This document shows positions 1-64,000 of a stretch of DNA of 64,000 nucleotides, piece after piece (the first letter of the stretch is position 1; each line of letters opens with the position of its first letter). Source of the DNA: Myxococcota bacterium. Its GTDB lineage: Bacteria > Myxococcota_A > UBA796 > CAJQPC01. Both the position numbers and the translations under genes were made by a program. The stretch spans positions 96,001 to 160,000 of the forward strand of contig JAZAMN010000020.1 of the NCBI GenBank assembly GCA_036229005.1, in the 5' to 3' direction. The notes below the pieces were generated by a model. It was not told the DNA's origin, searched no databases, and saw only the letters and a program-made list of their open reading frames with translations.

Positions 1-177
1 CACGCGCTGGGTGTCTACGGCAGCTTCAAGACCAACTGGATCGAGTCCATCAAGAGCGACCAGAAGGCCGACGGCAACCCTGAGCCCACCGAGCAGCAGA
101 TCAAGGACCAGGAGATGTCGCCCAAGGCGGAGACCCTCTCCAAGGCCCTGATCGGCTCCATCAAGAGCATGACGTGA
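1..177 (+). CDS. C-terminal fragment of a hypothetical protein (runs off the window start)
   Basis: Frame 1 is open from base 1 (HALGVYGSFKTNWIESIK...IKSMT*) with strong GC3 codon bias; TGA at 175-177. Confidence 0.7.
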   Translation, partial: HALGVYGSFKTNWIESIKSDQKADGNPEPTEQQIKDQEMSPKAETLSKALIGSIKSMT

Positions 178-317
178 GCAAGCAGGTCCGAGCCCAGCTC
201 GTCGGCGCCGCCGTGTCCGCGATGATCATGGGCTTCGCCCTGCTCAAGATGTGCAACAGCCCGGAGCAGGCGCCCGCTGACACCACCGAGCAGCAGGCCC
301 CCGCGACCGAGCCCTGA
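174..317 (+). CDS. small single-TM protein (47 aa)
   Basis: GTGA overlap with the upstream stop; MSKQVRAQLVGAAVSAMIMGFALLKMCNSPEQ...; typical codon usage; too short for the ORF track. Confidence 0.55.
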   Translation: MSKQVRAQLVGAAVSAMIMGFALLKMCNSPEQAPADTTEQQAPATEP

Positions 318-320
318 GGG

Positions 321-1700
321 CTACTCCTTCCCCTGCTCTCCACCCTCCTGCGGCCAGATCCGCAGGGGGGAGAAGAAGCGCAGCGGTCCCAGAAAGCGCC
401 AGCCCACCAGCAGCGCCGCCAGGTAGACCACCAGGATGCCCAGGGCCTTGAGGATGCCGCCCAGGGTGTCCTCCGGGAAGCCGCTGATCGCCACGGGGAG
501 CACCATCAGCAGCAGCGGGACGCTCAGCACCAGCGAGCCCGCCGAGCCCAGCACCGCGTTGGCCGGCGCCGAGGACTTCATCTCCGGGTCCAGGATGCGC
601 AGCAGGGCCATGCCGGTAGGCAGGGTCCCCGTGACCGTCCCGAACATCATCACGGCGTGCTGGAAGGTGTCCTGGGGGAAGGCCCGGCGAGACAACCACA
701 GCGCCGCCAGCACCGTGGCCAGGCCGCCCAGCAGGGTCAGCACCAGGATGGGGACCAGGTTGTCGCGGAAGACCCCCAGGCTCACCGCCGCCAGCGCCGC
801 GCAGGTCACGAAGTCCACCGTGGTGCCCGCGATCTGCCCCAGCAGCCCGTCGTGCAGAGGCGTGTCCACCTTGGCCTTGGTCAGCCCCGCGCGCACCGCG
901 AGGGCCAGGATGCCACCGATGATGAAGTGGAAGCCCCAGATCATGTCCTGGAACTGCGGCTTTCCCTCCAGCGCCCCCGAGATGGCCTGCACGATCAGGT
1001 AGGTCGCCAGGTAGATGCCCGCGACGGACACCACCTGGGTGGTCAGCCGCTCCAGGGCCCCCGCAGGCAGCAGGGTCTCCTCGTCCTCGGGGCGGACCAG
1101 GTCGCTCCCGCCGCTCTCGCCAGTCTTGAGCCAGCCCATGCGCTTGCCGATCAGCACCAGCGGCACGCCGATGAACACCGACCAGCCAAAGCCGAAGGCC
1201 GCCACGATCAGGCCCAGGTCTCCGCCATCGGGCAGCCCCGGCTCCCAGGACTGACCCAGCGACAGCGCCTGCCCGGGTCCCTGCTGAAAGCCCAGGGGCA
1301 GCAGCAGCCCCAGCCCTGGGTGAGGCAGCTCGCCGCCCGCGCCCACGCCGATCACCACCACCAGGCCGATCAAGGCCTGCACCACCGCCAGGGTGGGGAT
1401 CAGGAAGGCCACCGAGCGCGCCCCGCCCCCCTTGGTGCCCTCAGCCGGCCGCTGCAGCGACACCGCGATGAACACGATGGCCAGACCGTGGTACACGATC
1501 GACTCCAACACGTCGGTGTCGAAGGGCAGCAAGGCCAGCGCGGAGGGGCCCAGGATCAGCCCAAAGACCCCGGCCATCATCGAGTCCGGCACCCCCAGCT
1601 TCCGCAGGGGAGGCAGCATCCGACGCACCAGGCTGGCCAGCAGCAGGAGCACTGCCAGCAGAAGGCCGTTCTCGACGACCCCGCTCTCCCAGAAGGACAT
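321..1700 (-). CDS. sodium:glutamate symporter (GltS/ESS family)
   Basis: About 11-12 TM helices; VPDSMMAG, GFQQGPGQA and FGTVTGTLPTGMALLRILDP motifs. Confidence 0.8.
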   Translation of the reverse strand: MSFWESGVVENGLLLAVLLLLASLVRRMLPPLRKLGVPDSMMAGVFGLILGPSALALLPFDTDVLESIVYHGLAIVFIAVSLQRPAEGTKGGGARSVAFLIPTLAVVQALIGLVVVIGVGAGGELPHPGLGLLLPLGFQQGPGQALSLGQSWEPGLPDGGDLGLIVAAFGFGWSVFIGVPLVLIGKRMGWLKTGESGGSDLVRPEDEETLLPAGALERLTTQVVSVAGIYLATYLIVQAISGALEGKPQFQDMIWGFHFIIGGILALAVRAGLTKAKVDTPLHDGLLGQIAGTTVDFVTCAALAAVSLGVFRDNLVPILVLTLLGGLATVLAALWLSRRAFPQDTFQHAVMMFGTVTGTLPTGMALLRILDPEMKSSAPANAVLGSAGSLVLSVPLLLMVLPVAISGFPEDTLGGILKALGILVVYLAALLVGWRFLGPLRFFSPLRIWPQEGGEQGKE

Positions 1701-1781
1701 GGAACCTCGGTGTTGACCGGGAGTCTACCAAAGCAGGTGAAAGGGTGACGCTCCCGTCGGCGTTCCACCCCAGACTGGAGG

Positions 1782-2429
1782 ATGAAAAGCGTGCCGATCG
1801 CCAAGATCGCCAAGGTCGACGCCGCCGCCGGCAAGACCCGGATGCTCTGGATGGGCCTGGGCCAGCTCGGCCTGGCTGCCCTCGGCGTGCACCTCGCCGC
1901 CGATCACCTGGACGACCACGTCTACACCGCCCTGGTCTGGGGGAACGACCGGCTCGCTCCCCTGTGGGATGTCCTCGCCGTCAAGGGCCTCGCCGCTGAC
2001 CAGCTCCAGGTCCCCGCGGCGTGGACAGCGGTGGGGGTAGAGCTGCTCGCGGACCTCTTCCTCTTCCTCGCCCTGACCCTCACCCCGCTGCGGCCCACCC
2101 TGTCGTGGAAGGGGTATAGAGCCAGCTTCTCGGCCCGCTCCATCCTCGTCCCCACCCTCTGGATACCCGCGGTGCTCGCCGGCTCCTGGGTGGTTGGTAT
2201 GGCCGTCGAGGACGGGCTGTCCATGATCCACGCCCAGGGGGCCTTGGCCGCAGGCATCGTGGTCGCGCTGTTCATGGCCTGGCGCCTGGGCTGGACCGGG
2301 CTGCGGCGGGTGCTGGGCGCGCTGGAGCCCCCCAAACGGCGCTTCGAGGCCTGGGGCTGGGCGCCGCTGGTGCTCCCTCTGGCCGTCCTGGCCCTGCGCT
2401 ACGGCCTGCCCGTGTGGGGGTGGCTGTGA
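1782..2429 (+). CDS. hypothetical membrane protein
   Basis: GGAGG RBS; several hydrophobic segments; overlaps the next gene. Confidence 0.7.
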   Translation: MKSVPIAKIAKVDAAAGKTRMLWMGLGQLGLAALGVHLAADHLDDHVYTALVWGNDRLAPLWDVLAVKGLAADQLQVPAAWTAVGVELLADLFLFLALTLTPLRPTLSWKGYRASFSARSILVPTLWIPAVLAGSWVVGMAVEDGLSMIHAQGALAAGIVVALFMAWRLGWTGLRRVLGALEPPKRRFEAWGWAPLVLPLAVLALRYGLPVWGWL

Positions 2430-3466
2430 AGAAGGCCCCGCCCGCCCCCCGCGGCAGCCTGCTGGACATCCTGCTGGTGGTCGGCGTCGTGCTCGTCGTG
2501 TTCGCGCGCACCCCCGCCGGCAACCTGGCCAAGCGCGCATTCGGAGCCGCCACCGGGATGGAGGTCCAGGCCGCCCCCCTCACCTCCACCTTCTCCACGC
2601 AGACCGCCGAGCTCAACGCCCTGGTCCTGCGGGTCAGCGAGCAGCTCCCCCAACAGCCCGGCCCCCTGCCCACCCAGTGGGCCGCCGCCGAGGGCGCCTT
2701 CCCCGAGCCCCACCGCAGCGCCGTGCAGGCCGCGCTGGCCGAGGTCGACGTGCCCGAGCACCGCCTGGACCTGGTGGACCCCAGCAAGCCCCTGGCCGAG
2801 CAGCACCTGCAGGCGCTGGACGCCCTCACCCAGCCTGGCGACTCCGCCGAGGACGTCCTGGTCCGCTACGCCCTGGGCGACCAGATCGCCGAGCGCAGCG
2901 CCGAGCGCGCCCGCCGAGCCGGAGAGCAGGACCCCCGCTCCTGGCAGGCCCGCCGCCGCTACCTGGGCATCGGGGAGCAGCGCCAGGGGGACCGCCTCAT
3001 CAACACCACCCTGGGCACCGCCCGCCTGCTCACCCTGCAGTGGCCCGTGCCCGACGACACCCGCATCTCCAGCCCCTTCGGCTTCCGGGACCACCCCGTG
3101 CTGGCCAAGCGCAAGTTCCACAACGGCGTGGACCTGAGCGTGCCCGTGGGGACCCCCGTGCTCGCCGCGCAGGAGGGCACCGTCTCGGTCGCCGGCTCCG
3201 ACGCCATCAACGGCAACTACGTGGTCATCAACCACCAAGGCGGCATCCGCACCAGCTACTGCCACCTGGACAGCCTCGCGGTGGAGCGCAAGCAGCAGGT
3301 CCAGCGCGGCGAGCTCATCGGCAACAGCGGCAACACCGGGCGCAGCACCGGCCCCCACCTGCACTTCGTGGTGCGCGTGGGCGGCAAGGCGGTGGACCCC
3401 GAGGCCTTCCACGCGCCCGTCAAGCCGGCGGAGACGCCGACACCCAAGGACAAGCCGACCCCTTAA
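2414..3466 (+). CDS. M23 family metallopeptidase, membrane anchored
   Basis: ISSPFGFRDHP, HNGVD, YCHL, GRSTGPHLHF motifs. Confidence 0.92.
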   Translation: MGVAVKKAPPAPRGSLLDILLVVGVVLVVFARTPAGNLAKRAFGAATGMEVQAAPLTSTFSTQTAELNALVLRVSEQLPQQPGPLPTQWAAAEGAFPEPHRSAVQAALAEVDVPEHRLDLVDPSKPLAEQHLQALDALTQPGDSAEDVLVRYALGDQIAERSAERARRAGEQDPRSWQARRRYLGIGEQRQGDRLINTTLGTARLLTLQWPVPDDTRISSPFGFRDHPVLAKRKFHNGVDLSVPVGTPVLAAQEGTVSVAGSDAINGNYVVINHQGGIRTSYCHLDSLAVERKQQVQRGELIGNSGNTGRSTGPHLHFVVRVGGKAVDPEAFHAPVKPAETPTPKDKPTP

Positions 3467-3957
3467 GCCTCCAGGGACTCCATCCAGAGCCACAGGCGCA
3501 GGTCGAACTCAAGCTGCGCGTAGTCCGGCTCCATGTGCTGACAGAGCCGGTAGAAGGCCCGGTCGTGCTCCTTGTGGCGCAGGTGGGCGAGCTCGTGGAC
3601 GACCACCATGCGCAGGAACGCGGGATCCAGGCGCTTGAAGAGCCCGCCGATCTCGATCTGGTTGTCCCGCTTGAGCTTCGCGCCCTGCACCTTGACCCGG
3701 TACGTATGTAGCCCCAGAGCCCGGTGGACCGTCGCAATCTTATCCGAGTAGCGGACTCTCTGGATGGGCGGCGCGCTCTTCATGTGGCGTCGCTTGAGGT
3801 CCTGAGTGTAGGCGTACAACGCCGCGTTACCCTGGATCTCGTGCCGCTCGGAGTAGCGCTCGCGCAGCCGCTGCTGCAGTACGCCGGAGTCCATGAGCGC
3901 CCGCGCTCGAGCCCGCAGCTCAGGCGGGTAGCCCGCCAGATGATCAACCCTTGACAT
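3463..3957 (-). CDS. YgjP-like (M48/DUF45) metal-dependent hydrolase
   Basis: VVHELAHLRHKEHDRAFYRLCQHMEPDY motif. Confidence 0.85.
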   Translation of the reverse strand: MSRVDHLAGYPPELRARARALMDSGVLQQRLRERYSERHEIQGNAALYAYTQDLKRRHMKSAPPIQRVRYSDKIATVHRALGLHTYRVKVQGAKLKRDNQIEIGGLFKRLDPAFLRMVVVHELAHLRHKEHDRAFYRLCQHMEPDYAQLEFDLRLWLWMESLEA

Positions 3958-3998
3958 GGCCAAATCATAGCAGGCAGTGGACGCTCGGCCGATCCGGT

Positions 3999-6229
<2,231 letters not shown>

Positions 6230-6283
6230 GCGGGTGCGCTGCTCCAGGCCGGCCCGCGCTAAGCTGGTCGGTCTGGAGTCCCC

Positions 6284-7489
6284 TTGTTCCCCCTCCCCTT
6301 TCTCCTCGCGGCGGCCTGCGCACCCGGCAACGTCGACCTCCAGGAGCCCAGCGTCAGCGATGAGACCCTCGCCGGCGAGATCCCGGACAGCGACTGGATC
6401 TTCGACGACAGCCTCATCCACGAGATCGAGATCCGCCTGAGCCCCGAGGCCTGGGCCGACCTCGAGGCCCTCCCCTACGAGTACACCCAGGCCAGCGTCC
6501 TCATCGACGGCGTCTCCGCCGGAGAGGTCGGCGTGCGCCTGCGCGGCAAGGTCGGCTCCTTCCGACCGATCAGCGGCAAGCCCAAGTTCAAGCTCGACTT
6601 CAACCGCATCCACCCAGGGCGCCGCTTCTACGGCCTGGAGGCCCTCTCCCTCAACAACGAGGTCGCAGACTGCTCCTACCTCAAGGAGCCCCTGGGCTAC
6701 GAGGTCATCCGCCAGGCCGGCGGCCCCGCCTCCCGCACCGCCTTCGCCCACGTCCAGGTCAACGGCGCCGACTACGGCCTCTACGTGCTCATCGAGACCC
6801 AGGACGACCGCTTTCTGGCCCGCAACTGGGACGACGGCAGCGGCAACCTCTACGACGGCAAGTACCTCTACGACTGGACCACCGGCGCCTACACCCTGCT
6901 CGACTTCACCCCCGAGCTCCAGGACCACCTCCAGCAGGAGGAGGGAGAGGATGTTGGGCACGCCGACATCCACGGGATCACCGACGCCATCGCGGGGAGC
7001 TGGAACACCGGCGCTTTCATGTCTGGCACCAGCGAGGTCATCGACTGGCCAGCCATGCACACCCACCTGGTCGCCGAGCAGTGGATCCAGCAGAACGACG
7101 GCTACGCCCTGAACGCCAACAACTACCGGGTCTACTTCAACCCCGAAGACGGCCAGGCCGAGCTGATCTCCTGGGACCTGGACAACAGCTTCATGCCCGA
7201 CTTCTGGTCCTACACCTGGACCAACCCCCGCGGCCTGCTGGTCCAGGGCTGCTGGCAGGACGCCGCCTGCGTGGCCGACTGGAAGGCCGCCGCCCAGGAG
7301 CTCCACGAGACCCTGGACACCGCCGATCTGGCCGCCCGCTACGAGGCCTGGGACGAGCTGACCTTCAGAGCCGCCATCGAAGACCCCCGCCGCGAGTGCA
7401 GCGAAGACCAGCTCCGCAGCGAACGCCTGCGGCTGCGCGCCTGGATCGACGAGCGCCCGGCCCAGTTCTCCCAGGCCTGGGGGTTGTGA
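6284..7489 (+). CDS. CotH kinase family lipoprotein
   Basis: VGVRLRG..GSFR, KPKFKLDF, YGLYVLIE, DGY...NNY, ISWDLD motifs; LAAAC lipobox. Confidence 0.85.
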   Translation: MFPLPFLLAAACAPGNVDLQEPSVSDETLAGEIPDSDWIFDDSLIHEIEIRLSPEAWADLEALPYEYTQASVLIDGVSAGEVGVRLRGKVGSFRPISGKPKFKLDFNRIHPGRRFYGLEALSLNNEVADCSYLKEPLGYEVIRQAGGPASRTAFAHVQVNGADYGLYVLIETQDDRFLARNWDDGSGNLYDGKYLYDWTTGAYTLLDFTPELQDHLQQEEGEDVGHADIHGITDAIAGSWNTGAFMSGTSEVIDWPAMHTHLVAEQWIQQNDGYALNANNYRVYFNPEDGQAELISWDLDNSFMPDFWSYTWTNPRGLLVQGCWQDAACVADWKAAAQELHETLDTADLAARYEAWDELTFRAAIEDPRRECSEDQLRSERLRLRAWIDERPAQFSQAWGL

Positions 7490-8508
7490 TGCTGCTGCTC
7501 CTGCTGGGCGCCTGCGCCCCCACCCCCAAGGACACCGCAATCCAGGGCGACCGCATCGACGGCCTGTGCATCAACGAGCTGATGCCCTCCAACCGCAGCG
7601 CCTGGTCCAGCGCCGGCGAGCAGCCCGACTGGATCGAGCTCCACAACCCGAGCGACACCCCCCTGTCCTTGGCCGGCTGGAGCATCAGCGACGACCTGGA
7701 CGCGCCCGACAAGCACCCCTTCGCCGACGACACCGTCCTGGCCCCTGGCGCCTTCCAGCTCCTGGCCGCGGACGGCACCGGCCAGCCCGGCGAGCTGGAG
7801 CACCTGGGCTTCAAGCTCTCCGGAGATGGCGAGCTGGTCGCGCTCTTCGACCCCTTCGGCGGCAGCAGCATCGTGCGCTTCCCGGCCACCGAGTCCGACT
7901 TCTCCTGGGCCCGCGACCAGGACTGCTGCAGCGGGCAGGACTGCTGGTCCCCCGTCTGGCTCGGCACGCCCGGCGAGACCAACGAGGCCGCCGGCCCCCT
8001 GGAGTCCCAGGTGCTGGTCCCTCAGGGCAGCGTGTGGGCCTACCTGGACCAGGGCGTCCCCCCCGACAACTGGCGCCGACCCGGCGGCGCCCCCGACTGG
8101 CCCACCGGCCCCGCCCCCCTGGGCTACGGCGACGCCCACCAGCTCACCACCCTGGACTACGGAGCCGACCCCAACAACAAGCCCATGGCCGCCTGGTTCC
8201 GTCTGGAGTTCGACGCCCAGGACACCGCGTCCGTGCAGGCTCTGGACCTCTCCCTGCTGCGCGACGACGGCGCCGTGGTCTGGCTCAACGGTCAGGAGCT
8301 TCTGCGCTCCAACCTGCCCGCCGGGGAGCTCAACCCCCAGACCGCCGCACTCAGCGCCATCGGCGGCGACGGCGAGACCAGCTTCACCACCTTTCCCGTC
8401 CAGCAGGCCCTGGTGGACGGCACCAACGTGCTGGCCGTCGAGCTCCACCAGCACGCGCCCAACAGCTCCGACCTGGGCTTCGATCTCAGCCTGAGCGTCT
8501 GGCGCTGA
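7489..8508 (+). CDS. lamin-tail-domain lipoprotein with C-terminal galactose-binding-like domain
   Basis: TGATG coupling with the upstream gene; INELM, DWIELHN, GFKLS..GE, TPG..N; DDGAVVWLNG, NVLAVELHQ. Confidence 0.85.
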   Translation: MLLLLLGACAPTPKDTAIQGDRIDGLCINELMPSNRSAWSSAGEQPDWIELHNPSDTPLSLAGWSISDDLDAPDKHPFADDTVLAPGAFQLLAADGTGQPGELEHLGFKLSGDGELVALFDPFGGSSIVRFPATESDFSWARDQDCCSGQDCWSPVWLGTPGETNEAAGPLESQVLVPQGSVWAYLDQGVPPDNWRRPGGAPDWPTGPAPLGYGDAHQLTTLDYGADPNNKPMAAWFRLEFDAQDTASVQALDLSLLRDDGAVVWLNGQELLRSNLPAGELNPQTAALSAIGGDGETSFTTFPVQQALVDGTNVLAVELHQHAPNSSDLGFDLSLSVWR

Positions 8509-8523
8509 CCGCTCAGCGCGGAC

Positions 8524-9438
8524 TCACGATTCGGAAGACGACTCGGAGTCGCCGAAGGCCCGGCACCAGGCTTGGACCGCCAGGGTGCGCGCCTCCGTCT
8601 CCTTGATCTTCGCGATCCGCCGCAGCTCCTTGTCCTTGAAGGGGTTGCCGGCCAGGTGGATCCCGTAGAGGAAGGGCACCGGCGGCAAGGCCTCCGGATC
8701 CGCGCCGCGCGCCAGCGCGCGCTCCCGGTGGGCAGCGAACACCTGCTCGAACGCGATGTCGGCGATGGATCTTGGCAGGCTGGTCAGCTTGCACTTCTCG
8801 ATCTTGAGCTGCACCAGCTCGCGCAGCCTGCCGATCTCCAGCGGCAGCGATCTCAGCGCACTGCGGCTGCAGTCAAGCTGCCGCAGGCCCTCGATCGTGA
8901 GGACGCCCGCTGGCAGCGCCTGCCCCTTGAAGCCCTCCAGGGTCAGGGACTTCAGGCTGCTGTCCACGCCGGACAGATCGGGGAAGCGCTCCAGCTCCGT
9001 GTCGTCGAGCGTCAGGAACTCCAGCCTGGCCTGCTTGAAGCTGTCCGGCAGCGACTTGATGGCCGAGCCCTGCAGGTAGAGCTCCCGCAAGCCCGGCAGC
9101 CCAAAGAGCGCATCGGGCAGGCGCTCAACCTGGGTGTAGGTGAGATCCAGGGACTCCAGCCCCTCCAGCCGGCCGATCTCGGGCGGCAGGGACTGCAGCG
9201 GCTGGTTGCCCAACAGCAGCGTGCCGACGCCCTCCAGCTCGAACACCTCTGGCGGGACTTCTCGCAGGCCGAGACCAGAGAGCATGAGCACATCCGCGTC
9301 CGGACTCAACCCCACGTCGTCCTCGTCATCCCCCGGGAACACATCGCGCCACTGCGGGTCCGCCGTGTTCGGGTTACCCGCCTTGAACCACGCGATGCGT
9401 CGCCTGGCGAGCTCCAGTGGTGTGCGCGTCTCCGCCAT
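8524..9438 (-). CDS. leucine-rich repeat protein
   Basis: Repeated LxxLxLxxxxLxxLPxxIGxL units; ATG at 9438 (MAETRTPL); the longer ORF start lies inside the repeat array. Confidence 0.88.
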   Translation of the reverse strand: MAETRTPLELARRRIAWFKAGNPNTADPQWRDVFPGDDEDDVGLSPDADVLMLSGLGLREVPPEVFELEGVGTLLLGNQPLQSLPPEIGRLEGLESLDLTYTQVERLPDALFGLPGLRELYLQGSAIKSLPDSFKQARLEFLTLDDTELERFPDLSGVDSSLKSLTLEGFKGQALPAGVLTIEGLRQLDCSRSALRSLPLEIGRLRELVQLKIEKCKLTSLPRSIADIAFEQVFAAHRERALARGADPEALPPVPFLYGIHLAGNPFKDKELRRIAKIKETEARTLAVQAWCRAFGDSESSSES

Positions 9439-9508
9439 GCCCGTCCTCCACTGACGGCTTGTATTCAGTCTCGCAGGGTCAGTGCCGAATGCGACCTGAG
9501 GCCCAGCC

Positions 9509-10205
9509 CCCAAGCGGCGACCGGAGACCGGCGACCGGCGACCGCCGATGACGTGAATCCACGGCCGAAGCCTTCGTGCCAGCCGACCTGTGGAAGCGCC
9601 TCGGGGAGGGCCCGGCACTGCGTGCGGGCCACCTCAGCCGCCCGCCCTCAGAACGTCGTTCCGGTCCGGCCCGCAGACACCGCTACGGACTGGCACAGCG
9701 TGATGACCGAGACCCGATACCCGATACCCGATACCCAAGCGGCGACCGGAGACCGGCGACCGGGGACCGCCGATGACGTGATCCCGGGATCGAAGCCTTC
9801 GTGCCAGCCGACCTGTGGAAGCGCCTCGGGGAGGGCCCGGCACTTCGTGCGGGCCACCATAGCGGCCCGCCCCCGGAACGTCGTTCCGGTCCGGCCCGCA
9901 GACACCGCCACGAACCGGCGCAGCGTGATGACCGATACCCGATACCCGATACCCGAGCCCCAAGCGGCGACCGGAGACCGGCGACCGGCAACCGCCGATG
10001 ACGTAAAACCGAGGCCGAAGCCTTCGTGCCAGCCGACCTGTGGAAGCGCCTCGGGGAGGGCCCGGCACTGCGTGCGGGCCACCTCAGCCCCCCACCCCCA
10101 GAACGTTGTTCCGGTCCGGCCCGCAGACACCGCCACGAACTGGCACAGCGTGATGACCGATACCCGATACCCGATACCCGAGCCCCAAGCGGCGACCAGC
10201 GACCG
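9509..10205. repeat. 225-bp tandem repeat, 3 full copies plus the start of a 4th
   Basis: CAAGCGGCGACC at 9511, 9736, 9961, 10186; internal GACCGG(C/A) and GATACCC heptamer runs. Confidence 0.95.
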
Positions 10206-10297
10206 GCATCACGTCGAATCAGGTACGGGCGCCGGGGCTCTGACCGAGGCTGGGCACCTCCTCGAGCCGGCTCCGCGCGATGGTCCCGCTTCTTCCC

Positions 10298-10545
10298 GGA
10301 GCTACGCCGCCCGAGTGCGCGCCTTTGCCGAGCTACGCCACCTGAATGCGCGCCTTCCCAGAGCTACGACAACCGAATGCACGCAAGCGCGCCCCAAAGC
10401 GCGCACCGACACCCCGTAGCTCCCAAAAAGCGCGCACCGACACCCCGTAGTTCCCAAAAAGCGCGCACTGACACCCCGTAGCTCCCAAAAAGCGCGCACT
10501 GACACCCCGTAGCTCCTCAAAGGCGCGCACTGACACCCCGTAGCC
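10298..10545. repeat. head-to-head 31-bp arrays, locus A (3 forward + 5 reverse)
   Basis: GCTACG at 10301/10332/10363; CGTAG at 10415/10446/10477/10508/10539. Confidence 0.92.
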
Positions 10546-10546
10546 C

Positions 10547-10892
10547 CCCGCACGCAGTGCCGGGCCACGGTCAGCCCCCCGCCCCCCAGAACGTCGTTCC
10601 GGTCCGGCCCGTAGACACCGCCACGGACTGGCACAGCGTGATGACCGATACCCGATACCCGATACCCAAGCGGCGACCGGAGACCGGCGACCGGGGACCG
10701 CCGATGACGTGAATCCACGGTCGAAGCCTTCGTGCCAGCCGACCTGTGGAAGCGCCTCGGGGAGGGCCCGGCACTTCGTGCGGGCCACCTCAGCCGCCCG
10801 CCCCCAGAACGTCGTTCCGGTCCGGCCCGCAGACACCGCCACGAACCGGCGCAGCGTGATGACCGATACCCGATACCCGATACCCGATACCT
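10547..10892. repeat. further half copy plus full copy of the 225-bp repeat
   Basis: GAACGTCGTTCCGGTCCGGCCCG...GATACCC...CAAGCGGCGACC (about 10667) to about 10890. Confidence 0.9.
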
Positions 10893-10930
10893 GAGACCCG
10901 GTACCCGAGCCCCCGCCCGTCGACCGAAAC

Positions 10931-11869
10931 TCACCCCAGCGCCCCCAGCGCCCCCAGCAACCGCTCCGCCCGCTCCAACCCCTCCCCCAGCTCCCCCGGT
11001 CCCACCCAGAAGCGCAGGCGCTCGCCGCTCAGCCTTCCCGCGTGCCCGTGGAGCAGCCACAGTGTGTCCTCGCTGAGGCCGGGATCCGACAGCGCGTGGG
11101 GGGGCGCCCCAGAGGCCCCGAGAGATAGGTCCAGCACTGGGTTTCCGGTCCGAGCCCCTCCCTCTCCCAGGCCCAGCGCGAACGCACCGCCCGGCCCCGG
11201 GAGCTCCACCAGCCAGCCCCGGGGAGAGCAGGCCAGCAGCGCCCCGTCCCGCTCCATGCAGAGCTGCAGGCTGCCCGGTCTGGGGGGAGGGTCCGAGGGG
11301 TTGGGGGTCCAGCTCAACAGTGCCCGGGCCCGCCCTTCAGCCCGCGTCCTGCCCGGCACAAATCCGCACTGGGTGGCCCAGTCGAGGTCACCCTGAAAGC
11401 GATCGCCCAGCGCCACACAGGCCGCCGCCAGCGCCTCCACCCGCTCCGGGATCTGGTCCGCCGGCAGCGACGCGCGCAGACGCCACGCCCCCAGCTCCGG
11501 CTCCAGCTTGAACACCCAGCCGCCGCAGTCCAGCTCGTCCTCGGAGATGGCGATCTCCCCCACGCGCACCCCGTGGAACAGCGGCGGGGGCGCGTTCAGC
11601 GTCAGCTCAATGGCCAGCAGGCCGCTGCGATCCGGCAGCAGCAGCTCCAGCGCCTGGCCGCCCAGCTCCCCCCGAAAGCGCAGCTTGCCCCCCCGCTCCT
11701 CCACCTGCAGCCGGCGAGCGCTCGCCCAGGCCATCCAGTCCGGCGCGGGCGCCAGCAGCGGGCGGGCCATGGGGTGCAGGAAGACCCAGCCCAGCGCCAC
11801 CATCCCCAGCAGCAGCGTCGCCGCCACCGCAGCCACCACCACCACCGACAGCGGCACCGTCGGCGTCAT
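10931..11869 (-). CDS. hypothetical protein with N-terminal TM anchor
   Basis: ATGA overlap with the lipase stop; MTPTVPLSVVVVAAVAATLLLG. Confidence 0.7.
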   Translation of the reverse strand: MTPTVPLSVVVVAAVAATLLLGMVALGWVFLHPMARPLLAPAPDWMAWASARRLQVEERGGKLRFRGELGGQALELLLPDRSGLLAIELTLNAPPPLFHGVRVGEIAISEDELDCGGWVFKLEPELGAWRLRASLPADQIPERVEALAAACVALGDRFQGDLDWATQCGFVPGRTRAEGRARALLSWTPNPSDPPPRPGSLQLCMERDGALLACSPRGWLVELPGPGGAFALGLGEGGARTGNPVLDLSLGASGAPPHALSDPGLSEDTLWLLHGHAGRLSGERLRFWVGPGELGEGLERAERLLGALGALG

Positions 11870-12987
11870 GTCATCTGCGGGTGCAGGAAGGACAGGGCGT
11901 CCTCCCACAGCGCGACAAAGTGGTCCTGGCGGAATCCGCTGCCGGAGATCAGCCAGTCGTAGTGCGGCGGCTCGCCCTGGGGGTCGGCGTAGTGCCCGAG
12001 CACGTCCAGGTGGTCCGCCGTCACCGCCCGCAGCACCTGTCCCCAGACCTGCGAGTGGGTGGGCACCATGCCGTCGTTGTCCTGGGCCCGCGGCAGGTCG
12101 GCCCACTGCTTGAGCATCACGCTGGCCACCGGCGGCTTGATGTCCTGGGCCTCCCCCCGCGCCGCCAGCGCGTAGAAGCCCCGGAAGATCGCCTGCGAGG
12201 CCGTGCGATAGGGCCGCGGAACCGCCAGGGCCAGGTCCCGCTTCATGGGCCGCCGGGCCCGCGCGACCACCGACCCGTAGGCCACCCCCGCCCGGTCGGG
12301 CGTCGTCGCGTTGAACAGCTCCATCGCGTCGGGGGTGAGCTGAGTGAGCAGCGACTGGTCCTCGCTCACCTCGCGCAGGAACTGCTCCAGGCCTTGGCGG
12401 CGGTCCGCGCTGAGCTGCCCAAGCAGGGTCCCGTAGAGCTCGTCCACCAGCTCCAGGCTGCCCGTCGCCCGCTCGCGCGCCCGCGCCACACACTCCCCGG
12501 CCTTGAGCAGCACCCGCAGGGGCAGGCGGCCCTGGCGCAGGGTCAGCAGGGTCATCAGCGAGAGCAGCTTCAAGATGGGCTTGCCCTGCACCGAGCTCAA
12601 GAAGGCCGCGGAGGGCGTCCCGTGGTGCGGCGTGGTCAGGGTCAGCACGCTCTGCACCCGGGCCGCGATGTCCTCGACTGCGGCGCCGCTGGGCAACACC
12701 AGGTTCGGCGAGACCAGGAGTCGGGCGTCCAGCCCGCCGGTGGAGTGCCCGATGAGGTGCACCCGGTCCCCCTCCCTCGACCGCTCGGAGATCGCCTTGT
12801 GCAGGGCCTGAGCGCGCAGCGGCAGGGTGGCCGTGGGCAGGGTCGCGACCACGTGGATCTGGGCGCTGAGCCCTCGAGCCTTGAGCTGCGTCCGGAGCAG
12901 CCGCTGGACGTGGCCGAAGTAGGTGAGCTCCCCCAGGTTGGTGAAGCCGAAGAAGCCGGGGATCAGGAAGAGGTGGTTGTCGGGCAC
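11866..12987 (-). CDS. alpha/beta-hydrolase lipase (family I-like)
   Basis: IPGFFGF oxyanion region, GHSTGG nucleophile, TPHHGT, NDGMV, DHLDVLG. Confidence 0.88.
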   Translation of the reverse strand: MPDNHLFLIPGFFGFTNLGELTYFGHVQRLLRTQLKARGLSAQIHVVATLPTATLPLRAQALHKAISERSREGDRVHLIGHSTGGLDARLLVSPNLVLPSGAAVEDIAARVQSVLTLTTPHHGTPSAAFLSSVQGKPILKLLSLMTLLTLRQGRLPLRVLLKAGECVARARERATGSLELVDELYGTLLGQLSADRRQGLEQFLREVSEDQSLLTQLTPDAMELFNATTPDRAGVAYGSVVARARRPMKRDLALAVPRPYRTASQAIFRGFYALAARGEAQDIKPPVASVMLKQWADLPRAQDNDGMVPTHSQVWGQVLRAVTADHLDVLGHYADPQGEPPHYDWLISGSGFRQDHFVALWEDALSFLHPQMT

Positions 12988-13111
12988 GCCGGGATCCTAT
13001 CCCCACCGCCCGGAGTGAGTGGCAGGTAAGGACGATTCAGCGGGCTGCAACGTCACAAGCGAGGACACCCGGATAGGGATCCCAAGTCAACACTTCCCGC
13101 CGGGAGCGCCC

Positions 13112-13945
13112 ATGTTCAGCCTGATGCCCATCCTCCTCTTCGCCGGCTGCCCCAAGATCCTGCAGGACCTGGATCTGGACCAGTACAAGCCCACCGTGCG
13201 CTTCAAGAAGCTCAAGGTCGACAGCGTGGACTTCCAGGGGGCCGACACCCAGTTCCTGTTCGCGGTGAAGAACCCCAACCCCATCCAGGTGACCCTGGCG
13301 TCGCTGACCTACAGCCTGGACCTGGCGGGGGCCAACTTCTTCACGGGCAAGAAGCCCAAGGGCCTGACCCTGGAGGCCTCCAAGGAGACCCAGCTCGCCA
13401 TCCCCGTGAGCGTGACCTTCTCCGAGCTCTTCAAGCTGGCCGGCGACATCAAGAACCAGGACACGGTGCCCTTTGCTCTGAGCGGCGACATCGGCTTCAA
13501 CACGCCCATCGGCGTCATCGAGCTGCCCTACAAGGAGGCCGGTGACTTCCCCGTGCTCCAGAAGCCCACCATCAGCTTCCAGGGCGTGCGCGTGACCGAG
13601 CTGGCGGTGCTCCAGAACAAGGCCAGCCTGGGCGTGGACCTGAACATCAACCACGAGCAGGCCAGCACCCTGGGCTTCTCCGACTTCACCTACGACCTGT
13701 ACATGAAGGGCCAGAAGGTGGGCGACGGCACCATCGCGCAGTTCGCCACGGTCGAGCCCAAGGAGACGGGGCTGGTCACCATCCCGGTCAACATCAACCT
13801 GCTGGAGGCCGGCACCGCCATCGTCTCGGCCCTCAAGGACCGGGACAAGGTCAAGTTCCGCATTGACGCGGACATGAACGTGGACACGCCTTTCGGGGTG
13901 CTTCCCTTGGACATCGACAAGGCCAAGACCCTCAAGCTCCAGTAG
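13112..13945 (+). CDS. lipoprotein with two LEA type 2 (WHy) domains
   Basis: FAGC lipobox; VKNPNPI motif; duplicated beta-sandwich ending NTPIG/DTPFG. Confidence 0.8.
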   Translation: MFSLMPILLFAGCPKILQDLDLDQYKPTVRFKKLKVDSVDFQGADTQFLFAVKNPNPIQVTLASLTYSLDLAGANFFTGKKPKGLTLEASKETQLAIPVSVTFSELFKLAGDIKNQDTVPFALSGDIGFNTPIGVIELPYKEAGDFPVLQKPTISFQGVRVTELAVLQNKASLGVDLNINHEQASTLGFSDFTYDLYMKGQKVGDGTIAQFATVEPKETGLVTIPVNINLLEAGTAIVSALKDRDKVKFRIDADMNVDTPFGVLPLDIDKAKTLKLQ

Positions 13946-13974
13946 CCCCCCCCCACACTTGCCCCGGAGAGCCC

Positions 13975-15006
13975 TTGAGCGAGCTCCAGACCCAGCTCCG
14001 TGACCGCCTGGCCCTGGCCGTGGTGGGCCCCGCCTCCAGCGGGAAGGATGCCGCCATCCGCGCCCTCTTCGGCGTGGACTTTGGCGAGATCTCCCCCATC
14101 CCCGGCAGCACCGAGACCCTGCGCCTGGCCGACGTGGACGGTGACGGCCGCTTCGTGCTGATCAACACGCCCGGCTTCCAGGACGTGCGCGCGGAGATCG
14201 ACTCGGTCGCCCGCAAGGTCCTGGACGAGCTGGACCTGGCCCTGTTCGTGGTCAACGCCGAGGGCGGCGCCACCCGGGCCATCCTCAAGGACCTGGAGCA
14301 GGTGCGGGCGCGCCGGGGCGGCCTGCCCACCCTGGTCTGCCTGAACAAGATCGACCTCATTCGGCCCCTGCAGCGCCCGGACTTCATCCAGCGCACGGTG
14401 GCCCAGCTCGGCCTGGATCCCGAGCAGGTCGTGGCCACCTCCTTCGACCCCCACCCCGCCCTGGGCATCGGCCCCATCGGCCTGGAGGAGGTCGTGCAGT
14501 GGGTGGACGAGACCCTGGCCGACAGCGGCAACGCGCTGCTCTTCTCGCGCCACCTGCGGGACAAGCGCCTGGCCTGCCAGCCCCTGATCAAGCGGGCCGC
14601 CAAGCGCGCTGCCGTCGCGGGCGCCGTCCCCGTCCCCGGCGCGGACATCACCGCCGTGACCTTCATCCAGGTCAAGCTGGTCGAAGAGCTCGCCGCGGTC
14701 CACGGCAAGAAGCTGGACAAGGACGTCGTGCTCTGGATGGTCGGCGAGCTGCTCGCCGGGGGCTCCAAGGGCTTCATCCGCAAGGGCGTCGCGGCCCTCA
14801 AGACCGCCGGCTGGATCCCCGGCGCCCAGGTCGCCCAGGTCGCCACCGCTGCCCTGGCCGGGGCCGTCGCCGCCGGCGCCACCTACGGCGTGGGCGAGGC
14901 GGCCATCCGCTACATCCAGTCCGACCAGAAGCTGCCCATCGCGGAGCTCCGGCAGGTGTTCGACAACGTGGCCTCCTCCAAGACCCCGCAGTTGGGCGCC
15001 GATTGA
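13975..15006 (+). CDS. Era/MMR_HSR1-like GTPase fused to a DUF697/YcjF-like C-terminal domain
   Basis: GPASSGKD, NTPG, NKID; C-terminal AGAVPVPGADI...Q.KLV..LA..HG and TYGVG. Confidence 0.8.
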   Translation: MSELQTQLRDRLALAVVGPASSGKDAAIRALFGVDFGEISPIPGSTETLRLADVDGDGRFVLINTPGFQDVRAEIDSVARKVLDELDLALFVVNAEGGATRAILKDLEQVRARRGGLPTLVCLNKIDLIRPLQRPDFIQRTVAQLGLDPEQVVATSFDPHPALGIGPIGLEEVVQWVDETLADSGNALLFSRHLRDKRLACQPLIKRAAKRAAVAGAVPVPGADITAVTFIQVKLVEELAAVHGKKLDKDVVLWMVGELLAGGSKGFIRKGVAALKTAGWIPGAQVAQVATAALAGAVAAGATYGVGEAAIRYIQSDQKLPIAELRQVFDNVASSKTPQLGAD

Positions 15007-16013
15007 GCCTCCGCCGCATGCTGGACCGGGCTCGGCCGGCGGAGCTCGAGCCTCTGGAGCGCCACTTTGGCCTGCCCTCCCAGGGCCTCCGCGGAGTCCG
15101 CGCCGCCGCCGTGGAGTCCGCCCTGAGGCGCATCGGTGGGGTCGCGCGTCCCTCCTGGGAGAGCCTCCTCAAGCGGCAGTTGGAGAAGCGGGGGCGGGGC
15201 ACTGCGGGCTCGGTGGCCCACCTCGAAGGCCGCCTGATCGGCGCGCTGGCAGAAGAAGGCACCCTCCCCCCCCACGAGGTCACCGGCCTGGCATTGACCG
15301 CCCCCTACAAGACTGGCGGGCTGGTCCCGGCTCAGTGGGTGTACCGCTTCAAGCGCAACCTCCTGGGCCGCCTCTTCTGGTTCCTGATGCCCCTGGTCTA
15401 CCTGCGCAACCGCGACGAGCGCGCGCAGGAGAAGCTGCTGCCCGGCGCCCTGGTGCTGGTCGCGCAGCTCCGCCGCCTGGTCCAGGACCGGCTCACCCTG
15501 GCCATCGTGGGCCCCCCCTCATCGGGCAAGGACAGCGCCCTGCGGGCCCTGTTCGGCATCGACACCGGCAACATCGACCCCGTGGCCGGCGCCACCCGCA
15601 GCGCCGAGTCCCACAAGCTCTCCGACCGGCTCTTTGTGCTCAACACCCCCGGCCACGGTGACGTCGACCAGGGCCTGAGCGATGAGACCCAGTCCCACCT
15701 GGACCACGCCGACCTCTACCTGGTCGTCCTCAACGCCGAGGGCGGCCTCCAGGCCCCCGACCGCAAGCTCCTGGACACCGTGGTCGCCCGCAAGCGCCCC
15801 ACCCTGGTCGCCCTCAACAAGGTCGACCTGCTCCGCGAGGGCGAGCTGGAGCCCATGCTGGCCCACGTCCGCGAGCGCGCCGGCGACCTGCCCGTCGTCC
15901 CCGCCAGCTTCGACCCCTACCTGGCGCCGGAGCCGCTGGGGGTGGATGCGGTGTGGGAGTGGATCGAGGCGCAGGGGGGCGCGGACCTGACAGTTGGCGA
16001 TCCCGAATCCTGA
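15003..16013 (+). CDS. second Era-like GTPase with an N-terminal helical extension
   Basis: TTGA overlap (alternative ATG at 15018); GPPSSGKD, NTPG, NKVD, SFDP. Confidence 0.78.
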   Translation: MSLRRMLDRARPAELEPLERHFGLPSQGLRGVRAAAVESALRRIGGVARPSWESLLKRQLEKRGRGTAGSVAHLEGRLIGALAEEGTLPPHEVTGLALTAPYKTGGLVPAQWVYRFKRNLLGRLFWFLMPLVYLRNRDERAQEKLLPGALVLVAQLRRLVQDRLTLAIVGPPSSGKDSALRALFGIDTGNIDPVAGATRSAESHKLSDRLFVLNTPGHGDVDQGLSDETQSHLDHADLYLVVLNAEGGLQAPDRKLLDTVVARKRPTLVALNKVDLLREGELEPMLAHVRERAGDLPVVPASFDPYLAPEPLGVDAVWEWIEAQGGADLTVGDPES

Positions 16014-16028
16014 TCCTAAGATCAAGGC

Positions 16029-16529
16029 ATGATCCCCAACAACAAGCGCGAACTACTCCGCCAGATCAGACTCCGCGAAGAGTTCGGAGAGCCAACAACA
16101 GATCTGATGGAGCGGCTGGAGGCAATGGATCAGCCAAGCCTCCAGACCAGACCAGTACCAGCAGGGGACTCCGCGCAGGCAGCGCTTTCGGCGAAGATGG
16201 CCGCGCTCCTCGAGCAGATCAGCTCGATGGAAGCAGGCGAGGCACGCCAGCGGGTCGTCCTGGCGACACCCAGGGTCGCTGTTCGCAAAAGCCAATACGT
16301 CCTGAGCACATCGCCCGCCTATTCGGAGCAAGATGCCGAGAGTGCGCTGGAGGGTCTCCGATCCATCCTGTCCAACATCCAAGGGCAGAGCGGCCCCGAG
16401 GCTGAGCTCTGGATGGCCACCTGTTCGATTCTGGCCGGCTTGGTCCACGCCGGTATGGCGCAACACGAGATGGAGGTCTCGGAGAGCGAGGCGTGGATAG
16501 TCGGCGAGTACAAGGTCGACGAACCCTGA
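16029..16529 (+). CDS. hypothetical protein with atypical codon usage
   Basis: 166-aa ORF with more A/T-ending codons than its neighbours; TGATG-coupled to the next gene. Confidence 0.65.
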   Translation: MIPNNKRELLRQIRLREEFGEPTTDLMERLEAMDQPSLQTRPVPAGDSAQAALSAKMAALLEQISSMEAGEARQRVVLATPRVAVRKSQYVLSTSPAYSEQDAESALEGLRSILSNIQGQSGPEAELWMATCSILAGLVHAGMAQHEMEVSESEAWIVGEYKVDEP

Positions 16530-17140
16530 TGCGGCTCGAAGACCGCTCGGGGAGGGTCCCTGCAGCTTTGCAGCGGCTGTGCGTGGAGCTGATTCAGGAG
16601 GGCTTCGCCATCAACGATGACGTCTCACGGCAGACGCTGCTCCAGGTTGTGTTCGAAGACTCGCCGCTAGAACAGTACGGGGCCTGGATTCCAAGCTACC
16701 AAGAACATAGGGCTGAGAACCAGTACACGGACGTTGGCTTGGTTGTCGGCGTGACCGCGACAATCACCATCAACACGCGCCTTATCGACCCGAACCTGTC
16801 GCCCCGGACGGTCCTCGAGACTCTCGCCCATGAGTACGGACACCACTACACCCTCGGCCACCTCTCGAGGGGAGTGGGTCTCCCACTGTCGCGTCAGATA
16901 GGTGGCAAGAGACTCCGCGTCCCTCCCCGGTTCTACAGGGTCCGTGCGCTGGACCCGTCGACGTACTCTGGAGGGACCGACGACTGGTACCGGTGTGACG
17001 CGGAGCTGCTCGCAGAGGACTACCGCGTGCTCAGCGCACCGGCGGACCTTGCCCGCGCCCATCGCATGGAAGACGACCTCCCAGCACCGGGACCAGAAGT
17101 GGAGGACTTCCTGCGCGGGCTTCCTTCCTGGGGCGCTTGA
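16529..17140 (+). CDS. zincin metallopeptidase (HEXXH; ImmA/IrrE-like)
   Basis: ITIN...TLAHEYGHH and downstream ELLAEDY. Confidence 0.7.
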   Translation: MRLEDRSGRVPAALQRLCVELIQEGFAINDDVSRQTLLQVVFEDSPLEQYGAWIPSYQEHRAENQYTDVGLVVGVTATITINTRLIDPNLSPRTVLETLAHEYGHHYTLGHLSRGVGLPLSRQIGGKRLRVPPRFYRVRALDPSTYSGGTDDWYRCDAELLAEDYRVLSAPADLARAHRMEDDLPAPGPEVEDFLRGLPSWGA

Positions 17141-17180
17141 CCAGACTCCGGATACCGAACCGACACCCGAGCCCGCTCCC

Positions 17181-17523
17181 GGAGCTACGCCATCTGAACA
17201 CGCGCTCTGGCGGAGCTACGGCCCCTCAATGCACGGCTCTCGGGAGCTACGGCACCTCAGTGCGCGCTCTCGCGGAGCTACGCCCCCTGAATGCACCGAT
17301 TCCGGGAGCTACGGCATCTCAATGCGCGGATTCTGGGAGCTACGGCACCTCAGTGCGCGCACTCGTGCCCCAATCCGCGCACTCACACCCCGTTGCTCCG
17401 ACAAGACGCGCACTCGCACCCCGTAGCTCCGAGAAGACGCGCACTCACACCCCGTAGCTCCGAGAAGACGCGCACTCGCACCCCGTAGCTCCGAGAATAC
17501 GCGCACTCGCACCCCGTAGCTCC
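17181..17523. repeat. head-to-head 31-bp arrays, locus B (6 forward + 5 reverse)
   Basis: GCTACG at 17184/17215/17246/17277/17308/17339; CGT(A/T)GC at 17391/17422/17453/17484/17515. Confidence 0.93.
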
Positions 17524-17549
17524 CGGCCAGCGGCGCTTTTGAGGCCCAG

Positions 17550-18176
17550 TCACTCAGCGCGCATACGACGCCGCGAGCCCAGCAGCCCCGCCAGCCTCGC
17601 CGACGCCCGCCGAACCCGCGCCTCCAGCACGCGCGCCCGCTCGCGGAACACAGCCCGGGCCACAACCAGGGGGATGGCGATGCCGAGGCCCAACAAGGTG
17701 GTGTGGATGGCAATGCCCAGTTGGGCCGCCATCAGAGTCTGCTTGGTCTCCGAGCTGGCGCGGGCCAGGTTCTCGTAGCCCATGATCAGTCCCTGGACCG
17801 AGCCGAGCAGCCCGATGTAGACCGCTGCATTGGCCAGCGCACCCAGGAGGTGAGCCCGCCTGTGCAGCGGCATCAGGAGCATGGCCTCTCCTTCCTCCAG
17901 CGCCGGCTGAGCCCATCGCGGTGGCACGGAGAGGGCGCAGGCCCCCAGCCAGGACAGGTGCAGCCAGGGGCGGGTGGCGCACAGGGCGCGGGCGGCGTCG
18001 CGATCGCCCAGGTGCACCAGGGTCTCGACGGCATCCAGCAGGGGGTCGACTGGGCGCCAGCCCACCCAGAACAGGGCGTGGAGACGCTCCAGGCAGACCA
18101 GACCGCCGAGCAGGGCGATGGCCAGCATCGGCCAGAGGCTCCAGCCAAAGACCTGGAGCTCGCTCCAGTCGATCAC
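17550..18176 (-). CDS. MotA/TolQ/ExbB proton channel family protein
   Basis: IGLLGSVQGLI and GIAIHTTLLGLGIAIP TM motifs. Confidence 0.8.
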   Translation of the reverse strand: MIDWSELQVFGWSLWPMLAIALLGGLVCLERLHALFWVGWRPVDPLLDAVETLVHLGDRDAARALCATRPWLHLSWLGACALSVPPRWAQPALEEGEAMLLMPLHRRAHLLGALANAAVYIGLLGSVQGLIMGYENLARASSETKQTLMAAQLGIAIHTTLLGLGIAIPLVVARAVFRERARVLEARVRRASARLAGLLGSRRRMRAE

Positions 18177-18769
18177 AACATCCCCCGCAGCCGGCTCTCG
18201 GTGTGGAGAATGCGCGCACGCAGAGTGGCCTCCCGCTCGCGGAACAAGCCGCGGACGATCAGCAGCGGGAGCGCGATGCACAGTCCCAGCCAGGTGGAGT
18301 AGACGGCGTCCGCGACGCCCATGGCCGGGCTCGTCGCAGAACGCCACTCCGGGCTGTAGAACGCGATCGCCCCCAGCGACTGCGCCAGGCCGCACACCGA
18401 GCCGAGCAGCCCCAAGAGCAGGGCCAGGTTCGCCAGAACCCCCAGCAGCTCGGCGCGGCGCCCAAAGTCGCGGAGCAGCTTGGTGGTCGCCTCCGACAGT
18501 GCCTCGCCGGACCAGGCGTCGGGAGCAGACAGCGCGCAGGCCCCCAGCCAGGAGAGGTGGACCCAGGGCTTCGCAGCACAGAGCTCCATCGCCCCCTGGC
18601 GGTCCCCCACGGCGATGCACCCCTCGACCGCGTTCAGGAGCGGCTCAACCGATCGCCACCCCACCCAGTAGAGCGCGAGCAGCCGCTCGATCACCAGCGC
18701 GGCGCCCCCCAGCGCAATCAGCAGCAGGGCCACGCCGAGGGCAGAGGGGACCTCAAAGAGGACAGACAC
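18173..18769 (-). CDS. MotA/TolQ/ExbB family paralog
   Basis: LGLLGSVCGL, GVADAVYSTWLGLCIALP; GGGAGG RBS before GTG. Confidence 0.75.
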   Translation of the reverse strand: MSVLFEVPSALGVALLLIALGGAALVIERLLALYWVGWRSVEPLLNAVEGCIAVGDRQGAMELCAAKPWVHLSWLGACALSAPDAWSGEALSEATTKLLRDFGRRAELLGVLANLALLLGLLGSVCGLAQSLGAIAFYSPEWRSATSPAMGVADAVYSTWLGLCIALPLLIVRGLFREREATLRARILHTESRLRGML

Positions 18770-18896
18770 GGGCACCTCCCAGGGAGCCGGACCATGGGGA
18801 GCGCAAGGGGTTCCGGGCCCACGGGGGCCCACACAGGGAGTTCACAGTCGAGGTCAACCGCCTCCCTCGGAGCGCCGCCGGGATACACGCCCCGCG

Positions 18897-19499
18897 ATGC
18901 CCACCTCCCAGCAAGAATCCGCCGACGCGGTCGTCGCGCACCTGGTCTCCCTCCGCGGAGGCGCGCCCTTCCTCTCGTCCTCGGACAGCCGGCTGCTGCT
19001 GCTCTGGCTGAGCGAAGGGGTGCCCGTGCCCCTGCTGCTGCACGCCCTGGAGACCGAGGCCGAGCGGCGCCGCCAGAAGCGCCTGCGCACCCCCCTGTCC
19101 CTGGGCGCCGCCAAGAAGGCGGTGAAGCAGTGGAAGGGAGGAGAGCGCAAGACCCCCACGCCGCCAAAGGGAGGGATGGATCCGCTCGTGCGCGCGCTGC
19201 GCAAGCAGGACCCCACCACCTACGCCCAGATCTCCCGCGCACTGGAGGCACTCAGCGGCGCAGGCGAGGAGCTGGTGGAGCAGGCCCTGACCCTCACCCG
19301 TGGCTTCTTCGAGGACCAGTGGTCCCGCTGCGACCGCGGAGCGCTGATGGCCCAGGCCGACGAGGAGCTGGCCGGCCTGCGGGATCTGGTCCCCGAGCCG
19401 CGCTTCCAGCAGCTCCGCGAGGAGACCGCCCGGGACCTGCTGCGGCAACAGCACCCGCTGCTGTCGGCCACGGCCATCTGGGATACGGTGGGAGGGTGA
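18897..19499 (+). CDS. hypothetical protein with DnaD/DnaB-C-like N-terminal helices
   Basis: LSSSDSRLLLLWLSEGVPVPLLLHAL...AVKQW; coupled to the DnaC-like gene. Confidence 0.65.
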   Translation: MPTSQQESADAVVAHLVSLRGGAPFLSSSDSRLLLLWLSEGVPVPLLLHALETEAERRRQKRLRTPLSLGAAKKAVKQWKGGERKTPTPPKGGMDPLVRALRKQDPTTYAQISRALEALSGAGEELVEQALTLTRGFFEDQWSRCDRGALMAQADEELAGLRDLVPEPRFQQLREETARDLLRQQHPLLSATAIWDTVGG

Positions 19500-20335
19500 A
19501 CACCCTGGCCGATCCCAAGTGTCCCCACTGCGCCGGCGACGGCGTGGTCGTGCGCCCCTCTGACACCGGCGCCATCGCGTCCCTCTGCGACTGCCGCAGC
19601 ACCTGCCCCAAGTGCGATGGCCTGGGCCGCGTGCTGGTGGAGACCGAAGACGGCGCCCGCATGGCCCGCTGCTCCTGCCAGAAGCTGCCGGACCGCGTGG
19701 CCGTGTTCAACCGCGCCCTGCTGCCCTCCCGGCACGCCAGCAGCAGCTTCCGCACCTACGACCCCAACATGGGCTCCCGCCAGGCGCTGATGGCCTGCCA
19801 GGGCTGGGCGGCCTCCTACCAGAAGGGCAGCGACCGCAAGGGCCTGCTGCTCTGGGGAGACGTGGGCCGCGGCAAGACCCACCTGATGGTGGCCACCCTG
19901 CGCCACCTGGTGTTCGCCCACGGGCTGCGCGTGCGCTTTGTCGAGTTCACCCACCTGCTGGCCGAGCTGCGCGCAGGCATCGAGCAGCGCCGACGCGGCA
20001 ACGCGGCCCTGCTGACCTCGCTGCAGGACGTGGACGTGCTCGCCATCGACGAGCTGGGCAAGGGCCGCTGCACGGACTGGGAGATGAGCATCCTGGATGA
20101 CCTGATCTCCAGGGCCTACAACGGGATGCGTACGCTGGTCTGCGCGACCAACTTCAACCCCCACGGGCCGCCCAAGCAGGTGCAGTCCGACAACCTGGCG
20201 CTCCCGGAGGAGTACCGGGCCAACCTGGCGGATCGCGTGGGCCTCCGCATCCACAGCCGCCTGATGGAGATGACGGAGCCCCTGCCCGTGCGCGGCGAGG
20301 ACTACCGCATCGTGGGCACCCGCCGCCGGCGCTGA
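19496..20335 (+). CDS. DnaC/IstB-like AAA+ ATPase with N-terminal Zn fingers
   Basis: CPHC..CDC..CPKC..CSC; GDVGRGKT, IDELG, ATN, R..SRL.EM. Confidence 0.88.
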   Translation: MNTLADPKCPHCAGDGVVVRPSDTGAIASLCDCRSTCPKCDGLGRVLVETEDGARMARCSCQKLPDRVAVFNRALLPSRHASSSFRTYDPNMGSRQALMACQGWAASYQKGSDRKGLLLWGDVGRGKTHLMVATLRHLVFAHGLRVRFVEFTHLLAELRAGIEQRRRGNAALLTSLQDVDVLAIDELGKGRCTDWEMSILDDLISRAYNGMRTLVCATNFNPHGPPKQVQSDNLALPEEYRANLADRVGLRIHSRLMEMTEPLPVRGEDYRIVGTRRRR

Positions 20336-20359
20336 AGGCCGCCCCGCTCAGGCTCCCGC

Positions 20360-23300
20360 TCAGGGGATGGGCGGCAGCTCGGGAGGGGCCGTGGGGACCT
20401 CGCCGTCACCCCGGATGCGCTGGGGCTTGAGCTCGTGGGGCTGCTTTCCAGGGGTGAGCCGCAGAGTGGCGGGCTTCTTGGCCTCCTCTTCCTCCTGCTC
20501 CCCGTCCTGCTCATCCTGGTCGTCGGCGTTCTCGGGCTCGTCGTCGTCGTCGAGCACAGGGGCGCGATCGACCGGGGGCTTGTAGCGCTTGTCCTTGCCC
20601 TGGATCCCCAGGCGGATGTCGCGGGCCTCTTCCGCCTTCTTGCGGACGTGGGAGAGGCTGGGGTCGCAGATCAGGGCGTCCCGCCAGGCGGCATAGGCGG
20701 CCTCGGCGTCCTCCTGGGCCCACGCGGCGTCTCCCTGGGCGACCAGCTCCTGGGCCAGGGGCTCGGCGACCTGCCGCACGCGCTCCTCGTTGTGGTCGAA
20801 CCAGCGGGCCTCCTGGATCGCGGCGACGGCCTGGTCCTGGGAGTCGGCCTGGGCGGCGCGCTCGGCCCAGCAGCGGGCCACGGCGGCGTTGAGCTCGGGC
20901 TCTGCGTCCTCGCGCCAGTCGGGGTCGTCCCAGACGTGGTAGCGCGCCTGCCGCCACAGCTCGAAGCCCGCCCCACAGTCACCAGCCTGGGCGGCGCCGA
21001 GGGCCTTCTCCAGCGCGCGCTCGGCCTGCTCGGTGGCCTGGTCGCGAGAGACGATGTGGACGGCGTCGGGGAACTGGAAGCTGCCCTCCAGCGCGCCGGG
21101 CTCCGCGCCCTTGGGGAGCGCGGTGGGGGCGATGACCTGTCCGGTGGCGGCATCGAGCACCCAGAAGCCCAGCGCGTAGTCGCCCTCAGGCAGGTCGGCC
21201 GGCAGGGCGAAGTCCATGCGGGTGCGCACGTGGTCCGCGGCCTTCCAGTCCTGGGTGGGGATGTAGCCGTAGGCGGGAGGGAGCTGGGCCAGGTGGCGGT
21301 TGCCCTGGCCGTCATCGAGCACGGCGTAGACCTGGAGGTCGTCGTCTCGGAAGCCAGCGCGCAGCCAGTACTCGACGAAGAGGCGGCCGCCCTGGGGGAC
21401 AGCCGGCGCGGGCATGTGCCAGCCCTCGAAGCTCAGCTCGCCGTCCAGCGCCACGCGGCGGCCGGCGGGGCCCTCGTACTCGGGGCGCATGATGACGTCG
21501 CGCCGGACGTGGTTGCCGATGTGCAGGGCGACCTTGCCGGTGGGGTAGCCGGGGACCTCGATGTAGTTGTCCCGCCACGCGGGCAGGCTGGCGACCTTGG
21601 TCTTGCGGGCCCAGCCGGCGTGCTGGTGGGCGAAGGTCGGGGTGTTCTCTTCGAACACGTACTCGGTGATGAAGGGCTTCTGGTAGATGTGGCGGGCCAT
21701 GGGCACGTCCACCAGGCCGGCGACGTCCACGATGCGCCAGTCCGAGAAGTACATGTGGGCGCCCATGTCCACGTCGAAGAGGACGACCCGGTCGATGTGC
21801 ATGCGGTCCTGGACGCGCTGCATGTAGATCACGCGCTGGTGCACGTCGTTGACCGAGGTCACGGGCTTGCCGGCGGTGTGCACGAGCTGCCAGACGTTGG
21901 GGATCCAGAGGACCAGCAGCAGCGGCGCCCCCCAGGCCACGCGCACCCAGGTGAAGCGGCCACCGGGCAGGCTGCGCAGCAGCTCGGCCGCGCCCACGGA
22001 GAGCAGGACCAGGACGGGGATGATGACGTAGGAGACGAAGCGCCACTGGGACATCCAGTCGCCGCCGCTGTAGAGCACGAAGAAGCCGCCCACCAGGCTC
22101 ATGGCGCCGAGCATCCCGCGGGCCGCGCCGTCGCGCTCCAGGTGCACGAACAGGGACAGGACCAGCACCGCGCCGCCGCCCGCCATCAGGCCCTTGGGCA
22201 GGTAGGGGGGGACGGTCTCGGGCAGGCCAAAGGCGCCAACCAGCAGGGCCCCGAGGCCGATGAGCGCGACGCCCAGCCGGGACTGCATGGCCTGCTTGGA
22301 GGCCATCAGCAGGCTCACGCCCCCGACGGCCAGCACCGCGGTCACCCGGGAGCGATCCCAGTGGCGCTGGAGCCAGGCCAGCCAGTCGGGGTCGAAGCCC
22401 TCGGGCAGGCCATCCCGGCCGTTCCACAGCACGAACACGCCCAGCACCAGGGTGCCCAGGGCGATGACCCACTTGCGCCAGTCCTTCATGGTGGACAGGC
22501 CCAGGCCGATCAGCGGGGCGAACATGCCCAGGTGGTAGGCGCGCAGGTAGTCGCGCAGGTAGTCCCAGCCCCGGGTGGTCCACCGCCAGGGCTGGAAGCG
22601 GTTCTCCCCGTCCATCTTGGCGTAGTAGGTGTTGGGGAAGGGCCACGCAAAGTAGCTGTAGCGCCAGGCCTGGAAGAGGATGTAGGGCACAAAGAACACG
22701 GCCAGCCACAGGCCGACCTTGCGCACCACGCGCTGCTCATCACGGATAGCCAGGACCAGCATGAAGAAGCCGGCCACGGCGCCGTAGACGATGCCCTCGG
22801 GGCGGGTGGCGGCCAGGCCCAAGAAGGCCAGCGCGGACAGCGGGAAGCGCTCCCGGTCCCCCCGCGCCTCCAGCAGGGTGCGCCAGATGCCGGTGAGGAG
22901 CAGGATGGAGAAGAGGCTGTTCTCCAGGCCCGAGGCGTGCCAGGCGGAGACGGTCGTACTGGTGGCGACGAGCAGCGGGGCCAGCAGCACCAGGTGGTCA
23001 TCTTCCTGGGGGCGGGCCTCCTTGGCCAGCGCGTAGGACAGGGGCAGGCAGGCGAGGCCAAAGACGGCGCCCATGAGCTTGGCGCTCACGAAGCCGTTGA
23101 TCCCGACCAGGTACCCCAGGGCCATCAGGAAGGTCCAGAGGGGGTTGGAGAAGCCCTCCACCCGCTCGCCGCCCGCGTAGGTCACCCAGCCCTCTCCGGC
23201 CGCTGCGTTGCGCGCGTAGGCCATGGAGATGCCGGCGTCCTCGACAAAGTAGGTGCCGTAGTAGGCGAAGGTCCCCAGCATGAACAGGGACATCAGCCCC

Positions 23301-23410
23301 ATGGCGTAGACGTGCTGCCGCTCTCGCAGGGACAGCCGCCCCCACGCCCGCACGAATGGAGCGCCCACGAAGGACACGATGCGCTTGAATCGGGAGGGGC
23401 TCTGGGACAT
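20360..23410 (-). CDS. large GT-C-like membrane glycosyltransferase with periplasmic and TPR-like C-terminus
   Basis: EDAGISMAYARN, ERVEGFSNPLW, GLE, TRPEG, PNTYYAK, GGDWM..WRF, DVAGLVD. Confidence 0.75.
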   Translation of the reverse strand: MSQSPSRFKRIVSFVGAPFVRAWGRLSLRERQHVYAMGLMSLFMLGTFAYYGTYFVEDAGISMAYARNAAAGEGWVTYAGGERVEGFSNPLWTFLMALGYLVGINGFVSAKLMGAVFGLACLPLSYALAKEARPQEDDHLVLLAPLLVATSTTVSAWHASGLENSLFSILLLTGIWRTLLEARGDRERFPLSALAFLGLAATRPEGIVYGAVAGFFMLVLAIRDEQRVVRKVGLWLAVFFVPYILFQAWRYSYFAWPFPNTYYAKMDGENRFQPWRWTTRGWDYLRDYLRAYHLGMFAPLIGLGLSTMKDWRKWVIALGTLVLGVFVLWNGRDGLPEGFDPDWLAWLQRHWDRSRVTAVLAVGGVSLLMASKQAMQSRLGVALIGLGALLVGAFGLPETVPPYLPKGLMAGGGAVLVLSLFVHLERDGAARGMLGAMSLVGGFFVLYSGGDWMSQWRFVSYVIIPVLVLLSVGAAELLRSLPGGRFTWVRVAWGAPLLLVLWIPNVWQLVHTAGKPVTSVNDVHQRVIYMQRVQDRMHIDRVVLFDVDMGAHMYFSDWRIVDVAGLVDVPMARHIYQKPFITEYVFEENTPTFAHQHAGWARKTKVASLPAWRDNYIEVPGYPTGKVALHIGNHVRRDVIMRPEYEGPAGRRVALDGELSFEGWHMPAPAVPQGGRLFVEYWLRAGFRDDDLQVYAVLDDGQGNRHLAQLPPAYGYIPTQDWKAADHVRTRMDFALPADLPEGDYALGFWVLDAATGQVIAPTALPKGAEPGALEGSFQFPDAVHIVSRDQATEQAERALEKALGAAQAGDCGAGFELWRQARYHVWDDPDWREDAEPELNAAVARCWAERAAQADSQDQAVAAIQEARWFDHNEERVRQVAEPLAQELVAQGDAAWAQEDAEAAYAAWRDALICDPSLSHVRKKAEEARDIRLGIQGKDKRYKPPVDRAPVLDDDDEPENADDQDEQDGEQEEEEAKKPATLRLTPGKQPHELKPQRIRGDGEVPTAPPELPPIP

Positions 23411-23455
23411 GTCCTGCGCCCTTAACGCGCCTGCAGGCGGGGGAAAGCGCGCTCG

Positions 23456-23827
23456 TCAGCGACGACGGCGGCGGCTGCGTTGGGTCGGCGTCTGCCCCAC
23501 CCGGTCGGGGTGCTTGAGGCGGTCGCGGGCGCGCAGCGTGGCCCGGCGCATGTGCCGCTGCCGGATGCGGGCGAGCAGCTCATCCAGCTCGGCCTCCCAG
23601 GCGCGCGGCGCGTTGAGGCAGAGCAGCCGCGCGGCCCGACGGGCCTTGAGGATCTCCGGGTCATCGCTCTCCCCCCCAAGCAGCCCCACCACCCGCGCCG
23701 CGAGCTGCGGCCGGCCCGCCCGGAGGCAGGCCTTGACCGCCTCTCCGAGCCTCTCGTCGTCCAACTCCCGCAGGCCGCTGAGCCACTGCTCTTCGGCCTC
23801 GGGGGCGCGGGCAGGGAGCTCCGCCAC
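23456..23827 (-). CDS. hypothetical protein downstream of pspA-like gene
   Basis: Abuts the pspA-like stop; helical, basic C-terminus. Confidence 0.6.
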   Translation of the reverse strand: MAELPARAPEAEEQWLSGLRELDDERLGEAVKACLRAGRPQLAARVVGLLGGESDDPEILKARRAARLLCLNAPRAWEAELDELLARIRQRHMRRATLRARDRLKHPDRVGQTPTQRSRRRRR

Positions 23828-24550
23828 CTACATGGTCTTCTTGACGCCGCCGGCCGCCTGGCCCTGCGCCGACTTGCGCGCTGCCATCTGCTTCTTGAGC
23901 TCGGCAAGCTGGGACTGCGCGGCCGCGTTCGCGGTCTTCTTCTTGATCTTGGCGAGCTTGTCGTCCAGGGACTCGCCCTTGATCTCCGCGCCCACGTCCG
24001 CCTGGGCCTGGAGCTTGTCGACGTGCTCGCGCACGTTCTCCAGGGCCTTGATGTCGGCGTCGGTGCTCAGCCCGTCCAGGGTCTCCTGGATGGAGATGCG
24101 CGCCTCGGCGTTGGCCTTCTTGGCCAGCACCTCGTTCTTCTCGCGCTTGAGCTTCTCGATCTCCGCCTGGAAGGCGACCAGGCCGCTCTTGGCCTCTTCG
24201 GCCTGGGTGGCGACCTTCTCCATCTCGACGGAGAGGGAGGCGATCTTGGCGGTCAGCTCGTCCTTCTTCTGGATCAGGACCAGAGCGACGTCGTCCTCGC
24301 CCTCCTCGACCGCGACGGGGATCTGGATCTGGACCTCGGCCAGCTCCTTCTCGGCCTGCTCGAGCTCCGCGCCCAGCTTGTTGCGCAGGTAGACGATGCC
24401 GGAGACCGCCTTCTTGAGCTCGCGGTGCTTCTTGATCCGCTCCTCGATGGCGGCCTCGTAGACCGCCTCGGGGTTCTTCTGCTCGACTTCCGAGACCCAA
24501 AGCGAGATGAAGCCCTTCCAGACGTTCGCGATACGATCGAACAGACCCAT
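23828..24550 (-). CDS. PspA/IM30 (ESCRT-III-like) family protein
   Basis: MGLFDRI amphipathic N-terminus, E.KNPE, long coiled coil, LAELKKQM end. Confidence 0.88.
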   Translation of the reverse strand: MGLFDRIANVWKGFISLWVSEVEQKNPEAVYEAAIEERIKKHRELKKAVSGIVYLRNKLGAELEQAEKELAEVQIQIPVAVEEGEDDVALVLIQKKDELTAKIASLSVEMEKVATQAEEAKSGLVAFQAEIEKLKREKNEVLAKKANAEARISIQETLDGLSTDADIKALENVREHVDKLQAQADVGAEIKGESLDDKLAKIKKKTANAAAQSQLAELKKQMAARKSAQGQAAGGVKKTM

Positions 24551-24689
24551 TTGGGAGACCCTTTTCTGCGGGTTTTTGCGCGCCAGCCCCCGCGAGAAGT
24601 TCGGCGGGATCGTCGCTTTCCTATGCCCTGAGACTACTGGGTTTGGGGGGCCGTCGCAAGGCTCTGGAGCTACGCGCGCCCGCGCTCGG

Positions 24690-25061
24690 CTATTGCGATC
24701 CCAGGCGCGCGAGCCAGAGACCTGAAAGACCTCCGAGCAGGCAGAGCACCAGGGTCCCGACCACGTTCAGGGCGGCCATCCCGTGGCTCCCGGTCTCCCA
24801 GAGCCGCAGGGTGTCGTGGTTGAAGGTCGAGTAGGTCGTGAAGCCCCCCATCAGCCCGGTGCCCACCAGCAGCTTGACGCGGGGATCGGCTGAGATGCTG
24901 TGGGCCATCAGGAAGGCCAGCGCGCAGCTCCCCAGCAGGTTCACGGCCCAGGTCCCCCAATGCCCGGGGAGGAGCAGGGAGACGCCGTAGCGCAGGCTGG
25001 CCCCCAGGCCGCCTCCGACGAACACCAGCAAGAGCTTCTGCACGCGCGCCTCCTTGGCCAT
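24690..25061 (-). CDS. crcB: fluoride efflux channel Fluc
   Basis: GGGLGASLRY, GT.AVNLLGS, GLMGGFTTYSTF. Confidence 0.93.
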   Translation of the reverse strand: MAKEARVQKLLLVFVGGGLGASLRYGVSLLLPGHWGTWAVNLLGSCALAFLMAHSISADPRVKLLVGTGLMGGFTTYSTFNHDTLRLWETGSHGMAALNVVGTLVLCLLGGLSGLWLARLGSQ

Positions 25062-25081
25062 GCTCGGGTTAGCCTGCCACG

Positions 25082-25525
25082 ATGAACCCGATCCTGCTCG
25101 CTGGCCTGCTCGCGGCCCACGCCCAGACGTCCCCTCCCCTGCCTCTGGTGGAGGCCCGCGCGGGGGGCGACTTCATGGCCTATCCCGGTCAGACCGTGGA
25201 GCTGGCGGGGAGCTCCGCGGGTGGAGGAGAAGAGGTGAGCTACGCGTGGGTGCGGCGCTCCGGTCCCCCAGCGGAGCTGGACGACCCGAGCTCCGCGACA
25301 CCCAGGTTCACCCCCCAGGAGCCTGGCTCGTATGTCTGGGAGTTGACCGCCACCTCCGGCGGCGAAGCGAGCCTCCCAGACGAGGTCACCGTGGTGATCG
25401 TGCGCACGGACACCTCGGAGATGACCCCCAGTAGCTGCAGCGTGGCGGCGGGCAGCCGCCTCGCCGGCGGCGCCTGGGGCCTGCTGGGCGCGCTGGCGCT
25501 GCTGCGCCGGCGCCGCAGGCGCTGA
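25082..25525 (+). CDS. PKD/Ig-like domain protein with MYXO-CTERM sorting tail
   Basis: AGGD...G.TV.L.GS, YAW, PG.Y...LT; C-terminal SSCS...LLGALALLRRRRRR. Confidence 0.8.
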   Translation: MNPILLAGLLAAHAQTSPPLPLVEARAGGDFMAYPGQTVELAGSSAGGGEEVSYAWVRRSGPPAELDDPSSATPRFTPQEPGSYVWELTATSGGEASLPDEVTVVIVRTDTSEMTPSSCSVAAGSRLAGGAWGLLGALALLRRRRRR

Positions 25526-25546
25526 CCGCCCCCAGAGGAGCCCCCC

Positions 25547-26308
25547 ATGGATGAGATGGACCTGCGCCGCGAGCTCCCCATGGAGGCCCAGCTCGACCTG
25601 GGCCAGCTCCGCGAGCTGGACCGCTTGCAGACGGCGCTGGTGCGCATGCAGGGCAAGATGGCTCAGGACGGCCGGCGCCTGGTCGTGCTGTTCGAGGGCC
25701 GGGACACCGCCGGCAAAGGCGGCGCCATCCTGCGCTTCCTGCGCTACCTGGACCCGCGCCGTGCGCGCGTGGTGGCCCTGCCCAAGCCCAGCGAGCGAGA
25801 GCGCGGCCAGTGGTACTTCCAGCGCTACATCCAGCACCTGCCCACCACGAGCGAGATGGTGCTGTTCGACCGGAGCTGGTACACGCGCGCGGTGGTGGAG
25901 CCCGCCCTGGGCTTCTGCACGGAGGCCGAGCTGGAGCGCTTCCTGGTGCAGGCGCCACGCTTTGAGCAGATGCTCCAGGAGGACGGGATCCACCTGATCA
26001 AGCTGTGGTTCTCCATCACCAAGGAGACCCAGCAGCAGCGCCTGCTGGAGCGCCAGAGCGACCCCCGCAAGACCTGGAAGCTCAGCCCGGTGGACCGGCT
26101 GGCCCAGGACGCCTGGGACCGCTTCACGGTCTACAAGCAGCAGATGTTCGCGCAGACCTCCACGCCGCAGTCGCCGTGGAACATCGTGCTGGGCGAGGAC
26201 AAGTACCGCGCGCGCACCGAGGCGATGCGCGTCGTCCTGGAGGCCATGGGCCACCAGGAGCCAGGGCTGCGGACCACACCCGACCCCCAGGTGGTGACGC
26301 GGGCCTGA
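25547..26308 (+). CDS. ppk2: polyphosphate kinase 2 (class I)
   Basis: FEGRDTAGKGGAI, QWYFQRY, FDRSWY, WKLSPVD. Confidence 0.95.
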   Translation: MDEMDLRRELPMEAQLDLGQLRELDRLQTALVRMQGKMAQDGRRLVVLFEGRDTAGKGGAILRFLRYLDPRRARVVALPKPSERERGQWYFQRYIQHLPTTSEMVLFDRSWYTRAVVEPALGFCTEAELERFLVQAPRFEQMLQEDGIHLIKLWFSITKETQQQRLLERQSDPRKTWKLSPVDRLAQDAWDRFTVYKQQMFAQTSTPQSPWNIVLGEDKYRARTEAMRVVLEAMGHQEPGLRTTPDPQVVTRA

Positions 26309-26314
26309 CTTCGG

Positions 26315-28114
26315 TCAGGGACAGCGGACCGCGCCCGCGTCCTCCCGGAAGAGCCAGCGGGCGTCAGCCTCTGGCGTCAGCACGCAGCTCCCCCCGCTGT
26401 TGTTGGGGAAGCTGACCCGCACGGTCACCGCCTGCCCAGCGGGAAGCTCCAGGCTGCCGGGGGCCTGAACGCTGATGCCCCCCACGCGCAGGGTCGCGCC
26501 GGCAGGCACGGACGCCACCCGGACGCTGACGGGCGGGTCCATGACCGCATCTTCGGTCTCGGGGGCGGGCTCGATGTCGCGCTCGGGGATGGGCTCCCGG
26601 GGGGTCTCTGCGAGCTCCACGGGGGGCGGAGGGGGCTCTTCGGGCTCGGTGGCGGGCTCCGGGGCCGCAGGCTCCGCGGCCGCGTGCTGGGCCAGGGTGT
26701 CCTCGTCTGCGGGCGGATCGGCGGGGGTGGTGTCCGCTGCGGGAGCCGGAGGGGTGGGGTCGGCGGGCGCGGGCGCCGGGATCTGCTCCTCCACCTGCTG
26801 GAGCTCAGGAGTCTGGATGGGCTCGGGGACGGGCTCCTTGTCCTTGAGCATCATCATCAGGATGCCGCCGGCGAAGGCCAGACCCAGAGCGATGCCCAGG
26901 CCACCAAAGAGCAGGAAGCGACCGACGCCGGGGCCCTGCTCGTCTTCGGGGGTGGGGGGGAGCACGGGCTCGGGGCGGCGGCGCACAGCAGGCGGCGTGG
27001 GCTGGGAGACCGGCGGGGTGGGCTCGACCTTGGGCTCGGTCTGGGGCTTTGCGGCGCTGTCGGCCCCGCTCCAGGCGTCGGAGGCGCGCTCGCTGCGGTC
27101 GATGTCCCGCAGACCGGAGCGGCCAAGGGTGGCCTCGAGGGGGGCGGGCTCCTGAAGCTCGCGGGCGTTGTAGAGGGGCTCGACGCTGACCTGGGCGTAC
27201 TGGTCCACGGTCACGGTGCCGCGGGGCAGGCGCTTGAGGAACTCCGAGCAGAGGCGGCGCATGTCGGAGGCGGTGGGCCGGCGCTTGGCCTCGTAGCGCA
27301 TGCAGCGGCCGATCAGGTTGCGCAGGGCGCGCAGGGCGGGGTGGCCCTCCGGGAACTCGGCGGGCTGGAGGGCGGCGAGGCGCTCTTCGAGCTTGGCGGC
27401 GTGCTTGGTGGGGCTCACGCTGAGGCGGCCCAGGGGTACGCCGGCGATCAGCTCGTAGAGGGTGGCGCCCAGGGCGTACATGTCGACGGTGGGGTCGGCC
27501 TCGGCGCCGTCGAAGCACTCGGGGGCCATGTAGAGGGGCGAGCCGAGGGTGAGGGCGGAGGTGTGCGCGCCCCGCTCGCCGAACTCGGCGCGGGCGGTGC
27601 CGAAGTCCAGCACCTTGACGCCGCCGGAGACGGACAGGATGATGTTGGAGGGCTTGATGTCGCGGTGCACCACGCGCAGCGGCTCGCGGGAGCCGGGGGG
27701 GCGCTGGTTGAAGGCGGCGTCCAGGGCGGAGGACACCTTGGCGGCGATGGCCACGGCCACGCTGACGGGCAGCGGACCGACGCCCTTGAGGATGCGGTCC
27801 AGCGTGAGGCCCTGGACGTGCTCCATGACGACCGCGGGGCGGCCGTCGATCTCGGTGAGCTGCTCGACCCGCACGATGTTGTCGTGGTTGAGGCGCGCGA
27901 GCAGGGCGGCCTCGTCCCGGGAGCGGATGAGGATCTCGGGGTGCTCGGCCCACTCGGACTTGAGGACCTTGAGCACGACGGTGCGCTGGATGGCGCCTTC
28001 CGAGATCAGGGCGACGTAGACGGCACCGAAGCTGCCTTCGCCCAGAGTCTCCAGGATTTCAGTGTTGGGGGGTAGGGCCACGGACCACGCAGGGGAGGAC
28101 CCGAACGGTAGCAC
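26315..28114 (-). CDS. Hanks-type Ser/Thr protein kinase with TM, Pro-rich linker and PEGA-like end
   Basis: GEGSFG, VLK, HRDIKPSN, DFG, YMAPE; start codon uncertain. Confidence 0.92.
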   Translation of the reverse strand: MLPFGSSPAWSVALPPNTEILETLGEGSFGAVYVALISEGAIQRTVVLKVLKSEWAEHPEILIRSRDEAALLARLNHDNIVRVEQLTEIDGRPAVVMEHVQGLTLDRILKGVGPLPVSVAVAIAAKVSSALDAAFNQRPPGSREPLRVVHRDIKPSNIILSVSGGVKVLDFGTARAEFGERGAHTSALTLGSPLYMAPECFDGAEADPTVDMYALGATLYELIAGVPLGRLSVSPTKHAAKLEERLAALQPAEFPEGHPALRALRNLIGRCMRYEAKRRPTASDMRRLCSEFLKRLPRGTVTVDQYAQVSVEPLYNARELQEPAPLEATLGRSGLRDIDRSERASDAWSGADSAAKPQTEPKVEPTPPVSQPTPPAVRRRPEPVLPPTPEDEQGPGVGRFLLFGGLGIALGLAFAGGILMMMLKDKEPVPEPIQTPELQQVEEQIPAPAPADPTPPAPAADTTPADPPADEDTLAQHAAAEPAAPEPATEPEEPPPPPVELAETPREPIPERDIEPAPETEDAVMDPPVSVRVASVPAGATLRVGGISVQAPGSLELPAGQAVTVRVSFPNNSGGSCVLTPEADARWLFREDAGAVRCP

Positions 28115-28156
28115 GGACGTCGGCTCAGCCGAATGACGGCGTGTTTCAGCGCCGTG

Positions 28157-29326
28157 TCAGATGCCCAGGCTGCCTCCTACACCCACCTGCGCCCAGCTCA
28201 GGCTGTCCCCTTGGTTCCCGCGGAAGGTGTTCGCGCTGGCGCCAACCCACAGGGGCACGGCGCTGACGCCGGGGAGGCTGACCCGAGTCCCCAGGCGCGC
28301 CCCGACTCCGGTCTGCAGGCCCTCCAGGGCGAGGCTGAGGGCGAGGGCATCGCTGGCCTGGAGGCCCAGGAGCAGGCTGCCACCGAAGGCGAAATCGGGC
28401 TCGAAGGTGGGCGCGCTGCTGTCCCCGTCGCTGGTGGGGCGGCTGGCGCCAGCGACCAGGACGGCGGGGGCCAGGTGGAGGCGCTTGCCCTGGGTCTGCT
28501 GCCAGCCGCCGCCGACGGCGACGCGGTTGCTGCCGCCGGAGTGGCTGCCGGTGGCCCAGGGGATGAGGTTGGCGTCCGCGCGCAGGTGCCAGGTGCCGGT
28601 GCTGTGCAGGCCGACGGAGAGCGCCGGGGCGCCGATGAGCCCGCTCCACACGGTGGTGGGGGTGGTGTAGCTGGCGTGGCCGATCTGGTAGGCGAGGCCG
28701 GCGTTCAGCACCAGGGTGACCTCGCTTGGGGATGCGGGGGTCGAGGTGTTGGTCTGGGGCGGGGGCGGTGGCGGTGTGGCCCCGACCGCGTGCACCTGGA
28801 TCCGCTCCCTCCCCCCCGGGCCGAGCTGGAGGACGCGGGTGGTCCAGGCGCCGTCGTCGCCCATCCACTGGACGATGTGCCAGCCGGCGGCGACCTGCTG
28901 GGGGCCGGTGTCGTAGTGGATCTGGCCGTCCACGAAGAGCACGGCGGGGGCGGGCTGGAAGTCCAGGTCCAGGTAGGCGGTCTCGGTGGGCGCGGCGGCG
29001 GCGAGGGCCTGGGCGAACTGGGGGCCGTAGTCGGGGTCGGGGGGCTCGCCGAGGATGGCGGCGCGCTGGAGGTGGTCCTTGGGGTCCTGCCCCAGGAAGA
29101 GGGCGTAGGCGGCCTGGCTCTGCATGAGCCGCGCGAGGTCCACCCGGTCGACGGGGCCGTCCAGGCAGGGGAGCAGGGCTTCGAGGCGGGCGAGCTCGTC
29201 GGCGGCAGCGGGCTCACCGAAGAGCACGCCCTCCTTGACCTGGTCCAGGCGGGCGCTGAAGGCATCGGGGCTCAGGGGCGCAGTGCACTCCTGGGCCTGC
29301 GCGGCGCTGAGGAGGAGCAACAGCAC
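28157..29326 (-). CDS. secreted hypothetical protein (helical, PEGA-like and beta-barrel-like regions)
   Basis: Short signal [16 protein letters not shown]; beta-rich C-terminus; coupled to the upstream stop. Confidence 0.7.
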
Positions 29327-32300
29327 TACTGGGGCGCTCCCTCGTCGATCCAGTCGGCGATCATCTGCTCGTCCGCGGTGGACAGGTAGGGACCGCCGTT
29401 GGGCATCTGGTTGCCGTCGATGGCGGCGTCCCCGATGACCTTCATGTAGATGTAGCTGTTGGCGCTGTCGAAGGGGGTCACGAGCTCGTAGGTGCTCGGG
29501 AAGTCCACGGAGGCCACGCTGACCAGGTTGTCCCAGGTGCTGATGCCGGTGAGGCCGCCCAAACTGCCGGTGGTGTGGCAGGTCGAGCAGTCGCTGGAGA
29601 ACAGCGGCGCGATGTCCGTGGCGAAGCTGTAGGTGAACCCGCAGCTATCGTTGGAGACGCCGGGGGTGCCGTAGTCCGTGGTCATCAGGGTGCTGGACAC
29701 ACACCAGTGCCCGCCGTAGTCGTTGTCGCTGCTGCTCTCGTAGCCGGGGTCCAGGTTCAGGCTCTTGCCGTTGGCCGCGCCGCCGTTGGTGAAGTCGGGG
29801 AAGTAGGCCGCCGTGTCGTAGGCGACCTCGTCCAGCAGGGTGGTCTGGTCGTCGGCGTAGAAGCTGACGGTGTCGGCGGTGTTGAGCAGGGAGATCTTGC
29901 CGGTTCCGGTGCCGAACTCGAAGACGGCGTCGGGGGTGTAGCCGCCGTTGGTGCCGGTGTCGTCGCTGGAGCCCCAGACGAAGTAGTCGCCGTCGGCGAT
30001 GACCACGCTGTCGGCCAGGGTGGCGCTGTTGCCCCCGCTGTTGGTCCAGTAGAGGCCCTGGAAGTCCAGCTCGCCGCCGGAGTTGTTGAGGATCTCGACG
30101 AACTCCATGTTGGGGTCGTCGCCGCCGGTGGGGTTGATGTTCAGCTCGGTGACGACCAGGTCGCCCTCGGCCAGGTCCTCCAGCAGGTAGGGGGCGTCGC
30201 TGCCGCTACAGTCGTCGTCGGTGCCGTCCTGGCGCAGGGCGGGGGTGCCGTCCTCGTCCACGCTGGGGTTGACGCTGGCGTCGCTGTCGTCGCAGTCCGT
30301 GCCATCGGTGACGCCGGAGACGGGGCTGTCGTCGCCGTAGTCATCGCCGTCGGCGTCGGTCATGCAGTCGGTGGTGCTGTCGATGGCGGCCGCGCCGGGG
30401 AAGGTGTCGCCGTCACTGTCCAGGCAGTCGCTGTTGTCGCTGACGTAGGCGCTGGGCGGGTCGCAGTACTCGGTGCCCGCGTCTGCCGCGTCGCCGTAGC
30501 CGTCGCTGTCACTGTCCACGAACCAGGTGCTGGTCCCGGTGACGCCGGAGTCGTCGTCATCGGCCACACCGTTGCAGTCCTCGTCGGTGTCGCCAGCGTC
30601 GCAGACCTCGGTCGCGTCGGGGTTGATGGCGTAGGTGTCGTCGTCGCAGTCCGTGCCCACGGCCACCGAGCCGCTGACCGATGCGTCGCCGTAGTCGTCG
30701 CCGTCCGTGTCCTTCATGCAGGCGCTGGTGCTGTCGCTTGGGGCCGCGCCCGGGAAGGTGTCGCCGTCGGTGTCGTCGCAGTCGTTGCTGTCGTTGGCCA
30801 GGCCGACGCCGGGGCGGTCGCAGTTGAGGTTCAGGCCGTCGGTGGTGCTGCTGGAGCCGTAGCCGTCTCCGTCGTCGTCCACGTAGCACTCATCGACGTC
30901 ATCGCAGTTCTGGTCGATGCCGTCCGCGGTGACCTCGCTGCCGCCAGGGTTGATGCTGGTGCTGCTGTCATCGCAGTCGGTGTTGTCGGTGGTCACGCCG
31001 GAGGGGGCGTCGCAGTAGAGCGTTCCGCTGTCGTCCTCGTCGCCGTAGCCATCGGAGTCGGAGTCGGTGTAGTACCGGGTCTTGGTGCTGCTGTCGGTGC
31101 TGCTGTCGCTGTCGTCGCTGAGCCCGTCGCAGTCCTCGTCCTTGTCGGCCGAGTCACAGACCTCGGTCAGGCCCGGGCTGCGCCCGGAGTCCCCGTCGTC
31201 GCAGTCGTCGTAGCCGCTGATGGCGGAGCCGACCCAGGTGCTGCCGTCGTCGCTGCACTCCACGTAGCCGTCGCTGTCGTCGTCGGTCTCGTCGGAGGGC
31301 ACGCCGCTGCCGGAGCACTCGTTGAGCTGGCCGTCGCAGAGCTCGGTCGCGCCGGTGTAGACGGTGTCGTCGCTGTCGTCACAGTCGCTCTGGTCGTCGG
31401 CGACCTGGGAGCTGGCCTGGTCGCAGTCCAGATCCGGGCCATCCACCACGGTGCTGCTGCCCTGTCCGTCCCGGTCCAGGTCCTGGTAACAGGAGTCCAC
31501 GCTGTCGCAGTCCTGGTCCACGCCGTCGGCCACGCTCTCGGTGGCGCCGGGGTAGACGCTGGCCAGGGCGTCGTCGCAGTCGTCACCCAGCATGGTGCCG
31601 GAGCCGTCCCAGCCGCCGCTGTCCAAGGTGCACTCGACGTAGCCGTCGGAGTCGTTATCCTGCTCGTCTGCGGGGATGCTGCTGTCGCAGTCGTTGTCCT
31701 GGCCGTCGCAGATCTCGTCGGCGTCAGGGTTCACCGTCTTGTCGCTGTCATCGCAGTCGTCGGCATTGTCCGCGTAGGTCTTCCAGGTCCGCGTGCAGTC
31801 GAAGTCCGCGGCGCCCGTCTCGATGGTGTTGGAGGTGTCGGTGTCACCGAAGCCGTCCTTGTCCGCGTCCAGGTAGCAGGTCTCCACGCCGTCGCAGTCG
31901 TTGTCCACGCCGTCGGCGATCTGCTCAGTCGCGCCCGGGTAGGTGGTGGCCTCGCCGTCGTCGCAGTCGTCGTAGTCGGGCTCGGAGCTGCCGTCCCAGC
32001 CGCCGCTGTCCTCGGAGCACTCCACGTAGCCGTCGCCGTCGTTGTCGATCTCCGAGGCCTCCAGGCTGCCGTCGCAGTCGTTGTCCTGGCCGTCGCAGAC
32101 GTCCGCGGCGCTGGGGTGCACGGTGGAGTCGGTGTCGTCGCAGTCGTCGTAGTCGGGCTCGGAGCTGCCGTCCCAGCCGCCGGCGTCCTCGGAGCACTCC
32201 ACGTAGCCGTCGCCGTCGTTGTCGACCTCGGTGGTCTCCAGGCTGCCGTCGCAGTCATTGTCCTGCCCGTCGCAGACATCCGCTGCGCCCGGGTACATGG

Positions 32301-33693
32301 TCGCGTCGTCGTCGTCGCAGTCGGTGTTGGTGGTCTCGGTGTACTCGGTGGCGGGGTTGGGCGCGCACTGGCACACGAAGCCGCCGTCGGTGCCACCCCA
32401 GCCGTCCTGGTCGTCGTCCAGGTAGTAGTTCTCGCAGTTGGAGTCGTCGGGGTCGTCGCTGGTGGGGATGATCTCCTGACCGTCGCAGTCTGAGTCGATG
32501 CCGTCGCCACAGATGTCGTCCCCGTCCGGGTTCACGTCATCCGCGGCGTCATCGCAGTCCAGCCCCACGCTGCCGTCCCGCTGGGGGACCGTGTCGGAGT
32601 CGTAGCCGTCAAGGTCGGCGTCGAAGTCGCTGTCCGCCCAGCAGTCCGCGTCGATGCCGTCGTAGGGCTGGTCCAGGGGCTCGTCGGACTTGGCGCGCGG
32701 GTAGACCTCCTCGGGGTTCAGGGCGCTGTAGCCGTTCAGGGGGGTGAACTCGGTGGGCGTGCTCGCGCCGTTGTCCCAGCAGTCGAAGGGGTCCAGGCCC
32801 TCGACGACCGCGCCGTCGGCGTCCCGGACCTCGGTGCGGTGGGCCGTGTAGGCGGGGTCGTCCCAGCTATCCGGGAAGGCCAGCACGTAGGCCGCGTCCA
32901 CGTAGCCGTCGCCGTCCTTGTCGCCATCGTTGCCATCGCAGTTGTCGTCGACCCCGTCGTACCAGACCTCGGGCTGGTCGCTGGGGTAGATCGTGGGCTC
33001 GGTGTCGTCGCACTCCTCGCAGCGGGGGAAGCCGTCGCCGTCGCCGTCAAAGTCATCGTCCCCCCCACAGTCCTGGTCCAGGCCGTCGTAGACGGGGTCC
33101 GTGGCGCCCGGGAAGATCAGCTCCGGTCCCACCGTGACCGGGTCGTGGGCGCAGGTGTTCTGCACGTTCAGCGCGACCTCGCTCTCCTGATCCGCGCAGT
33201 CGTCGCCCGCGGGCTGACCGTCCACCCCCAGGGCGTGGGCGGAGTCCACCCCATCCCCATCCTGGTCGAAGTCCGAGTTGCCCCCACAGTCCTGGTCGGT
33301 GCCGTCGTACCAGGTGTCCGTCTTGCCGGGGTTGACCTCGTTGGCCGGGATCTGGGCCAGAGTGGGCACCGTCTGGTACTCGCTTGGCACGTCCACGGGG
33401 TCGTCCCAGCAGTCCCCCGCTGCGATGTGCGCCGGGAAGTTCTGCCAGGCGTCGGGGAAGTCCGCCACGTAGAAGTCCGGCACGTAGCCGTCCCCGTCCT
33501 GGTCGGCGTCGTTGCCGTCGCAGTCCTGATCGATGCCGTCGTACCAGATCTCCGGCTGGTCCCCGACCCCGGCGTCCAGGTCGTTGCAGTCCAGGCCAAA
33601 GGGCACCCCGTCCCCGTCCGCGTCGACCGCGGCCCACTCGGCGCTGCAGCCGGTCAAAAGGAGAAAGAGGGCGGGGAGTGCGAGGGGTCGCAT
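29326..33693 (-). CDS. giant Asp/Cys-rich MopE-like repeat lipoprotein with lamin-tail domain and C-terminal c-type cytochrome
   Basis: LTGC lipobox; many DCDD..PGA.E.CDG.D.DCDG repeats; TELN..EFVEILN; CSTCH...QMP...WIDEGA. Confidence 0.88.
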   Translation of the reverse strand: MRPLALPALFLLLTGCSAEWAAVDADGDGVPFGLDCNDLDAGVGDQPEIWYDGIDQDCDGNDADQDGDGYVPDFYVADFPDAWQNFPAHIAAGDCWDDPVDVPSEYQTVPTLAQIPANEVNPGKTDTWYDGTDQDCGGNSDFDQDGDGVDSAHALGVDGQPAGDDCADQESEVALNVQNTCAHDPVTVGPELIFPGATDPVYDGLDQDCGGDDDFDGDGDGFPRCEECDDTEPTIYPSDQPEVWYDGVDDNCDGNDGDKDGDGYVDAAYVLAFPDSWDDPAYTAHRTEVRDADGAVVEGLDPFDCWDNGASTPTEFTPLNGYSALNPEEVYPRAKSDEPLDQPYDGIDADCWADSDFDADLDGYDSDTVPQRDGSVGLDCDDAADDVNPDGDDICGDGIDSDCDGQEIIPTSDDPDDSNCENYYLDDDQDGWGGTDGGFVCQCAPNPATEYTETTNTDCDDDDATMYPGAADVCDGQDNDCDGSLETTEVDNDGDGYVECSEDAGGWDGSSEPDYDDCDDTDSTVHPSAADVCDGQDNDCDGSLEASEIDNDGDGYVECSEDSGGWDGSSEPDYDDCDDGEATTYPGATEQIADGVDNDCDGVETCYLDADKDGFGDTDTSNTIETGAADFDCTRTWKTYADNADDCDDSDKTVNPDADEICDGQDNDCDSSIPADEQDNDSDGYVECTLDSGGWDGSGTMLGDDCDDALASVYPGATESVADGVDQDCDSVDSCYQDLDRDGQGSSTVVDGPDLDCDQASSQVADDQSDCDDSDDTVYTGATELCDGQLNECSGSGVPSDETDDDSDGYVECSDDGSTWVGSAISGYDDCDDGDSGRSPGLTEVCDSADKDEDCDGLSDDSDSSTDSSTKTRYYTDSDSDGYGDEDDSGTLYCDAPSGVTTDNTDCDDSSTSINPGGSEVTADGIDQNCDDVDECYVDDDGDGYGSSSTTDGLNLNCDRPGVGLANDSNDCDDTDGDTFPGAAPSDSTSACMKDTDGDDYGDASVSGSVAVGTDCDDDTYAINPDATEVCDAGDTDEDCNGVADDDDSGVTGTSTWFVDSDSDGYGDAADAGTEYCDPPSAYVSDNSDCLDSDGDTFPGAAAIDSTTDCMTDADGDDYGDDSPVSGVTDGTDCDDSDASVNPSVDEDGTPALRQDGTDDDCSGSDAPYLLEDLAEGDLVVTELNINPTGGDDPNMEFVEILNNSGGELDFQGLYWTNSGGNSATLADSVVIADGDYFVWGSSDDTGTNGGYTPDAVFEFGTGTGKISLLNTADTVSFYADDQTTLLDEVAYDTAAYFPDFTNGGAANGKSLNLDPGYESSSDNDYGGHWCVSSTLMTTDYGTPGVSNDSCGFTYSFATDIAPLFSSDCSTCHTTGSLGGLTGISTWDNLVSVASVDFPSTYELVTPFDSANSYIYMKVIGDAAIDGNQMPNGGPYLSTADEQMIADWIDEGAPQ

Positions 33694-33859
33694 GGGTCAA
33701 CCTCAGGAGATCAAGGCGCTCAGGGTACCTGCGGTCAACACCCCGGCACAACCGAGGACACCCGGATGTACAGGGGCCGCCACACTTTCACTTGACGGGA
33801 CCGCCGCGGGCAATACCTGAGCCCCCCGACGCGAAGAGCCCGGGCAGTGAAGGATCCCC

Positions 33860-34783
33860 ATGATCAAGGTCGAGAACCTGACCAAGCGCTACGGCGCGAC
33901 CACGGCGGTCTCCGGCATCTCCTTTGAGGTCCCCAAGGGCGAGGTCGTGGGCTTCTTGGGCCCCAACGGCGCCGGCAAGACCACCACGATGCGCATCATC
34001 ACCGGCTCCCTGGGCGCGACCGAGGGCCGCGTGACCCTGGACGGCCAGGACGTGTTCGAGCACCCCGCCGAGACCAAGCGCCGCATCGGCTACCTGCCCG
34101 AGGTCCCGCCCCTCTACACCGACATGCGCGTGCGCGACTACGTGCGCTTCGCCGGCAAGCTCAAGGGCGTGGACGACCCCAAGGCCGCCGCCGAGAAGGT
34201 CATCGACCGCGTGGGCCTGCGCCCGGTGGCCCACCGCATCATCGACCACCTGTCCAAGGGCTACCGCCAGCGCTGCGGCGTGGCCCAGGCCCTGGTGCAC
34301 GACCCCGACGTGCTGATCCTGGACGAGCCCTACTCAGGCCTGGATCCCGCCCAGCGGCTGGAGATCCGCGAGCTGCTCCAGGAGCTGGCCCAGGAAGAGC
34401 GCACGGTCATCCTGTCCACGCATGTCCTCGCTGACATCGAGGCCATGTGTGAGCGTGTCGTGATCATCAACCAGGGCCAGATGGTGGGCCAAGGCCCCAT
34501 CGACGAGCTCTCCTCCGTCCTCGGAGCCCGCTCCATCATGCTGACCGTCGCGCGCCCCCAGGGCCTGCAGGACACCCTGATGGCCGTCCAGGGCGTGGTC
34601 AGCGTGGAGCCCCAGGGGGGCCAGTTCCGGGTCATCACCGAGGGCGAGGACCTGCGCGAGCAGATCGCCGCGGCCGCCATCACCCACGGCCTGCTGGAGC
34701 TGTCGGGGCGCCAGTCGCTCGAGGACATCTTCCTGCACCTCACCCGCACCCAGACTGCGCCCGACAGCGGCGCGGAGGCCTGA
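33860..34783 (+). CDS. ABC transporter ATP-binding protein (GldA-like)
   Basis: GPNGAGKTT, LSKGYRQR, ILDEP, STH. Confidence 0.93.
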   Translation: MIKVENLTKRYGATTAVSGISFEVPKGEVVGFLGPNGAGKTTTMRIITGSLGATEGRVTLDGQDVFEHPAETKRRIGYLPEVPPLYTDMRVRDYVRFAGKLKGVDDPKAAAEKVIDRVGLRPVAHRIIDHLSKGYRQRCGVAQALVHDPDVLILDEPYSGLDPAQRLEIRELLQELAQEERTVILSTHVLADIEAMCERVVIINQGQMVGQGPIDELSSVLGARSIMLTVARPQGLQDTLMAVQGVVSVEPQGGQFRVITEGEDLREQIAAAAITHGLLELSGRQSLEDIFLHLTRTQTAPDSGAEA

Positions 34784-35565
34784 TGCGCAACACCTTCGCG
34801 ATCGCCGGCCGGGAGCTCCGCAGCTACTTCGCCACCCCCGTCGGGTGGTTGAGCCTGACCGGCTACGTCTTCCTGACCGGCTTCTTCTTCCTGGCCTTCT
34901 TGCTCTACTACAACGAGCAGGCCGCCACGATGGGCTTCAACCCCTACGGCGAAGCCGACATGAACGTGGATGAGTGGCTGGTCGCGCCCTTCTTCGGGAA
35001 CGCCAACATCATCCTGCTCTTTCTGTGCCCGGCGCTGACCATGCGCCTTCTGGCGGAAGACCGGAAGTCCAAGTCCCTGGAGCTGCTGCTCACCTCGCCC
35101 ATCTCGACCACGGAGATCGTGCTGGGCAAGTACCTGGGGGCCCTGGGCTTCGTGCTGGTGCTCTTCGCGGGCACCCTGCACTACCCGGCCCTGCTGATGT
35201 GGATGGGCGACCCCGACCCCGGCATCCTGGCCTCCTGCTACCTGAGCTGGACCATGATGACCGCCTGCTTCATGGCCGTCGGGCTGATGGCCAGCGCGTT
35301 CACCGAGAACCAGATGGTGGCGATGATCCTGGCTTTTGGCCTGCTGCTGATCTTCTGGCTGCTGGGCTGGATGGAGAGCGGGCTGGGCTCCACGGGCTTC
35401 CAGGCCACCATCAAGGAGGTCCTGAGCTTCGCGAGCCTGGTCAACCGCACCGAGGACATGCAGAAGGGCCTGATCCACACCAAGGATCTCGTCTACTTTG
35501 CCAGCTTCATCGGCTTCTTTCTCTTCGTCACGCACCAGCGCGTCGAAGCCTACCGGTGGAGGTGA
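34783..35565 (+). CDS. ABC-2 permease (GldF-like)
   Basis: RELRSYF.TP, TMRLLAEDR...LELLLTSP, GKYL, TENQ. Confidence 0.9.
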   Translation: MRNTFAIAGRELRSYFATPVGWLSLTGYVFLTGFFFLAFLLYYNEQAATMGFNPYGEADMNVDEWLVAPFFGNANIILLFLCPALTMRLLAEDRKSKSLELLLTSPISTTEIVLGKYLGALGFVLVLFAGTLHYPALLMWMGDPDPGILASCYLSWTMMTACFMAVGLMASAFTENQMVAMILAFGLLLIFWLLGWMESGLGSTGFQATIKEVLSFASLVNRTEDMQKGLIHTKDLVYFASFIGFFLFVTHQRVEAYRWR

Positions 35566-35568
35566 GTG

Positions 35569-37188
35569 ATGGAGACCCTCCGCAAGTACGCGTGGATCCT
35601 TGGCATCGTCGGTGGTGTCCTCGTTCTCACCTTCCTGGGCTCCTACGCCGCGCTCCAGACCATCCAGACGGGGTTCGGTGTGGTCGGTGGCATCGGGGCC
35701 GCCCTGCTCATCGCCTACCTCATCCTGGACCGTGAGGACGTCGCCGCCGTCGCGAAGTCGCGGAACACCTCCCTGGCCGGCGGGGCCGTGCTGCTGGTGG
35801 CGCTGGCCCTGGGCATCGCGGTGGCCGCCAACGTGCTGGGCGACCGCTACGACAAGCGCTGGGACCTGACCTCCACGGGCGTCTACACCCTCTCCGAGCA
35901 GTCGGTGCAGGTGGCCGCGGCCCTGGAGCAGCCGGTCAAGGTCTACGGCTTCTTTGGCATCGAGTCGGCCGAGGCCGGCGCCGCCTTCGAGGAGCGCATC
36001 GCGTCCTACGCCGAGCACACCGAGCTGCTGGACTTCCAGATGATCGACCCCGTCGCGGAGCCCATGCTGGCCCAGCAGATGGGCGTGACCTCGGTGTACG
36101 GCACGGTGGTGTTCGAGATGGGCGAGCGCAGCCAGCGCCTGGAGACCGACTACGGCGAGGAGGCCATCACCAACGCGCTGATCAACCTGAGCTCCGGCGC
36201 CGAGCACATCCTGTGCTTCACCCAGGGCCACGGCGAGCGCGACCTGGACGACGACTTCGGCGAGACCGGGTTCGGCGGGGTGATCCTGAAGGCCGAGGGC
36301 GGCAACTACACCGCCAAGAACTTCTCCCCCTTCCAGGAAAAGGGCATCCCGGCCGACTGCGAGGTCGTGCTGGTGGTCGCGCCGAACACGGACTTCCTGC
36401 CCATGGAGCGCGAGCTCCTGGCTGGCTGGGTGGCTCAGGGCGGGGCGATGATGGTCCTGCTGGAGCCCTTCTCCGTGACCCAATCCGGGGTTCACCCCGC
36501 GACCCCCGAGCTGGCCGCCGACATGGCACGCTACGGGATCGCCGTCGGCGAGGACATCGTCATCGAGGCGGACCCGCAGTTCATGCAGGCCGGGCTGGAC
36601 GCGAGCATGGTCATGCTCATGCCGGACAGCTTCGACTTCCACCCCGTGGTGCAGAGCCTGCAGTCCTTTGTGCTGCTGGAGCTGGCCCGCTCGGTGGAGG
36701 CCATCGAGGGCACCCCCGAGGGCCTGCAGGTGCAGGTGTTGGCGCGCACCAGCGCGGAGTCCTGGGCCGAGTCCGACCCCGCCTCCGCCCTGGAGGGCGA
36801 GCTGGAGCCGGGCGAGGGTGACAAGATCGGCAGCGTGGGCGTGATGGCGCTCTCGCAGATCCAGGACCCCAGCCTGCTGAACCTGGATCCCGAGACCGCC
36901 CCCGCCGACCTCAAGCCTGGTGGCCGCGTGCTGGTCGTCGGCGACGCCGACTTCGCGTCCAACAAGCTGGTGCTCAACGGCAACAACCTGGATCTCTTCC
37001 TCAACGGCGTGGCCTGGCTGGTGGGCGAAGAGGAGCAGATCGCCATCCGCGCGAATGAGGCCAAGGGCGGCCAGCTCAGCGCCAGCCTGGCGCAGCTCAT
37101 CCTGACCGGATTGCTGGTGATGCTGGTGTTCCCGGGGCTCGCCGTGGCCGCCGCGATCGCCACCTGGGTGGTGCGGCGCAAGCTGTAG
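35569..37188 (+). CDS. GldG-like ABC auxiliary protein
   Basis: RWDLT...YTLS, FTQGHGE, VVGDADF, N.DLFLN.V.WL. Confidence 0.9.
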   Translation: METLRKYAWILGIVGGVLVLTFLGSYAALQTIQTGFGVVGGIGAALLIAYLILDREDVAAVAKSRNTSLAGGAVLLVALALGIAVAANVLGDRYDKRWDLTSTGVYTLSEQSVQVAAALEQPVKVYGFFGIESAEAGAAFEERIASYAEHTELLDFQMIDPVAEPMLAQQMGVTSVYGTVVFEMGERSQRLETDYGEEAITNALINLSSGAEHILCFTQGHGERDLDDDFGETGFGGVILKAEGGNYTAKNFSPFQEKGIPADCEVVLVVAPNTDFLPMERELLAGWVAQGGAMMVLLEPFSVTQSGVHPATPELAADMARYGIAVGEDIVIEADPQFMQAGLDASMVMLMPDSFDFHPVVQSLQSFVLLELARSVEAIEGTPEGLQVQVLARTSAESWAESDPASALEGELEPGEGDKIGSVGVMALSQIQDPSLLNLDPETAPADLKPGGRVLVVGDADFASNKLVLNGNNLDLFLNGVAWLVGEEEQIAIRANEAKGGQLSASLAQLILTGLLVMLVFPGLAVAAAIATWVVRRKL

Positions 37189-37254
37189 CCCTGATCTTTG
37201 GGTGGCGTTACGCCATCTGCGACTGAACCACCGTTCACTTTCCTGGAGCGACCC

Positions 37255-37560
37255 ATGGCTGACCACGTCGAGTTCTTCACCAAGACCCTCCCCGCCAAGT
37301 TCGAGGCTGAGCCCAACCTCAAGGACATCGGCGCGAGCTTCGCCTTCAACATCGACGGCGGCACCAGCTACACCATCAACCTGGCCGAGAGCTCCGTGAC
37401 CGAGGGTGCCGGCGCTGCCGACTGCACCATCAACGTGGGCAAGGACGACTTCGAGGCGCTGCTGGACAACCCCGGCATGGCGATGCCCCTGTTCATGCAG
37501 GGCAAGCTGACCGCCGACAACCTGGGCCTGGCCACCCAGCTCCAGACCCTGTTGGGCTGA
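37255..37560 (+). CDS. SCP2 sterol/lipid-binding domain protein
   Basis: ADCTI, LFMQGKL...NLGLA; GGAG RBS. Confidence 0.88.
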   Translation: MADHVEFFTKTLPAKFEAEPNLKDIGASFAFNIDGGTSYTINLAESSVTEGAGAADCTINVGKDDFEALLDNPGMAMPLFMQGKLTADNLGLATQLQTLLG

Positions 37561-37620
37561 TGCGCTGAGGCTGCGGGCGCTGGGGTCGCTGACTCCAGGG
37601 CCCTCGGGATCCAAGAGAAC

Positions 37621-37649
37621 GGGCGCGTCCTTCGGGGCGCGCCCTTCTT
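37621..37649 (+). terminator. intrinsic terminator after the SCP2 gene
   Basis: GGGCGCGTCC-TTCG-GGGCGCGCCC-TTCTT. Confidence 0.75.
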
Positions 37650-37665
37650 GTCTCTGGGCCCCCAC

Positions 37666-38454
37666 TCAGGAGCGGGGGCAGTCCTGATCGCGCATCCAGG
37701 AGTGCCGCTGCCCGCTGGCCGTCAGCACCAGCCCGCTGGGCAGCTCGGCGCGGTAGACCAGCTCCTGGACCTGCGCACAGCGGGTGCGGTTGCCCTGCTC
37801 GAAAGACACCAGGGTGACCTCGTTTGTGGGCACGGTCGCACGGTAGCTGATGGCCTTCCGACCGCCGTAGTGGGTTTGGGTCGTTGCCTGGAGGAGCTGA
37901 TCTGCCTCCTCCTTCTGCAGGGGCTCGGAGAGGTAGGTGGCCTCGGGGTCGTCCAAGGCGTGGCCGGGCAAGGGAAACGCCACGCGCACCTTGCCGTCGG
38001 CGGCGGGCAACAGCTTCACCATGTCCAGGCCCATGGACATCCACTGGCCCAGCTCATCCGGGTTGCTGAACGGCGCGCTGCTCCTGGCGCCCGGCGGCGG
38101 ACCGGGGCAGCGCTTGGGCGGGCTCTTCTCGACGTGCAGAGGGCCCATCGTGAAGCTGCCTTGGGGGGTGCGGCCCCTCCAAGCCCAGAGCGGTGCGCCC
38201 CCGCAGCTTCCATCGCGCACCCAGTGTCCAGCCTCGGGCCAGAAGCAGCCCTGCTGGGTGAGGGGCAGGTCGGTGTTGGGGTCGCCCTGCTGGGTGCTGT
38301 AGCTGCAGGGACCGCCGGGGGCGCAGACGCCGCTCTGGATCTCGTAGGTGATCCGCGGTGAGCCCTCTCCTGGGCAGCGCTCACTGACCTCCGTGACCAG
38401 GGGCATGGGCGGGAGCCCGGTGGCGGTGAGCAGCAGCAGGAAGAGGGTGTTCAT
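37666..38454 (-). CDS. secreted Cys-containing hypothetical protein
   Basis: Hydrophobic N-terminus; several Cys pairs. Confidence 0.6.
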   Translation of the reverse strand: MNTLFLLLLTATGLPPMPLVTEVSERCPGEGSPRITYEIQSGVCAPGGPCSYSTQQGDPNTDLPLTQQGCFWPEAGHWVRDGSCGGAPLWAWRGRTPQGSFTMGPLHVEKSPPKRCPGPPPGARSSAPFSNPDELGQWMSMGLDMVKLLPAADGKVRVAFPLPGHALDDPEATYLSEPLQKEEADQLLQATTQTHYGGRKAISYRATVPTNEVTLVSFEQGNRTRCAQVQELVYRAELPSGLVLTASGQRHSWMRDQDCPRS

Positions 38455-38469
38455 GCCGCAACAACGCGC

Positions 38470-39312
38470 TCAGGCGGCGAGATCTTGCAGCGCTCCCCAG
38501 AAGCCCTGGAGCTGCTGGGCCTGGACGGTGAACTCGCCCAGGCGATGGCCGTACCAGCCGTGCCAGTCGGAGCCACCGGTGGCGACCAGCCCGTACTTGC
38601 GGGTGAAGCGGCCGAGCTCGCGCCGGGTCTTGCCGCCGATGCGGGGGCGGTAGACCTCCAGGCCTTGGATGCCCATGGGGACCAGGTCCCGCAGGTAGGC
38701 GCGCGCCTGGTCCAGCGAAGGGTGGGCCCAGACGGTGAGACCGCCGGCGTCGCGGCCCGCCTGGATGGCGTCCTGTACCGAGAGGGTGACCGGCGGGACC
38801 TTGCCCAAGCTGGTGCCGGCGTAGCGAGAGAAGGCGTCGCGCAGGTTCTCCGCGTGGCCGGACTGGACGATGGCCTGGGCCAGGTGCAGGCGGGTGATCG
38901 CGCGCTCGCCGGAGACGGCCCGCTGGTCGGGGGACTCCAGCACGCCGTCCAGGCCCATGTTCACCAGGGCCTGCTGGTAGCGATCGGCCCGGCGGGCGGC
39001 GAGCTCGGAGCAGAAGCTCCGGAACTCCGGGGGCATCTCGGCGGGGAAGTAGACCAGGATGTGCAGCTCGGTGTCGACGTGCCAGCCGGAGAGCTCCACC
39101 GCGTGCAGCAGGTGGATGTCGTGGCCGTCGATGGTCTGCGGGCCGGCGGGGAGCTGCGCGGGCAGGTCGTGGTCGGTGAGGGCGAGCACGTCGATCTTCC
39201 CGGCCACCGCCTGCGCGAGGACCGTGTCCGGGTCGAAGCGCCCGTCGGAGCCCGTGCTGTGCAGGTGCAGGTCAAGGCGGGCGTTGGGGTGCAGTGTGGG
39301 CAGCGGAGTCAT
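38470..39312 (-). CDS. PHP domain phosphoesterase (TrpH/YciV-like)
   Basis: DLHLHSTGSDG, ALTDHD, VELS, AHP, GGSDWHG. Confidence 0.92.
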   Translation of the reverse strand: MTPLPTLHPNARLDLHLHSTGSDGRFDPDTVLAQAVAGKIDVLALTDHDLPAQLPAGPQTIDGHDIHLLHAVELSGWHVDTELHILVYFPAEMPPEFRSFCSELAARRADRYQQALVNMGLDGVLESPDQRAVSGERAITRLHLAQAIVQSGHAENLRDAFSRYAGTSLGKVPPVTLSVQDAIQAGRDAGGLTVWAHPSLDQARAYLRDLVPMGIQGLEVYRPRIGGKTRRELGRFTRKYGLVATGGSDWHGWYGHRLGEFTVQAQQLQGFWGALQDLAA

Positions 39313-39343
39313 CACCTGCACCTGTAACGCGGCGCGCTCGCGG

Positions 39344-40333
39344 TCAGGAGCGCAGGCTGGCGTATGCGGCGTCCAGGAGCAGCAGCTCCTCCAGCTCGGC
39401 CCAGGTGGAGAGGGTCTGCAGGAGCGCCCGACGACGGGCCAGATAGTCGGCGCGCAGGGGCTGCCCCCGCTCCCACCCGAGCTGCAGGTAGGGGTCGTGC
39501 AGGCCGGCCGAGAAGGTGCGCCACTGCTCCGTTGCCCGCTGCACGGCGGCTCGCGCACGGTTGGGGGCCAGGCCGCCGCGGTAGGCCTGTCGCACCAGGG
39601 ACTCCTGGGCGGTGGGCTGCAGCAGCCCCTGCAGCATCAGGCCACGCAGGCCTTCGGCCAGGTCCACCATCGCCTGGCTCCGACGCTCGCTGGGGAGGCG
39701 TCGATCCTGCTCCCGCTGCTTCCCCCGGCGGGCCAGCTCCCGGCTGCGCTCGAGCGTGCTCCGGCTGCTGGTCGGACGGCCCAGGCGCTCCACCCGGTGT
39801 TGCTCAGGGACCTCCCGCGGCGGGGGCGGGGGCTTGGGCGGGTTGGAGGGCGCGGGCACCGTGATCAGCGACTGGGTCTCCCGCAGCGACACGCCCAGGC
39901 GCTTGGCCTCGCGCCCCAGCAGGCGCATGCGCTGGTCGGAGTTCAGCCCTCGGGCCAGCTTGAGCCCCTCCCAGAATTCCCGGAGGGTCTGTTCAGGGGA
40001 GCGCTCGACGGGCAGAGGCGCCGGCTCCGGCGCGCTCAGGGTCTGGGGCGTCGGGTCCAGCACCGGCGCCGGGGGCACATCCATCAGGGTCGCGCCCGCG
40101 AGCACCACCCGCTCCACGGCGTTCTTGTGGCGCAGCATGTGGTGAGCCAGCGTGCCATAGCGTGGGTTGTTCAGCCGAGCCTGGGCCCAGCGGAGCTGGC
40201 CTCCCAGGGCGAGCTTGGCCTGCTGCGGACTGTAGGCCTGGGGCAGGTCGAGCCACTCCAGCACAGAGCCCACCCCGAGCATCCCCAGGAGCTCCGTGAC
40301 CTCGGTCGGCTGTGAGTCGGACGCCATGTTCAT
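39344..40333 (-). CDS. hypothetical protein, possibly with degenerate J-like ends
   Basis: GGAGG RBS before ATG 40333; C-terminal DPYLQLG; no HPD motif. Confidence 0.6.
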   Translation of the reverse strand: MNMASDSQPTEVTELLGMLGVGSVLEWLDLPQAYSPQQAKLALGGQLRWAQARLNNPRYGTLAHHMLRHKNAVERVVLAGATLMDVPPAPVLDPTPQTLSAPEPAPLPVERSPEQTLREFWEGLKLARGLNSDQRMRLLGREAKRLGVSLRETQSLITVPAPSNPPKPPPPPREVPEQHRVERLGRPTSSRSTLERSRELARRGKQREQDRRLPSERRSQAMVDLAEGLRGLMLQGLLQPTAQESLVRQAYRGGLAPNRARAAVQRATEQWRTFSAGLHDPYLQLGWERGQPLRADYLARRRALLQTLSTWAELEELLLLDAAYASLRS

Positions 40334-40650
40334 CTGCCCTTCCTCCACACCATACGCACCTTTGTACAGACCCTGCCCCTGGAACTCTCCTACCCCCCTC
40401 TGACGTTCGCGCCAAAGGTCGGATTTGTCCGGGCTTTCGTCTCGACGTGCCAATCTCTCTCGCTTCCGGAATGCAACTTAGATGAAAGCGCCCAACGATT
40501 CCATTGCGAGCCATTACGAACGCCGGATTTCGCCGAGAGACCCGTCGCCACCCGTCACCAGCCGCACCGAGTCGTCAAAGCCTGTCACGCCGCCGAAGAT
40601 CCGCCCCAGGGGCCCGTCCACGCAGACAGACCCCAACGGAGGAGACCGAC

Positions 40651-41607
40651 ATGTTCATCGCCATCGCCCTCTCTCAAGCCGCCCTCGCCGGAGTCCCCGA
40701 GGGCGATCTCAAGATGACCCGCGTCGCCCTGGACGGCAGCGCCCTCTCCTACAACCTGGACGCCAAGAGCTGGGAGGGCCTGGTCGTCCGCGACGCCCCC
40801 GCGACCCTGGCCGTCTTCCAGGGCTCCACCCTGTTGTGGAGCGCCCCCATCCAGCGCGAGTCCGGCACCATCCACCTGCCCGAGGCCCCGCGCGGCTCCG
40901 CCCCCATCTCCGTCCAGGTCATCGCCTTCCGCGGCGCCTGGATGGCCCGCAGCCTCAACGGCCAGGAGCGCCTGATCGTGGACTCCGGGAGGAAGCAGGG
41001 CGGCGGCAAGGGACATGGCGGGTCCCACCGTGACCACAGCCATGGCCAGAGCCACCGTCAGGCCACCTTCTCCATCAGCGAGGTCATCGAGGCCTGCGAT
41101 GACGCCTTCTACGACAGCGGCCGCGAGCTCCAGTGCGTGAACGCCGCCAAGGTCGCCATCGTCGACCCCACCCCGATGATCGCCGCCTGCGACGACGCCT
41201 TCTACAGCGAGAGCCAGGTCCTGGCCTGCGTGCAGACCGCCGCCATCGCCCGAGAGGACATCGCCCCCCTGATCGACGCCTGTGACGACGCCATGTACGA
41301 GGAGCGCTCCACCCAGCGCTGCATCGCGGCCGCCGCCGCCACCACCGAGCGGCGCGACCACCCCAGCATGGCCCGGATGGAGCAGACCATCGAGGCCTGT
41401 GACGACGCCTTCTACGCCGACGCCAGCATCGCCTCCTGCGTGGAAGGTGCCCTGGGTCACGGCCGCGGCGCCGAGGTGGTCGCCGCCTGCGACGACGCCT
41501 ACTACAGCGAGCGCGACACCCTGGCCTGCATGACCGCCAGCCTCCCCGCCGCCCGCCGCGAAGAGGAGGCCGTGGCCGATTCCCGGGGACACCAGCGCCC
41601 CCGCTGA
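40651..41607 (+). CDS. secreted protein with His-rich linker and five ACDDAFY Cys repeats
   Basis: GGAGGAG RBS; signal peptide; repeated C-DDA[FMY]Y-x7-C. Confidence 0.8.
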   Translation: MFIAIALSQAALAGVPEGDLKMTRVALDGSALSYNLDAKSWEGLVVRDAPATLAVFQGSTLLWSAPIQRESGTIHLPEAPRGSAPISVQVIAFRGAWMARSLNGQERLIVDSGRKQGGGKGHGGSHRDHSHGQSHRQATFSISEVIEACDDAFYDSGRELQCVNAAKVAIVDPTPMIAACDDAFYSESQVLACVQTAAIAREDIAPLIDACDDAMYEERSTQRCIAAAAATTERRDHPSMARMEQTIEACDDAFYADASIASCVEGALGHGRGAEVVAACDDAYYSERDTLACMTASLPAARREEEAVADSRGHQRPR

Positions 41608-41649
41608 GGGGACCGGGGCCGCTCCAGGGATTGGGCGGCCCCGCAGCGC

Positions 41650-42357
41650 CTACCCCTCCACCTCAGCGGACGAGAACGCGCCAACCGGCACCAGCTCCGC
41701 CCAGGATGCGCAGTTGGCGCCCGCCTCGCAGTCATCTTCGCCGCCGATCTGGCCGGAGATCTCCCCGATGACCTCGCCGGCGGAGAAGCTGCCGTCGATG
41801 GTGAGCGAGCGGGTGTCGTAGTCGGTGGGGCTGTCGAGTCCGAGCATCCACGCGTCCATATCAAAGCTCCCCCCCATGGCCTCGGGGTCCAGCTCCTGCA
41901 GGAAGCTGTAGACGAAGCCCTCGCCGTCCTCCACCGCGCTGATGGTGACCTGCTCCAGGTGCTCGTCGAACACGCCATCCTCCGTGGCGACGTCCATGTC
42001 GATCTGGACCTCCAGGCGATCCGGGCAGTACCAGTCGATCAGCAGGACATCACGGCCATCCGACTCCGGCGGCGAGGCGTCCACGAACACCGCCCCGGCC
42101 ACCGAGTCCGCGTCCAGCGCCAGGGTCATGGCGCTCTGCTCGTCGTCCTCGTAGGTGAACAGCGCCTGGTGCGCGTCCCCCTCCGGCAGCACCGCGTCCA
42201 GCAGGTCCTGACCGGAGATCCCCAGGTCGCTGAGCTCGTCCAGGCTCAGCTCGGTGCGGACCTCCTGACAGCCGGCGTCCTCGTTGGCGGGCTCGTCCAC
42301 CAGGAAGCAGGCGGAGAGGAGGGTGAGGGGGATGAGGGAGAAGAGTGCGCGTCGCAT
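41650..42357 (-). CDS. acidic hypothetical lipoprotein
   Basis: MRRALF...LSAC lipobox. Confidence 0.75.
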   Translation of the reverse strand: MRRALFSLIPLTLLSACFLVDEPANEDAGCQEVRTELSLDELSDLGISGQDLLDAVLPEGDAHQALFTYEDDEQSAMTLALDADSVAGAVFVDASPPESDGRDVLLIDWYCPDRLEVQIDMDVATEDGVFDEHLEQVTISAVEDGEGFVYSFLQELDPEAMGGSFDMDAWMLGLDSPTDYDTRSLTIDGSFSAGEVIGEISGQIGGEDDCEAGANCASWAELVPVGAFSSAEVEG

Positions 42358-42508
42358 GGGAACCTCCAAGTTCACCGTCCAAGCAAGCAAGGCGCATGCC
42401 ACACCTCTACAACCCCGACCCCAGCGAGGTCACCGGTTGCCTGACCGCCCGCGGCTGCCGCTGGATCACGACATCCCCGCCGCACCCGCCAGGGGTAGAC
42501 TGCCCGCC

Positions 42509-43201
42509 ATGGGTCACCCCGAAGAGCACACGCAGGACCGCGCATCCTGGCTGCGCGCGGCCGTCCTGGGGGCGAACGACGGCATCGTCTCCACCGCCTC
42601 CCTGGTCCTGGGGGTCGCGGCGGCAGACGCCAACCCGAACAGCACCTGGGTGGCCGGCCTGGCGGGGCTGATCGGCGGCGCGCTGTCCATGGCCGCCGGC
42701 GAGTACGTCTCGGTCAGCTCCCAGCGGGACGTCGAGGAGGCCGATCTCGCCACCGAGCGCCGGGAGCTGCGCGAAGAGCCCGAGCGCGAGCTGGAGGAGC
42801 TCTGCGGCCTGGTCCAGGAGCAGGGCCTGCCCCCGGAGCTGGCCCGGCAGGTCGCTGTCGCGCTCACCGAGCACGACGCCCTCAAGGCCCACGCCCGCCT
42901 GGAGCTGGGCATCAACGTCCAAGAGCTGGCGCGCCCGGTGCAGGCCGCCATCGTGTCGGCCATCTCCTTCTCGACCGGAGCCGCGGTCCCCCTGGCCGTC
43001 ATCCTGCTGGCCCCCGCCGCGATCAAGATGCACGCCACTCTGCTGGCCGCCACCCTGCTGTTGGGCCTGCTCGGCGCCTGGTCGGCGCACCTGGGCGGGG
43101 CACCCGTGGGGCGCGCCACCGCGCGGGTTGTCGTCTGGGGCCTGGCCGCGATGGGCCTGACCGCGGCGATGGGCCACCTCTTCGGGGCGGCGATGGGCTG
43201 A
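42509..43201 (+). CDS. VIT1/CCC1 family Fe/Mn transporter
   Basis: WLRAAVLGANDGIVS, SMAAGEYVSVSSQ, HARLELG. Confidence 0.93.
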   Translation: MGHPEEHTQDRASWLRAAVLGANDGIVSTASLVLGVAAADANPNSTWVAGLAGLIGGALSMAAGEYVSVSSQRDVEEADLATERRELREEPERELEELCGLVQEQGLPPELARQVAVALTEHDALKAHARLELGINVQELARPVQAAIVSAISFSTGAAVPLAVILLAPAAIKMHATLLAATLLLGLLGAWSAHLGGAPVGRATARVVVWGLAAMGLTAAMGHLFGAAMG

Positions 43202-43207
43202 GCCAGC

Positions 43208-43942
43208 TCAGAAGCTGAGCACCAGCCCGCTCACCACGCTCAGGTCGTAGGACTCGTTGCCCTGTACCGGCTGGCTGTCCACCTGCAGCTTGCCCACCAC
43301 CGACCAGTCCAGGTGCTCGCTGACCTCGAGCGTCAGGGACAGCTCCTCGGCCAGGCGCCAGTTGCTCCAGGCGTCCAGGCGGGGCTGGTAGAAGGTGGTG
43401 CTGGCCAGCTCCACCCCGTCTTCGTGGGAGATGGCCAGGATCAGGTAGCTGTTGCCCCGGGGGTGCCAGCCCGCGTCGCTGTCCACGGCGTCGGCGTCCA
43501 GGAGCTGGTACTCGCCCATCGCGCCCACGCCCAGCGTTCCCTCGCTCCAGTCCGTCCGGAACAAGCGGCGCTCCAGCCCGCCGCCCCCCAGCGCGCGGAG
43601 CTGCAGGTCCCGGAAGGCGTTGCGGTCCGACTGCACGAACAGCACCGTGGCCCAGGGGTCCGAGAAGGCCCAGGTCTCCCGCGCGTGCACGAAGGCCTTG
43701 TCCGCGATCACCGTGTCGAAGGCCACCGCCCGCTCCCCGCTCACCCGCAGCAGGACCCGGTGCTCCTGGCCCACGAACTGCGCCCCCAGCGCGCCGTTCA
43801 CGCTGAGCCGCTGCTCGTTCCCCTCCAGCAGCGTGCCCCCGACCTTCATCGAGACCGTGCGCCCGGGATCCGGCGGACCCACCTGCGGCTGGAGCACGTT
43901 GACGATGGCGGCTTGGGAGAGGGAGGCGAGCAGGAGCAGCAT
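43208..43942 (-). CDS. DUF481-like outer-membrane beta-barrel protein
   Basis: Signal peptide; R..GGG, TFYQP, C-terminal Phe. Confidence 0.75.
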   Translation of the reverse strand: MLLLLASLSQAAIVNVLQPQVGPPDPGRTVSMKVGGTLLEGNEQRLSVNGALGAQFVGQEHRVLLRVSGERAVAFDTVIADKAFVHARETWAFSDPWATVLFVQSDRNAFRDLQLRALGGGGLERRLFRTDWSEGTLGVGAMGEYQLLDADAVDSDAGWHPRGNSYLILAISHEDGVELASTTFYQPRLDAWSNWRLAEELSLTLEVSEHLDWSVVGKLQVDSQPVQGNESYDLSVVSGLVLSF

Positions 43943-43992
43943 GGGGGCCTCTTCACCCAGTCCGACGATGGACGCGAGCCTTGCCTCCTATT

Positions 43993-44007
43993 TGCGACTC
44001 AATTGCA
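43993..44007. promoter_or_regulatory. putative Zur-type operator
   Basis: TGCGAC-TCA-ATTGCA resembles TGCAAC-N3-GTTGCA; in AT-rich divergent intergenic DNA before the CobW gene. Confidence 0.55.
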
Positions 44008-44049
44008 TTAGCGTCTTGATCGCACTAATCTCCGGACATGGAGAACCCC

Positions 44050-45266
<1,217 letters not shown>

Positions 45267-45270
<4 letters not shown>

Positions 45271-46493
45271 GCGCGGCCCCCGGCGCCCCCCTGGAGTGGC
45301 TGATCATCGGCGGCGGGATCCACGGCGTGCACCTGGCCGTCCGCCTGCTGGCCGAGGCCCAGACCCAGCCCGAGCGCCTGCGCATCCTGGACCCGGGCCC
45401 CGCCCTGCTCAGCCGCTGGCGGCAGTGCTCCACCAACACGGGCATGCGGCACCTGCGCTCCCCCGCCGTGCACCACCTGGACGTGGACCCCTGGGACCTG
45501 CTGGCCTTCGCGGGGGCCAACCACCGCGGCAAGGGCGCCCCCGAGGGCTCCTTCGCGCCCCCCTACTCCCGGCCCTCGGTCGCGCTGTTTGACCGCCACT
45601 GTCAGGAGATCGTCGCGCGCTACGGCCTCCAGGACCTCCACATCTGCGACCGGGCCACCCGCGTGGCGCTGGGCTGTGACCACGTCACGGTCACCCTGGG
45701 CGAGGGCGCCCCCATCCATGCCCAGCGCGTGATCCTGGCCCTGGGCGCCGGAGACCAGCCCCGCTGGCCGAGCTGGGCCATCGAGCTGCAGACCCACAGC
45801 CTGCCCATCGAGCACGTCTTCTCCCCCGGCTTCCGCCTGGATCCAGAGCAGTGGCCGCAGCGGATGGCCGTCATCGGCGGGGGCATCTCCGCCGCACAGG
45901 TCGCCATGCGTCTGGCCGACGCCGGCAAGGAGGTCCACCTGGTCACCCGGCACCCTCTGCGCCGGCACCAGTTCGACAGCGACCCCGGCTGGATCGGCCC
46001 CAAGTACATGCGCGGCTTTTCGGCCACCCCGGATCTGCGCGCGCGCCGCGCCATGATCACCGAGGCCCGCCACCCCGGCTCCCTCCCCCCCGACGTGCAC
46101 CGCGCCCTGCGCCTGGCCATCAGCCAACAGCGCGTTCAGCTCCACCTGGGCCAGCCCCACGCCCACCTCCACCAGGGCCAGATCGTCCTGAACGTGGCCG
46201 AGGACTACTTCCCCGTCGACGGCGTGCTGCTGGCGACCGGCTTCGAGGGCGCCCGTCCCGGAGGCGCGCTGGTGGACGCCCTGGTCCAGAGCCACGCCCT
46301 GCCCTGCTCCGACTGCGGCTACCCCGTGGTCGATCCCCAGCTCCGCTGGCACCCCCGCGTCTACGTCACCGGCCCCCTGGCCGAGCTGGAGCTGGGCCCG
46401 GTCGCCCGGAACATCGTCGGAGCCCGCCGGGCCGCCGAGCGCATCGTCCCCACCGCCATCCAGGACAGCGCGCCCCGGTCCTATTCCACGTAG
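45267..46493 (+). CDS. FAD/NAD(P)-dependent oxidoreductase (N-hydroxylase-like)
   Basis: [30 protein letters not shown]-coupled to CobW. Confidence 0.82.
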
Positions 46494-48124
46494 CCCAGGG
46501 CCCTCAGCGCCTCGACGTCCACCTCGGCCGCCGCGCTCCCTTCACTCAGCCCCAGGCTGCCAAGCGCCTCCAGCAGCTCCAGGTCGCTCACCGGCGCGCG
46601 CACCTGGCCCGTGGGGTCCACCGCCAGATCCACCTGCCAGGCCGGGCCCTCCTGCGGGCGCACCACGCGCAGATCGCCGCGCCTCGCGCTCGCCTCATGG
46701 CTCATGTACTTGTTGCCCACCGCCAATGCGATGCGTTGGGCCGGCACACCCTGAGCCAGGTCGATCCCCCTCGGCTCCAGCCCCGCCACGGCCCGCAGCG
46801 TCGGCGCGATGTCCACCAGGCTCGCCACGCCCGCGCCCGCCTCCACAAAGCCCGGGTGCCGCAGGGCCAGGGGCACGTCGACCACCACCCCGGCGTGGGT
46901 GTGCCCGTGCTCGAAGCCGCCGTGGTCCCAGAGCTCCTCGCCGTGGTCGGCCGTCAGGACGATGACCGCCTGCTCCTCCAGGCCCTGCGCGGCCAGGGCG
47001 TCCAGCACCCGCAGGATCTGCGCGTCCACGTAGGCGACCTCCCCCGCGTAGCCGGCCCGGGTGTCCTGCCGCTGCTGGCTGCCCACGATGCCCGCGTTCA
47101 GGTAGTCGCTACGCCGCCAGTTCCACACCGAGCTGTCCCGCGGCGCGTGGCGGTGCGGCAGGTGCACGTCCAGCAGGTGCAGCCAGATGAACCCGCCCTG
47201 GGCGCCCCCGGACTCGATGTGGGCGACGGCGCGGTCCACCAGCACCTCGCTGTCCCAGTAGCTGTCCTGATCGACGGGCCGCCCCCCAAAGACCAGGCGG
47301 TGGGCCGCGCGCTCGTTGACGTGGAAGAAGTCCTCAAAGCCCCGGTCCATCCCCGTGCTGGAGGACGCGAAGGGGTTCGCCACGAACGCCGCCGTGTTGT
47401 AGCCGGCCGCGGCCAGCTCTTCGGCGAGGAGGGGGACCTCGGCGTTCACCGACTGGTAGCCCACCCCGCTGGCGCCGGCCCCATGCTCACCGGGCAGCAA
47501 TCCCGTCATCGTCGAGGCCAGGCTGGGCAGGGTCCAGCTCGAGGTCGCCATCGCCCGCGGCCACAGCGCGCCCCCGTCCGCGATGCGCTGGGCGGACTGC
47601 ATCGACAGGGCCTCGTCGGCGCGCAGGGTGTCGACGGTGATGAGGAGCACCGGGGGGCCCTGGGTGGTGGGCCCATCATTCCGCGAAAACCAGCCAGCCA
47701 CCTCCTTCTTGAGCTGACCGACCGGGTCCCCGACGTAGCTGCCGGAGAGCACCAGCACGCGCTGGATGGCGACCCCTGGGAGCAGGGCCAGAAGGCCCAC
47801 CCACCAGGCACCGAAGGACTCGGAGACGCGCACGAACACGCCCGCCAGGACCAGCACGCCGACCCCAAAGCAGAAGGGCGTCAGCAGGCCCGCGGGCAGG
47901 TGCAGCCAGACGCCGCCGAGCACCAGCAGCACCGCCGGGATCCAGCCGGAGCGCAGGGGGCCTTCGGGGGCCAGCCGCCACTGCGCCACACCGAGCCCCG
48001 CGAACACCCCGAGCTCCACGAGCACGCGCCACAGCTCCGGTCGAGCCACCGCCTGGTAGGCGAAAGGCAGCTCCAGCAGGGGCGCGAGCAGCCAGGGCAG
48101 GAGCATCAGGGGGGTGCGCTTCAC
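46481..48124 (-). CDS. membrane-anchored sulfatase/alkaline-phosphatase superfamily protein
   Basis: TVDTLRAD, SWTLPS, ADHGEE, HGH, LRALGY. Confidence 0.85.
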   Translation of the reverse strand: MKRTPLMLLPWLLAPLLELPFAYQAVARPELWRVLVELGVFAGLGVAQWRLAPEGPLRSGWIPAVLLVLGGVWLHLPAGLLTPFCFGVGVLVLAGVFVRVSESFGAWWVGLLALLPGVAIQRVLVLSGSYVGDPVGQLKKEVAGWFSRNDGPTTQGPPVLLITVDTLRADEALSMQSAQRIADGGALWPRAMATSSWTLPSLASTMTGLLPGEHGAGASGVGYQSVNAEVPLLAEELAAAGYNTAAFVANPFASSSTGMDRGFEDFFHVNERAAHRLVFGGRPVDQDSYWDSEVLVDRAVAHIESGGAQGGFIWLHLLDVHLPHRHAPRDSSVWNWRRSDYLNAGIVGSQQRQDTRAGYAGEVAYVDAQILRVLDALAAQGLEEQAVIVLTADHGEELWDHGGFEHGHTHAGVVVDVPLALRHPGFVEAGAGVASLVDIAPTLRAVAGLEPRGIDLAQGVPAQRIALAVGNKYMSHEASARRGDLRVVRPQEGPAWQVDLAVDPTGQVRAPVSDLELLEALGSLGLSEGSAAAEVDVEALRALGYVE

Positions 48125-48162
48125 GGGCGGCAGACTACCGCGTTGGGGTGTAGGCTGCGGGC

Positions 48163-48924
48163 ATGCTGCTCTTCGTCCTCGCCTGCGGGAACCCCTCTGT
48201 TCCCGGTGACTCCCCCGCTGACAGCGACAGCGGTGTGGACTCCGATCCCCTGGGCTGCCCCGCCCCCACGCCTCTGGCGCAGGTCGGGGACGCGGAGGAC
48301 TGCCCCAGCCTGGAGCCCGGCCTCAACCGCATCGAGGGCGACGGCTTCCGCTACCTGCTCTCCAAGCCCGAGGCCGACGCCGACGACCTGGAGGCCCTGG
48401 TCTTCCTCCCCGGCGGCCCCGCCGACGCCAACAGCGCGGAGATCAACTACTTCCAGTTCCTGGCCCCCATGGAGGGCGCGAGCGCGCGCTGGGTGGTCGT
48501 CCCCCACACCTGGGACGGCAGCGGCGATCGGGCGGAGGAGGCGCTGGCCAGCCTGGAGCACTTCCAGGGCTGCTACGCCCACGACACGGCCCGCGTGCAC
48601 TTGATCGGGCACAGCTCAGGCGGTCGCGTGGCATACCCCATGGGCGTGGCCCACCCCGATCCCTTCAGGTCCATGACCGGACTCCCCGCTGACTTCGGCG
48701 ACGTCGAGGACACGCTGCTGCAGACCGGCCTGGAGTGCCTGCCCGTGCACCACGTGGTGGGCGCCGACGACGCCGGCTGGGTGGAGGCCGCCGAGGCCAA
48801 CCACGCGCGCATGGAGTCCCTGGGCCTGGACAGCACCCTCAGCATCGTCCCGGACATGGGCCACGGCCCCAACGAAGACTGGGACGGCAGCCTGCTGAGC
48901 GACTACTGGACCGATCTGGACTGA
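48163..48924 (+). CDS. alpha/beta-hydrolase lipoprotein
   Basis: VLAC lipobox; GHSSGG, G.DD, MGH. Confidence 0.82.
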   Translation: MLLFVLACGNPSVPGDSPADSDSGVDSDPLGCPAPTPLAQVGDAEDCPSLEPGLNRIEGDGFRYLLSKPEADADDLEALVFLPGGPADANSAEINYFQFLAPMEGASARWVVVPHTWDGSGDRAEEALASLEHFQGCYAHDTARVHLIGHSSGGRVAYPMGVAHPDPFRSMTGLPADFGDVEDTLLQTGLECLPVHHVVGADDAGWVEAAEANHARMESLGLDSTLSIVPDMGHGPNEDWDGSLLSDYWTDLD

Positions 48925-48933
48925 GGAGACCGC

Positions 48934-49446
48934 ATGCTGCTGCTGTTGTTGGCCTGCACCCCCGAGACCGGCGTCCCCGGCCTGATGGGCAGCGCGCCCC
49001 TGGGCGAGGGCACCCTGGCCCCCGACTTCGAGCTGCCCGACGTGAACCCCGCCTCCGCCAGCTTCGAGGAGCAGGTGAGCGTGTCCCAGCACCTGGAGCG
49101 CGGCAGCGTCTGGTACTTCGGCCACAGCACGTGAGGGGGCTGCCGTAGCCAGTTTGGCTACCTGACCCAGATGCACGACGAGCTGCCCGAGGGCATCGAC
49201 ATCATCGGCGTGAACGAGGAAGGCGAGGAGCTGGGCAACGCCCTGGTGGACTCGGACCTGCCCTGGCTGCAGGACAGCCTGGAGGTCGACGCCTGGGGCG
49301 CCTGGGGCGTGGAGTGGCGCGACGTGATCCTGGTCGACGTGGACGGTGCCTTCGCCGGGCGCACCAACCTGGTCATCCACGACCTGGGCGACCCGGAGAC
49401 CTACGCGGCGCTGAAGGCGGAGATCGAGGCCCTTGCGCCGGAGTAG
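48934..49446 (+). CDS. selenoprotein: thioredoxin-fold (AhpC/TlpA-like) lipoprotein with UxxC; TGA 49132-49134 read as Sec
   Basis: APDFELPD...WYFGHST-U-GGC-RSQ...IIGVN...LPWLQD...WG..W...ILVD; ORFs 48934..49134 and 49171..49446 are in the same frame. Confidence 0.88.
49135..49170 (+). promoter_or_regulatory. bacterial SECIS-like hairpin
   Basis: GTAGCCA-GTT-TGGCTAC (49145-49161); loop begins with GT, 17 nt after the UGA. Confidence 0.75.
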
Positions 49447-49624
49447 TTCTCCGAATCACAAGTTCCGCCCCCCTTCGAGGGTCGGAACTCGTGCTGCAGA
49501 GAACTATTGTTGTCTCCGGGGGACACCCCCGGGAATGCGCCTGGAGGCGCAGCCCCCGCGGGCCCCGCGGGCCCGGGTTCTGCCGGACAGCTCTACAGGC
49601 ACTGTCATGTCGGACCGGCAGAAC
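49444..49624 (+). repeat. multi-hairpin dispersed element, copy 1
   Basis: TAGTTCTC..GAGAACTA stem, CCGGGGG-ACA-CCCCCGG, GTTCTGCCGG..CCGGCAGAAC; homologous to 52150-52347 on the minus strand. Confidence 0.65.
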
Positions 49625-49720
49625 GATTGAAACCCCCACGGGAAGGATTGTCCCAACATTGCGCGTTGTAAAGTGACATGCCGGGCTAGTATTCCTGAGC
49701 CAGAACAAAGGAGTTCCTCC

Positions 49721-50287
49721 ATGCGCAAGCACATCACCGCAATCGCCCTGTCCCTGCTCGCCCTCCCCGCCGTCGCCTTCGCGGCCGACGACTACAAGGT
49801 CGACACCGTCCACTCCGCCGTCGTGTTCCACGCCGTGCACTTTGGCGTGGGCCACACCTACGGCCGCTTCAACGACTTCGAGGGCACCTTCGTCGTCGAC
49901 AACGGCGCGCCCACCAGCATCGACGTCACCGTCAAGGCCGAGTCGGTGGACACCAACGTCGAGAAGCGCGACAAGCACCTCGCCAGCCCCGACTACCTGA
50001 ACGCAGGTGAGTTCCCCGAGATCCACTTCGTCTCCAAGAAGATCACCCCCGCGGGTGAGGGCAAGTGGACCGCCGAGGGCGACCTGACTTTCCACGGCAC
50101 CACCAAGCCCATCACCGTGACCCTGAACAAGGTCGGCGAGGGCAAGGACGCCTGGGGCGGCTACCGATACGGCTTTGAGACCAGCTTCCAGGTCAAGCGC
50201 AGCGACTTCGGCCTGCCCGAGCAGGACGGCGTCTCCGACGAGATCAACCTGATCGTGGCCCTCGAGGGCACCAAGAAGAAGCTCTGA
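49721..50287 (+). CDS. YceI family protein
   Basis: D..HS.V.F, GRF, RDKHL.S.DY, GDLT.HG.TK, KRSDFG. Confidence 0.93.
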   Translation: MRKHITAIALSLLALPAVAFAADDYKVDTVHSAVVFHAVHFGVGHTYGRFNDFEGTFVVDNGAPTSIDVTVKAESVDTNVEKRDKHLASPDYLNAGEFPEIHFVSKKITPAGEGKWTAEGDLTFHGTTKPITVTLNKVGEGKDAWGGYRYGFETSFQVKRSDFGLPEQDGVSDEINLIVALEGTKKKL

Positions 50288-50295
50288 GCTTCCCC

Positions 50296-50967
50296 TTGAA
50301 CGCCGACCGCCAAGCCCGCCTGCGAGGCCTGCTCTTCTGGGCAGTCCTCAGCGCCGCCTGGTGGTTGGCCTTGAGCCCGCCCTCCTGGCCGCCCCACGCG
50401 GCGGTGGACTGGCGGCTCAGCACCACCCCCTTGCTGCTGCCGGCCCTCTGCTTTCTTCGTGGCCGGTGGCAGTCTGGGGCGCTGGTGCTTGGGGGGATCG
50501 CGCTGCTGGGGCTCACCCTGCAGTCCCTGTGGTCGCGCACCGACACGCTGATCTCGCTGGGGGTCATCGCGGGGAGCGTCGCCCTGCTGCTGCTCACCTG
50601 GGCCGGCCTGCGACGCGCCCGGAACCCCGCTGTGCTGCCGGTTCTGGCGCTGGGCATCGGGCTGGTGGTCGCCGTGGACAGCTCCGTCCGGCTGGGCCAG
50701 GAGGCCATGATCCTGGGCGCGCTGCTGGCCCTGTTCCGGGGTCGAAGCACGCTGCTGGGCGGCGCAGTGCTCGCCATGCTGCCCATCCTGGGGGCCTCTG
50801 TGGCCTACGCGGACGCCGAGCGCGTGCTGCCTCTGATCCTGCTCGCGGCCCTCTCCCCTTGGGTCACCGGCGGGCGCGGCGCGCTCAAGGAGCTGCTGGG
50901 TGTGCTGCTGCCGCTGGGGCTGGCCACGATCCCCGGTCTGCTGGAGCTCAAGGAGATGGCCGGCTGA
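50296..50967 (+). CDS. hypothetical membrane protein
   Basis: Leu-rich multi-TM ORF. Confidence 0.6.
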   Translation: MNADRQARLRGLLFWAVLSAAWWLALSPPSWPPHAAVDWRLSTTPLLLPALCFLRGRWQSGALVLGGIALLGLTLQSLWSRTDTLISLGVIAGSVALLLLTWAGLRRARNPAVLPVLALGIGLVVAVDSSVRLGQEAMILGALLALFRGRSTLLGGAVLAMLPILGASVAYADAERVLPLILLAALSPWVTGGRGALKELLGVLLPLGLATIPGLLELKEMAG

Positions 50968-50995
50968 TCCGCTGCCCCAATGGAGAGGTGATGCG

Positions 50996-51889
50996 ATGGC
51001 CTGGCAGCGCAGGAACGATCCCGGCTACGGCCACGGCGTCGTGGAGCTCAGCAGCGAGGACGACCCCCACGAGCTCGTGCTGGAGCGGATCCGCAGCGAG
51101 CTGAGCAGCCCCGACTACGCGCCGCCCACCCTCCCCGAGGTCGCCCAGCAGGTCCTGCGCCTCAGCCAGCAGCCCGACCTGGAGCCCCGGGCCATCCTCC
51201 AGGTGATCTCCCAGGATCCTTCGCTGGTCGCCCAGCTCCTGATGGCCGCCCAGAGCCCGCTCTACGGTGGCCGCTCGGTCCAGAGCCTCCAGCAGGCCGC
51301 CGCGCGCCTGGGAATCCGAGGCCTGCGCGATCTGGTGCTGCAGATCTCTCTGCGCATGAAGGTCTTTCGCGGGGGCCCCTGGCAGTCGGCCGTGCGGGAG
51401 GTGCTGAGGGCGGCCCGTGTGCGCTCCGTGATCGCCGGAATCGTCGCTGAGGAGACGGGAGCGGATCCGGGGAAGGCCTCCCTCTGCGCCCTCCTCTCGG
51501 ACATGGGGGTGGCCGCCATCCTCATGATCCTGGCCCCCAAGCGAGGACAGGCTGCAGCAGAGCTCCACACGATCTGGCCAGCAGTCGACGCCACCCACGA
51601 AGAGGCCGCGGGCCGCCTGGCCCGCGCCTGGGAGCTGGACGGCGAGGTCCGCGCGGTCGTCGCCAACCACCACAAGCTGCGGGTGGGCGGGGTGCCCAAC
51701 CACCTGACCGGGAGCCTGATCGTCTCCGGCGCCGTCGCCACGCGCCTGGGGCTGAGCATGGAGATCCCGGGGCTGGGCTTCGTGATGGACGAAGAGCCCC
51801 ACCAGGTGCGCGACGCCCGCAAGTTCATGCGCCTGGACACCGACGCGATGAAGCGCATCGTGCGGGTGACCAAGCGGCGACTGCCCTAG
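50996..51889 (+). CDS. HDOD domain protein
   Basis: PTLPEVA, DPSL..QLL..A.SP.Y, A..RLG, W.L...V..HH. Confidence 0.85.
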   Translation: MAWQRRNDPGYGHGVVELSSEDDPHELVLERIRSELSSPDYAPPTLPEVAQQVLRLSQQPDLEPRAILQVISQDPSLVAQLLMAAQSPLYGGRSVQSLQQAAARLGIRGLRDLVLQISLRMKVFRGGPWQSAVREVLRAARVRSVIAGIVAEETGADPGKASLCALLSDMGVAAILMILAPKRGQAAAELHTIWPAVDATHEEAAGRLARAWELDGEVRAVVANHHKLRVGGVPNHLTGSLIVSGAVATRLGLSMEIPGLGFVMDEEPHQVRDARKFMRLDTDAMKRIVRVTKRRLP

Positions 51890-51908
51890 GCTGGCCCTCC
51901 CCGGGGAC

Positions 51909-52146
51909 GCGCAAGTGGGGGTGAACGCAACGGGTGGCCGCGCAAGTGGGGGTGAACGCAACGGGCGGCTGCGCAAGTGGGGGTGAGTGCAACGGGCGGC
52001 TGCGCAAGTGGGGGTGAGTGCAACGAGTGTCGGCTCGGGAGGTCGGTTTTGAGCCTTCGGTGTTGCGTTCGCGGGGACTTGCGCGGGGTGGTGTTGTGTT
52101 CGCGGGGGCTTGCGCGGGGTGGTGTTGCGTTCAGAGGGACTTGCGC
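51909..52146. repeat. head-to-head 31-bp arrays, locus C (4 forward + 3 reverse), different motif
   Basis: GCGCAAGT-N6-GA(A/G)(C/T)GCAAC at 51909/51940/51971/52002; reverse (A/G)CTTGCGC at 52077/52108/52139. Confidence 0.92.
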
Positions 52147-52149
52147 AGT

Positions 52150-52347
52150 TGCCCCGACTGCAAGAGCAGCCGGCAGGACCTCGGGCCGAAGGCCCGGGGG
52201 GGCTCAGCCGCGGTCAGGGGGCCGAAGGTCCGCTGCGCGGCCGGGCCGAAGGCCCGCATCCGGGGGGTCTCCCCCCGGAGAGAACAACGCTGAACTGGTG
52301 GGCTTCTGGGCGCCCAAGGGCGCCCCAGAAGCCCACCAGTTCAGCGC
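52150..52347 (-). repeat. multi-hairpin dispersed element, copy 2
   Basis: Long inverted repeat over the ABC stop; CCGGGGGG-AGA-CCCCCCGG; three C-TTCG-G hairpins on the minus strand. Confidence 0.65.
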
Positions 52348-53288
52348 GTGAGCTGCCGAAACACCTCTTCCAGGTTGCGCTGCTCACGGTGCAGCTCGAC
52401 GATCACAAACCCCAGCTTCACCGCCTGCTCGAACACCGCTGGGCGGAGCTCGCCGCTGCCGTGGAGCTGCAGGAAGCGCTGGCCGTCCAGCTCGGCGTGG
52501 CCAGGGACCAGCCGCACCTCGTCGATGCCACCGATCTCGCTCAGTGACTGCACCAAGCGCTCGATGGGTTGGACCACCTTGCCCGGGACCACCGACAAGT
52601 GCAGCACATCCCCCGCCGCGCTGCGCGTCACCTGCTCGGTGGGGCCGTCCGCCACGATGCGGCCCTCGTTGATGATCAGCACGCGGTCGCAGGAGGCCTG
52701 GACCTCGCCCAAAATGTGCGTGCTCAGGATGACCGTCTTGCGGCTGCCGATCTCCCGGATCAGCGCCCGGATGTCCATGATCTGGTTGGGGTCCAGGCCC
52801 GAGGTGGGCTCGTCCAGGATCAGGATGTCCGGGTCGTGCAGGATGGCCTGCGCGATGCCCACGCGCTGCTTGTAGCCCTTGGACAGCGTGCCGATGACCT
52901 GCTGGCGGCGCTCCCCCAGCCCGCAGCGCTCGATGGCGCGGTCCACGGCCTGGGCAGCCTCCGCGGCGGCCAGGCCCCGCACCCGGGCGACGAACTCCAG
53001 GTACTCCTGGACCCGCATCTCGGGGTAGACCGGGCTGGCCTCGGGCAGGTAGCCCAGGCGGGCGCGCGCCGCGACGGGGTCCTCCAGGACGTCGATGCCA
53101 GCGACCTTTGCGACCCCAGCGGTGGCCGTGATGAAGCCCGTGAGGATCTTCATGGTCGTGGACTTGCCCGCGCCGTTGGGCCCCAGAAAGCCGACCACCT
53201 GCCCCTTCTCGATGGTGAAGCTCACGCCCCCGAGCGCGGCGTGATCGCCGTAGCGCTTTTCCAAACCCTGAACCTCGACCACCGCCAT
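52341..53288 (-). CDS. orphan GldA-like ABC ATP-binding protein
   Basis: GPNGAGKST, LSKGYKQR, ILDEPTSGLDP. Confidence 0.92.
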   Translation of the reverse strand: MAVVEVQGLEKRYGDHAALGGVSFTIEKGQVVGFLGPNGAGKSTTMKILTGFITATAGVAKVAGIDVLEDPVAARARLGYLPEASPVYPEMRVQEYLEFVARVRGLAAAEAAQAVDRAIERCGLGERRQQVIGTLSKGYKQRVGIAQAILHDPDILILDEPTSGLDPNQIMDIRALIREIGSRKTVILSTHILGEVQASCDRVLIINEGRIVADGPTEQVTRSAAGDVLHLSVVPGKVVQPIERLVQSLSEIGGIDEVRLVPGHAELDGQRFLQLHGSGELRPAVFEQAVKLGFVIVELHREQRNLEEVFRQLTR

Positions 53289-53358
53289 TCCGCGCTCCAG
53301 CTCCGCGCCCCCATAACCCAAGCACAGGCAGATAGAATGGCGGGGACGGGAGAGATTC

Positions 53359-54714
53359 ATGCACCTTGGAGAGCTGATCGCGCGCGGTCGGGCTCCGGCG
53401 CCCTACGCCGGCAGCGTCCGCCTCTCACGCGTCCACGACCCCGCCGCGCTGACCGGCCTGCCCGTCGCCGCCATCCTGCTCCACGACACGCACCCCCAGC
53501 GCGCCCAGGTCTTGGCCGACGCCACCGTCCCCGTCGTGGTGTGCAGCCCCAGCCCCAACGTGGCCGAGGCCGTCGCCATGGTGCGCGCTGGCGCCGCCGA
53601 CTACGTCCCGGTGCAGGAGGGCCTGCGGGCCGCCAGGACCGCCGTCTACAACGCCCGCCGGGACCCCTGCGCTCTGGAGGCCCTGGCCCTGAGCCAGGCC
53701 GCCACCCTAGACCACGAGCGCCTGGAGCGCATCGGGAACCTGAGCTGGGGCCTGTCCCACGAGATCCTCAACCCCGCGACCTTCATCTCCGCCAACCTCG
53801 AAGAGCTGCGCGCCTGCATCGAGGACCTGCGCCCCCTGCTCAACTACGCCACGGACATCGCCTGGCTCAAGGGCGACCCCGCCCGCCTGGAGCTGCTCAA
53901 GTCCCAGGCCCGCTTCCCCCAGGTCCTCAGCGAGATGGGCGAGCTGCTCGACGAGGGCCAGCAGGGCCTGAGCCGCATCCGCAACATCGTCGGGGACCTG
54001 CGCAGCTTCGGCCCCGACCACCGCGACAGCCAGGACATCGACCTGCGCCGCCTGCTCGAGCGCCTGCTGGGCCTCTCGCGCCCCCAGCTCCAGGGCATCC
54101 GCATCCAGGAGGACATCCGGCGCGTTCCCCCCGTCCACGCCAGCCCGGCCCGCATCGCGGCGCTGCTCTCCCACCTGCTCGCGACCATCGCGCGGCGCTC
54201 GGTGCAGCCCGGCCCCCGCGGCCTGCAGGTCCTCTGCCAGCAGGAGGGCGCCCACGTGGTCCTGCGCATGTGGGACTCGGCCCCCCTGACCCCGGACAGC
54301 GGCAGCGTGAACCTCGCGCGGCCCAACCTGGGCGTCGCCTTCGGCCAGCAAGTCGTCTCCGAGCTGGGCGGCGAGCTCTCCCTGGAGGACGCCGACCCCG
54401 GCCTGCTCATCACCCTGCGCCTGCCCGTGGTCGAGCCCCACGAGCGCACGGATCCCGGACAGAGTACGCCCGACCTCGCTGGCGCCCGGATCGCTGTGTT
54501 TGCGCCGGAGCCCCGGGCGGCCAGACGGTGGGCCCAGATCCTGCGCTGCGAGCAGCTTCACCTCCTCCCCGACCTGGAGAGCGCGCGCGGCTTCAAGGCT
54601 CAGGTCGACCTGCGGCTGTCTCTGGGGGAGGAGCTCCCGGGCCCCGAGTGGCTCCAGGGCTCACCCTCCGGGCCCGATCTGGCGCGGATCACAGCACTGC
54701 TGACCCGTAGATGA
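53359..54714 (+). CDS. histidine-kinase-like protein with degenerate ATP-binding domain
   Basis: HEILNP..FI.ANL H-box; RI..IV.DLRSF; degenerate N and G boxes. Confidence 0.75.
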   Translation: MHLGELIARGRAPAPYAGSVRLSRVHDPAALTGLPVAAILLHDTHPQRAQVLADATVPVVVCSPSPNVAEAVAMVRAGAADYVPVQEGLRAARTAVYNARRDPCALEALALSQAATLDHERLERIGNLSWGLSHEILNPATFISANLEELRACIEDLRPLLNYATDIAWLKGDPARLELLKSQARFPQVLSEMGELLDEGQQGLSRIRNIVGDLRSFGPDHRDSQDIDLRRLLERLLGLSRPQLQGIRIQEDIRRVPPVHASPARIAALLSHLLATIARRSVQPGPRGLQVLCQQEGAHVVLRMWDSAPLTPDSGSVNLARPNLGVAFGQQVVSELGGELSLEDADPGLLITLRLPVVEPHERTDPGQSTPDLAGARIAVFAPEPRAARRWAQILRCEQLHLLPDLESARGFKAQVDLRLSLGEELPGPEWLQGSPSGPDLARITALLTRR

Positions 54715-54766
54715 CGCGAGGTGCGGCGGGGTGGACTACATTGGGCGCCCGACGGAGAGCCTTGTG

Positions 54767-55522
54767 ATGTTCCTTCTGACCCTGCTGGCCTGTGGCAACG
54801 AGTACCTGGAGATCGACGCGGTGGACACCGGGTCCGTGGCCGACGAGCAGGAAGAGGACCTGGCCCAGTGGGATGACGCCGAGCTGATCGTGCTGAGCCC
54901 CGAGAGCGCCAGCTTCATCAGCATCGAAGAGGGCGGCGACTTCTCCGCACAGATCGTCGACGCCGAGGGCAACGTCCTGGAGTTCGACGAGATCCAGTGG
55001 ACCCTGGTCCAGGAGAGCGGCTGGGACGCCACCGGCGCCCAGTTCACCGACACCCTGCCCGTCGGCACCCACGACATCCGCGCCAAGGCCGAGCTGCCCA
55101 ACGGCGACCGCGTCTCCTACACCGTCGGCGGCGTCCTCTCCCAGTCCGTCTACGCCGGGACCTACGCCGGGAACCTGGTCGTGGACCTGATCAGCGACCA
55201 GTTCAGCACCGCCTGCTCCGGCGCGGCCACCGCCACCGTGCAGCCCGACGGCGAGGTCGTCTTGGGCGAGGCCAACTGCTTCCTGAGCTTCCAGGGCTTC
55301 GACATCGACGGCGTCTACGAGATCGACGCCGGCAACGACCTGGGCGAGGTGGAGGGCCAGATCGCGCTCGACGTCTTCGGCTTCCAGGTGCCCCTGGATC
55401 TGGAGGGCAGCGTCAGCGAGGGCGGCACCCTGACCGGCACCTTCACCGGCGACCTGCTGGGCTACGCCGAGGTGCAGGGCACCCTGGAGCTGGAGCGCGT
55501 CACGCGTGAGGTCGGGGGCTGA
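54767..55522 (+). CDS. acidic beta-rich hypothetical lipoprotein
   Basis: MFLLTLLAC lipobox; Ig-like strands. Confidence 0.75.
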   Translation: MFLLTLLACGNEYLEIDAVDTGSVADEQEEDLAQWDDAELIVLSPESASFISIEEGGDFSAQIVDAEGNVLEFDEIQWTLVQESGWDATGAQFTDTLPVGTHDIRAKAELPNGDRVSYTVGGVLSQSVYAGTYAGNLVVDLISDQFSTACSGAATATVQPDGEVVLGEANCFLSFQGFDIDGVYEIDAGNDLGEVEGQIALDVFGFQVPLDLEGSVSEGGTLTGTFTGDLLGYAEVQGTLELERVTREVGG

Positions 55523-55637
55523 GGCCATCCCTCGGGGCTCCGTCCAAACCAGCTCCGGCCACCGCCCTCAAGGCGACCGTTGAGCCCTCTGTGGGCGCCA
55601 CCGGAGTCAAACCGGGACCTCCCGCGCCGCAGGAGCG

Positions 55638-55937
55638 TGGCCACGGGCCCCGAGTGAGCGCCCAGCAGTGGCTACGCGGTCTGAATGAGCGCTGCACTGA
55701 GGCTACGCCGACTCAGTGAGCGATCGGGCCACCGATCCGGCGTCTCGCGGCCGCAGATCTGCCGATTTGGCCCCGATCTGGAAGAGTTCAGGGCCAATTG
55801 GGGCTTCACCGGTGGCAAAAGCGCTCACCGGTGGGGCGTAGCCTCAAGAAGTCGCTCATTCGGAGGCCGTAGCCTCAAGGGTGCGCTCATTCGGAGGCCG
55901 TAGCCTCAAGAAGTCGCTCATTCGGAGGCCGTAGCCC
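55638..55937. repeat. head-to-head 31-bp arrays, locus D (3 forward + 4 reverse)
   Basis: GC(C/T)ACG..TGAGCG at 55640/55671/55702; CGCTCA..CGTAGCC at 55837/55868/55899/55930. Confidence 0.88.
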
Positions 55938-55986
55938 GCCTCAGCGCCGACTCCACCACACCAGGCCCTCCTCCGCGGCCCCTGGG

Positions 55987-56406
55987 TCAGTCCTTCAACA
56001 GGCGGACAGGGCAGCCCAGAGGCTCGTAGTCGACCGTGAGCTCGTCCCCGACCTTGGTCCAGCTCTCCTGGGACAGGATGCAGCGCTCAGGGGGCGGACC
56101 GGACACAGGGATGCAGCTCATGTCCAGGCTGTAGTAGATGGCGGTGATGTCGGAGCGATGCGCCACGCGGTTCCACTCCAGGGTGGGGTATTCGCGCATG
56201 GAGACTGGCGTCTCTCCACAGCTCCCGTCCAGCTCCAACGTCGTAAACGACCGCCGGCGCTCACTGACCAGGGGCACCGACACGAACATCTCGCCAGTGC
56301 AGGTCTCCTCCCCTTCCTCGAGCGCGCTCTCGCAGTCGAACTCCCCCCAGTAGGTCCCGGGCAGGTCCCTTCGCATGCAGCCCATCGTTGCCAGCAGAAT
56401 CAGCAT
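55987..56406 (-). CDS. small Cys-rich hypothetical lipoprotein
   Basis: GGAGGGGAG RBS; MLILLATMGC; six further Cys. Confidence 0.6.
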   Translation of the reverse strand: MLILLATMGCMRRDLPGTYWGEFDCESALEEGEETCTGEMFVSVPLVSERRRSFTTLELDGSCGETPVSMREYPTLEWNRVAHRSDITAIYYSLDMSCIPVSGPPPERCILSQESWTKVGDELTVDYEPLGCPVRLLKD

Positions 56407-56460
56407 CTCCCCTCCACTCCGGGAGAACAGCGCTAACACCCCCGTCAACGGGACGCCGGA

Positions 56461-56865
56461 TCACTCCCCCCGAACCAGGCTCTCCTCCACGGCCGCCTGA
56501 AACGCCAGGATCCGCTTGGCGTTCGCCCCCAGATCCCCCTTGCCCACCCGGCTCGCGCTGCGCACCTTGAGCACGGTCACCGTCGGGCCGAGGGGCTCCA
56601 CCCAGATCTGCACGTCGTCGACAAAGCCCAAGGTCGGGGTCACCGCCTCGCAGTGGTAGTGCATGGGCTCGGGCACGCTGCAGTTCTGCCAGCCGGGCAT
56701 CTCGTCGGCCACGGCCTTGGCGCGCCGCATGACCGCGCCGGGAGGCTCCACAAAGCGCTGGGCCTTCACCTCGGGGTACTCGGGGGTCTCGCCCGTGGTG
56801 ACCTCGTTGATGCTCAGCCCGCGGCAGCCCAGGGTCAGGGACAAGAGGGTCAGGAGGTGGGTCAC
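56461..56865 (-). CDS. DUF1499 family lipoprotein
   Basis: GFVDDV, VRSASRVGKGDLGANAKRI. Confidence 0.85.
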   Translation of the reverse strand: MTHLLTLLSLTLGCRGLSINEVTTGETPEYPEVKAQRFVEPPGAVMRRAKAVADEMPGWQNCSVPEPMHYHCEAVTPTLGFVDDVQIWVEPLGPTVTVLKVRSASRVGKGDLGANAKRILAFQAAVEESLVRGE

Positions 56866-57674
56866 GAACCCTTCCCCAACACCGCCATCAGCTCCTCCAT
56901 CACAATCCCCTTCAGATCGACCGCAGGCGAGGACACCGGACCACCGCACGAGTGCTCGGCCTCGCACAGGCAGCCCGCGGGCAGGTCGGCCCCAGGGGCG
57001 TCGGCGCGCGCGACGGACTCGGGGGGCCCGCCGTAGCGCTTGAGGCCCATGCTGCGCAGGTGCACGGCCTCGTCGGGGGGCAGGTGCTTGGCGCCGCCCA
57101 TGGTCTGCGCGGCCTGGAGGATCTTGGCGGTGTGCTCCAGCGTCTCCATCTTGCAGAAGGCGTCCAGCAGCGAGCTGCCCACGCTCAGGGCGCCGTGGCG
57201 GTCCATGAGCACGGCGTCGCGGCTGCGCACGTAGGGGCGCAAGGCCTCGGCCAGATCGCGCGTCCCGGTGGTCTGGTAGTCGACGGTGGGGACGGTGCCC
57301 AGGGTCAGGACGACCTCGGGCAGCACGCAGTCGGCCAGGCTGCGGTTGGCCAGGGTGAAGGCGATGGCCAGGGGCGGGTGGGCGTGGACGACGGCCTGGA
57401 TGTCGGGGCGCTCCTGGTAGCAGGCCAGGTGCATGGCCATCTCGGAGGTGGGCTTGCCGCGGCCCCGCACCTTGTTGCCCTTGGCGTCGATGACGACCAG
57501 GTGCTGATCCTCCAGCAGGCCCTTGTGGCAGCCGGCCTGGGTGCAGAGGATGTTGCCGTCGGGCAGGCGGCAGCTCAGGTTGCCGTCCATGGCCACGAGC
57601 AGGTGGCGCTCGTAGAGCAGGTGCCCGAACTGGAGCATCTGCTTTCGAAGGGTGCGCTCGGACTGCTGCTGCAC
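56862..57674 (-). CDS. class II aldolase/adducin family protein with C-terminal extension
   Basis: DGNLS, PTSEMAMH, VVHAHP, MDRHG, METLEH. Confidence 0.9.
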   Translation of the reverse strand: MQQQSERTLRKQMLQFGHLLYERHLLVAMDGNLSCRLPDGNILCTQAGCHKGLLEDQHLVVIDAKGNKVRGRGKPTSEMAMHLACYQERPDIQAVVHAHPPLAIAFTLANRSLADCVLPEVVLTLGTVPTVDYQTTGTRDLAEALRPYVRSRDAVLMDRHGALSVGSSLLDAFCKMETLEHTAKILQAAQTMGGAKHLPPDEAVHLRSMGLKRYGGPPESVARADAPGADLPAGCLCEAEHSCGGPVSSPAVDLKGIVMEELMAVLGKGS

Positions 57675-58625
57675 TCAGAACTCCGCTGCCTGGCGCAGGA
57701 TGCGCACGTTGTCTCGGCTGACCCGGGCGAGCTCCCGGGCCTGGAGGACCAGCCACTGCCGCTGCAGCGCGAGCCCTCGGGGGTCCCCCCTATCCAACCA
57801 CAGGGCGAGCTGGTCGCGGGAGACCACACGCAGGGTGCTGGGGGCGCTGGCCACCGCGCTGTGCAGGGCCGGCCCGCCATCGAGCATCGCGCTGAGCCCC
57901 AGCCAGTCGCCGGGGGCCACGGCGCGCGCCCAGGTGCAGGTGGCGCGGCGGTCCTGGACGTGCAGGCGCAGGGTGAGCGCGCCGGTCTCCAGGTTGAAGG
58001 CACCCCGCAGCACCTCGCTGGCGGAGAAGAGCCGCTGACCGGGCTCCAGGGCCACGGTCTCCAGAGCGGTGAGGTCCACCGGCTCCAGGGCCAAGGTCTC
58101 CTCCTCCGTAGCCGCAGGTGTCGTCGCGCCTTGGTCGTCAAGGCCCCACCCCAGCGCCTCCAGCAGCGCCCGCCCTCGGGGGTCCCCGGCCAGCCCCGGC
58201 AGCATCGCCAGGCCGTCCAGGTGTTGGTCCCGGAGCCGCCCCACCAGCACCCGTCCCAGCGCCGAGAGCAGCGAGCCCGCCCGGGGATCGCCCGCCTCCA
58301 GCAAGGCCTCCAGGTCCGAGCGCTCCACCCGCCAGACCTCGGAGGGCTCCGAGGCCACCACCGTCGCGCTGCGCGGCGCCCCCGTCAGCAGGCCCAGCTC
58401 GCCCACCGGAGCGCCCACCGGGATGTCCGCGATCACCACCTGCTGCCCCTTCGAGAGCACCGAGAGGCGTCCCCGCAGCAGCACGGCCAAGAAGGAGGAT
58501 GCCTCGCCCTCCTGCATCAGCGGGCTCCCCTCTCGGAGTGCCTGGACCCGCCCCACCTGGGCCAGGGATCTGCCCGCCGGCGAGGACAGGCTTGCAAAGA
58601 GCGCCGAGCGCAGCAGCCGCTCCAC
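57675..58625 (-). CDS. tandem cyclic-nucleotide-binding domain protein
   Basis: GELGLL.GAPRSATV; second domain G.SAMLDG.P..HSA. Confidence 0.82.
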   Translation of the reverse strand: MERLLRSALFASLSSPAGRSLAQVGRVQALREGSPLMQEGEASSFLAVLLRGRLSVLSKGQQVVIADIPVGAPVGELGLLTGAPRSATVVASEPSEVWRVERSDLEALLEAGDPRAGSLLSALGRVLVGRLRDQHLDGLAMLPGLAGDPRGRALLEALGWGLDDQGATTPAATEEETLALEPVDLTALETVALEPGQRLFSASEVLRGAFNLETGALTLRLHVQDRRATCTWARAVAPGDWLGLSAMLDGGPALHSAVASAPSTLRVVSRDQLALWLDRGDPRGLALQRQWLVLQARELARVSRDNVRILRQAAEF

Positions 58626-59621
58626 TCAAGCCTGCTCGTGCTTGCGCGCCCGCCCCAGCAGCGCAGCCATCGCCCGCTGGGGGTCCAGCCCCTCGTACAG
58701 GATCCGGTAGACCTGCTCGGTGATCGGCAGCTCCACGCCCAGCTTCTGGCCCAGGGCCCGCGCCGAGCGGGTGGTCACCACGCCCTCGGCCACCTGCCCC
58801 AGCTCCTCCAGCACCTGCTCCAGGGTCTGCCCGCGGCCCAGGGCCAGGCCCACCCGCCGGTTCCGGGACAGGTTGCCCGTGCAGGTCAGCACCAGATCGC
58901 CCATGCCGGCCAGCCCCGCGAAGGTCATGGGGTCGGCGCCCTTGGCCGCCCCCAGGCGCGTGATCTCGGCCAGCCCCCGCGTGATCAGCGCCGCCCGGGT
59001 GTTCAACCCCAGGCCCATGCCGTCCGCCATGCCCGTCGCGATGGCCATGACGTTCTTGATGGAGCCGCCGATCTCCACGCCCACCACGTCGTGCGAGTGG
59101 TACACGCGGAAGCTGCTGCCGTGGAAGGCGTCCGCGACCTTCTGGGTGGCCGCCGGGTCCGCGCCCGCCACCGTGACCGCCGTGGGCATGTCCTTGGCCA
59201 CCTCCGCCGCGAAGCTGGGCCCCGAGATCACGCAGCTCCGCCGGTCGCTCTCCAGGACCTGGGCCATGACCTCGTCCATGGTGAGCAGGGTGCCCTCCTC
59301 GATGCCCTTGGCGGCGCAGCAGAGGATCGCGTCGTCGGGGAGCTGCGGCCGCATCGCGCCCAGGGCCTCGCGGAGCTGCTGGGAGGGGATGGCCAGCACC
59401 ACCAGCTCCGCGCCCTCCAGCGCCCAGCCCGCATCCGAGGTCACGGTGACCCCGTCCGGCAGCCGGTGGTCGGGCAGGTAGCGGCGGTTCACGCGCTCCC
59501 GCTGGGTCGAGGCCGCGCGCTCCGGCTTGCGGTCCCACAAGCGCACGCTGTGTCCGCAGCGCGCGAGCTGCATCGCCAGGGCCGTCCCGAAGGAGCCCGA
59601 TCCCATCACAGTGCTCTGCAC
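58626..59621 (-). CDS. gpsA: NAD(P)H-dependent glycerol-3-phosphate dehydrogenase
   Basis: GSGSFGTALA, KGIE, SGPSFA.EV, KNVMAIA, GDL.LTC...SRN, AEGV. Confidence 0.96.
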   Translation of the reverse strand: MQSTVMGSGSFGTALAMQLARCGHSVRLWDRKPERAASTQRERVNRRYLPDHRLPDGVTVTSDAGWALEGAELVVLAIPSQQLREALGAMRPQLPDDAILCCAAKGIEEGTLLTMDEVMAQVLESDRRSCVISGPSFAAEVAKDMPTAVTVAGADPAATQKVADAFHGSSFRVYHSHDVVGVEIGGSIKNVMAIATGMADGMGLGLNTRAALITRGLAEITRLGAAKGADPMTFAGLAGMGDLVLTCTGNLSRNRRVGLALGRGQTLEQVLEELGQVAEGVVTTRSARALGQKLGVELPITEQVYRILYEGLDPQRAMAALLGRARKHEQA

Positions 59622-61118
59622 TCAAGCCTCCCGAAAGTCGGAGAAGTAGTCGATGCGCCGCCGATCCACGCTGGCCGGCCGCGTGCGCGGGCGCGCCCAC
59701 TCCCGCAGCTCCTTGAGGCGGTCGTCCATGGTCACGGCCAGGGGGACGGTGTCCCGGATCACCCGCGTCAGGTCGCGCTCCGTGAGCTCCCGGCCCTCGG
59801 CGAAGGCGTTGAACAGCGCCTCGACCACCACCTGCTCCAGCTCCGCGCCGGAGTACTTCTCCGTCTCCTCGGCCGCCTGGTAGAGGTCGTAGTCGGCGGG
59901 GTCCCGGCCCCGGCCGCGCAGGTGGATCTCCAGGATCGACAGGCGCTCGTGCACGCTGGGCAGATCCACAAAGAAGATCTCGTCGAACCTGCCCTTTCGC
60001 AGAAGCTCAGGGGGCAGCATCCGCACCTCGTTCGCGGTCGCGACCACAAAGACGGGCGCGGTCTTCTCCTGCAGCCAGGTGAGGAAGGTGCCGAAAGCGG
60101 CTCCCCCCGTCCCTCCCTCGAAGCCCTTCTCCAGCTCGTCGATCCAGAGCACGGCCGGCGCGATGGACTCGGCGATGCGGATGGTGTCCCGCAGCCCCTC
60201 TTCGACCCGGCCCCCCGCCTGGAAGACCGCGCCCACATCCAAGCGCAGCAGCGGGATCTGGAAGCTGCCCGCGACCGCCTTGGCCATCAGCGACTTTCCA
60301 CAGCCCTGCACGCCCAGCAGGAACACGCCCTTGGGCTCGGGCAGGCCAAAGTCCCGGGCGTCCTGACCGAAGGCCTTGCCTCGGCGCTCCAGCCACAGCT
60401 TGAGCTCGGAGAGCCCGCCCACCGAGCCCATGTCGCCCACCCGCTCGTAGAACTCCAGGAAGCGGGAGCGGCGGATCGCCTGACGCTTGGCCTCGGCCAG
60501 CTCCTGCAGCGCCGACTCGTCAAAGCGGCCGCCGTCCAGCAGGATGCGCGTGTAGCTGCGCTTGATCTCCTTCTCGGTGAGCCCCAGCGACGACTTCACG
60601 ATCCGCTCGGCGCGCTCCGGGGGCACCGGGATCCCCTGCTGCTTGAGCAGCACGCTCAGCAGGCGCGCGACCTCCTCCCGACCGGGCAGGGGCACGTCCA
60701 GGAGCATCAGGTCCTTCTCCAGGGCCTGGGGCACGCTCAGGGTCGGGGACAGGAAGAGGAGGGACTGTTCACGCGCTCCCAGCTTTGGCTCCAGATCCCT
60801 GAGCAGGCGGACCACCCTCGGACTGCGCAGGGACTCCCCGGCATCGACGAGGACAACGAGTCCCGCTTGGGTCAGCGCCTGCCCGATGTGCCCCAGCGCG
60901 GCCTCGAGCGCCTGGGTGTCGGGCACCACCACGCCGCCTTGCTCCAGGCCCGTGGTCGCCCGCCAGCGCCACAGCTCCAGCTTCTGCTCGCGGGCAGATC
61001 GGGCCAGGGCCCGCTCGACGCGGGCCTCTTCGTAGGAGAGCAACCCCACCAGCGGGTTGCGCGAGCGGCGCAGCAGGTGCACGCGATCCAGGAGCGCTTT
61101 CATGAACTGAGAGTACAC
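59622..61118 (-). CDS. Ycf46-like AAA ATPase
   Basis: [41 protein letters not shown]. Confidence 0.9.
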
Positions 61119-61165
61119 CGGGATGGGCGCGGCGTTAGCATCCCCGCCACTCCCCGGAGACCGCC

Positions 61166-62167
61166 ATGCGCGTCGGTATCGCCATCACCCGCGCGGCCAA
61201 CATCCAGACCGGCTGGACCAGCGCCCACATCATCCAAGGCCTGCTCCAGGCGGGCGTGAGCGTGCGGCTCATCGAGCCCTGGGACTTCGAGGTGGACCCC
61301 AAGGGCAAGCTCGTCGCCCGGGCCTTCGCCCTGGACCCGCGCGATCGCCCAATCTCCCGCGAGGAGATCTGCACCCTGCTGCAGACTCGGCGCACGCGCC
61401 GCTGCTTTGTGGAGGTGACCGACCTGGATCTCCTGCTGATCCGCATCAACCCCATGGACACCTCGGTGCTCACCTGGGCCCTGCGCGCCCAGCAGGCCGG
61501 CGTCCAGGTCATCAACCCGCCCCAGGGGCTGCTGCTGACCTCGCACAAGGGCTGGCTGGCCTCCCTGGCCGACGTGCCCCGCCCCCGGACCCTGGTGAGC
61601 CGATCCCGCGGGACCGCCCACGCCTTCGCCTCGGACATGCCCCGGGGCGTCGTGGTCAAGCCGGCGCGCGCCAGCGGGGGCAAGTCCATCCACCGGGTGC
61701 GCCGCGGCTACCCCGAGCTCCTGGATCAGGCCCTGGACGAGGTCCAGAAGGTGGGCGACCGCTACGTCGTGATCCAGGAGTACCTGCCCGAGGCCAAAGA
61801 CGGCGAGAAGCGCCTGGTCTGGCTGGATGGCCAGCTCCTGGGGGGCTACCGCCGCGAGCGGGCGCCGGGGGAGTTCCGCCACAACCTCAAGCAGGGCGCA
61901 ATCCCCCACGCCATCACCCTCCAGGAGGAGGACTACAGCATCGTCCGCGCGCTGAACCCACACCTGCTCGCGGCGGGCATCTGGCTCGCTGGGATCGACG
62001 TGATCGGCGGCAAGGTCATCGAGGTCAACACCCTCAACCCGGGGGGCCTGCACCTGGCCCAGTCCTTCGCCGATGGCCAAGACCTTGTGGCGCCCGTGGT
62101 CAGTTCGTTGTTAGGCCGGATGGGACCTCCATCTCCAGATGAGGTCGAGCAAGCTGCTGATCGCTGA
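61166..62167 (+). CDS. glutathione synthetase-like ATP-grasp ligase
   Basis: N.P.GL, VVKP...GG, QEYLP.A..G.KR, EFR.N...G, GIDVIG...EVN. Confidence 0.8.
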   Translation: MRVGIAITRAANIQTGWTSAHIIQGLLQAGVSVRLIEPWDFEVDPKGKLVARAFALDPRDRPISREEICTLLQTRRTRRCFVEVTDLDLLLIRINPMDTSVLTWALRAQQAGVQVINPPQGLLLTSHKGWLASLADVPRPRTLVSRSRGTAHAFASDMPRGVVVKPARASGGKSIHRVRRGYPELLDQALDEVQKVGDRYVVIQEYLPEAKDGEKRLVWLDGQLLGGYRRERAPGEFRHNLKQGAIPHAITLQEEDYSIVRALNPHLLAAGIWLAGIDVIGGKVIEVNTLNPGGLHLAQSFADGQDLVAPVVSSLLGRMGPPSPDEVEQAADR

Positions 62168-62192
62168 AAAACCGCTGAAACACGGAGCAGAA

Positions 62193-62651
62193 ATGAGGAC
62201 CAGCACGGGCGCCACCAAGCGCCGCCGCCGCGACGAGGACATGGCCCCGACCAGCCTCACCCGCAAGCAGGTCATGGACGCTCTCCGCAAGGGTCGCTCC
62301 CTGGTGGAGGCCGATCTCCGAGGCGCCGACCTCACCGGCCTCAACTTCGACGGCCGCGACCTCAGCTTCACCAAGCTGGCGGACGCCAACCTCTCCAACT
62401 GCACCTTCAAGGGTGCCCGCCTGGAGGGCGCCAGCATGTGGCACGCCAACCTCCAGGACGCCGTGCTGGACGAGGCCGTGCTCGACTTCGCCGACCTGGA
62501 CTGCGCCAACATCGACGGCTGCCGCTTCCGCGGCGCCCGCATCCGCAAGACCATCCTGCCCAACCCCCGGGTCAGCCTGGCTCAGGTCGAGAGCAGCATC
62601 CGCACCGGCGAGACCATCCGCCTCCCCCAGGAGGAGCTGGACTTCGAGTAG
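62193..62651 (+). CDS. pentapeptide repeat protein
   Basis: Repeated A(D/N)LXX units; start codon uncertain. Confidence 0.88.
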   Translation: MRTSTGATKRRRRDEDMAPTSLTRKQVMDALRKGRSLVEADLRGADLTGLNFDGRDLSFTKLADANLSNCTFKGARLEGASMWHANLQDAVLDEAVLDFADLDCANIDGCRFRGARIRKTILPNPRVSLAQVESSIRTGETIRLPQEELDFE

Positions 62652-62679
62652 GTCCCGCCCCTTGCTTCCCAACAGGATT

Positions 62680-62705
62680 GGCCCGCAAGTTCGCGGGCCT
62701 TTCTT
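62680..62705 (+). terminator. intrinsic terminator
   Basis: GGCCCGC-AAGTTC-GCGGGCC-TTTCTT. Confidence 0.65.
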
Positions 62706-62732
62706 GCGTTCGGGGGGGCGGGGTGTTTTTCT

Positions 62733-62759
62733 GGAACCCCAACGCCCGTCCACGGTCAA
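62733..62759 (+). promoter_or_regulatory. putative autoregulatory ECF (RpoE-type) promoter
   Basis: GGAACC-N16-GTCAA directly upstream of the ECF sigma gene. Confidence 0.55.
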
Positions 62760-62786
62760 TGCACTTCGGAGGCCACGCGCCCACCC

Positions 62787-63413
62787 ATGATTGCCCTACT
62801 CCTCGCCATGGTCCACCGGCCGACGGATGCGGAGCTGGTGCAGCGCTTCAAGGAAGGTGACCGAAACGCATACTCCGAGCTTGTACGGCGCTACCAGAAC
62901 CGGGTGTTCACGCTGTGCCTGCGCTACCTGCGCGGTGACCGGGAGGTCGCCGAAGAGGTCGCCCAGGACGTGTTCATGGCCCTGTTCAAGGCGCTCGGTG
63001 AGTTCCGCGGCGACGCAAAGTTGAGCACCTGGATCTACCGGGTGACCATCAACCACTGCAAGAACCGCAGCCTCTACCGCAAGCGACGAGCGCACGGTCG
63101 CCACGAATCCATCGACGGCATTCCGGAGGATGACGACAAGCCACAACGACAGCTCGCAGACGAGAGCAGCCCTGGCTCCGACGCCAGCGTCCACCAGCGG
63201 GAGGCCAAGGCCTTCCTGCAGGAAGCACTGGACGCCATGGACGAGGAGCAGCGCCAGATCATCGTCCTGCGGGACATCGAAGACCTGAGCTACGAGGAGA
63301 TCAGCGAGCTGCTGGATCTGCCCAAGGGGACCGTCAAGTCGCGGCTCCACCGGGCCCGCGCCGAGCTGGCCAAGAAGCTCAACCGCCGCCTCTCCCTGGC
63401 CGACGTCGTCTGA
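62787..63413 (+). CDS. ECF RNA polymerase sigma factor (RpoE/SigW-like)
   Basis: D.ELV, AEEVAQDVF, FRGDAK.STWIYR...N, LSYEEI..GTVKSRLHRAR; true start may be the second Met. Confidence 0.95.
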   Translation: MIALLLAMVHRPTDAELVQRFKEGDRNAYSELVRRYQNRVFTLCLRYLRGDREVAEEVAQDVFMALFKALGEFRGDAKLSTWIYRVTINHCKNRSLYRKRRAHGRHESIDGIPEDDDKPQRQLADESSPGSDASVHQREAKAFLQEALDAMDEEQRQIIVLRDIEDLSYEEISELLDLPKGTVKSRLHRARAELAKKLNRRLSLADVV

Positions 63414-63422
63414 AAGAACACC

Positions 63423-64000
63423 ATGGCAAACACCGACACCCGCATTCACGACTACCTGGACGGCGAGCTCTCGCCGGCGCAGGCCTCTGCCTTCGAGGCG
63501 GAGCTGGCCCGGGATCCCGCCCTCAAGGCCCAGGTAGAAAGCCTCCAGAGTGTGGTCGAGCTCCTGCACCGCGAGGGCCCCGTCAAGGCGCCCCAGGGCT
63601 TCCACGAGCGCGTGATGGCCGAGCTCGCCACCGAGCCCATGCCCCAGGTCGGGCTCTGGGACCGCGTGCGCAGCTTCTTCCGCAGCCTGCCCATGGAGAC
63701 CGTCGCGATGGCCGTCGCGGCCGCGATCGTGCTCGTGCTGGTCGGCCGCCTGGTCCCCACCGGCGTCGAGGAGCCCGCCCCCAGCCCCATGACCACCGAG
63801 GGTGAGGCCCTCACCCAGACCGAGCGCGCCCCCGAGCAGGAGGCCGAGGCCCCCGCCTCCCCCACCGAGCCCGCGGTCGCCGACCTGGAGCCCGAGACCG
63901 AGAAGGCCGCCGAGAAGGACCCCTTCATGGAGGTCGCCAAGGTCCTGGAGCCCGGCCCCGCCGAGCAGGCCGCCGGCCGCGCCGCCCCCAGTGATGCCGT
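63423..64000 (+). CDS. membrane-anchored anti-sigma factor (partial, runs off the window end)
   Basis: IHDYLDGELS...FEAELARDP; one TM helix; follows the ECF sigma gene. Confidence 0.85.
   Translation, partial: MANTDTRIHDYLDGELSPAQASAFEAELARDPALKAQVESLQSVVELLHREGPVKAPQGFHERVMAELATEPMPQVGLWDRVRSFFRSLPMETVAMAVAAAIVLVLVGRLVPTGVEEPAPSPMTTEGEALTQTERAPEQEAEAPASPTEPAVADLEPETEKAAEKDPFMEVAKVLEPGPAEQAAGRAAPSDA

Follow-up and report, generated by a model that had tools for sequence, protein, structure and literature searches.

Two open reading frames lie in one frame and are separated by a single TGA (48934-49134, 66 aa, and 49171-49446, 91 aa), as the original prediction for this DNA had noted, and the question raised by the locus is whether they are separate small genes, the remains of one, or a single gene for a selenoprotein, and what such a product would do. 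The TGA had been predicted to take the place of the first Cys in the CxxC of a thioredoxin-fold protein, giving ...WYFGHST-U-GGC-RSQ... on read-through; this proved correct, as did the positions given for APDFELPD, IIGVN and LPWLQD. The active-site motif of the 170-aa read-through protein is H-S-T66-U67-G-G-C70-R71. What look like two short genes are almost certainly a single gene, with selenocysteine (Sec) encoded by its internal stop codon, and, as judged from the sequence and its relatives, there is very little room for doubt that the product of 48934-49446 is a selenoprotein. The features of the locus are collected in Table 1.

Table 1. Features of the locus; positions are those of the window, that is, the whole stretch of 64,000 nucleotides that was analysed.
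Feature	Position	Strand	Basis
UxxC thioredoxin-fold selenoprotein gene, 170 aa	48934..49446	+	NCBIfam NF053656 family; read-through translation and AlphaFold model
In-frame TGA, Sec67, first position of U-G-G-C	49132..49134	+	Column comparison with relatives
Bacterial SECIS, 6-7 bp stem, loop AGUUU with G at +18	49145..49161	+	Covariation; bSECIS model constraints
Upstream alpha/beta-hydrolase-like lipoprotein gene	48163..48924	+	Pfam Abhydrolase_6, E 2.5e-5, just under cut-off
Arg129-Asp130, at the place of the ResA/TlpA cis-proline	49318..49323	+	HMMER alignment: ResA L-P-T opposite W-R-D
Ultra-short uncharged signal MLLLLLA, then lipobox-like Cys8	48934..48957	+	Sequence; lipidation inferred
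Shine-Dalgarno GAGGAG, overlapping the stop codon of the upstream gene	48923..48928	+	Sequence

Conservation of the in-frame TGA

The possibility of a sequencing error, with TGC or TGT in the reads, was checked in contigs of runs X2, X3 and X5, which come from two other studies. These contigs cross the codon and show no difference there, and the TGA is therefore not a sequencing error; downstream of it they carry four strain SNPs, all of them synonymous. One metatranscriptome contig spans 48951-49191, which is weak support for transcription since DNA carry-over is possible, and the gene was not covered in RNA runs X13 and X10.

The read-through protein has matches in 47 of the 61 genomes of the order, and the family model gave 44 matches over its cut-off, in 38 of the 61. 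A Cys or Sec had been expected at the U position of homologs; in these 44 relatives the column holds TGA in 40, across seven families, TGC in four, and nothing else. A quick tree of the family, for which no root was inferred, placed two Cys groups among the Sec forms. A word-indexed protein search with the read-through protein yielded no match from 87 candidates, and an exhaustive search yielded 688 matches at E <= 0.001. Among the 150 matches listed, 74 span the Sec column, and CxxC is found in 63 of 76 aligned stretches. The other 76 of the 150 do not span the column and are mostly C-terminal halves, and two relatives (P0039 and P0079) terminate exactly before the UGA; the splitting of such genes by gene callers was thus rightly foreseen.

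About a dozen of the listed database relatives are devoid of one or both redox residues, which suggests that the domain serves a purpose other than redox chemistry in those proteins; P0002, P0042, P0059, P0061, P0091, P0117 and P0120 belong here, one of them with five tandem domains. The same order also holds a second subfamily (L068-L083; 13 TGA, 3 Cys), with the motif U-x-H-C-x-x-Q-A-A-x-L and Lys-Trp-Tyr in place of Trp-Arg-Asp, which scores about 70-90 bits on NF053656, under the cut-off. In two actinomycete redoxins (L093:3001-3099 and L107:3001-3096) the frame ends right behind Y-A-Y-A-S-W, where the first Cys would stand, and these are likely to be further UxxC selenoproteins, to judge by where their frames break off.

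The source genome (94% complete, 70% GC) carries selA, selB, selD and tRNA-Sec (selC, anticodon tca), each over its cut-off. Of the 61 genomes searched in the order, 58 gave a selA match and 57 a match to the selB wing domain. One genome (G055, 97% complete) has neither selA nor selB matches and carries the Cys form; three Cys forms occur in genomes with Sec machinery. TGA copies are nonetheless present in G018, which has no selA match, and in G047, which has no selB wing match, the missing matches being probably assembly gaps. The SelD at L011:298-2540 is of the Cys type and follows an FAD-dependent oxidoreductase-like domain in a fusion protein.

A screen of the source genome by codon usage and hairpin found 194 in-frame TGAs with coding-like flanks, 21 of which pass, and the TGA at 49132-49134 ranks first. 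Three further passers are redoxins in which U occupies the catalytic position and the loop follows the UGA at 16-17 nt; in the other 17 the loop lies 21-37 nt away, and most of these resemble ordinary gene junctions. The three redoxins are probable selenoproteins in their own right: a TlpA-like protein with U-P-V-C, a Prx-like one with U-P-Y-C and no NCBIfam match, and a BCP-like one with T-Y-G-U (G000:C16:73480, minus strand; C46:17998, minus; C31:141973, plus; L142, L149 and L150).

A conserved hairpin downstream of the UGA

The original prediction had placed a 7-bp stem, GTAGCCA/TGGCTAC, behind the TGA, with the G of the loop 17 nt from it. Stem and spacing were borne out, the conserved core being 6 bp rather than 7: positions +11 to +16 pair with +22 to +27 around A-G-N-N-Y, while at the seventh position 25 of 42 Sec genes can form an A-U pair and the remaining 17 have A-C (in these and the following counts of 42 Sec and four Cys genes, L087 was left out as a duplicate of L032). 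As given in the legend to Fig. 2 of PMC13188914, the bSECIS model has a loop of 3-9 nt, a stem of 4-16 bp, a G in the first two loop positions, a distance of 16-37 nt from the UGA and an energy of at most -7.5 kcal/mol. The element lies within the bounds set out in that legend, with a loop of 3 or 5 nt, a stem of 6-7 bp, a spacing of 16-17 and -9.6 kcal/mol.

Two kinds of evidence were discarded. The hairpin is no more stable than shuffled sequences (z -0.67 to +0.55), and a first, loose filter for hairpin plus motif, later superseded by the codon-usage and hairpin screen, is passed by 269 in-frame TGAs genome-wide. The case for the SECIS therefore rests on conservation. Across 28 Sec genes, 94.6% of the cells of the 6-bp core pair, with 13 cells changed on both sides; none of 500 shuffles reaches the observed value, slid registers pair at 20-52%, and RNAalifold, unaided, predicts five of the same pairs. 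At least five of the six pairs are kept in 39/42 Sec genes as against 1/4 Cys genes, and, by the same measure, in 8/13 Sec and 0/6 Cys genes at the lower-scoring loci. Rare codons are held in the stem (U+4), with CGT for 15 of 20 Arg and AGT for 14 of 17 Ser, compared to 8 of 129 Arg and 18 of 185 Ser for these codons downstream in the same genes. The pair counts overstate independence, because the genomes are kin and the hairpin sits in coding sequence.

A reading of the TGA as a genuine stop or as an error, leaving a pseudogene or two separate small proteins, has in its favour that gene callers yield exactly the two fragments and that the hairpin taken alone is within chance. We consider it very improbable: the same-column TGA recurs in 40 genes of seven families and alternates with TGC, the hairpin covaries, the downstream SNPs are synonymous only, the Sec machinery is complete, and a split would cut the fold between its two redox residues. 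The selenoprotein reading of the original prediction stands, with the machinery present, TGA or Cys at the column and the TGA kept in other runs.

Family, fold and active site

NCBIfam NF053656 (redoxin_TUGYCR) matches the read-through protein with 155.1 bits against a cut-off of 100, over profile positions 2-143 of 146, which makes it a member of an already curated selenoprotein family. In the literature searched, no paper was found naming the family or its accession, and Table 1 of PMC13188914 does not list NF053656; the SECIS, export signal and function of the family therefore appear to be undescribed in that literature. That table does hold the predicted classes 'Prx-like thiol:disulfide oxidoreductase' (PF00578) and 'Redoxin family protein' (PF08534). 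Pfam AhpC-TSA matches with 29.9 bits (cut-off 26).

The AlphaFold model of the 170-aa protein has a pLDDT of 93.4, and its best matches among solved structures are of the ResA, DsbE and TlpA type (Z 18-19, rmsd 1.9 over 129-135 residues). The description as an AhpC/TlpA-like redoxin thus holds for the fold and fails at the cis-proline, which is absent, Arg129 standing at the place of the ResA proline. Among the 91 rows of the alignment this column is Arg in 68, and Pro is absent from its top four residues. Since Arg-Asp replaces the cis-proline, the protein is not a plain TlpA; the ResA model NF002854 gives 15.6 bits against a cut-off of 170, the TlpA and DsbE models are also far under their cut-offs, and the BCP model gives 16.6 against 140. 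Kinship with deiodinases was considered and dropped, as only 2/91 members touch PF00837 (best E 0.061).

Export and lipidation

An in-frame stop lies 12 nt before the start (TAA in three genus relatives), and together with the Shine-Dalgarno sequence it fixes the start, so that the signal consists of seven uncharged residues before Cys8. The lipobox pattern [LVI][ASTVI][GAS]C is matched by L-L-A-C8, and the same short type of signal is found in three genus relatives. Under a loose pattern, 37 of 45 family loci show a lipobox-like Cys on the N-terminal side of the domain, and lipoboxes or modules of the dockerin, TSP3, Ig or PEP-CTERM kind are found in other members of the family. Genome-wide, 311 of 1006 short hydrophobic starts are followed by Cys, versus a background of about 1.8%, and domain searches gave four matches to Lgt, two to LspA and one to DsbD. 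On these grounds the protein is very probably exported, and its lipidation at Cys8 appears probable, as the original prediction of a secreted, lipid-anchored redoxin had it.

Short signals of this kind are widespread in the genome, where about 310 ORFs start with an uncharged hydrophobic run of 7-12 residues and a lipobox-like Cys (e.g. those at 48163, 48934 and 43208 of the window). In 52 of the 311 short-signal genes a TANNNT hexamer stands about 6 nt before the ATG and there is no Shine-Dalgarno sequence, as at 48151-48156 before the ATG at 48163, which suggests that the hexamers may be -10 elements of leaderless transcripts. The four Lgt paralogues and two adjacent LspA genes lie at G000:C8:68341-71709, C20:161410, C21:84432 and C52:307977.

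Genomic neighbourhood

The upstream hydrolase-like gene is the probable operon partner of the redoxin gene; their adjacency is kept in L018-L020 only, i.e. within the genus. No neighbour is conserved beyond the genus, and among the neighbours there are neither cytochrome-maturation nor conserved metal-transport genes, so the context gives no substrate. A fusion of hydrolase and redoxin by read-through of the upstream TGA was considered and rejected: that stop is TAA in the three genus relatives, which makes it an ordinary stop, and no strong hairpin follows it. A 187-bp repeat that contains palindromes (49447-49633; 24 BLAST matches in the genome) stands directly behind the stop codon of the redoxin gene, and since six bases replace it in the X2, X3 and X5 strains, it is a strain-variable, REP/MITE-like insertion. 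Further upstream in the window (44038-46493), a CobW/COG0523-type GTPase adjoins an FAD-dependent oxidoreductase, both named from translation only, a pairing of the kind found at zinc-limitation loci.

Proposed function

Taken together, the observations lead us to lean, with modest confidence, towards a product that is a membrane-anchored envelope selenium peroxidase or reductase, made by decoding of the UGA as Sec by way of the hairpin. In the proposed course of events, SelB would bind the hairpin and bring Sec-tRNA to the UGA, a SelB-dependent insertion of which we are nearly certain; the short signal would be lipidated at Cys8 by one of the four Lgt paralogues and then cut by LspA; the selenolate of Sec67 would attack a peroxide or small disulfide, with Cys70 resolving the product as a selenenyl-sulfide; and a relay of the DsbD type may re-reduce the Sec67/Cys70 pair. 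The cis-proline of TlpA and ResA binds substrate strands. Its replacement by Arg-Asp, together with the capacity of selenoprotein P (SelP), the nearest characterised kin, to reduce phospholipid hydroperoxides in vitro (reported in a passage of PMC2397514), argues for a peroxide-type substrate over protein disulfides, and we would give even chances to a peroxidase-like rather than a protein-disulfide reductase activity.

The product could instead be a real selenoprotein that works as a periplasmic protein-disulfide reductase or isomerase of the TlpA/ResA/CcmG type, e.g. on the many Cys-rich surface proteins of the lineage. UxxC at the thioredoxin position, the rank of ResA, DsbE and TlpA as best structural and sequence matches among solved proteins, and the DsbD domain in the genome speak for such a role; the Arg in place of the cis-proline, the scores far under cut-off on the ResA, TlpA and DsbE models, the lack of cytochrome-maturation neighbours and a tree that splits the family from TlpA/Prx controls (described below) speak against it, and we regard it as rather unlikely. 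A role mainly in metal or selenium binding or traffic, in the manner of Sco-like copper handling or of metal capture by Sec and Cys, is more doubtful still. Pfam SCO1-SenC is touched by 39/91 members at E <= 2 (best 1.5e-4, under cut-off), a His stands three residues before U in 53/91, and some relatives are devoid of the Cys pair or are built of tandem repeats (P0002). Sco proteins, however, have CxxxC and a distal His, as opposed to the UxxC spacing found here in 91/91 rows, and no metal-transport neighbours are conserved. A selenium peroxidase or reductase remains the reading that we prefer.

A sister clade resembling the selenoprotein P redox domain

Pfam PF04592 (SelP_N, gathering cut-off 23.2 bits) does not match the read-through protein at E <= 2. 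Six of the 91 rows of the alignment (A3) match it, five of them weakly; the strong one, P0125 (42.4 bits), is a direct match of the query protein (E 3e-10). A true NF053656 member, P0066, passes both cut-offs, with 152 bits on NF053656 and 26.8 versus 23.2 on SelP_N. A further protein, P0157, found via P0125, scores 55.9 bits on SelP_N and has matches in 66 of the 401 genomes of the phylum. The gathering cut-off is passed by P0066, P0125, P0157, P0158 and L110.

The sister clade of Myxococcota selenoproteins was examined through the best 30 loci (L110-L139), one per genome, among the matches of P0157. It sits in other classes of the phylum, and 28/29 genomes of the family f20 match; G390:C182:4349-4870, G108:C40:3083-3661, P0125, P0157 and P0158 are examples. 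Of these best 30 loci, 24 have TGA and six TGC at the same column, the hairpin in the same register is present in 21/24 Sec and 0/6 Cys loci, and the cis-proline column is Lys in 29/30 rows. SelP_N matches all 30 at E <= 1e-4 (best E 8.6e-16), a result to be read with the possibility that the Pfam seed includes bacterial rows; 0/25 other redoxins, used as a control, match at E <= 1. The NCBIfam match most shared by the clade is NF053656, under cut-off in the three proteins with scores, and the clade is apparently without a model of its own. Its profile aligned to A3 with a probability of 99.9 and E 4.8e-36. A quick tree of 53 rows, among which there were no animal SELENOP sequences, split NF053656, the second subfamily and the SelP-like clade from 15 TlpA/Prx controls with an SH-aLRT of 88 (branch not starred).

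PF04592 recovered no family locus in the 61 related genomes and gave two weak, unrelated-looking matches, consistent with weak direct similarity; no chain named selenoprotein P was among the PDB sequence and fold matches; and a search for longer proteins gave five matches, none of them animal. Two natural Cys homologues submitted to the ESM Atlas fell in AhpC-TSA clusters and in no SelP cluster; the top match of one query was an unrelated viral family, and the result is uninformative.

The origin of SelP is described as unclear in a passage of PMC2397514, which names TlpA and ResA as distant kin. A list in PMC7539508 gives SELENOP as unique to multicellular organisms, and passages of PMC3473315 and PMC13188914 on families common to prokaryotes and eukaryotes name them without SelP. 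Bacterial homologues of SelP are the subject of none of the titles and abstracts in the literature searched; the 2019 study of SELENOP evolution by Baclaocos et al. may already note some. One possible explanation for the likeness is that NF053656 and the sister clade belong to a single bacterial lineage of exported UxxC proteins, that no other prokaryotic group stands closer to the N-terminal redox domain of animal SelP, and that this domain probably arose from that lineage. The profile comparisons, the redoxin controls and the 53-row tree speak for an ancestry shared with animal SELENOP and apart from other redoxins. We put the explanation forward tentatively, at somewhat below even chances.

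The gene itself is ordinary, one more bacterial selenoprotein of a curated family split by gene callers. It contributes a firmly supported SECIS, compensatory changes included, for a family without a paper in the literature searched, and it is a handy reporter for whether a seven-residue uncharged signal is lipidated and exported. The interest lies mostly in the sister clade and the SelP question rather than in 48934-49446. If the proposed lineage is real, the origin of SelP, which in humans transports selenium, would narrow from 'distantly related to TlpA/ResA' (PMC2397514) to a specific lineage already using Sec at that place, and the small, soluble members from bacteria could serve as tractable models of the structure and peroxidase chemistry of the SelP domain.

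Comparison with known systems

With its own family, annotated as 'TUGYCR motif thioredoxin fold (seleno)protein', the protein has in common the T-U-x-x-C-R motif and the thioredoxin fold, the motif being TUGGCR here. It also has UxxC and an AhpC-TSA match in common with the catalogued PF00578 and PF08534 selenoprotein classes, entries that are broad Pfam bins. The protein resembles TlpA, ResA and CcmG (DsbE) in the predicted extended thioredoxin fold with a CxxC-type site and in its probable N-terminal membrane anchor; it differs from them in having Sec for the first Cys, Arg-Asp for the cis-Pro loop, an extra N-P-x-S insert after the first strand, and an identity of 17-24%. The PxxxTxxC/U of peroxiredoxins (AhpC/BCP) is absent, with U at the Thr position and no Pro. 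The textbook SPase II lipoprotein signal has a basic n-region and roughly 15-25 residues, whereas the signal here has seven uncharged residues and no basic n-region. As to animal SELENOP, its N-terminal domain (PF04592) likewise has UxxC in a thioredoxin fold and is secreted; its profile matches the sister clade and not this protein, which moreover has no His-rich or Sec-rich tail and is decoded through an in-frame bacterial SECIS, in contrast to the 3' UTR element of SELENOP.
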